In this document: positions 1 to 31,974 of the stretch, piece after piece | How positions within the stretch are numbered: position 1 is the stretch's first letter | Layout: the number at the start of each line of letters is the position of its first letter | NCBI GenBank assembly: GCA_027001995.1 | Contig: JALTLO010000086.1 | Location: 26,224 to 58,197 of the forward strand | Direction of reading: 5' to 3' | DNA length: 31,974 nucleotides | Origin: Planctomycetota bacterium | GTDB taxonomy: Bacteria; Planctomycetota; GCA-002687715; DRQF01 | The notes under the pieces: generated by a model | The model's database searches: none | What the model saw: the letters and a program-made list of their open reading frames with translations, nothing else | Told to the model about the DNA's origin: nothing | Position numbers and translations under genes: made by a program

Positions 1-1031
1 GACAGTTGAACGATCTGGCCGCTTTTCTCTGAATCATAAACTGCTTGAGCGATTTCGATGGCGCGGGCACCATCCCAGCCTTGAGCCAAACGGACCTCTT
101 TGCCGTCGATCATGTTGATGAAATCGTTCAATTCTTTCACGAATGTATCGTAGGACGTGGATTCCCACCCTTTGAATTTTTCTTTCAAAATGATCTCTGG
201 GTAGAACTTTCGTTTCTTTTGGCGGCGGCCAGTTTTGGGATCGCGGCTGACGAAAAGGTTGAACATGGGGGCATAATAGCCCTTCACCATGCCTCTGTCT
301 CCATAGGCCTCAACCGAAAAATGGTAGCCCTTCCATTCGGACCAAGTCGCGTGGTAGCTCACCGGAATATTGTTGACGGTCTTGAAGATCGCCATAGCGT
401 TATCTTCCGATCCTCTCACATTCCAGATGTCGTTGCGGGCTATGCCATAGACTTCTTTGATCTCCCCAGCCACATAGCGTGTTAGGTCAGTCATGTGGAT
501 GCCACAGTCCATCATGGCCCCACCACCGGAGAGTTCGCCTTCGTACATCCAGTCGCAGCGTAGGTTGCTTAGGCCATCGTGACCGGAGAAAATCCTGAGA
601 TGATCTACTGTTCCAATGAGACCATCGTCGATGACTTGTTTGAGATATTCGATAGATGGATAAAAGCGGTGATTAAAACCCACCGCCAGAGTTTTTCCCC
701 ATTTTTCTGCCGCTTCCAGCATGCGTAGGCAGGACTCATGGCTATTGGACATAGGTTTTTCGCAGAGGACATGGCAACCCGCCTCGAATGCGGCCACGGC
801 GGCCACCTCGTGAAATTGGACAGGACTCGAGATGAACACACAATCTGGCTCCACGGCTTCGAGGAGGTCTCTGTGATCGGAAAAGGCCCTGCCTCCGTAC
901 GCTTGGACACAGTTTTGAGCAGCGTCCTGATTTGGGTCGGCCACGGCCACCAACTCAGATCCTGGGTGTTCTGCCACGGTCTTGGCCCTAAGACGTCCGA
1001 TAATTCCAGCTCCGAAAACGGCGAACTTCAT
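1..1031 (-). CDS. Gfo/Idh/MocA family NAD(P)-dependent oxidoreductase (3' end just outside the window; absent from the ORF track)
   Basis: Manual translation from ATG at 1031 gives MKFAVFGAGIIG (Rossmann GxGxxG), HVLCEKP and LAVGFNHRF. The same frame at the window edge reads AQAVYDSEKSGQIVQL, a typical family C-terminus. Confidence 0.9.
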   Translation of the reverse strand, partial: MKFAVFGAGIIGRLRAKTVAEHPGSELVAVADPNQDAAQNCVQAYGGRAFSDHRDLLEAVEPDCVFISSPVQFHEVAAVAAFEAGCHVLCEKPMSNSHESCLRMLEAAEKWGKTLAVGFNHRFYPSIEYLKQVIDDGLIGTVDHLRIFSGHDGLSNLRCDWMYEGELSGGGAMMDCGIHMTDLTRYVAGEIKEVYGIARNDIWNVRGSEDNAMAIFKTVNNIPVSYHATWSEWKGYHFSVEAYGDRGMVKGYYAPMFNLFVSRDPKTGRRQKKRKFYPEIILKEKFKGWESTSYDTFVKELNDFINMIDGKEVRLAQGWDGARAIEIAQAVYDSEKSGQIVQL

Positions 1032-1154
1032 CTGAGAAAGGCTCCAAAAAAAGAAACTGCCCTGGTTCTATCGCCACAGAAGGGACACTAACATGAGAGA
1101 GAGCAATGTGGTTTCATATCTTCGGAATGAGTCCTTTGGTTTGGAGATCAATTC

Positions 1155-2048
1155 ATGAGTCCGGATCTTTCTGTCGTCGTCCCCAGTGTGACGGGTTGGT
1201 CTGATCTAGGCCGATGTGTTCACGCCCTTTGGAGCCAAGAGGGAGATCTTCAGATTGAAGTGATTATTCCAGATCGCCTGGGCGTGGATGTACAAGACCA
1301 GATCAAAACCACCTATCCCAATTGTGTTCTCATTCCTCAAGACCAGAAGACTACAATCCCTCTCATGCGAGGAGCTGGCGTCTTAGCAGCAACGGCACCA
1401 GCCATTGCGATTTTGGAAGATCATGTTCTTGTTCCTAAGACTTGGGCGCAGGACATGCTCAGAGCTCTTGCCTCAAGCGACGGTGTGGTGGCGGGCTCAG
1501 TGGAGAATGGTGCTACGTCCACTTTGATGGACCGTGCCGCTTTCTTGTGTGAATATTCTCACTGCATGCCACCAATTCCTGGGGGTGAGGTCGAATGGCT
1601 GACCGGCAATAACGTTGTCTATGAACGGGAACTCTTGCTGAAGCATGTGGCGATTTTTCAATCTGGGCAATGGGAGAATGTCCTGCATGACGCTATCAAG
1701 GCCTCCGGAAGGAAGCTTATATGTCATCCTGAAATCGTAGTCTCCCATGATCTGCATTATGGGCCCTTTGATTATCTGGGGCAGCGTTACTTATACGCCC
1801 GGTCCTATGCGGGCAGCCGCGTGGCAGAGGAATCTGGGGTGAAGAAATTTGCCTATGGATGTGCGGCATTTCTCTTACCTCCCATTTTATTGATTCGCAT
1901 TTTCAAACGTGTCTTTGACAAGAACCGCGATCGGGGTGTCCTGTTCGCTTCGATTCCTCTTTTGATTAGTTTCGTCTTCGCCTGGAGTTGGGGTGAGGTT
2001 GTGGGATACTGGTTTGGTGCCGGTGATGCACTCGCTCGGGTTCGTTAA
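1155..2048 (+). CDS. Glycosyltransferase family 2 protein
   Basis: N-terminal LSVVVP, AILEDH (DxD-like), GNNVVY and C-terminal hydrophobic helices. GGAG RBS upstream. Confidence 0.8.
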   Translation: MSPDLSVVVPSVTGWSDLGRCVHALWSQEGDLQIEVIIPDRLGVDVQDQIKTTYPNCVLIPQDQKTTIPLMRGAGVLAATAPAIAILEDHVLVPKTWAQDMLRALASSDGVVAGSVENGATSTLMDRAAFLCEYSHCMPPIPGGEVEWLTGNNVVYERELLLKHVAIFQSGQWENVLHDAIKASGRKLICHPEIVVSHDLHYGPFDYLGQRYLYARSYAGSRVAEESGVKKFAYGCAAFLLPPILLIRIFKRVFDKNRDRGVLFASIPLLISFVFAWSWGEVVGYWFGAGDALARVR

Positions 2049-2061
2049 TCTGGAGATCATG

Positions 2062-3333
2062 ATGAAGAAACTTCTCTGCTCAATCTTTGTACTTTCGATT
2101 CTCTTTGCTTGCCAAGACGAGCAACCTTTGCGGCAGAGGATTGGTGATACGGCACCGAGCGAACGGTGGATTTATGACGATTGGCAGAAAGCGAAGGCTG
2201 AGTCGAGTGACACGGGCAAACCACTTTTTGTCGTGTTTCGCTGTGTCCCATGAAAGAACTGTAGTGAATTTGACGGGCAGGTTGTCCGTGAATCATCTGA
2301 TCTGAGTAGCTTGCTGGATCAATTCGTTTGCCTGCGACTTGTTCGCATGCGTGGCGTTGACTTGAGTTTGTTTCAATTCGACTATGACTTGACGTGGGCT
2401 GGGTTCTTCATGGAGCCTGATGGGACAGTCTTGGGACGCTATGGAGCAGGTTCCAGAGATTCCATGCATTACAATTCAATTCCTGGGCTCAAGAATGCCA
2501 TGAAGCGAGCCCTCCAATTTCATCAAAACATCGACGAGTTGAAGCCGGCTCTCGTCGCCAAGAACCAAAAAGACGTCGCTTTCAAGTTTCCGAAAGATCT
2601 TCCTAGCAAGAAAATTCGCGAAATCCTCAAGGGCGACACGGCGCGGAAAAACTGCATCCATTGTCACACGGTTCAGGCCGGCCTCAACGAAGTTATTGCT
2701 TCGAAGCCCGGTTATCACCCAGACCAAATCCGCAGTTTGTTTCCGGCTCCTGAAAGGTTGGGGGTTGTTCTTGACGTTGACCACGGCTTGAAAGTCAAAC
2801 GGGTGATTCCTCAAAGCGCGGCGGCCATGGCCGGGGTCCAAGTGGGGGATGAATTGACGCACGCCATGGGACAGCCATTGCTTTCCAATGCTGATTTCAT
2901 TTGGGCATTGAGGAGCGTGGATGATCCGGGGGTGGCTAACCTTGTTGTGAAGCGGGGGGATACTTCGAAAACTCTGGCTGTGCCCCTCAAGAAAGGTTGG
3001 AAACCCGCAGATATCGCATGGCGTACTTCCGTATTCGACATGCGCCCTCAATTGCGTCTTTGGGTGGAGAAAGCTAACAAGAGCCAACGCCGCAAAGCGC
3101 ACCTGAAAGACGACGAACTTGGCTTGGATGTCCGCGGAGTCTTCGGAGCAGAGGTGAAGAAGGCTGGATTTCGCTCTGGAGACCTTGTCGTCGCTGTGGG
3201 CCCATGGCACCCGAATGTGGGTGCCAATGATTTTGCCCAGCACATTCGCGTTCACTACTATCAAAAGGGTGCCAAAATCCCGATAACTGTGATTCGAGGA
3301 AGCAGACGGTTGACCTTGGTCGCCAAGTTCTAA
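2062..3333 (+). CDS. Trx7/PDZ domain-containing selenoprotein (Sec at TGA 2251-2253), predicted lipoprotein
   Basis: ORFs 1993-2253 and 2311-3333 are in the same frame and separated only by TGA. Read-through gives GKPLFVVFRCVP-U-KNC (thioredoxin UxxC). A SECIS-like hairpin follows. Also LFAC lipobox, CIHCH motif, PDZ-like segments (AAAMAGVQVGD, KKAGFRSGD) and GGAG RBS at 2052-2055. Confidence 0.9.
2265..2295 (+). promoter_or_regulatory. Bacterial SECIS-like stem-loop
   Basis: Core ACGGGCA-GGT-TGTCCGT (2273-2289) extended by ATTT/GAAT and TG/CA pairs. G-containing apical loop about 27 nt after the UGA, resembling the GCAGGU apex of the E. coli fdhF SECIS. Confidence 0.75.
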
Positions 3334-3353
3334 GACACCGGCGGCATTTCGGC

Positions 3354-4166
3354 TCAGAGGTTGAGGATGAGTCCCTGGCGAGCCCCGAGGGCGTCAGGGA
3401 AAATCTTCTGAGCTGCTTGCTCAATTTCCAAGCACACTTGATCGTCATGTGTCGGGTCGTGACTGAAGAGAATGAGTTTCTTGGCCCCTGCTGTCTTGGC
3501 TAAGCGAACTCCCTCGTTGTAAGTGCTATGGCCCCAGCCTTCCCGGCCATTGAAGTACTCGGCTTCTGTATATTGAGCATCATAGACCAATGCGTCGCAC
3601 CCCGTAGCGAACTTGACCAAGAGTTCGTTCATATGGGGTGGGGCGTGTTCTGTGTCTGTAGCAAAGACAAATGATGTGCCTTCTTCGTCGATTCGGAATC
3701 CGGTTGATTCTTGAGGATGGGGCAATGGGATACAGGTGATCGTGGCATCCCCAACTTTGGTTTCCCCATCGTGGGTGAGAAGTGTGAAGGATTTCAGCCC
3801 CAACATGGCATCTAAGCCAACCGGAAAATAGGGCGGCGACATTTGTCCTTTGAGAAACTCTTCTGCGGTTTTGGTGCAATAGATGTGGACTTCATAATCT
3901 GGATGGTAAGCAGGGCCGAAGAAGGGAAATCCTTGGATATGATCCCAATGGGCATGGGTCAAAAACAGGTGGATCGTCTTGCAGTCGGGGTTGGTTGCGA
4001 AAATGTCGCTGCCAAGCTCACGAATTCCTGTGCCCGCATCCAGGATTATCATCTCATCTGTGGATTCGAGGGCAATGCTCAAACAAGGTGTATTCCCGCC
4101 GAACTCTGTGAAATTAGGGCCCGATGTCGGAATGCTCCCCCGTGTTCCCCAAAATCTAACGATCAT
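3354..4166 (-). CDS. MBL-fold metallo-hydrolase
   Basis: FWGTRGS, LDAGTG, THAHWDHIQG (HxHxDH), WGHS and FSHDP motifs. Confidence 0.9.
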   Translation of the reverse strand: MIVRFWGTRGSIPTSGPNFTEFGGNTPCLSIALESTDEMIILDAGTGIRELGSDIFATNPDCKTIHLFLTHAHWDHIQGFPFFGPAYHPDYEVHIYCTKTAEEFLKGQMSPPYFPVGLDAMLGLKSFTLLTHDGETKVGDATITCIPLPHPQESTGFRIDEEGTSFVFATDTEHAPPHMNELLVKFATGCDALVYDAQYTEAEYFNGREGWGHSTYNEGVRLAKTAGAKKLILFSHDPTHDDQVCLEIEQAAQKIFPDALGARQGLILNL

Positions 4167-4327
4167 GCTGTACTCTCTCGTGCGTCCACATCAATTTGAG
4201 ACTCGGTGTCTGCAAGTCCTTCACTGATAGACCTTAAAGGAAATTTCGCCATAGAGGAAGCCCCAATATTGGGGAAGCAGACTCTTCATCGGCTGGCTTC
4301 CCCGGCGTCCCAAGATTTATCCACCTC

Positions 4328-5863
4328 TTAAGGCGTGGCGGTGTAATCTTTCATCGACGTAAATTTCACTTTATCTTTCTCATATCCGAGGATTTCCGTG
4401 AGGGTGGAGAACTTATTGACGCCAGTACTACATTCGATGTCGCTGCCGGTGATTTGAGAAGGATGTTCGTATCCGCAGGCTCGAGAAAGTGCAAGCAGTT
4501 CCTTGCGGAAAGACTTGAGGTAACGAGTCATGCGCTGTGATTTGAGTTCCACGTTGACACCCGCCTGAAGCCATTTGTTCTGAGTCGCGATTCCTGCTGG
4601 GCAATGGCCTGTATGGCACTTTTGGGCTTGGATGCAGCCCACAGCAATCATGGATTCTCGGGCCACTTGGATGAGATCACAGCCCATGGCTAGTGCGATG
4701 AGAGCTCGATCCGGGAACCCCAATTTGCCACTGCCAATCCAAACGATGTTTTTGCCAATGCCCGCATCTTGGAAAATCTGGTAGACCCGTTGAAATCCGA
4801 TCTTGAATGGCAGAGCGACGTGGTCAGCGAAAGTCAAAGGAGCGGCCCCTGTGCCTCCTTCGCCACCGTCGATGGTGATAAAATCTGGCCCTTTGCCTGT
4901 GGACTTCATCTTCTCCGCTAACTCGGTCCAGAAATTCAGGTTTCCAATGGCAGCTTTAATCCCCACCGGCAGCCCAGTCTTGCCTGCGATGCTTTCGACG
5001 AAATCGATGAGCCCAGAGGCATCGGAAAACTGGTTGTGAGCGTTGGGCGAGATGCAATCCTTGCCAACGGGGATTCCTCGGATTGCGGCGATTTCAGGAG
5101 TTACTTTTGCTCCAGGAAGGATTCCTCCTTTGCCGGGCTTGGCTCCTTGGGAGAGCTTGATCTCGATACAGCGAATTGCGGGAGTTTCCGCCACAGTCTT
5201 GGCCACACGATCCAAACTGAATTGGCCGTCCTCTCCGCGAGCACCAAAATAACCCGTACCGATTTGCCACATGATATCAGCACCTTCTTTGTGGTAAGGA
5301 CTGACTCCACCTTCACCGCTATTGTGATAGGCATGGGCACCCTTCGCTCCTAGGTTGAAAGAACGAATCGTACGTTCCCCCAAAGATCCGAAGGACATAG
5401 CCGAAATGTTGATGATCGATTCTGGACGAAATGGGCGCTTGCGTTGGTGGAAGTCTCCCATGACTTTGAGGCAGGGAATGGCCGTTGGATCGTCTCCAGG
5501 CCAGGTCGCCTTGCTATCGGGGAAGGGGAAAACTGCAGGCTTGATTATGGGGTATCCAACGCTGTAAATCTGCTCCGCCGTGCCGAATCCAGCGGTATTG
5601 TTGAGCCCTTTGGCAGAAGAATAAATCCATGCCCGTTCGCTTCTGTTAAAGGGCAGTTCTTCTCGGTCGTTGGCTACCCAATATTGACGCAGCTCTGGAC
5701 CAATCATCTCCAGCAGATAACGAAGGTTTCCGAAGATTGGATAGTTGTGCTTGATCGCGTGGCGTTTCTGGAAAAAGACATCGCGGATACCCACTAAGAT
5801 GAGGAAGACGAAAAAGATCAACCAAAAGGTGAGCCAAGGACAAGACTGCATCCAATTCCACAT
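4328..5863 (-). CDS. FMN-binding glutamate synthase family protein (membrane-anchored stand-alone type)
   Basis: SAMSFGSL, NSGEGG, IEIKLSQGAKPGKGG, DGGEGGTGAAP and the GCIQAQKCHTGHCPAG [3Fe-4S] motif. N-terminal TM helix. ATG 5863 preferred as start. Confidence 0.9.
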   Translation of the reverse strand: MWNWMQSCPWLTFWLIFFVFLILVGIRDVFFQKRHAIKHNYPIFGNLRYLLEMIGPELRQYWVANDREELPFNRSERAWIYSSAKGLNNTAGFGTAEQIYSVGYPIIKPAVFPFPDSKATWPGDDPTAIPCLKVMGDFHQRKRPFRPESIINISAMSFGSLGERTIRSFNLGAKGAHAYHNSGEGGVSPYHKEGADIMWQIGTGYFGARGEDGQFSLDRVAKTVAETPAIRCIEIKLSQGAKPGKGGILPGAKVTPEIAAIRGIPVGKDCISPNAHNQFSDASGLIDFVESIAGKTGLPVGIKAAIGNLNFWTELAEKMKSTGKGPDFITIDGGEGGTGAAPLTFADHVALPFKIGFQRVYQIFQDAGIGKNIVWIGSGKLGFPDRALIALAMGCDLIQVARESMIAVGCIQAQKCHTGHCPAGIATQNKWLQAGVNVELKSQRMTRYLKSFRKELLALSRACGYEHPSQITGSDIECSTGVNKFSTLTEILGYEKDKVKFTSMKDYTATP

Positions 5864-6132
5864 GATGGAACCCCTATTAACGCACAAACTGCTTTCTTAT
5901 TTGTGAGAGTTAACACCTTTCGGGCGGTTTTGTAAAGGGTTGAGGCTTCGTGAGTTACTTCTCATCTCCCAAGAACAGGGAAGCTCTGAAGCTCCTCGGC
6001 TGCGTTCTGTGAGAATCTCTCCTCCAACAACGACAAGGAGAAGAAATCGGAGCTTCTGCATGGGCTGAGCAATTCGTAGAAAGGTCATGTTGGTGACCTT
6101 CTTCTTCCTTCACTCCCGTTTGAGGTAGTCCT

Positions 6133-6648
6133 GTGGCCGGAAAAGCATGGATCGGTATTATTTTGGCAGTGGTTTGTGTTGGCAGCGTGGGTATTCGTCA
6201 CGTTGTCGGGGATTCTGACCCAGAACCTCAGGTGGTCACAACGCCAAGTCGAAACAATTTCGTTGGCGGCAATTCTCTGGTGCCCCAGGGTCCTTCCCCC
6301 CAGAGAAAAGTGACCCCGTCAAAGCCAGAGAAGGAATCGTTCATGAGCAAGAGTCTGCCTTTTGTGACAGAAGCAAGCTTCTTCGGATTGATTGGCTTTG
6401 CCCTGGGCTATTTTTCGAAGAAGGTGGTGAAGCTCATGCTGATTTTCATCGCCATTTTGTTCATGGTCCTTCAGGGATTGTCCTACTTGGACGTCCTGAC
6501 CATGGATTGGCAAAAGCTCATTGATGTCGTGAATGACTTGATTCTCAACCTCAAACAGAACGACAGTATCAGCGCTGTCTTGCAAGATCGAATACCCACC
6601 GCCGGAGCCCTCGTCACAGGTTACTTCCTAGGATTCCGGCGGGGTTAG
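6133..6648 (+). CDS. FUN14 domain-containing membrane protein
   Basis: GLIGFALGYFSKKVVK...LQGLSYLDVLTMDW...GYFLGF pattern typical of FUN14. Confidence 0.75.
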   Translation: MAGKAWIGIILAVVCVGSVGIRHVVGDSDPEPQVVTTPSRNNFVGGNSLVPQGPSPQRKVTPSKPEKESFMSKSLPFVTEASFFGLIGFALGYFSKKVVKLMLIFIAILFMVLQGLSYLDVLTMDWQKLIDVVNDLILNLKQNDSISAVLQDRIPTAGALVTGYFLGFRRG

Positions 6649-6663
6649 GTATTCTTGACCCCT

Positions 6664-7446
6664 TTAGAGATCGACGCCTTGGCCATATTTGGTGGGGGCG
6701 TCCCGATAAAGGGCTTGAGCCTCATCCATGAGTGCTCGCAAATCCCGGGTTCGGGTTTCATTTGCTGGGTGGGTCGAAAGGAACTCGGGGGGCTGGGTGG
6801 CTCCCTGTCCCATGCGGATCCAAAGCTCAGGGGCGACACTGGGGTCGTAGCCAGCTTTCGCCATGTAGCGAATTCCCATGAGGTCAGCTTCAGATTCGTG
6901 GGAGCGGGAATACTTGAGTGTTCCTAATTTCGCCCCTGCACCAAAAGCTGCCATGATCATGGGTCTTTGGGCATTGTTGCTAAAGGCGAAGTCCGCCGCT
7001 GAAAGGCCCAGTTGGACTGCCATGGTAGAAGACATGCGTTGACCACCGTGTCTGGCAATGGCGTGGCCAACTTCATGACCCATGACGAAAGCCAAGCCAG
7101 CTTCCGTTTCACAGATGGGAAGGATTCCCGTGTAGATCACGATCTTGCCCCCAGGCAAGACGAAGGCGTTGGCTTGGTTGCTTTCGACCAAGCGTACTTC
7201 CCAATTGTAGTTCTTGCCGGTCACCGCCGTGATTCGATCGGCGACCCTTTGGACCACAGCATTCATGGCTGCGTCACGGCTCGCGACGCTTTCTGACTTC
7301 ACTTGGGCGAATGCTTGGGCACCCATACTGATTTCTGTCGCTTCGGGCACGATGTTGAAGCTTGACCGCCCCGTCTCCGGGTTGGTGACACAAGCACCGA
7401 GGGAGGAGAGAAGCAGGAGCAAGAAAATGGCAAGTCTGTTGTGCAT
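6664..7446 (-). CDS. M48 family zinc metallopeptidase, lipoprotein
   Basis: LGAC lipobox, NAFVLPGG, HEVGH (HExxH), ESEAD and FLSTHP. Confidence 0.93.
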   Translation of the reverse strand: MHNRLAIFLLLLLSSLGACVTNPETGRSSFNIVPEATEISMGAQAFAQVKSESVASRDAAMNAVVQRVADRITAVTGKNYNWEVRLVESNQANAFVLPGGKIVIYTGILPICETEAGLAFVMGHEVGHAIARHGGQRMSSTMAVQLGLSAADFAFSNNAQRPMIMAAFGAGAKLGTLKYSRSHESEADLMGIRYMAKAGYDPSVAPELWIRMGQGATQPPEFLSTHPANETRTRDLRALMDEAQALYRDAPTKYGQGVDL

Positions 7447-7458
7447 GTGAAAAGTCCT

Positions 7459-9729
7459 TTATCTGGGGCGCTCATTGTCTTTCCGTGTCGGCTTAACCAC
7501 CAAATAAGGGCCCGGCCAACTCTGATCAGGATAACCGTAGCGCTCTGCCGCATGCAAAGTCAAATACGGATTCTTTAGGTGGGGCCTGGCCATGGCGATG
7601 AGATCGGCACGACCAGCAGCCAAGATCGTGTTGGCGTGATCTTCGCCCAAGATCGCCCCCACAGTCATCACGGGCATGTCAACATCAAAACGAATGCGCT
7701 CGGCGAATGGAAGTTGGTACATCCGCCCGTAGATTGGCTTGGATTCAGGAGAGTTGCCGGCAGTGGAAACGTCGACGACATCGCAGCCAATTTCTTTAAG
7801 GGAGCGAGCAAAGACGACGGAATCGTCTTCGGTTGTTCCTTCGGGTTCAAGCCAATCTGTGGCCGAGATACGCACGAAGAGGGGCTTTTCTTGGGGCCAA
7901 ACGGCTCGAACGGCAGAAACGACTTCCAGAGGATAACGCAGGCGGTTAACCAAGGTGCCTCCATATTCATCCGTACGCTGGTTCGACAGAGGTGAGACGA
8001 AGCTTGAGAGCAAATAACCATGAGCCACATGGACTTCCACACAGTCAAAACCCGCTTCTTCACAGCGCTTTGCCGCCGCGACGAAATCGTTCTTGACTTG
8101 ATCCATATCCTCGCGGGTCATCTCCTTGGGGGGCGGCATGATACCGTCAAAGGAAATGGCACTGGGTCCGATGGTCTGCCAGCCCCCCTGTTCAATCGAT
8201 AAGGGCGCTTCGTCCCGGTTCCATGAATGTTGCATGGACCCTTTGCGCCCGGCGTGAGCCAACTGCATACCGATCTTGCTGGCTGATGATTGGTGGACGA
8301 AATCGACGATCCGCTTCCAGCCATGTGTTTGCTCGTTGTTCCACATGCCAGCGCAACCTGGGCTAATGCGCCCATCAGGGCTCACATTCGTCATTTCCGT
8401 GAACACAAGGCCCGCTCCCCCCACAGCTCGTGAGCCATAGTGAACCAGGTGCCAATCGTTCGGCATTCCATCAGTCGCCGAGTATTGACACATGGGGCTC
8501 ACCACGATGCGATTGGCCAGGGTCATTTCTCTCAATTTCAAGGGCGTAAACATGGGAGGAGGGTTCTCCCCCTCCGAAGTCTTCGAAGCTCCCACATCTT
8601 GGCGGTAGAAATCCCGGGTGCGAGCCACCAATTCAGGGTCTCGCAATTCGAGATTGTCGTAGGTAATGGCCTTCGACCGTGTCATCAGATTGAAGCAGAA
8701 TTGCACTGGGTCCTGCTTCATGTAACGAGCAGTATTTTCGAACCATTCCAAGCTGGTTTGAGCTGCCTTTTGAAGTTTGAGGACATCAACCCAGCGTTCA
8801 TCTTCGTAATGGCGCAATGCCTTGGGGACATCATCCCAGCCTACTTGCTTGAAAGCTTCCACCAAAGCAATGGCGCTCTCCATGGCAAGTTTCGTGCCAG
8901 AGCCGATGGAGTAGTGGGCCGTGCATGCGGAGTCGCCTAAGAGAACAATGTTGTCCTTGATCCAGGTTTCATTGCGAACCGTGGGAAAGGTGCGCCAAAT
9001 AGATCGATTGTTCAAAAGTTTGTGGCCCTGCAAATCATCAGCGAAAAGATCTTCGAAGTAAGCGACAGTTTCCGCTTCGCTCACACGATCCAAGCCCGCT
9101 TTCTGCCAAACTTCTTCGCGACATTCGACAATGAACGTCCCCAAACCCTCCTCAAATGGATAGGCGTGGACCTGAAAAAGACCATGCTCATTTTCTTTGA
9201 AGATGAAGGTGAATGCATCCAGCGGTTTGTCCGTTCCCAACCAGGTGAACTTACATTTTCGCCAATCTAAAGATGGCTTGAAGGTGTCGGCAAACTGTTC
9301 TCGAATTTTTGAGTTGACCCCATCAGCGGCGATGATCAAGTCGTAGTCTGCCAATGTCGCGATGTCGTCGACGCGGGTTTCGAAGTGGATGGTGATGCCC
9401 AACTCGATGCACCGGTCCTGAAATATTTTGAGCAAGCGCTTTCGGCTCATGCCACAGAAACCGTGACCTGTCGATTTTATGCAGGTCCCGCCGAAATAGG
9501 TGTCGATTTCCTTCCAGTAGATAAACTGCTCGATGATTTCGTCGTGGCTCTTCTTGTCGTGGGGTTCGAAATTCCCCAGAGTTTCATCGGAAAATACCAC
9601 ACCCCAGCCGAATGTATCGTCCGCACGATTCTGCTCATAGACGACGATGTCGGCCTCGGGGAATGATCGTTTCAGAAGGATAGAAGTGTATAGGCCGCCG
9701 GGGCCCCCGCCAATCGATGCGATGCGCAT
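7459..9729 (-). CDS. Bifunctional anthraniloyl/salicylyl-CoA monooxygenase-reductase (AbmA-like)
   Basis: N-terminal FAD monooxygenase (GGGPGG, DTFGWGVVFSD, HYSIGSGTKLAME) fused to an old-yellow-enzyme domain (SPMCQYSA, QLAHAGRK, HVAHGYLL). Confidence 0.9.
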   Translation of the reverse strand: MRIASIGGGPGGLYTSILLKRSFPEADIVVYEQNRADDTFGWGVVFSDETLGNFEPHDKKSHDEIIEQFIYWKEIDTYFGGTCIKSTGHGFCGMSRKRLLKIFQDRCIELGITIHFETRVDDIATLADYDLIIAADGVNSKIREQFADTFKPSLDWRKCKFTWLGTDKPLDAFTFIFKENEHGLFQVHAYPFEEGLGTFIVECREEVWQKAGLDRVSEAETVAYFEDLFADDLQGHKLLNNRSIWRTFPTVRNETWIKDNIVLLGDSACTAHYSIGSGTKLAMESAIALVEAFKQVGWDDVPKALRHYEDERWVDVLKLQKAAQTSLEWFENTARYMKQDPVQFCFNLMTRSKAITYDNLELRDPELVARTRDFYRQDVGASKTSEGENPPPMFTPLKLREMTLANRIVVSPMCQYSATDGMPNDWHLVHYGSRAVGGAGLVFTEMTNVSPDGRISPGCAGMWNNEQTHGWKRIVDFVHQSSASKIGMQLAHAGRKGSMQHSWNRDEAPLSIEQGGWQTIGPSAISFDGIMPPPKEMTREDMDQVKNDFVAAAKRCEEAGFDCVEVHVAHGYLLSSFVSPLSNQRTDEYGGTLVNRLRYPLEVVSAVRAVWPQEKPLFVRISATDWLEPEGTTEDDSVVFARSLKEIGCDVVDVSTAGNSPESKPIYGRMYQLPFAERIRFDVDMPVMTVGAILGEDHANTILAAGRADLIAMARPHLKNPYLTLHAAERYGYPDQSWPGPYLVVKPTRKDNERPR

Positions 9730-9856
9730 TTTATCTCCTTTTACGTGAACAAGAGACGATAAACGTCACGTTCAAATGAGGCAACGGTGACAGCCCAATC
9801 GTTTGCTTTTCTCAAAGAATTATTTCGATGGCCTTCGCTTACTAAAAGGTTTGTGA

Positions 9857-12019
9857 TCAGAAACGTTCGTGACGCTCCCCAGACCCAATGGCATGTTTAA
9901 GGGTCAAGGCGATGCGTTTGCGCTCTGTATCTACAGAAAGAACCTTTGTTCTGACGGTTTGTCCCAGACTCACCACATCGTGGGGGTTTTGGATATGACG
10001 GCTGGACATTTCGGAAATGTGAACCAATCCGTCTGTATCCAAGCCGATGTCGATGAAGGCACCGAACTCAGTCACATTGCTCACCGTGCCCTGAAGCGTC
10101 ATGCCAATGGTGAGGTCTGTGATTCTGCGAACGTCCGGAGCAAATTCAGCAATCTCGAATTTCGAACGGGGGTCTCGCCCAGGCTCCGCAAGCTCCGCTA
10201 AAATATCGTCGAGGGTTTCTTGGCCGCAACCGGTGGAATGTAACTTTTGGCGTTCGTCGGTGGAGAGGATGATGGTTTGCCCCAATAGACTTTCCGTTGG
10301 GCTCTCTTGATTCTTGGCAATGGCCCGCACGATGCCGTAACTCTCAGGGTGAATCCCGGTTGAATCTAAACACTCGCTGCCTCCACGAATTCTCAGGAAA
10401 CCTGCACATTGGATGAAGGTGTTTTCGCCAATTCCCTTAACTGGGAGAAGGCTCTCGCGGGAGGAAAAGGCCCCGTTCTTCTCTCGATGGGCGACGATTG
10501 ACTTGGCTACTCTCCGGTCTAAACCGGAGACATGCCGGAGCAGTTCGGCACTGGCCGTGTTCAAGTCGACGCCCACGCAGTTCACGCAACTTTCGATTTC
10601 TGCATCGAGAGCCCGCAGTAGATCACCTTCATCTAAGTCATGTTGATATTGGCCTATGCCCAAAGAGCGTGGTTCAATTTTTACCAATTCTGCCAGGGGA
10701 TCTTGCAATCGCCGGGCAATGCTGACGGCTCCACGAAGGCTTATGTCTAAGTCTGGCAAGTCTTCAACTGCCAATTTACTGGCCGAATAAACCGAGGCCC
10801 CAGCTTCGCTGACCCGCACCACATCCACTTTGGCGAAGGGCAATATGTGTTCCTGGAGGAAGATGAGAGATTCTCTTGATCCTTGGCCATTACCCAAGGC
10901 AATGAGTTCAACTTTGTGGTCCTGAATCAAACGGAGCAACGATGTCTTGGCGCGCTCTTCATCGGATCGCGGGGGTGTTGGGTAGATGATGTCAGTAGCC
11001 ACCACAAGGCTGTCCTGGTTGATGACGGCAATCTTGCATCCGGCACGGAAACCAGGGTCGACAGCTAAGATGTTCCGAGCACCCGCTGGTGCCGCCAAGA
11101 GGAGGTCGCGCAAATTCTTACTGAAAACCTGGACTGCTTGTTTGGCGGCACTTTCCTTTTTCTCTCGCACCAATTCTCTTGCTGCAGCGGGTGCCAAGTG
11201 TCGGGTCAAAGCTTCTTCCACGGCGCTCTTGAGATCAGGCCATTGCATTTGATTTGAGCTCGAGAATACCAGCCGAGCAATGATGCCTAAGAGGGAGGAT
11301 TTTTCGTAGTCAAAGCGCCAAGTCAGAGCTTTGGCTGACTCACCTCTGAGAATCGCTAAGAATCGGTGGCCGGAGATGCGCGTCCATGGGGCACTGTGAT
11401 CATAGAAATCTTCGAAGCGTCGATCTTCTCCGGTGTACCCGCGCTTTTTCTTGACCTTGAAGAATGACTCTCCCAAGTATTTCTTGGTGGCATGCTTGGC
11501 TGCGGCCTGTTGGGAGAAGCGTTCGGCAATGATGTAAATCGCACCTTGTATTGCTGCTGTTGTGTCGCCAATTCCTTTGGCTGGATCGACGAAAGGTTTG
11601 GCCAACTCGATGGCCTTTTTGGTTCTCTTGTTGGAGTAGAACTCTTTGGCCAGGGGTTCCAATCCAGCAACTCGGGCCATGTCGGCTCGGGTTTGGCGAC
11701 TACTCTTGAATGGACGATAGAGTTCTTCTAATGCTCCCAAGGATGAGGCGCCAAGAATGGCCTTTTCTAAGGGCTTGGTGAGTTTCTTTTTCTCTTCCAA
11801 AACGTCCAGGATCTTCTGGCGTCGTTTTTCTAACTGCTGAAACTTCTCGGCACTGTCCGCCACATCTCTGAGGGCAAGTTCGTCAATGCCCCGGATCATC
11901 TCTTTGCGATACCGGGCCACGAATGGCAAGCTATTGCCATCCTCCATGAGGCTGAGTGCATTGGCGACAGAGGCCTCCGGGAGCTTGAGTGCTTGAGCAA
12001 TGGTTTTGGCAGCGTTCAT
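9857..12019 (-). CDS. tex: Tex family RNA-binding transcriptional accessory protein
   Basis: PFVARYRKE, DPGFRAGCK, EAGASVYSAS, RRLQDPLAELVKI, GQYQHD, HhH region and C-terminal S1 domain. Confidence 0.95.
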   Translation of the reverse strand: MNAAKTIAQALKLPEASVANALSLMEDGNSLPFVARYRKEMIRGIDELALRDVADSAEKFQQLEKRRQKILDVLEEKKKLTKPLEKAILGASSLGALEELYRPFKSSRQTRADMARVAGLEPLAKEFYSNKRTKKAIELAKPFVDPAKGIGDTTAAIQGAIYIIAERFSQQAAAKHATKKYLGESFFKVKKKRGYTGEDRRFEDFYDHSAPWTRISGHRFLAILRGESAKALTWRFDYEKSSLLGIIARLVFSSSNQMQWPDLKSAVEEALTRHLAPAAARELVREKKESAAKQAVQVFSKNLRDLLLAAPAGARNILAVDPGFRAGCKIAVINQDSLVVATDIIYPTPPRSDEERAKTSLLRLIQDHKVELIALGNGQGSRESLIFLQEHILPFAKVDVVRVSEAGASVYSASKLAVEDLPDLDISLRGAVSIARRLQDPLAELVKIEPRSLGIGQYQHDLDEGDLLRALDAEIESCVNCVGVDLNTASAELLRHVSGLDRRVAKSIVAHREKNGAFSSRESLLPVKGIGENTFIQCAGFLRIRGGSECLDSTGIHPESYGIVRAIAKNQESPTESLLGQTIILSTDERQKLHSTGCGQETLDDILAELAEPGRDPRSKFEIAEFAPDVRRITDLTIGMTLQGTVSNVTEFGAFIDIGLDTDGLVHISEMSSRHIQNPHDVVSLGQTVRTKVLSVDTERKRIALTLKHAIGSGERHERF

Positions 12020-12666
12020 TCTAAGGTGTCCAATAGGTGTGTCTTGACACGAGCAGCAGATGCTTCTCGAATTCCAGAAATAAGTCCCTGGCTATGGCTT
12101 CTTGCCGTTGTGACCGTAAATTTGGCTCGATCGCCGAATTCCCGGGAAATCCCGCGAATCTCATTCATCCTTTGGGCAAGAAAAGACTCGAGACATCCAA
12201 CGTCTTCATAACTCGCTTCCAAAACGATTTGATCTTCGATCCAAATGGTCTCTCGGGGGGTGGCTAAGAGGGCTTCCCGAGCAGTTTCGCCGTAGGCCTT
12301 GATCAATCCCCCCGTTCCCAATTTGGTGCCCCCGAAGTAGCGGGTTACCACAACGATGAGGCCACAAAGCCCGGAAGCACGAATAGCTTGGGCAATTGGT
12401 GCACCGGCTGTTTGCGATGGCTCACCGTCATCGTCAAAGCGTTCAATGGGTTGGTCTACCGGCGGTAAGAGGTAGGCTGAGCAATGGTGGGTGGCACTAT
12501 GGTAGTTCTTCTTGACCTCGTGGAGTTTCAATCTTGCTTCGTCTACAGAACGTGCAGCAAAGCTCTGGCCCAAGAATCTCGAGCCCTTGGCTTTATGTTC
12601 GACTTCTGGCCCGTCTAAGGCTGCCAGCCAAGTGTCTGAGGCGCTATTTATCGTGCGATCGTCCAT
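12016..12666 (-). CDS. yigZ: YigZ/IMPACT family protein
   Basis: KGSRF, ATHHCSAY, DDGEPSQTAG and VTRYFGGTKLGTGGLIKAY. Start placed at ATG 12666 because the longer ORF overlaps hemB. Confidence 0.88.
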   Translation of the reverse strand: MDDRTINSASDTWLAALDGPEVEHKAKGSRFLGQSFAARSVDEARLKLHEVKKNYHSATHHCSAYLLPPVDQPIERFDDDGEPSQTAGAPIAQAIRASGLCGLIVVVTRYFGGTKLGTGGLIKAYGETAREALLATPRETIWIEDQIVLEASYEDVGCLESFLAQRMNEIRGISREFGDRAKFTVTTARSHSQGLISGIREASAARVKTHLLDTLE

Positions 12667-12853
12667 AGATGGGTATGTTAGCCCGTCAAGCCCTCTATCA
12701 CGAGGAGGTGATTCAGCAAATTTCATCATATTCCAAGTCGTCATGGCGATAGATCCAAAATGGGGGAAACAGAGGGGCCAGGTTGGAGCCTGTTGATTTT
12801 CTGCCCCCAGATTGCGATTCTGAGCGGACTTTGAACTCACTGGAGGCCCAAGC

Positions 12854-13870
12854 ATGAATTCCTCTTCGCTCAATGACAATATTCCCGGGTTTCCCAATCT
12901 TCCGATTCGGCCCCGACGCAATCGGCGTAATAAGGCCATTCGAGCCTTGGTGCGGGAAACTAGGCTTTCTCCCGAGTCTTTCATTTTGCCAGTTTTTGTC
13001 GTGGACGGGGAAAATCAACGTATCCCTATTGCCGCAATGCCTGGCTGTTACCGGCTGTCCATCGACGAAACCGTAAAATTGGCAAAAGAGGCCCATGGAT
13101 TGGGGATCTCCGGGATTGCCCCATTTCCAGCCCTGACTGACGACAAAAAGGACTCCATTGCCACAGAATCCACCAATCCTGATGGCCTCTATCAGCGCAC
13201 CATTAAAGAATTGAAGTCGGCTCTGCCAGAGCTTCTGGTGATTTCAGATGTTGCTATGGACCCTTACTCCAGCGATGGTCATGATGGTCTGGTGGAGGAT
13301 GGCCAGATTCTCAACGACGAGACCCTTGAGATTTTAGCCTGTATGGCCGTGTCCCAAGCAGAGGCCGGGTCTGATATCGTGGCCCCATCTGACATGATGG
13401 ACGGAAGGGTGGGGTATATCCGCGACGCTTTGGATCTCGATGGTTTCACGGATGTTGGTATTCTGTCCTATTCGGCCAAGTACGCTTCGGCATTCTACGG
13501 ACCATTCCGGGACGCTTTGGACTCAGCGCCAAAAGCCGGAGATAAGAAGACCTATCAGATGGATCCGGCCAATGGGACGGAAGCTCTGCGGGAGGTCTTC
13601 TTGGATATCGAAGAGGGGGCAGATATGGTCATGGTGAAACCCGGATTGCCTTACCTTGATGTTATTCGTCGTATCAAGGATGCGGTCGAAGTGCCCGTTG
13701 CTGCTTATCACGTCAGCGGGGAGTACGCGATGATCAAGGCTGCCGCGGAAAAAGGTTGGTTAGATGGCAAGGCCGCCATGGTCGAGGCGCATATAGCCCT
13801 CAAGCGTGCCGGTGCCGACATGATTCTCACATATAGCGCCATAGACATGGCGAAGATTTTACAAGGTTAA
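12854..13870 (+). CDS. hemB: Porphobilinogen synthase (DPY-type metal-site region, probably Zn-independent)
   Basis: DVAMDPYSSDGHDG, APSDMMDGR, SYSAKYASAFYGPFRDA, MVKP and YHVSGEY. Confidence 0.97.
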   Translation: MNSSSLNDNIPGFPNLPIRPRRNRRNKAIRALVRETRLSPESFILPVFVVDGENQRIPIAAMPGCYRLSIDETVKLAKEAHGLGISGIAPFPALTDDKKDSIATESTNPDGLYQRTIKELKSALPELLVISDVAMDPYSSDGHDGLVEDGQILNDETLEILACMAVSQAEAGSDIVAPSDMMDGRVGYIRDALDLDGFTDVGILSYSAKYASAFYGPFRDALDSAPKAGDKKTYQMDPANGTEALREVFLDIEEGADMVMVKPGLPYLDVIRRIKDAVEVPVAAYHVSGEYAMIKAAAEKGWLDGKAAMVEAHIALKRAGADMILTYSAIDMAKILQG

Positions 13871-13886
13871 CAGGAGGGACAAAATC

Positions 13887-15782
13887 ATGAGTGAAACACC
13901 AAAAGAATACAAATTTCAAGCCGAGGTCAACCAGGTCCTGAGCATCGTTATCAATTCCCTTTATAGCCACAGGGAGGTTTTTCTGCGTGAGTTGATCTCG
14001 AACGCAGCAGACGCTATCGACAAACTCAGTTTCCAGTCGTTGACCAATCACGACCTCATCCAAGATGATGATGAATTGGAAATCAAGATTCGTGCAGACA
14101 AAGACTCGTCAACAATCACGATTCGTGACAATGGCTTGGGTATGACCAAGGACGATTTGATCGAGAATCTGGGTACCATCGCTCATTCCGGATCGAAGCG
14201 CTTTTTGGAAGCCTTGGAGCAACAAGGAAAGGGCAAAGACTCTGTTGATCTGATTGGGCAGTTTGGCGTTGGCTTCTACAGCTCTTTTTTGGTTGCTGAT
14301 CGAGTTGAAGTGACGAGTCGTGCTGCCGGTTCTGATGAGGTCTGGCGCTGGAGTTCCACGGCGGATAGTGGGTTTACTGTCGAGCAAGTCGAATCTGATT
14401 TCCCACGGGGGACCGAACTTAAGCTCTTTATTGCTGACGAGCACAAGGAGTACTTGGAAGAAGCGCGGCTTCGTCACTTAGTGCAGCGGTATTCTGACTA
14501 CGTCAGCCATCCCATCAAACTGCGAACCACCAAGCAGGTCGGTGAAGACGCCGCTGAAGTCAATTGGGAAATGATCAATAAGGCCGGAGCTCTGTGGAAG
14601 CGTCCCAAGAGCGACATTGATGACGAACAGTATAATGAGTTCTACAAGCATCTCACTAACGACTGGGAAGCGCCCATGGCCAGGGCTCACTTCACCATTG
14701 AAGGGAGCCAGCTTTTTACTGGTCTTGTCTTCATTCCGACGAATCCGCCCTTTGACTTGTTTGACCGCGATCAAAAACACGGTGTTCGTCTCTATGTGAA
14801 GCGGGTGTTCATCATGGACGACTGTGAATCTCTACTTCCAGTTTGGCTCCGTTTCGTTCGTGGCATCGTCGATTCAGACGATCTCCCTTTGAACGTCTCC
14901 CGTGAAGTCTTGCAAGATGACAAGATGGTTCGCGTCATCAAGAAAGGCGTGACTAAGAAAGTCTTGGACGTTATCGAGCAATTGGCCAGTGATGATGCTG
15001 ATGCTTACCAGAAGTTCTGGGGTAACTATGGAAGTGTGCTCAAGGAAGGGATTCACTTTGACTCCGATTTCCGCGATCGCTTAGCCAAGCTTCTTCGCTT
15101 CGCCAGCACGAAGTCTGAGTACACCAGTTTAGATGAATACATCGAACGGATGCCAGAAGACCAATCCGAAATCTACTACGTCATTGGCCCAACGCAGAAC
15201 GCCGTTGAGGGAAGTCCCCACATCGAGGCTCTGAAAAAACGAGGATTCGAAGTCCTTTATATGGTTGACCCCATCGATGAATGGGCTGTGGAAGCGCTCG
15301 CCTCCTATGAGGACAAGAAATTCGTTTCTGCCATGCGCGCCGATCTCGATCTGAACAAAGAAGAGTCAGAGGACGACAAAAAAGAACGGGAAGTTCGTGA
15401 TGAGGGCATGAAGCCCTTGGTCGAAAAAATCGAATCAAGCCTGGCTGATTTGGTGAGCGAAGTTCGTGTTTCAGATCGGCTGACAGACTCACCTGTTTGC
15501 TTGGTGGTCCCAGAAGGCGGAGTTCATGCCCACATCGAACGTCTTCTGCGAGCGCAAAATAAGTCGATGCCAGTGGCCAAGAGAATCCTCGAAATTAACC
15601 CGGACCACCCTGTCATCAAAAAGCTCGGTCGCATGTGTGATGTGGAAGATGAAGCTCCGAAACTCGGTGAGTGGATTTTCCTACTTTATGATCAGGCTTG
15701 TTTGGCTGAAGGAAGCCCGATTGCAGACCCACCCAGTTTCGCTAAACGCATGAGCAAATTGATGGGTGACGCTTTGGCCTAA
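13887..15782 (+). CDS. htpG: Molecular chaperone HtpG (Hsp90)
   Basis: FLRELISNA, DNGLGM, LIGQFGVGFYS and DLPLNVSRE. AGGAGG RBS. Confidence 0.98.
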   Translation: MSETPKEYKFQAEVNQVLSIVINSLYSHREVFLRELISNAADAIDKLSFQSLTNHDLIQDDDELEIKIRADKDSSTITIRDNGLGMTKDDLIENLGTIAHSGSKRFLEALEQQGKGKDSVDLIGQFGVGFYSSFLVADRVEVTSRAAGSDEVWRWSSTADSGFTVEQVESDFPRGTELKLFIADEHKEYLEEARLRHLVQRYSDYVSHPIKLRTTKQVGEDAAEVNWEMINKAGALWKRPKSDIDDEQYNEFYKHLTNDWEAPMARAHFTIEGSQLFTGLVFIPTNPPFDLFDRDQKHGVRLYVKRVFIMDDCESLLPVWLRFVRGIVDSDDLPLNVSREVLQDDKMVRVIKKGVTKKVLDVIEQLASDDADAYQKFWGNYGSVLKEGIHFDSDFRDRLAKLLRFASTKSEYTSLDEYIERMPEDQSEIYYVIGPTQNAVEGSPHIEALKKRGFEVLYMVDPIDEWAVEALASYEDKKFVSAMRADLDLNKEESEDDKKEREVRDEGMKPLVEKIESSLADLVSEVRVSDRLTDSPVCLVVPEGGVHAHIERLLRAQNKSMPVAKRILEINPDHPVIKKLGRMCDVEDEAPKLGEWIFLLYDQACLAEGSPIADPPSFAKRMSKLMGDALA

Positions 15783-15809
15783 ATTTGTCGCAAGATTCGC
15801 CTTTCAATC

Positions 15810-15848
15810 AGCATGGCCAGGAGCGCGTGATCGTTCTTGGCCATTGCT
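15810..15848. terminator. Hairpin between convergent htpG and birA
   Basis: TGGCCAGGAGCG / CGTTCTTGGCCA stem with G-U pairs. No strong U tract. Confidence 0.45.
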
Positions 15849-15857
15849 ATGTTTCGG

Positions 15858-16622
15858 TTAGTAGTCTGTAGGGATGGTCAGGTCATGGCTTGAAATGATG
15901 GATTCCATGGTGCCATCGAGATGTTGGATTTGAAGATAACCTTCTGCAGTTAATCCTTGAACTTGAGCTTCCCATTCTTGGTTTGCTCGACGAAACTTGA
16001 GGGTGCGACCGGGCATCCGACTTCGTGCCATCCAGGGGGAGATCAAGTCTTTGTCTCCAGAAATGGTGCCGTTTAACCAACCAATGAGGGACAAGAGAAC
16101 TTCATTGCGCCTGGGGCAGGTGCCTGCTTCCATGACGACACTTGTGGCTTTGCCGCTGAGCTCAGGTGTGAAACTCTTTTGGAAGAGATTGAGGCCAATG
16201 CCGATGACCCATCCTTGGTGGCCCTGGGGATTTGTTGTCCCTTCTGCCAGAACCCCGGCGATTTTCTTTTTGCCGACCAAGACATCATTGGGCCACTTGA
16301 GGTGCGGATCTAAGTTCAAGTCTTGGTGCAGGAAGTCATGGATGGCGACACAAGGGAGAAAAGCGAGGGGAGAAACCGGAATGTCTCCGATAAGCACGAA
16401 ACTCATCCACAAGCCTAGGGCATCGAGAGATTGCCATTTGTTCCCAGACTGCCCCCGTCCTCCAGTTTGCACGTCACTTAAGAAGATGTCACCATGATCT
16501 GCATGCCCCCGTCTCACTTCTTCGAGGGCGAAAGAATTGGTCGAGTCGATGGATTCAAAATGCCTTATCTTTGATCCGATGGGCAGTCCAGCAAAAAGTT
16601 GTTCTATGTCTTTGATGTTCAC
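15858..16622 (-). CDS. birA: Biotin--[acetyl-CoA carboxylase] ligase without HTH
   Basis: SIDSTN, QTGGRGQ, KWPNDV, KIAGVL and IGIGLN. GTG 16622 is the likely start. Confidence 0.9.
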   Translation of the reverse strand: MNIKDIEQLFAGLPIGSKIRHFESIDSTNSFALEEVRRGHADHGDIFLSDVQTGGRGQSGNKWQSLDALGLWMSFVLIGDIPVSPLAFLPCVAIHDFLHQDLNLDPHLKWPNDVLVGKKKIAGVLAEGTTNPQGHQGWVIGIGLNLFQKSFTPELSGKATSVVMEAGTCPRRNEVLLSLIGWLNGTISGDKDLISPWMARSRMPGRTLKFRRANQEWEAQVQGLTAEGYLQIQHLDGTMESIISSHDLTIPTDY

Positions 16623-16676
16623 GACGAGATTGTGCCGTCGAAAGCAGGTTTCTGCAATCGTTTGAGAGAAATAGCT

Positions 16677-16976
16677 ATGCATGTCATTGCCGATGTTTGT
16701 GTAATTCCCTTAGGAGTTGGCGTTTCTGTCTCCAAATATGTCGCCGCATGCCAAGGTGTCTTCGATGAAGCAGGTTTGAGCTACAGAATTCACAGTTATG
16801 GCACGAATTTAGAAGGCGAATGGGATGTGGTCATGGATGCCATCAAGAAGTGCCACGAGGTCGTGCATCATATGGGTGCCCCCAGGCTTTCGACGCAGAT
16901 AAAAGTTGGGACACGGATAGATCGTTCTCAGACGATGGCTGACAAGATTCGGAGCGTCGAAGAAAAACTCTCTTAG
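16677..16976 (+). CDS. MTH1187 family thiamine-binding protein
   Basis: MHVIADVCVIPLG...SVSKYV...GTNLEGEW...GAPR...TRIDR pattern. Confidence 0.9.
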   Translation: MHVIADVCVIPLGVGVSVSKYVAACQGVFDEAGLSYRIHSYGTNLEGEWDVVMDAIKKCHEVVHHMGAPRLSTQIKVGTRIDRSQTMADKIRSVEEKLS

Positions 16977-17002
16977 GCAAGATCAACGGGGTGCGTTGAT
17001 GA

Positions 17003-17893
17003 TCACTGCGAGATGAGAACGACACCGCAGAGAGCGACGATTGTGCCTAAGAGGATGCGAATAGGAATCGGCACGCGCTCTTGCCAAGCTGTCATTGGAA
17101 CTAAGAAAACAGGTGTCAGGGAAAGAACCGCGGCTGCCACTGCCGGTTTTGACTCATCAATGGCGACCATCATTGTCAAGATACCCAAGTAGGTGCCCAG
17201 AAACACGGGAAGCCAGCCCATGCGAAAAACTTGTTTGTCAAAGATGGTCCTGACAACGAAGCTGCCCCGTCCGATGGCGGCTAGCCCGAGACTCATGCCT
17301 AAAGCCGCCCCCATGAGCCGAATAAAACCTGTGTGGATCGGATGATTGGCTCCTGTTGCTTCCTTGGCGATCAAGATACCTGCAGCTTGGCAGAAAGAGG
17401 CCAGAAGACCCCAGAGGAGACCTCGGGTCCAGTCCTTCTTGTTGTGATTGGCTTGTGGTTTTTGGTTGCGTGTGACATCAATGACCCCCAACATGACCAA
17501 AAGCACCCCATAGAATTCCAGAGTTGATAAAGGCGTAGCAGAACCAAAGACATGGAACAGCAGTAAGAACACGGGATTGGTCGCGTGAATCAAGGCAGCT
17601 TGCCTTGGACCAAGCTTGTCGATGGCTTGAAAGAAACCGAAGTCTCCGATGGCCATGCCCACAACCCCAGACGCCAGAAGCAAATAGGATTCCTCCCAAT
17701 TGGGGAGGGGGATGTCACCCAAGAATACCAAGGCAGCACTACTCAAGGCAAAGAGCACACTGGCCAAGCAGACCTTGTAGAGGTTGCATGCCAGGGCACC
17801 GCGCTCAGCTAAGAGCTTGTGAAACAGGAGGATGGAAAATGACCAAGAGAGGGTGGCGAAAACTCCGGCAGCTGGTCCAATGAGTTGATTCAT
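17003..17893 (-). CDS. DMT/EamA family transporter
   Basis: About 10 hydrophobic helices in two repeats, SGVVGMAIGD. Start overlaps the upstream stop (ATGA). Confidence 0.85.
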   Translation of the reverse strand: MNQLIGPAAGVFATLSWSFSILLFHKLLAERGALACNLYKVCLASVLFALSSAALVFLGDIPLPNWEESYLLLASGVVGMAIGDFGFFQAIDKLGPRQAALIHATNPVFLLLFHVFGSATPLSTLEFYGVLLVMLGVIDVTRNQKPQANHNKKDWTRGLLWGLLASFCQAAGILIAKEATGANHPIHTGFIRLMGAALGMSLGLAAIGRGSFVVRTIFDKQVFRMGWLPVFLGTYLGILTMMVAIDESKPAVAAAVLSLTPVFLVPMTAWQERVPIPIRILLGTIVALCGVVLISQ

Positions 17894-18732
17894 GGGAGGC
17901 GAGGGTCAAAGGCTTCTCGTTCCATGATGGCTTTGAGTTCGGGAGAAAGGGAACGGTCAAAGTTCACGATTGCATCTTTCCAAGAGCCATAGGTTGGGTT
18001 TGGCAAGATGAACCAACCTTGGCCCCAATTCTGCTGATATGACCGGGAGCTTTCTTCTCGGGTTACCTTGTCGGTCTTGGCCCCTGAGCAGAAATCGCCA
18101 TAGTCGTCGCCAATGAGCATGAGGATGCGGTGAGTCTTGGCTATCATGGCCCTTCGACTTCCTTTGTCCGAGAGCCAGTCCTTTTTTTCGTTCTTCATAA
18201 GAACCGTGTCCATGCTCTTGCTCAGTGGGAAGCCGTATTTCTCCAGATTTTTCCTGGTTGATTCCTCTAAACGAGCTTCGCGATTCGTGACGTAGAAAAT
18301 CTCGATTCCCATTTGAGCCGCTTTGGTCAGGAAAGGGAGGGAGCCGGGAACGGGATATGCCGCTTCTTGGTGAACCCAAATATCCCAGGTTTTACTTTTG
18401 TAACTTTCATTCTTAAGGACCAAGCGGGCTTGGTAGGGCGAATTGTCTAAGACCGTTTCATCGATGTCGACAATGATGGCTGGTGTTTTCTCGCCGCGTT
18501 CTTGGTCTGCATATTGCTCGATTGCAGCGGTCCATTGTGGATCACGCAGACGTTTCTTAAGGGCTGCTTGGGCCAGGTTGTAGGTTTGGTGGCAATGAGC
18601 CCGCCATTCCACTGAAGATTGGACCCAAAGAGTGGCGTCGAATGTGCGGTGGTGGCAGCTCTTCGGCGATGAATCGGCGTGAATGCCTAAAGCTGTCAAA
18701 AGTGCGATTGTAGCCAGTAGAGTCTTGAACAT
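17890..18732 (-). CDS. HAD class C acid phosphatase / 5'-nucleotidase (e(P4)-like), secreted
   Basis: VDIDETVLDNS, YVTNR, IGDDYGDF and LPNPTYG. Signal peptide from MFKTLL. Confidence 0.9.
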   Translation of the reverse strand: MFKTLLATIALLTALGIHADSSPKSCHHRTFDATLWVQSSVEWRAHCHQTYNLAQAALKKRLRDPQWTAAIEQYADQERGEKTPAIIVDIDETVLDNSPYQARLVLKNESYKSKTWDIWVHQEAAYPVPGSLPFLTKAAQMGIEIFYVTNREARLEESTRKNLEKYGFPLSKSMDTVLMKNEKKDWLSDKGSRRAMIAKTHRILMLIGDDYGDFCSGAKTDKVTREESSRSYQQNWGQGWFILPNPTYGSWKDAIVNFDRSLSPELKAIMEREAFDPRLP

Positions 18733-18839
18733 GAGAGGCCTCCAAGCCGATGGATGATCCGAGTTGTCCAAGATAGGAAGCTCAGAGCAAAAGCAAAAGA
18801 GGGAGCGGCTAAACCTTTGTGTCCTTCATGAAGGAAACT

Positions 18840-21059
18840 TCACTTCAAACGATTGTTGAGGCTGCGTAAATGAGTTTCAAACTCCCTAAGACGGTCCGGG
18901 CTGATCTCCTTGTTGCCAAAGAATGCATCGCAGAAAATCTTGGCCACGTCCCGGAGGGGGTCTTGATGTTTGGCATAGTCGGTCGCCAAGCGTTTCGCAT
19001 GCTCGAAGGGGGTTTCTTCTGGTGCCCGTTGATTTCGCCAGCGGGATAGATGTTCTTGCCACTGAGCATAACGTGCAATCACGATTTCTCGTGGGGAGTC
19101 GGCGGTTTGAGCAGACAAGGGGGGCGTATTTCTAATCTGGGTGCCACGGGTGGTAATGGTTTCAGGTCTTGAGCCTCGACTTTTTCGCGGGGCCACTCGG
19201 GGGCGCTTGAGGAATGCGATGAAGAAAATAAGCCCAATAGAGCCAAACAAAACCATGATAGCACGGTCTTGGTTGTAGGCGTCTGACACCAAGCCGAACA
19301 AGCGAGAAACGCCTCTTTTCTTGTCGGAACTGCTTCGGGACTTGCTGTGTCCTTGAGCGCCGGTCTTTTTCGTTGTCGCTTCATTTTCTTGGCCCATGAC
19401 ACTGCGGTCATCGACGAATGCTGTGGCGTCATAAGGGAACCAACCTTGGCCTTCGATGTAGTATTCGGCCCATACATGAGCGCTTCCTTCGGTGATGATG
19501 TAGCGCTGTTGAGCACCATCCCAGGTGTGCCCCAAAAATCCCTTGGCCAAGCGGGCAGGCACGCCAGAAGCTCTGAGCAGGAGGCAAGCGGAGGTGGCAA
19601 AGTAGGTGCAGTCTCCAACACGGGAAGAAAGCAAGAAGTTCTTCAATTGGGTGTCGCCACGGCGTCGTCTCTCCGCCCAAGTTGTGGTGGTATCGTAGAT
19701 GAAATTCTTGGCGTAGAACAACTCCAGTTTTCTCAGTTTTACCCCCAAGGAATCTGCGTCGCTGAAGATACTGCTTGAGAGTTCTTTGAGGTCGAAGCCG
19801 ATGTTTTTTCGGTTGGGGAGTTCCGTGTGGAGATCTAAGGGGTGATCCCTTCTGGCTCCGATCCCTTTTCCTTTCCTGAGTGCATTTCGCGAGAGGCCCA
19901 GTTCAATTTTGTCACCTTCAATTTGAGAAGGCTTGTTTTCGGCGAAGAGCGCAACCTCACCACTCCAATTATGACCGATGGTGACATCTTTTGCTTCCGA
20001 TGTGAGGAGCTTGGCCGTGATTGCGTCGTAGCGAATGGGAAAAAGGGCGGTTTTGGGGGAAAGGCGCTCCATGACGTATTGGGTGTTAACAATCAATGAT
20101 GGTTCCCGCCGTATGAAGACGCGCTTATTGGATACTTCGAAACGAGTCTTTCGGGCCGTTTCCCAGGTTGATCCATCGTGACGAACTTTGTCGAGTATTT
20201 GGACGCGCCAAAGAGTGTTCTTGTTGGTTTTCGGCCGCAGTGGTGGTCGCAGCTCGATGCCCCTGCTGCGGGCTTGGAAGGCAAAAAGCGGCTCTAAACT
20301 TTTTCGAGCTTTTCCTAAGTCCGAGAGTTTGAACTCTGTGCTCCAACCGATCAACCGACTGGTATCGGCAGGGGGAGCGAGCTGTCCCCAGGCGCTATCT
20401 TTCTCACCCAATAAGGTCCGCGTAGTGGCTTCACCGCCGACGAAGACTATGATGGAGACCAAGAAGATGCCGATCATCATCTTGGCGCCATGCCACAGCT
20501 GAAGTTGAGGACGGGCGGTGTAGGCATGGATATCAAACAGCTGATGCCTGATGGGGGCTGCAAGGAAGAAAATGCTGACAAAAGTGAGGCCCCAAAAGAG
20601 GCCCCAGGGGCGTCCATCGACCAGCCCAATACTGAGTGCCCCGAAGGACAGGGCGTCATGGAGCCGATAGGTCTGCACCTGAAACAAGAAGAATGCCGAA
20701 GCCCAACTGGTGAGCAAGATGATGGCAACCTCTTGGCCCATTCCTAAATTTAGGTCAATGCCTGCGGATATATAGTTCCATCCCGTCGCACCCACGCCAA
20801 TGGCGAATCCGACAATGCTCAGGCAAATGACAAAACTCGTCGCTGAGCTCTTTGGCCATGGGCGGGAGCGAAAGAACCGGGCGACGGCCTGGGGAATCAT
20901 GGCCCAAAACGCAAGAATTGGCCCGTCGATCCAGGGGCTCTCCCAAGTGTTGATGGCGGACAAGAATAAGACCAAGGTGGCACTGAGAGCACAATCGCAG
21001 AGGAAAAGTCTCGTCTCTGCCCTACGAGCCCCAATGATTGTGGGACTTCCTTGCTTCAC
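18840..21059 (-). CDS. Membrane transglutaminase-like (TgpA-type) protein
   Basis: N-terminal TM helices and catalytic triad GDCTYFA / AHVWAE / YDAT. DUF4129-like C-terminus (ETPFE). GTG overlaps the DUF58 stop. Confidence 0.88.
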   Translation of the reverse strand: MKQGSPTIIGARRAETRLFLCDCALSATLVLFLSAINTWESPWIDGPILAFWAMIPQAVARFFRSRPWPKSSATSFVICLSIVGFAIGVGATGWNYISAGIDLNLGMGQEVAIILLTSWASAFFLFQVQTYRLHDALSFGALSIGLVDGRPWGLFWGLTFVSIFFLAAPIRHQLFDIHAYTARPQLQLWHGAKMMIGIFLVSIIVFVGGEATTRTLLGEKDSAWGQLAPPADTSRLIGWSTEFKLSDLGKARKSLEPLFAFQARSRGIELRPPLRPKTNKNTLWRVQILDKVRHDGSTWETARKTRFEVSNKRVFIRREPSLIVNTQYVMERLSPKTALFPIRYDAITAKLLTSEAKDVTIGHNWSGEVALFAENKPSQIEGDKIELGLSRNALRKGKGIGARRDHPLDLHTELPNRKNIGFDLKELSSSIFSDADSLGVKLRKLELFYAKNFIYDTTTTWAERRRRGDTQLKNFLLSSRVGDCTYFATSACLLLRASGVPARLAKGFLGHTWDGAQQRYIITEGSAHVWAEYYIEGQGWFPYDATAFVDDRSVMGQENEATTKKTGAQGHSKSRSSSDKKRGVSRLFGLVSDAYNQDRAIMVLFGSIGLIFFIAFLKRPRVAPRKSRGSRPETITTRGTQIRNTPPLSAQTADSPREIVIARYAQWQEHLSRWRNQRAPEETPFEHAKRLATDYAKHQDPLRDVAKIFCDAFFGNKEISPDRLREFETHLRSLNNRLK

Positions 21060-22273
21060 TTTTTTTTCTCCTCTTGGGGTTGGGGCCAACCGATCCAAAC
21101 GTGTTGAATCCCGTCGATGAGTCCACCAGGTGCTGGGGTGAGGACGGCTTCGTCACCGGGTGAGGGCAAAGCGGCAACGACGACATGGTGTCCCGCGTCT
21201 TGAAGACGATGCAGGATAGCGTTGGAACGCTCCCGATGCTCATGGTTGACAGTTGTGATGACGCAGATTTGAGAAGGGGGCTCTTGCTTCTCCAAAAGCG
21301 ATGTGAGAACGATCGGCAAAGTGAGGGAAGGGCTCAAACTTGCATCAGCCAATCTCTCCATCAAGATGAACATATGTTCGGTTGAGCGACCGATGGCCAA
21401 GTAATCGCTGCTTCTGTTTCCTGTTACCAGGGCAACAGATTCTCCGCAGCGGTTCGCCCGATGAGCTAATGAAGCAGCTAAGCGTGTTGATTGGTCTAGA
21501 ATGCCCACACCCACACCGGGTGCGTCAACGGACACGTTTCGATCCACAACAATGATCAGCCCACCTTCCGACTCGGCGAGAGTTTGGCGAACAACAAGAG
21601 TATCCCGACGGGCACTTTGCTTCCAGAGGATGCGTGAGCGAGGATCTCCGTGCCGGTATTCACGGACACTGAGGAATTCGTTGGACACACCCATGCGTCG
21701 ATGTTGTTCTGTGATGCCCAAGCGAGCTAACCCTGTGGCAAGAAGGAGGCTTCTTGGGATCTTGTGAATTCTCGGCAGGACAACGACTTCATTGTCGGTT
21801 TGTAAGAGTCTACGACATTCAAATAGGCCGAAAGGGTCGCTGATTCGAAGGAGAGCGGTACTGGCCCGGTATCGCCCCCGGTTGACTTCGCAACGAACTT
21901 CGTACTGACGCTCAGACGTCTTGCCAGGATCTAGGTCAGCGGAGAATAGGAGGCGTCTTCGGGTCGACGGAGCTACTGTGGGCCATTCGCTGAAGCGGGC
22001 ATGAACATGGGGGCGAAGAGTCTTGTTTTCAAGGGTCACGCGGACTTTGATCATGTCTCCTTCGAAGATGCGGTTGGGACACTTTTGGGTGAGGACGATT
22101 TCTTCCGCTGCCCGGCGGACGATATGATTGAGGTAGAGCGTGAGGCAGATGAGCATGGCACCGAAGGCCGCGGTTGATGGGGAGTCTTGTCGAATCCCAG
22201 CAAAGATGGAGATGCCGCCAATGATTGACAGGACCCAACCAGAACCACAACTTGGTGTAATGGCAGTGAGCAT
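21056..22273 (-). CDS. DUF58 domain-containing protein
   Basis: RG...DPFGLF and EFLSVREYRHGD...ILWKQSAR motifs, located downstream of MoxR. Confidence 0.9.
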   Translation of the reverse strand: MLTAITPSCGSGWVLSIIGGISIFAGIRQDSPSTAAFGAMLICLTLYLNHIVRRAAEEIVLTQKCPNRIFEGDMIKVRVTLENKTLRPHVHARFSEWPTVAPSTRRRLLFSADLDPGKTSERQYEVRCEVNRGRYRASTALLRISDPFGLFECRRLLQTDNEVVVLPRIHKIPRSLLLATGLARLGITEQHRRMGVSNEFLSVREYRHGDPRSRILWKQSARRDTLVVRQTLAESEGGLIIVVDRNVSVDAPGVGVGILDQSTRLAASLAHRANRCGESVALVTGNRSSDYLAIGRSTEHMFILMERLADASLSPSLTLPIVLTSLLEKQEPPSQICVITTVNHEHRERSNAILHRLQDAGHHVVVAALPSPGDEAVLTPAPGGLIDGIQHVWIGWPQPQEEKKK

Positions 22274-22280
22274 CTGAAAC

Positions 22281-23237
22281 TCAGTTGGAGAGTTCTTGAG
22301 AAGAAATAGGGACTGGGACGCTGCGAATGATTTCATCGATTATTTGTGCCATGGAACCTCCGGCGTATTCCAGCTTGGCGTCAGCGATGAGTCGATGGCC
22401 GAAAACGGAGGGAGCCACCTCTTTGATGTCGTCAGGGGACACGTAAGTCGCTCCTCGGAGATAGGCCCAAGCCTGGGCTGTTTTCATCAATGCGAGACTT
22501 CCTCGGGGGCTTAGACCCAGTCGGAGGTTGGCGTGGGATCGAGTTGCATGGGCCATAGCAACGATGTAAGTGCGAATCTCATTGGTCACTTTGACCCGCG
22601 ATGACAGTTCTTGGCAATGGCAAAGTTGTTCAGCGTTCATGACTGATTTGAGCTGGTCAATTGGTTCTGAAAGTTGGTGGCTTTCGAGGATGCGCTCTTC
22701 GCTGCGGGCATCAGGATAGCCCAAGTCGATGCACAGCAAGAAGCGATCCAGTTGGGCCTCCGGCAGAGGGTAAGTCCCTTGCAGCTCAATTGGGTTTTGT
22801 GTTGCCATGACAAAGAAGGGGGTGGGTAAAGAGCGGGTTTCTCCATCAATTGAAACTTGAGACTCTCCCATAGTTTCTAAGAGACTCGATTGAGTACGTG
22901 GGCTACTGCGGTTGATCTCGTCGGCCAAGAGAATGTTTGTGAACACGGGCCCTGGGACGAATTCGAATTTTCGCTCTCTTGGGTCATAGATAGAAACGCC
23001 GGTGATGTCATTTGGCAACAGGTCTGGAGTGAACTGAATTCTCTTGAAGCCCAGATCGAGAGACTGAGCTACGGCTCGCGCCAAGAGAGTCTTGCCAACT
23101 CCAGGGGCATCTTCGACCAGAAGGTGCCCTTGAGCCAAGAGGGCGGTGAGGGTCAGTTTGATAGCGCGTTTATGCCCGAAAAAGACGCTGGCAATGTTGT
23201 CTGCCAGCGCGTGCAATGCTTGTCGTGATTCTTCCAT
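22281..23237 (-). CDS. moxR: MoxR family AAA+ ATPase
   Basis: EDAPGVGKT, RIQFTPDLLP, LLADEINR and ATQNPIE...GTYPLPEAQLDRF. Confidence 0.95.
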   Translation of the reverse strand: MEESRQALHALADNIASVFFGHKRAIKLTLTALLAQGHLLVEDAPGVGKTLLARAVAQSLDLGFKRIQFTPDLLPNDITGVSIYDPRERKFEFVPGPVFTNILLADEINRSSPRTQSSLLETMGESQVSIDGETRSLPTPFFVMATQNPIELQGTYPLPEAQLDRFLLCIDLGYPDARSEERILESHQLSEPIDQLKSVMNAEQLCHCQELSSRVKVTNEIRTYIVAMAHATRSHANLRLGLSPRGSLALMKTAQAWAYLRGATYVSPDDIKEVAPSVFGHRLIADAKLEYAGGSMAQIIDEIIRSVPVPISSQELSN

Positions 23238-23297
23238 GTTTAACAGTCTAGGTATCCGAGGCCTTTGTGGCAAGAAACACTTGGAGTTCTCAGTCGT

Positions 23298-23747
23298 TTA
23301 TCCTGGCCAGTTATCCTTGTTGGCGTACATCTCCATGCTAAAGACTGTCTTGTGGTCATATTCTTCCTGGTTTTTCATGAACCAGGCCTTTTCCGCAACC
23401 GTTACAAGTGGTTCGAATCCCATTTCTTCAGGCATGGCCTTTGGGTTACTTGCGATGCTGTGGTACGTGTCCCGACCACTGGCAACGGCGACACAGCGGC
23501 AATAGAGAAAGAGGTCTTCAAATTGACCACAGACGCCAGCGTGGAAAGCGTATTCTTGACCGTCAAGCTCGTAGAGTAAACCGCTCAATATATCGTCGAA
23601 ACTCTTGATCTCGTCGTTGCTGCGACTTGCCAGAGCTCTAACTAAAGGCTCGATGACGAAGTCCATGTCGCCGTCGTCCGCGTATTGAGAGACCATGAGG
23701 TCTCGATCAAGAAGGGAAATCAATGCCCAAAATTCGTCTTGTGTCAT
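23298..23747 (-). CDS. DUF4240 domain-containing protein
   Basis: MTQDEFWALI N-terminus and DLFLYCRCVAVASG...Y.....NP motif. Confidence 0.75.
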   Translation of the reverse strand: MTQDEFWALISLLDRDLMVSQYADDGDMDFVIEPLVRALASRSNDEIKSFDDILSGLLYELDGQEYAFHAGVCGQFEDLFLYCRCVAVASGRDTYHSIASNPKAMPEEMGFEPLVTVAEKAWFMKNQEEYDHKTVFSMEMYANKDNWPG

Positions 23748-23867
23748 GGTGAAACTCCGTTTCGATGGCGAATGCTATGAGGAGCTGGGGACAAATGAAA
23801 GGCGGCGGGATCTCACAGATTTCTCTTCAGCTCTTTTATGACGATCTTGAAGCAGTAATATGACTTC

Positions 23868-24746
23868 ATGCTGAACTACGACATGCCCCTCTACCGACCG
23901 CCCTCTGAAGCGGAAAACTTCATCCTCCAGGTGACTTTAGGATGTAGTTTCAATCGCTGCAGTTTTTGTTCTATGTACCGGGACAAAACTTACGAATTGA
24001 AGCCTTTGGATGTTGTTCGTTCTGAGATCGAATTGGCGGCTCAGCTTGATCCTGGAATTCGACGGGTGTTTCTGGCAGACGGAGATGCCTTGGGGGCACC
24101 GACAACACATCTTCTGGATGTCGCTCAGCTATTGACCCAGTACTTTCCCCATTTGCAGCGAATCTCCAGTTATGCATGGCCCCTCAACGTCTTGAAGAAG
24201 AGCCCCTCTGAGTTAGGGGAGCTTCGAGATGCTGGGTTGAAACTGGTCTATGTGGGGATCGAATCTGGGGATGATGAGCTATTGCGAATCATTCGCAAAG
24301 GGGCCAATAGTCAAATGCACGGAGAGACCTTGGCCAAGTGCCGGGCTGCAAGGATTAAGGTCTCTGCCACCGTCGTCTTGGGCCTGGGTGGTCAAAAGTA
24401 CTGGCGTCAGCATGTTGACGGCACGGCCAATCTCATCAATGAGGCACCCCCTAACTATCTTTCAACTTTGCAATTGGGCTTAGCTGAGAACGTTGCCGAA
24501 GACTTCGTGGCCCGTTTCAAAGGATCTTACGTTGCCCAAAATGACGACGGCATGCTCCTGGAGCAAAGGGAGTTGCTGTCTTTGCTTGATCCGCCAAGAC
24601 CGGTTATTTTTCGATCGAATCACGCTTCCAATGCTCTGGCCTTAGCAGGCAATCTACCCAAAGACCGAGAACGCTTAGTGATGGAGGTTGACGATACCCG
24701 AGCCGGTATCTATCCGAAGCGCCCTCGATGGATGCGGGGCTACTGA
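23868..24746 (+). CDS. Radical SAM protein
   Basis: YRPPSEA, GCSFNRCSFC (Cx4Cx2C variant), FLADGD, GIESG and FRSNHASN. Confidence 0.9.
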   Translation: MLNYDMPLYRPPSEAENFILQVTLGCSFNRCSFCSMYRDKTYELKPLDVVRSEIELAAQLDPGIRRVFLADGDALGAPTTHLLDVAQLLTQYFPHLQRISSYAWPLNVLKKSPSELGELRDAGLKLVYVGIESGDDELLRIIRKGANSQMHGETLAKCRAARIKVSATVVLGLGGQKYWRQHVDGTANLINEAPPNYLSTLQLGLAENVAEDFVARFKGSYVAQNDDGMLLEQRELLSLLDPPRPVIFRSNHASNALALAGNLPKDRERLVMEVDDTRAGIYPKRPRWMRGY

Positions 24747-24759
24747 AGGCTCTTGCCAT

Positions 24760-25437
24760 CTAACTCCCGTAGGTTTGCCAAAGCAGATCAAACTCTCTAT
24801 TGAGAGCGGAGGCAACCTTGGGATCGCCACTAATGAGAATATTCTCATGGTTGTGGCGGGCTGCACTTTTTGTCCAATTGTAGCTGCCGGTAATGCTGAG
24901 TTCGCCATCGAAAACGGCGAACTTGTGGTGCATGTGGCCGTCACGGTCGAGAGCGACAGGAACACCGGAGTCGATGATTCGAAAAACATCCGATCCTCGA
25001 TCTTCAGCCTTTTCGTTGTCGGTTATAACCCGAACTTCGAGGCCCCGTTTGTGGGCCCCAATGATTTCCTGGGTGATGACATCGTCCGTGATGGTAAATA
25101 CGCAGATGTTGAGAGCTTTCTTGACATCACGAATTAACGATTGGATTCGGGCCGGACAATCATCTCTTGGACTGAAGAGGACCTCAGAGTGCCGGGCTTT
25201 CATGGCTTGAGTCCTGTGGTTCGTGATGACATGGGTGATCCCGTCTAACCAAGCCACTGCCTTGTGGTCACAGGAGTCCTGGGCCATGGCAAATGCGATA
25301 TCTCGCAGATCGCAAAGATCTTCCAGAGACAACTCTTGCTCTGCGATGAAACTTCGAAGGTCTTGTTTCTCTTTTCTTGAAAACTTCAGATCGGTCAAGC
25401 TCAAAGCCAACTGTTTACGAATTGCATCTTTGTCCAT
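24760..25437 (-). CDS. Phospholipase D-like (Nuc/mitoPLD-type) single-HKD protein
   Basis: MHHKFAVFD (HxKxxxxD), TGSYNWT and NHEN. Confidence 0.88.
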   Translation of the reverse strand: MDKDAIRKQLALSLTDLKFSRKEKQDLRSFIAEQELSLEDLCDLRDIAFAMAQDSCDHKAVAWLDGITHVITNHRTQAMKARHSEVLFSPRDDCPARIQSLIRDVKKALNICVFTITDDVITQEIIGAHKRGLEVRVITDNEKAEDRGSDVFRIIDSGVPVALDRDGHMHHKFAVFDGELSITGSYNWTKSAARHNHENILISGDPKVASALNREFDLLWQTYGS

Positions 25438-25463
25438 GATTCTTGACCGATCTTGTCAAACAG

Positions 25464-26471
25464 TTACTTGGAGGTCGACTTGGAAGTTGATTTGGACGTT
25501 GGCTTTGAAGTAGGCGCAAGGGATTGCTTACGGAAGAAGCTCGTGCGGTCTACTTGCCCCGAAGGACCACTGATCTTCGTCTGCATGTTGGTGAGATCGA
25601 TTGGCAAGCTTGTTTTCAAGTTCATTCGCATACGAATCTGACTTCTCAAGTCGAAGGCTGGAACGGATTCCTTTGTTGGCAAAGGTTGGCCAGCGGCGAT
25701 GGCTTCTTGTTGCATGGCTTCCAAGAGAATTTGGCTGGCTTTTTCCCGATTGAGTGCTTGGGTGAATTCAATGTAAGCCAATCCTGAATCGACCTTGACT
25801 AGGTTGGTGGTGGCGGTAGCTGGGAAGGGGTGTGTTCCATCCTTGTCGCCGGGATTTGGGATGGCGACCTCTTGGGTTCTGGGTTTCCCCATGGTCAAAG
25901 TATCGAAGCGAGCAAAGTAGATCAGGGGGTCCCGAAGGGAGATGAAGTCGACAGATTTGGGATTGGTGTACAAAGATAGCTGACCAAGAATCCCCTGGGC
26001 CAATTGTGGATTTGTTCCCTGCGCTGTCATCCACTCTTTCATTTTGAGCATGACATTCTGATAGAAGGAAATCACTTCCTGGCGGTTGACTAATTTCATT
26101 GGCTGGCCCAGTTCATTAGCCTCAAAGGTGATCTGAACTGTTGGCGTCAGTTCTCCCAATTTCTTGACCACGGCTTGGACTTCTGGATTGCCTCGAAGTT
26201 GGACTTTTGTTCCACTCGTCGTCCAGGAAATGATGGATTTTTTGTCTGTCTTCTTCAGGATCTTGATGACTACAGTGCTCTTGGCCTGGGTCTGCGGGAC
26301 CAGTTTACCTTTCTCGACAATCATCTTTTCTTTGATTCTGGTGAGAGTGATGCCGTCTCCGACTTTCCACATTGGTTTCATGGAAATTGTCTGTGGGGTT
26401 TGGCCTTGCACGTTTGCCATGACAGTAAGAGAAAGGAAGGCCGCCAGAAGGGTCTTGATAGTGAATGTCAT
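25464..26471 (-). CDS. Hypothetical secreted protein with a TSK-repeat C-terminus
   Basis: 335-aa ORF with a signal peptide, 3 nt downstream of the FG-GAP gene. No recognised domain. Confidence 0.7.
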   Translation of the reverse strand: MTFTIKTLLAAFLSLTVMANVQGQTPQTISMKPMWKVGDGITLTRIKEKMIVEKGKLVPQTQAKSTVVIKILKKTDKKSIISWTTSGTKVQLRGNPEVQAVVKKLGELTPTVQITFEANELGQPMKLVNRQEVISFYQNVMLKMKEWMTAQGTNPQLAQGILGQLSLYTNPKSVDFISLRDPLIYFARFDTLTMGKPRTQEVAIPNPGDKDGTHPFPATATTNLVKVDSGLAYIEFTQALNREKASQILLEAMQQEAIAAGQPLPTKESVPAFDLRSQIRMRMNLKTSLPIDLTNMQTKISGPSGQVDRTSFFRKQSLAPTSKPTSKSTSKSTSK

Positions 26472-26474
26472 TTT

Positions 26475-27812
26475 CTAATGCTCAACTGTGGCGAAGGCGC
26501 CGAAAATAGAAACTTTTCCTCCTCGGTCCGAAGTCATCGGAGACGAGATAAAAATGTCGGCCAAACCGTCTTTGTTTTGGTCATTTGCTGGTGCCAATGC
26601 GAAGCCAAAATGTTCGTTTTCTTCTGAGCCTCGGATGTGGCGAATCAGGCTACCGTCTTTGCCGCTAATGAGACGGACATAACCCACACCATCAACTTGC
26701 TGTTGGGCTGCCCGGGGCGCACCAATCGCTATGTCGTTGAATGAGTCTCCGTTGACATCACCAACCAAACACAAAGAGAATCCAAAACTGTCTCCGGCAG
26801 ATTCGCTCTTTGCTGAAAAGAGAGTCTCTCCACTGGCACCAGAGATCACGTTAATTTGGGAGAATTGGCGACGACTCAAGTTTGAGACAGCAAAGTCATT
26901 AACGCCGTCTTTATTTTGGTCGCCGATGTTGATCACCGAGGTCCCCATTTGGGACTCGTCCGCGGGACCATCGATTTTGCGAATCTGCTCACCATTGGCA
27001 AGAGAATAGAGAAAGACGGCTCCAGCATGATAGCCGTTGCTACTGATTCCCGGAGCGCCAATCACCAATTCCGTTTGCCCGTCTTGGTTCATGTCACCCA
27101 TCGCGGCCACAGAAAGACCAAAACGGTCACCGAAGCGATTTGTGGCTTTTAGAGTTCGGAGGAGTTGGCCGTTTCTTCCAGAATAGATGTAGACGTTGCC
27201 TGGAGCATTGCGAGCTTCGGAACCAGGGGCGCCGATTGCCAAGTCGGGAACGCCATCGCCATTCAAGTCCGGAATATCACAGAACGACTTTCCAAAATGG
27301 TCATCTGGGTGAGGCCCATCAATTCGCAGGATGAGTTTTTGAGTTTTTCCCGAGATGATCTCGACGCATCCCAACACCTGGCCAGAAATCTCGGTTTGAA
27401 AGCTGACTCCGAAATCAGGAGTTCCGTCGGCATCTAAGTCACTCAGAATTCCGCAGCGGGTTGGGCCCGTTTGATTTTCCCATGGGCTGCGGACCCCGGG
27501 GGCTATGACCTTCTGTCCAGCCATTGAATAGACGTTGACTGCGGCCTCGCTTTTTTGGGATTCACTTGACTGCGGTTGCCCAACCAGGAGGTCGCCAACG
27601 CCGTCCCCATCAAAATCGTTGCCTCCTGCGATGGACCAGCCAAATCTCCCTATATCGCTGGTGATTTCTGCCAGAGGGTGGTCATCTTCGGCCCGTGGTA
27701 GTTGAGCCGGTGAACCAAAGTCGCCTAAGCCTAAGATCAAGAAAAGTGCGCCCAAATAGATGGCGGTCGCTGTTGCTGGCAGGTAAACACTATTCGTTTC
27801 GGCGGCATTCAT
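26475..27812 (-). CDS. FG-GAP / integrin-alpha repeat beta-propeller protein
   Basis: Multiple FG...DxDGDGxxDxxIGAP repeats and an N-terminal TM/signal segment. Start uncertain (27812-27848). Confidence 0.88.
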   Translation of the reverse strand: MNAAETNSVYLPATATAIYLGALFLILGLGDFGSPAQLPRAEDDHPLAEITSDIGRFGWSIAGGNDFDGDGVGDLLVGQPQSSESQKSEAAVNVYSMAGQKVIAPGVRSPWENQTGPTRCGILSDLDADGTPDFGVSFQTEISGQVLGCVEIISGKTQKLILRIDGPHPDDHFGKSFCDIPDLNGDGVPDLAIGAPGSEARNAPGNVYIYSGRNGQLLRTLKATNRFGDRFGLSVAAMGDMNQDGQTELVIGAPGISSNGYHAGAVFLYSLANGEQIRKIDGPADESQMGTSVINIGDQNKDGVNDFAVSNLSRRQFSQINVISGASGETLFSAKSESAGDSFGFSLCLVGDVNGDSFNDIAIGAPRAAQQQVDGVGYVRLISGKDGSLIRHIRGSEENEHFGFALAPANDQNKDGLADIFISSPMTSDRGGKVSIFGAFATVEH

Positions 27813-27972
27813 GGCCAATTTCTTTTCTCCCTTTTGGGGTGCGATCAAGTCTCGGTCCGTAGTCTAACGATTTCTACGGCTATGTTCATGGGGCAACAAT
27901 CAGCCATTATTGGGCGTTTTGGGCCTGTTCTCGTTAAGATCCCCGGCATCAAGAGAGAAACTAAGGGAATCT

Positions 27973-28665
27973 ATGAAAGCCTCTCAAAAACGAATGATCT
28001 TACTTCTGGCTGGCTCTTGGGGGTTGCGCTACGTGGGATTCGTCATCATGACTATCTTGGCGGTTTGGTGTGAGGCAAGGCCCGCCCCCCATCTCTCCGA
28101 CTCGATTCTCGAACAGGTGCCCTTTGTTTCATGGGTTTCCAGTTGGAATTATCATTTTTGGATTCTGGCCTGGGCACCACCCACGTTTTGGTTGATTGCA
28201 AAATGGCCGAAGCGGGCTTGTCGGCTTCTCTATGTGGGAGGCGTTTTGTCCGTTGTCCGAGGGCTTTGCATTTTTGCCACGGGCTTGGGCCCAGTGCGGG
28301 GGGAGGACATCAACGCGGGCATGAGTGCTGCAGCCCGTTGGGAGGGCATCAGTGCCATTGCCAACCCCTTTCACGCCTTGGCTGAAAATGCCGCTTTCGA
28401 ATACCTCACCAAGGACTTGTTCTTCTCAGGACACATCGCCACTACGTTCTTGGTCTTGCTCTATGTTTGGCCCCATAAGTTTACCAGATCATGGGCGTTG
28501 ATCGCCCACCTCTTGGTCTTGGTCAGCGTTTATCTCAGCCATCTTCACTACACCATCGACATCATCGGGGCCTACGCCATCACCTTCACCCTTTTTGTCC
28601 TCATGGAAAAGGACCCCCGAACTTCCACCATGAAAGACATGGGACCATCCTGGTCGGAAATATAG
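27973..28665 (+). CDS. PAP2-superfamily membrane protein, sphingomyelin/IPC synthase-like
   Basis: About 6 TM helices, DLFFSGH and HYTIDIIGA motifs. Confidence 0.75.
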   Translation: MKASQKRMILLLAGSWGLRYVGFVIMTILAVWCEARPAPHLSDSILEQVPFVSWVSSWNYHFWILAWAPPTFWLIAKWPKRACRLLYVGGVLSVVRGLCIFATGLGPVRGEDINAGMSAAARWEGISAIANPFHALAENAAFEYLTKDLFFSGHIATTFLVLLYVWPHKFTRSWALIAHLLVLVSVYLSHLHYTIDIIGAYAITFTLFVLMEKDPRTSTMKDMGPSWSEI

Positions 28666-28807
28666 CTCAAATCTTGCCAATGATTCTGAATCTAATTCGT
28701 TTTCGAGAGTGATTCGCACATCCAATCTTGGCAGCCCTCAACGCCCTTGACCGCGGCGCTCTTGCAAAAAGAATCGGAATCCAGAACAGTTGCTCCAATT
28801 TTCCAAT

Positions 28808-29100
28808 TCAGCTCGCAATCTTCATAGAATCTGGTCGACCCGCTGCCGACATCTTGTTCAAGATATTATAATCCAACATCGCCTCGGTTTCTTGCGTCCC
28901 GTTGCACCTTGATCGAAGCCTTCTACCGATGATCGTCTTGTACTTGAAGAACGTGTTCTCGACTTTCCTTTGACGATGGTAAGCGGCTCCTTTTTCCATG
29001 TCGTCGACCGACTTTCTTCACTCGCTGGACGGTCTTGTTGCTGTTCTTAGATCCGTTCTTGTTGACCCGCACTCCCTTGATTGGGGTAAGATTAATGGTG
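28808..29100 (-). pseudogene. IS5-family (IS903-like) transposase C-terminal remnant
   Basis: YHRQRKVENTFFKYKTIIGRRLRSR...Q.TE...ILNKM...GRPDS. The upstream part (NKTVQRVKKVGRR) is in another frame (frameshift near 29000) and the N-terminus is missing. Confidence 0.75.
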
Positions 29101-29155
29101 TGTCGCAGAATCAAGAGTCAGCATGCCAATTCATGGCAACAAAATGGCAATTGAC

Positions 29156-29194
29156 AAAAGAAGGGCCGCCTCACCAAATGTGAAACAGCCCTTC
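29156..29194 (-). terminator. Rho-independent terminator downstream of the tRNA-Arg pair
   Basis: On the minus strand: GAAGGGCTGTTTCAC-ATTTG-GTGAGGCGGCCCTTC followed by TTTT. Confidence 0.7.
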
Positions 29195-29221
29195 AAGAGT
29201 TTCAGCTTATTGTGCTTAGGG

Positions 29222-29243
29222 AAGTACGCCCAGCAGGACTTGA
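29222..29243 (-). repeat. 22-bp direct repeat of the tRNA-Arg(TCT) 3' end (att-like)
   Basis: AAGTACGCCCAGCAGGACTTGA at 29222-29243 is identical to 29420-29441. Confidence 0.85.
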
Positions 29244-29422
29244 CCTAAGCTTCCGAGCCTTGGCGAGGTCGCGTGGCATCGGAGCATCCCAATGATGGTC
29301 ATCCGAGTTTTCGTGTCGTCATGCCGCCATCATGTCGCCCTTTTCATGGAAGGCATTGGCGGAGATAACAACGTGTAGGGAGGTGGCCAAAATGGCAGCC
29401 CGTGGACCAAGAGAAACTAAAG

Positions 29423-29496
29423 TACGCCCAGCAGGACTTGAACCTGCGACCTACGGATTAGAAATCCGTTGCTCTATCCGGCTGAGCTATGGGCGC
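29423..29496 (-). tRNA. tRNA-Arg(TCT)
   Basis: GCGCCCA/TGGGCGT acceptor, ACGGA-TTTCTAA-TCCGT anticodon arm and GGTTCAAGTCC T arm. CCA not encoded. Confidence 0.95.
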
Positions 29497-29528
29497 TTGT
29501 GCCCTGTGGCTCTCACGAGGGCTTTAAG

Positions 29529-29601
29529 TACTCCTGTCGCGACTCGAACGCGAAATTCCGGCTTCGGAGGCCAGCGGTTTATCCAATTAGCCTACAGGAG
29601 C
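29529..29601 (-). tRNA. tRNA-Arg(CCG)
   Basis: GCTCCTG/CAGGAGT acceptor, CTGGC-CTCCGAA-GCCGG anticodon arm and TCGCG-TTCGAGT-CGCGA T arm. Confidence 0.92.
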
Positions 29602-29645
29602 AAATAGGCCCCGCACAGAGGCGGGGCCTTTCATCTGCGTTGCGC

Positions 29646-29673
29646 ATTGTATTGCGCTCAAACTGAAGCTCAA
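29646..29673 (-). promoter_or_regulatory. Candidate sigma70 promoter for the tRNA-Arg pair
   Basis: TTGAGC-N16-TACAAT on the minus strand, about 45 nt upstream of tRNA-Arg(CCG). Confidence 0.45.
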
Positions 29674-29707
29674 GACTTACGGTGAAGCTTGGCAACAATT
29701 TGCAATC

Positions 29708-29923
29708 CTATAGGTCGTGGGCACGAACTGTAGAACGCTTGTTGCTGTCTGCACGGTTGCAGGCAGAATCGAGCAATTCATGAACTTTTTCATTGAGAGC
29801 TTCGAGAAGCTCGCCCGAAGTCATGCAGCCGTTGCCCTTGATGACACCCTTGACCTTGGAACCGACGATAAGTGTGTCCAGGCTCTTTTTCTTAGCAGCC
29901 TTCTTTTTGGCCTTTTTTGCCAT
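29708..29923 (-). CDS. Bacterial histone-fold protein with a Lys-rich N-terminal tail
   Basis: LIVGSKVK...TSGELLEALNEKVHELL..A..RA..NKRSTVRAHDL, which contains the RxTxxxxD histone motif and resembles Bdellovibrio Bd0055. TAAGGA RBS 9 nt upstream. Confidence 0.88.
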   Translation of the reverse strand: MAKKAKKKAAKKKSLDTLIVGSKVKGVIKGNGCMTSGELLEALNEKVHELLDSACNRADSNKRSTVRAHDL

Positions 29924-30261
29924 GTGTGTTGATCCTTATTCTTGAATCCAAAACAAGTTGAAACTCGTCCTGAGCAGGGTGAAACCCGTTTCTCACCCGA
30001 ATTGCTCGAAATCCTACGTCACCGGGACGACATGGCAAGGCGTAAAACCGCGATTCAGTGCCAAAATCGGCGTTTATGGCCGGATTTGTCGTGTTTATTT
30101 CTCAAAAACGCCGCGAATCGTCGAAATGTGGCGTTTTTCGGTGATGGCTTGGTCGCGTTAACGCAATTGGCCAGGGTGGTGAAAGTGCGTCGTAACAGTC
30201 GCAAGAGAGGAGAGAATAGGGAGATAAAGCGAATGGATTTTTGAGAAGGAAAAGCTTGGCC

Positions 30262-30290
30262 TTGATGGATCTCTTGTGCTTTCATATCTT
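30262..30290 (+). promoter_or_regulatory. Candidate sigma70 promoter for tRNA-His/tRNA-Lys
   Basis: TTGATG-N17-TATCTT, about 50 nt upstream of tRNA-His. Confidence 0.5.
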
Positions 30291-30342
30291 GGCGCGCTCA
30301 GGGGTTTCGGCCCTGGAGTTGTGCTTGTGAAAGCGAGCATAT

Positions 30343-30417
30343 GGAGGGCATAGCTCAGTTGGTTAGAGCGCCGGTTTGTGGTTCCGGAGGTCGGGGGTTC
30401 GATTCCCCTTGCCCTCC
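30343..30417 (+). tRNA. tRNA-His(GTG)
   Basis: G-1 plus GAGGGCA/TGCCCTC acceptor, C discriminator, anticodon loop TTGTGGT and GGTTCGATTCC T arm. Confidence 0.95.
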
Positions 30418-30454
30418 CTCCATTTTTGATCGTGGGAGAAACATTTCTCCTTTT

Positions 30455-30527
30455 GCTCGCGTAGCTCAGTAGGCAGAGCAGCTGATTCTTAATCAGCGGG
30501 TCCCAGGTTCGATCCCTGGCGCGAGCA
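30455..30527 (+). tRNA. tRNA-Lys(CTT)
   Basis: GCTCGCG/CGCGAGC acceptor, GCTGA-TTCTTAA-TCAGC anticodon arm and GGTTCGATCCC T arm. Confidence 0.95.
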
Positions 30528-30531
30528 CTCC

Positions 30532-30557
30532 ACCCGTCATCCCATGGCGGGTTTTTT
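30532..30557 (+). terminator. Rho-independent terminator after tRNA-Lys
   Basis: ACCCGTCAT-CCC-ATGGCGGGT followed by TTTTT. Confidence 0.75.
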
Positions 30558-30720
30558 CGTGCCAAGGTTATCGTGAAAATTGGGTGTGGGATCGAGCCGG
30601 GGACTTCGGGGAGCTTGGGCTCGAAGTTGTCGTGTGCGTGCGCTTGGGTTGGGCTTGGACCGTATGAGGGAAAAGTGGCGCGTTTTCTTCTTGGTGCGCG
30701 TGGATCCGTAGTCTCGCTGC

Positions 30721-30801
30721 GGGAGCAGTGGCCTCTGGCCGCTTCCTCTTGTTTTCGTTTTTTGGAGGAAGACCAAGAAGCGGCGGGACGCCACTGCTCC
30801 C
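30721..30801. repeat. REP doublet (REPIN-like) downstream of the RAYT gene
   Basis: GGGAGCAGTGGCCTCTGGCCGCTTC and inverted GAAGCGGCGGGACGCCACTGCTCCC, separated by a ~31-bp spacer. Confidence 0.85.
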
Positions 30802-30814
30802 GGGAAGAGAGCGG

Positions 30815-31369
30815 TTACTTTTTCCAAGCACTTGAGAATCTCCAATCAGCAGCTGTTGCGCAAAGCCCAGCCTTGACTGGATTCTCCTCGATGTAATTGA
30901 GCGCGCTGGAGAAATGCTCTTCATTTCGTATGTATCGATCAAAGTAGTCGGCGTGCCAAACTGCTCCTGATTGCCCTAGCGTCTTGTTGATCTTATGTGC
31001 GGAATAACTCTTCCAACTGTGAATGGCTTTCCAAAGTGTGATCTCGGGTCTGAGAGTCAGCAGGACATGAACATGGTTTGGCATTACAACCCAAGCATGA
31101 ACCCAATAGCGAATCTCATGGAAGTGGAGGATCGAATTCGCAACAACATGAGCAAGATTCGTTTTTCTTAGGATACAGCGCCCGGCGCCCTGATCGAGAA
31201 GTTTCTCGACGCCCTCCATGTCTTTCGACAATATGGAAAGCGTTTTCTTGGGATGGCTGTCGATCAACCCGAAGGTGACCATTTGGGAGACGCCATAAGC
31301 ATCACAATGAGGCAAGCGTTTTTCGTCTCGTCTGAGTTCTTGATTCGATCTCATAAAGATTGGATCCAC
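30815..31369 (-). mobile_element. REP-associated tyrosine transposase (RAYT, HUH/Y1)
   Basis: LPH, VTF, WVVMPNHVHVLL (HUH), WKSYSA, WHADYFDRYIR, YIEENPVKAGL (catalytic Tyr) and WRFSS. AGGAG RBS before GTG. Confidence 0.92.
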
Positions 31370-31562
31370 AGAATTCTCCTTTCATGTATTACTTGACGAG
31401 AACGTGGATGATCGTGGACCTAAGAATTTGAGATTTTCCAATTGCCTACACAGGGTGAAGTCTCGTGAATCCTTGGGATTGGGGAGAGTGGCTGTTGATC
31501 GTCGCGAGGAACGTGCACTGGGGGGACTTCTTACCTTTTCATGGATTTTGGGCGAGTGCGAA

Positions 31563-31974
31563 GAAGCGGCGGGACGCCACTGCTCCCGGGAAGAGTAGGT
31601 TTTTTGCTCCGCTGGGAGCAGTGGCCTCTGGCCGCTTCCTCTTGTTTTCGTTTTTTGGAGGAAGACCAAGAAGCGGCGGGACGCCACTGCTCCTGGGTGA
31701 GTAGGTTTCTTGCTCCGCGGGGAGCATTGGCCTCTGGCCGCTTCTTCTTGTTTTCGTTTTTTGGAGGAAGACCAAGAAGCGGCGGGACGCCACTGCTCCC
31801 GGGAAGAATTGGTTTTTTGCTCCGCTGGGAGCATTGGGCTTTGGCCGCTTCTTCTTGTTTTCGTTTCTTGGAGAAAGACGAAGAAGCGGCGGGACGCCAC
31901 TGCTCCCGGGAAGAATTGGTTTTTTGCTCCGCGGGGAGCATTGGCCTCTGGCCGCTTCTTCTTGTTTTCGTTTT
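31563..31974. repeat. Tandem array of REP doublets (~107-bp period, BIME-like), running off the window
   Basis: GGGAGCA-starting units at 31614, 31720, 31827 and 31934, plus a lone inverted REP at 31563-31587. Spacers are near-identical. Confidence 0.9.

Follow-up and report, generated by a model that had tools for sequence, protein, structure and literature searches.

A probable CxxU selenoprotein of the Trx7/PDZ family in a Planctomycetota genome, with an invariant CxxCH segment as a candidate haem c site

In a draft genome of a Planctomycetota bacterium (assembly GCA_027001995.1), a plus-strand frame running from a thioredoxin-like segment into a PDZ-containing remainder is broken by one in-frame TGA, which raises the question whether this codon ruins a gene, separates two genes, or is read as selenocysteine (Sec). 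The stretch of DNA analyzed, hereafter the window, comprises 31,974 nucleotides of contig JALTLO010000086.1. Between positions 2062 and 3333 the sole internal stop is the TGA at 2251-2253 (codon 64), in the context F-R-C-V-P-[TGA]-K-N-C, and the frame ends in TAA. The lister of open reading frames cuts the gene into two (1993-2253 and 2311-3333); the 19 codons from the TGA to the TTG at 2311 are open. Reading of the frame thus bears out the original prediction that a lone TGA splits the thioredoxin-like N-terminus from the PDZ-containing rest and that the codons in between are open. With the TGA read as Sec the protein has 423 residues, or 424 if translation starts from an alternative in-frame ATG at 2059; a GGAG is present at 2052-2055. 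The features of the gene are the following:

2062..3333, plus strand: probable Trx7/PDZ selenoprotein gene
2062..2112, plus strand: export signal, probably of lipoprotein type, ending at Cys17
2158..2535, plus strand: thioredoxin-fold domain, about residues 33-158
2242..2253, plus strand: redox motif C61-V-P-U64 (CxxU), with the TGA at 2251-2253
2260-2262, plus strand: Cys67, a third, less conserved cysteine in the family alignment
2264..2294, plus strand: bacterial SECIS-like hairpin (upper stem 2273-2279/2283-2289; 3-nt loop 2280-2282)
2653..2667, plus strand: C-I-H-C-H (residues 198-202), candidate haem c attachment site
2755..3009, plus strand: first PDZ domain, about residues 232-316
3043..3330, plus strand: second PDZ domain, about residues 328-423

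Upstream on the same strand lies a family-2 glycosyltransferase frame (1155-2048), with its stop 13 nt before the gene, and downstream a convergent gene of the metallo-beta-lactamase fold (3354-4166, minus strand). No sigma-70-like promoter was found in 900-3600, and none of the sequencing runs listed as carrying the locus is an RNA run. Elsewhere in the window, a 335-residue frame is accompanied by genes for an FG-GAP repeat protein and a PLD-like nuclease (25464-26471 and 26475-27848, both minus strand); at E 0.001 it matches nothing in Pfam or NCBIfam, and its one weak hit is signal-peptidase-like, at E 0.0022. Four tRNA genes (Arg-TCT, Arg-CCG, His-GTG, and Lys-CTT) occupy 29422-30528, with a small, unannotated lysine-rich frame among them at about 29714-29923 (minus strand). 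The terminal part, 30653-31974, is a RAYT/REP-like locus: a REP-associated tyrosine transposase (30815-31369, minus strand; NF047646, 91 bits against a cut-off of 80) is flanked by palindromic repeats, and tandem units of 106-107 nt reach the end of both window and contig.

The 423-residue protein matches the NCBIfam family NF041199, "Trx7/PDZ domain-containing (seleno)protein", with 361 bits against a cut-off of 300 and over positions 2-389 of the 390 in the profile, which supports the prediction of a single selenoprotein of this family. Pfam places Thioredoxin_7 (PF13899) at residues 36-109 (37 bits against 27) and a PDZ domain at residues 234-309, with both PF13180 and PF17820 above cut-off. 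The AlphaFold model of the whole protein, built from a 118-row alignment, is confident (pLDDT 92.9, pTM 0.89), and its structural matches extend the picture: they include 3f9u_B for the thioredoxin fold (Z 9.7, rmsd 2.4, 116 aligned), they agree with Pfam on the first PDZ domain, and they reveal a second one, which resembles 4yo1_A (Z 11.8, rmsd 2.8, 91 aligned) and MamP, 4jj0_A (Z 11.4, rmsd 3.2, 89 aligned). The basic and hydrophobic N-terminus, judged by eye, ends at a cysteine that has a counterpart at the equivalent site in G001, G002, and G005, the three nearest genomes; of 112 full-length homologues, 107 have a hydrophobic stretch ahead of the thioredoxin domain. Cys17 is called lipoprotein-type on the basis of the lipobox rule; to judge from these sequence features, the product is probably exported, and probably as a lipoprotein.

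The gene is therefore not new in kind, as it belongs to a curated and already catalogued family. The tables in the available passages of two reviews, PMC13188914 and PMC9312934, list it as CxxU with one Sec and as "PDZ domain-containing protein, pfam13899, CxxU", respectively, and both passages cite Zhang & Gladyshev 2008 (PMC2398784). The corresponding passage of that paper uses the name "putative secreted serine protease MucD" for CxxU proteins, with 2 Sec sequences and 12 Cys homologues, which we infer to be the same family as NF041199. The family shares with the gene the CxxU motif with one Sec, the thioredoxin and PDZ build, and a UGA followed by a bacterial SECIS-like hairpin; at the level of the gene there is no difference.

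The position of the UGA within the redox motif differs from what had been predicted. The original prediction placed it at the first position of a CxxC motif (U-K-N-C, a UxxC form). The string U-K-N-C is indeed present. The thioredoxin pair that is conserved, however, is C61/U64, which makes UGA 64 the second position of the motif C61-V-P-U64 and not the first. Homologues were taken as the best 120 of the 1,188 found, minus a fragment of the gene itself, which left 119 aligned sequences. As the prediction had anticipated, column 64 is Cys in every one of the 112 that have a residue there, and Pro63 is equally invariant (112/112); the other seven begin downstream of the column, six of them being the closest relatives (56-63% identity). 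A broader set was obtained by reading genomes through TGA, and comprises 129 distinct members from 127 loci (part of 141 matches plus four added loci, with one duplicate dropped). Positions 61 and 64 form UxxU in 66 of these, CxxU in 39, CxxC in 23, another pair in one, and UxxC in none. Cys or TGA occupies position 61 in all 129 members and position 64 in 128 of them; at position 67, by contrast, 116 members have Cys, and 12 Sec forms have Gly, Ala, Phe, Ser, or Asn. In the AlphaFold model, C61-V-P-U64 sits between the strand 55-60 and the helix 65-75, the place of the W-C-G-P-C (CxxC) motif in thioredoxin. The UxxC reading (U64-K-N-C67) was rejected on these grounds: no member has the form, Cys67 is not invariant, and the model puts C61 and U64 at the active site.

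The hairpin downstream of the UGA (-12.4 kcal/mol; 3-nt loop with leading G, 26 nt past the UGA) fits the bacterial SECIS consensus model given in section 5 of PMC13188914. Its stability is not significant against shuffled sequences (z -0.48 to -1.66); the argument for it comes from the family. Scored over five stem pairs, 85% of cells are paired among the 105 TGA forms and 15% among the 23 Cys forms, as against 25-47% when the partners are slid by 1-3, a comparison that favors the unslid register because the pairs were defined from this very gene. Pair 26-36 shows compensatory changes (GC 57, CG 18, AT 13, and TA 5), and a loop-side signature is found in 97 of the 105 TGA forms and in none of the 24 others. 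By comparison, a loose bSECIS model discriminates weakly, as it passed 100/105 Sec forms but also 12/24 non-Sec forms. Genome-wide, the loop signature follows 282 of 206,150 TGA triplets (0.14%). Among the 2,376 triplets with open flanks it follows six, including those of the present gene and its paralogue. In one sequencing run (X1), a contig of another organism, with R-C-V-P-TGA upstream, aligned to 2269-2303 only, i.e., to the hairpin stretch. Of the four runs aligned to the locus, all of which gave contigs, X4 has a contig that spans the TGA, and X2 a piece with just 18 letters to the left of it.

The decoding machinery is encoded in the source genome (204 contigs, 92% complete), where all four predicted genes were found above cut-off:

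selA: contig C148, 21750-23114
selD, itself with one in-frame TGA: contig C148, 23158-24084
tRNA-Sec gene (selC): contig C148, 24316-24409
selB: contig C17

The first three are thus neighbors, while selB lies elsewhere. A single draw from the phylum, 301 genomes in all, gave 106 with a match to the Trx7/PDZ family (E 1e-40) and 227 with a match to selA (E 1e-60). The latter is present in 78 of the 79 genomes with a TGA-bearing copy and in 15 of the 27 with TGA-free matches only (three of them partial); since related genomes are not independent, this co-occurrence is a pattern and not a test statistic. The single exception, G152 (92% complete; UxxU copy on contig C41), has no selA match at that threshold, probably owing to an assembly gap. 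SelB with Sec-tRNA(Sec) would bind the hairpin through its G-first loop, and the ribosome would consequently read UGA 64 as Sec; judged from the sequence, this is almost certainly how the codon is decoded.

Three other accounts of the TGA were weighed. That it arose by nonsense mutation or by an error of assembly, the locus being a pseudogene or a misread Cys gene, might be entertained for an assembly of 204 contigs in which support is at the level of contigs and the best-matching run may be the source sample itself. Such an error is scarcely conceivable, as the same TGA recurs in G001, G002, and G005 (63%, 61%, and 43% identity), TGA at position 61 and/or 64 is found in 105 of the 129 members and always on these two Cys columns, the covarying hairpin accompanies the TGA and is absent from Cys forms, and selA occurs in all but one of the genomes with a TGA copy. 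It is also highly improbable that the locus encodes two proteins, a 63-residue peptide and a PDZ protein of 328-340 residues, as gene callers have it (P0002-P0008). The database entries for this gene, and for six close relatives, do consist of just the downstream piece; however, the split would cut the thioredoxin domain at its active site and leave the downstream piece devoid of an export signal, whereas the joined protein gives a confident model and 112 homologues (among the best 120 of 1,188 found) are single Cys-containing frames.

The third account is a recoding of UGA partly or wholly as Cys by a tRNA of the tRNA-ReC (SelC*) type. Such tRNAs are discussed for UxxU hydrogenases in the passages of PMC13582414 that concern them, where they are described as using SECIS and as enriched in UxxU genomes, and the source genome does have a UxxU paralogue. 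The account is nevertheless very unlikely. ARAGORN at its default threshold reports one tRNA-SeC and one ordinary tRNA-Cys of 72 nt; the five UCA or GCA calls at a relaxed threshold fall below the default score; the D-loop GG is missing from four of them and the T-loop consensus from three. The other nine matches to RF01852 (150 of 652 candidates scored) have the anticodons of ordinary Ser, Leu, Tyr, Gly, and His tRNAs. No tRNA-ReC candidate thus emerged from ARAGORN and the RF01852 scan, neither of which is a model specific to tRNA-ReC, in this 92% complete assembly. Weighed against these accounts, an intact CxxU member of the Trx7/PDZ family with UGA 64 recoded as Sec is the preferred reading, with a probability of about 0.93.

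The same genome contains a second member (contig C197, 20366-21547, minus strand; loci L021/L062), which is 32% identical to the gene and has two in-frame TGA codons in U-V-P-U-R-D-C. The paralogue shares the loop signature and carries an extra small hairpin, a difference that recurs across the family: the 18 nt after codon 64 reach -3 kcal/mol in 57 of 66 UxxU forms, 11 of 39 CxxU forms, and one of 23 CxxC forms, at similar GC content. With 0.0 for this stretch, against -3.2 in the paralogue, the gene represents the plain one-Sec state. In UxxU forms the distances from the two UGAs to the loop are 26 and 35 nt, and as both fall within the range of 16-37 nt, one SECIS may serve both UGAs. In the passages available, PMC13582414 proposes a single downstream SECIS for the two UGAs of UxxU hydrogenases. 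Those Group 4 [NiFeSe] hydrogenases mix CxxC, CxxU, and UxxU on one tree, as does the Trx7/PDZ family, but they have an unrelated fold and include four UxxC forms, compared with none in the 129 members here.

On a FastTree tree of the family (midpoint root; motif and hairpin-coding residues masked), which is effectively unrooted and leaves Sec gain and loss indistinguishable, position 64 changes three times and position 61 changes 24 times, with the starred branches forcing 14 changes for the UxxU label. The gene falls in a well-supported clade with its relatives in G001, G002, and G005, all of them CxxU. Paired copies of the family, a few kb apart, were observed at L111 (G096), L150 (G221), and L162 (G273), the first pair being UxxU and CxxU. 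The CxxU gene and its UxxU paralogue, within one genome, constitute a natural pair for testing the decoding of UGAs 9 nt apart.

Further Sec candidates were noted in the source genome. A thioredoxin-like frame on contig C27 (3703-4640, plus strand; L025) reads V-P-G-U-K-G-C and has a second in-frame TGA further down in G-M-S-U-Y-W; labeled by eye, it has the appearance of a two-Sec fusion of a VPGUxx-type thioredoxin and an MsrA-like domain. In at least eight more thioredoxin- or TlpA-like frames, picked by eye from 19 pattern hits, TGA replaces the first Cys of W/T-U-x-x-C, in most cases with a small hairpin after it:

C43:32692, C58:37783, C68:55187, C68:54773, C76:35028, and C105:27174, minus strand: UxxC-type frames
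C138:6292 and C20:25073, plus strand: UxxC-type frames

On the basis of these frames, the genome would have a rich selenoproteome of the true UxxC type.

The names given to relatives point to a protease, a function rejected here. Matches to HtrA/DegP/DegQ (MucD) reach at best 35 bits against a cut-off of 416 and cover residues 232-418 only; no trypsin-like domain was found, and outside the PDZ region the protein consists of the signal, the thioredoxin fold, and a helical linker. The HtrA proteins are likewise exported, and their tandem PDZ domains are similar in sequence and structure, but their N-terminal part is a trypsin domain where the Trx7/PDZ protein has a thioredoxin fold. As the matches are limited to the PDZ part, names such as "serine protease Do", which one of the downstream-only database entries bears, look transferred via PDZ.

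Between the thioredoxin and PDZ domains lies the C-I-H-C-H segment. Its residues C198, C201, and H202 are invariant both in the 119 homologues (from the best 120 of 1,188 found) and in the 129 genome members; for comparison, a CxxCH of any kind occurs in 75 of the 2,483 open frames of at least 300 residues in the genome, which also has two cytochrome c assembly genes (PF01578). When a profile of the segment was searched against PDB sequences, 21 of 22 weak matches were c-type cytochromes (best E 1.6e-4, summed over four stretches), and these were driven by the motif alone. The segment has no Pfam match above cut-off; the magnetochrome family PF18509 matched weakly on three of 109 segments (best E 0.072). 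Folded alone, it reached a pLDDT of 85 and a pTM of 0.59 and gave no structural match (best Z 2.5; none at E 0.001), a result that speaks neither for a new fold nor for a distinction from cytochromes. An invariant second axial ligand was not found among His and Met residues: H154 is present in 110/129 members, and H284 in 81/129, with Arg in the gene itself. MamP, a PDZ protein with CxxCH (magnetochrome) haem domains, provides a precedent for the pairing of PDZ and CxxCH haem sites in an envelope protein; its structural match covers the second PDZ domain only, and the Trx7/PDZ protein differs in having one CxxCH plus the thioredoxin domain with Sec.

It is on balance likely that CxxCH carries covalently bound haem c. 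A rival view accepts Sec and regards C-x-H-C-H as a zinc or other metal site or an internal disulfide, the protein being a PDZ-gated disulfide isomerase or a redox sensor devoid of haem. Several zinc-ribbon families score weakly on single members of the segment, a distal His or Met is not invariant, and the inner His200 is nearly so (127/129). Haem attachment does not need the inner His of CxHCH. The strict invariance of C198, C201, and H202 (each 129/129) in the spacing of CxxCH, the apparent export of the protein in a genome with PF01578 assembly genes, the predominance of cytochromes among the PDB matches, and the pairing seen in MamP all argue the other way, and the rival view is accordingly the weaker one, though it deserves serious consideration.

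In the literature passages available on the Trx7/PDZ family no function is given, and no mention of a UxxU form or of CxxCH was found in them; the NCBIfam comment on NF041199 and the supplements of the papers may hold one. Flanks of 1.5-3 kb yielded 3,265 stop-to-stop frames, and all-against-all BLAST among these found no partner common to the whole family: the largest clusters overlap the Trx7/PDZ gene itself, as judged by the coordinates of their representatives, and the largest others occur in 12-13 loci, some of them close kin. Within these flanks, genomic context gives the function no support.

A role may be proposed from the architecture. The thioredoxin domain would very probably cycle between the selenol/thiol pair and a C61-U64 selenenylsulfide bond, given its fold and the known chemistry of thioredoxins. 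The two PDZ domains might capture client envelope proteins, and while clients are held there, electrons could pass between their cysteines and the haem. Taken together, lipoprotein export, C61-U64 cycling, haem c, and PDZ capture would make the protein an envelope thiol-disulfide oxidoreductase that contains its own electron relay to haem, a role that is plausible yet tentative, with chances slightly short of even. A more specific version is a single-chain selenol-to-haem relay, an exported enzyme of the order Trx(Sec)-haem c-PDZ-PDZ with Sec content as a dial; this version is rather doubtful. It would have client cysteines in the envelope oxidized or reduced independently of a DsbB or DsbD partner, and its short haem-binding module would stand outside every catalogued cytochrome family. 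Sec64 would be nearly fixed (the three changes above) while at position 61 Cys and Sec replace each other at least 14-24 times, and one SECIS would serve both UGAs, the extra hairpin going with the two-Sec state.

For annotation, the consequence is a correction: gene callers lose the signal peptide and the active site, and what remains goes by the name of "PDZ protein" or "serine protease Do". Because they drop the N-terminal part of Sec genes, protein databases show almost only Cys forms, whereas genome read-through reveals that Sec forms are the majority in the phylum sample (105/129). If CxxCH does hold haem, selenol chemistry, haem, and client-binding domains would be united in one envelope protein.

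Follow-up and report, generated by a model that had tools for sequence, protein, structure and literature searches.

Among the bacterial histones, the face-to-face (FtF) type has been set apart by Schwab et al. 2024 (PMC11390915) from the 'bacterial dimers' such as HBb, and is reported there mainly from Spirochaetota, Planctomycetota, Bdellovibrionota and Myxococcota. In the FtF histones described in that paper, an Arg and an Asn (R41 and N45 in the Haloferax reference) make the dimer-dimer contact and stand before the motif R47-x-T49-x4-D54, and the chain stops one residue past the Asp. The bacterial dimers have R-K-T in loop L2, and the HBb-type and FtF histones are both placed by these authors in the alpha3 family. 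Tails, mostly positive, are described as common on bacterial FtF histones, while archaeal FtF histones are generally without them. The FtF histone HLp of Leptospira perolatii (PDB 9QT0-9QT2; PMC12701072) is reported to form a stable tetramer which wraps ~60 bp of DNA, protects 35-72 bp from MNase and reorganises the nucleoid of E. coli; histones are found, according to the same source, in fewer than 2% of bacterial genomes. HTkC of Thermococcus kodakarensis (PDB 9F2C) belongs to the same subgroup and shares the fold of the histone described below, from which it differs in being archaeal and without a tail. R45 of HTkC, the Arg equivalent to R57, is needed for its tetramer behaviour, the mutant being described in the preprint 10.64898/2025.12.06.692711 as a dimer-like DNA bender instead of a tetramer. 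The literature search found no experiment on the function of the basic tails of bacterial FtF histones.

The window analysed here, a stretch of 31,974 nucleotides from a Planctomycetota assembly, carries on its minus strand a histone gene (29708..29923) of 71 codons plus stop with an ATG start, recognized as an ORF and by homology. Codons 1-14 (29882..29923, minus) encode a lysine-rich N-terminal tail predicted to be disordered, consisting of Met and 13 residues of which 8 are Lys, and residues 15-71 (29711..29881, minus) make up an alpha3-truncated histone fold that carries R57, N61, R63, T65 and D70. A Shine-Dalgarno-like AAGGA (29933..29937, minus) lies 9 nt 5' of the ATG. The earlier note on this DNA had described a protein of 71 residues with a good ribosome-binding site and 8 Lys in 13 residues, and these statements hold, the lysines falling in residues 2-14; the strand, which is minus, was absent from it. 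The gene is the single histone copy in the assembly (5.2 Mb, 204 contigs, 92% complete). An in-frame stop is present 5 codons upstream of the ATG, which is the only ATG, GTG or TTG between this stop and the conserved VGSKVK core; the relative L008 likewise has a single possible start before that core. As only one start is possible, the histone cannot begin downstream of the tail, and the doubt that the earlier note had raised on this point is thereby removed. The match to HLp (E 1.6e-15), together with 246 homologues at E<=1e-3 and 366 related representative clusters from an unindexed search, shows that the ORF is not a chance frame. RNA libraries gave matches only to tRNA-like words and to contigs of a ~88% alike relative, covering 29772-29911, and are uninformative on the transcription of the window itself.

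Comparison with solved structures has been made at the level of both sequence and model. In phmmer searches against PDB, HLp (9QT0) was followed by Bd0055/HBb at E ~8e-4 and by HTkC at 0.18, and a profile of 150 homologues gave 8.8e-27 for HLp, 7.5e-14 for HBb and 2.5e-13 for HTkC. The AlphaFold2 model of the histone (pLDDT 79.7) displays alpha1 at 21-30, alpha2 at 39-60 and a one-turn alpha3 at 68-70. Foldseek with this model retrieved 9qt0_A first (TM 0.96 by target, rmsd 0.7 Å, 57% identity), followed by HBb with 35-36% identity and rmsd 1.1 Å, and HTkC with 32% and rmsd 1.2 Å. As modelled, the core is an alpha3-truncated prokaryotic histone fold, a form defined by an alpha3 of just 3-4 residues and a shortened alpha2. 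A histone fold with HLp on top is thus what the fold prediction proposed in the earlier note returned, and its view of the core as related to Bd0055 and, more closely, to the face-to-face histones is borne out by phmmer, Foldseek and profile alike. The Pfam histone models all remained under their cut-offs for this protein (PF00125, 15.0 bits vs 26.4; PF09123 (DUF1931), 14.5 vs 21.8; PF00808, 13.2 vs 21.4). These models are poor for the FtF subgroup, and DUF1931 is also the label under which HLp appears in PDB.

The assignment to the FtF subgroup follows from the residues at the end of the chain. The C-terminal part reads R63-S-T65-V-R-A-H-D70-L71 and matches the RxTxxxxD motif to which the earlier note had drawn attention, L71 being the last residue. 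Together with R57 and N61, the spacing R-x3-N-x-R-x-T-x4-D-x(end) is the same as in the Haloferax FtF reference. On sequence, the chain has the RxTxxxxD motif, which comprises the RD clamp and the DNA-binding Thr, as well as the Arg-Asn pair of the interface and an end one residue past the Asp. Among the 150 homologues R57 and D70 are invariant, while each of N61, R63 and T65 is conserved in at least 90% of the sequences, and most of the 120 homologues listed also stop one residue after D70. The columns of R57 and N61 hold Arg and Asn in HLp and Ser and Asp in HBb in the profile alignment. The features of the HBb/Bd0055 type of bacterial dimer were not found in the window histone, which has both R57 and N61, and R-S-T in place of R-K-T in L2.

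Prediction of a four-copy complex gave a score of 0.87, against 0.01 for the best of 3 controls, a result which the solved relatives may drive. In the calibration of the mark used, it was attained by 20 of 30 solved one-chain pairs and 1 of 23 solved single chains; the present run differs from this calibration in its four copies and its own alignment, and tetramers of HLp and HTkC have already been solved. Between runs, at least 94% of the contacts recur, and the pLDDT of the partner chains is at least 82. In the predicted complex, the scored chain contacts its handshake mate over residues 16-71 and touches one chain of the other dimer via residues 56-57, 60-61, 63, 67 and 69-70. Since complexes of the HLp and HTkC kind have been solved, the predicted tetramer may derive from them, and it indicates likeness, not binding.

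The window histone is therefore like HLp in fold, and it shares with HLp the R/N/R-x-T/D signature, the C-terminal end and the predicted dimer-dimer contact elements. It differs from HLp in phylum and in its N-terminus, which in HLp has 7 residues with one Lys, short and uncharged, and here has 14 residues with 8 Lys. With HBb from Bdellovibrio bacteriovorus (PDB 8CMP, 8FVX; PMC10627809, PMC11317129) it shares the alpha3-truncated fold, the conserved alpha1 lysines and the RD clamp, whereas HBb is without the tetramer-interface Arg and Asn, has R-K-T, is a dimer and has no lysine-rich tail; the statement of the earlier note that Bd0055 has no such tail is confirmed in the alignment. From the tailed bacterial FtF histones of Schwab et al. 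(PMC11390915) the window histone shows no difference in kind, being of the same category and phylum as described there. It is a further member of a described class, in which positively charged tails have already been reported for Planctomycetota, and the novelty implied in the earlier note does not stand against that report.

The tail has been followed among relatives at several distances. In the AlphaFold2 model its residues 1-12 have pLDDT <50, and it is absent from every interface of the four-copy prediction. The seven family genes (window plus six relatives) are 216, 219 or 222 nt long and thus differ by whole codons, and at shared Lys positions some of them use AAA where others use AAG. 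The same tail of 14 residues is found in cluster P0002, which is 94% identical overall, and a tail with one extra Ala in P0001, the closest cluster. The survey of tail conservation proposed in the earlier note has an affirmative outcome, as in the best 120 of the 246 clusters a tail of at least 8 residues is found in 101, with a net charge of at least +3 in 99 of these 101; for the same closest 120 clusters the median K+R fraction is 0.50, and the protein begins M-A/G-K/R in 104. In the wider set of 50%-identity representatives, at least 8 residues precede the fold in 63 of 73 single-fold proteins and the net charge is at least +3 in 43 of the 63, a count that left out 49 of 148 new proteins, in which the anchor pattern was unmatched, and 26 with a second fold or a long C-terminal part, and in which some of the long 'tails' are signal-peptide-like or doubtful gene starts. 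Relatives from Ca. Scalindua, with a core identity of 43-46%, still have a MAKKAKKK start and a TAAGGAG site upstream. At 21 further loci of the phylum, where the starts were chosen by us as Shine-Dalgarno-backed and locus L038, without an anchored ORF, was left out, a basic tail of 9-29 residues occurs in 11 and an 11-residue non-basic tail in 1, and 9 have at most 8 residues before the core, four of these a single residue. The sequence of the tail and its Lys positions drift freely among relatives. As judged from the coding sequences compared, the tail is translated and is kept by selection for composition, not for sequence. The basic tail is a family trait, though not universal in the phylum.

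Tails of this kind have counterparts outside the FtF histones. The N-terminal tails of eukaryotic and Asgard archaeal nucleosomal histones are disordered, basic and placed before the fold, as is the tail of the window histone; they stand on nucleosomal histones with a full alpha3, whereas the window tail is short and of K/A composition. The description 'eukaryote-like' in the earlier note is right in so far as the tail is real, lysine-rich and N-terminal; the likeness is one of charge only, and a low-complexity K/A tail allows no homology test. The 14-residue K/A-rich tail presumably resembles the K/A repeats of linker histones or of HupB more than the tails of H3 and H4. The actinobacterial HU proteins (HupB/MDP1, HupS) have, like the window histone, a disordered K/A-rich extension on a small nucleoid protein, and this 'eukaryotic-like tail' is reported to be needed for function and to be a target of modification (PMC5676037, PMC5974015, PMC5931751, PMC11229371). 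The HU fold is unrelated and the HU tails are C-terminal and much longer, so the likeness is analogy and not homology. Two HU/IHF-family genes are present in the genome of the window besides the histone; the proteins have no lysine tails, and their extensions are not basic.

The named relatives come from Planctomycetota MAGs and, more distantly, from Ca. Scalindua and Ca. Brocadiia. A search with the protein alone gave a match in 12 of 41 related genomes, that of the window included, and, within the family, in 6 of the 8 genomes besides that of the window. In the genus, the two further genomes (G001 and G002, 83% and 89% complete) were negative with both protein and profile; the histone gene adjoins tRNA genes and a repeat array, regions which often fail to assemble, so absence from the genus is not shown by this result. 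At E<=1e-5 the profile had matches in 184 of the 401 genomes sampled from the phylum and, counting only those of high quality, in 122 of 243, though the weaker matches among the 184 may include HBb-like forms. This occurrence in the family and in the phylum makes histone-based chromatin in the lineage plausible, as far as gene content can indicate it. The frequency of 184 in 401 greatly exceeds the figure given in PMC12701072 (fewer than 2% of bacterial genomes), which suggests Planctomycetota as a suitable phylum for work on bacterial histone chromatin.

The histone gene is set among tRNA genes. Directly downstream and co-directional with it are tRNA-Arg(CCG) (29528-29601, minus) and then tRNA-Arg(TCT) (29422-29496, minus), while tRNA-His(GTG) (30344-30418, plus) and tRNA-Lys(CTT) (30455-30528, plus) lie upstream and are divergent. 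All 6 other family loci compared show exactly this order of tRNA and histone genes (29422-30528), and in a locus from the same taxonomic order one tRNA-Arg is left beside the histone. These neighbours are absent from 4 of 4 more distant loci of the phylum and from 9 of 9 loci of Ca. Scalindua and allied MAGs. A promoter-like TTGCCA-16 nt-TAGGAT (30011..30038, minus), noted by its match to the consensus and by its conservation, is situated 88 nt upstream of the ATG; all 7 family loci have the same TAGGAT, and 6 of them also retain the TTG with which the first hexamer begins. This conserved promoter-like site and the tRNA setting would fit strong constitutive expression. Between the histone stop and tRNA-Arg(CCG) lies a G+C-rich, terminator-like hairpin with a short T run (29607..29628, minus; scan hit 29622-29608), with a hairpin at a like place in the alignment of relatives. 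A second promoter-like site (29673-29646) was also observed between the histone stop and the first tRNA-Arg, and with this site and the hairpin before the tRNA-Arg, the histone may or may not be co-transcribed with the tRNA-Arg genes. In the region 29924-30038 (minus), the promoter-like TTGCCA/TAGGAT is followed by a conserved GGG-R-G-GAAA...GGTT sequence able to fold into a 5'-proximal hairpin. A conserved hairpin of the 5'-UTR was considered and set aside as too weak, RNAalifold giving 7 pairs with 1 compensatory change over 7 sequences, two pairs of which are near-identical. The Rfam scan over 28000-31974 returned the four tRNAs and sub-threshold noise only.

Taken as a whole, the explanation that we regard as highly probable is that of an HLp-like FtF wrapping tetramer to which basic tails add DNA contact. 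By comparison with HLp, two handshake dimers would join via the end of alpha2, loop L2 and the one-turn alpha3 to form a closed tetramer, the joint being made by R57, N61, R63 and the C-terminal carboxylate bridging to the opposing dimer. Such a tetramer would, as HLp does, bind DNA without sequence preference and wrap roughly 60 bp. The disordered 14-residue tail with its 8 Lys would leave the fold at the start of alpha1, beside the path of the DNA, and the four tails of a tetramer would bring about +32 charges. The most likely role of the tail, we infer, is extra neutralisation of phosphates leading to tighter or longer DNA contact; by analogy with the lysine-rich tails of actinobacterial HU, the tails may possibly also contact a second duplex (bridging). 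As HLp wraps DNA without a lysine-rich tail, the tail would be unnecessary for the basic mechanism, and its role is a matter of pure inference. The histone need not be the main chromatin protein either, as the genome keeps its two HU/IHF-family genes. If this reading is true, the window histone is one more uncultured example of a catalogued class and changes little alone. It offers a clean test case for tails, HLp, the sole functionally characterised FtF histone, being without a lysine-rich one.

Other explanations have been weighed against this one. That the protein is a 'bacterial dimer' like HBb/Bd0055, which bends or coats DNA as a dimer and forms no wrapping tetramer, has in its favour the detectable homology to HBb, the placing of both types in the alpha3 family (as described in PMC11390915) and the fact that the tetramer is here a prediction; yet the match to HLp is far stronger than that to HBb, the conserved R57 and N61 face Ser and Asp in HBb, L2 differs from R-K-T, and the predicted dimer-dimer contact uses exactly the R57, N61 and L2 residues, which together make a dimer of this type decidedly unlikely. 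Hardly credible is the view that the tail is an annotation artefact of a downstream start, or that the histone ORF is unexpressed, when no alternative start codon exists, the Shine-Dalgarno site is at the right distance, the M-A/G-K/R start recurs in the closest clusters and conservation is seen at the level of the codons. That the protein works mainly elsewhere than in chromatin, for instance as a small basic partner of RNA or ribosomes, might be suggested by the fixed position of the gene inside a tRNA cluster in the window and in the other loci of its family, and K/A-rich termini are common among RNA-binding proteins. Such a role is nevertheless very unlikely, as the DNA-contacting residues of HLp, HBb and HTkC (S-K-V-K in alpha1, K/R-x-T in L2) are among the most conserved columns, the tRNA neighbourhood is limited to the close family, and the association with tRNA genes is more simply read as an indication that expression is strong and tied to growth.

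The remaining alternative is compatible with the wrapping tetramer and concerns the tail, which would serve chiefly as a platform for regulated lysine acetylation or methylation that switches the state of the chromatin. It draws on the 8 exposed Lys in a predicted disordered tail, on reports that the tailed HU proteins of actinobacteria are modified at lysines (PMC5931751, PMC11229371), and on the presence in the same genome of an HDAC-family gene and of a gene for a 182-aa SET-domain protein (contig C141; L030:1300-1848, minus) which at 28.9 bits is above the cut-off of Pfam PF00856. SET genes occur in 13 of the 41 related genomes, against 1 of 14 control genomes. Their distribution does not follow that of the histone, however, since among these 41 genomes both are found in 4 (3.8 expected by chance), the histone only in 8, SET only in 9 and neither in 20. 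With the two genes thus independent, the SET-domain link was dropped as support for methylation of the tail, and the HDAC-family gene was set aside as uninformative, such genes being present in 9 of 14 control genomes. The drift of tail sequence and Lys positions also fits selection for charge better than it fits site-specific marks, and a tail serving mainly as a modification platform is accordingly considered unlikely; on eukaryote-like regulation the earlier note goes too far. A small chance is likewise given to the broader proposal that the tail is a second DNA-binding mode, bridging or condensing DNA between wrapped tetramers and tuned by reversible lysine acetylation, as part of a regulated histone chromatin alongside HU in a phylum of which about half the sampled genomes have the histone.

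Some histone-fold relatives carry other N-terminal parts. P0122, P0126, P0129 and P0187 have a hydrophobic, signal-peptide-like start, and in P0155 and P0230 such a start is combined with an RRM-like part (KxLFVGNLP...) before the histone fold. The signal-peptide-like relatives, singlets and doublets, have a conserved A-A-R-S/A-S-K/R-P motif after the hydrophobic segment and keep VGSKVK and R-x-T-V-R-P-x-D; neither 'signal peptide' nor 'RRM' occurs in the main text of PMC11390915. On a 3-kb contig of a MAG labelled Ilumatobacter (L016:1192-1689), a histone frame 81% identical to that of the window, with two tRNA-Arg genes behind it, continues upstream through a lysine-rich stretch into unrelated N-terminal sequence. 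This contig looks mis-binned or chimeric, joined at the low-complexity AAG-rich region of the tail.

Elsewhere in the window, the part 30568-31974 contains an IS200-like Y1 transposase ORF (30815-31369, minus; PF01797, 37.3 bits), flanked on both sides by copies of a ~107-nt repeat unit with an imperfect palindrome. At least 3.9 tandem copies lie at 31561-31974, running off the end of the window, and one diverged copy is at 30653-30804. The transposase and its repeat array look like a REP-associated tyrosine transposase with its repeats. An operon-like row unrelated to the histone (18840-23273, minus) comprises a MoxR-type AAA ATPase (22281-23273), a DUF58 protein (21056-22336) and a transglutaminase-like/DUF4129 protein (18840-21098, minus).
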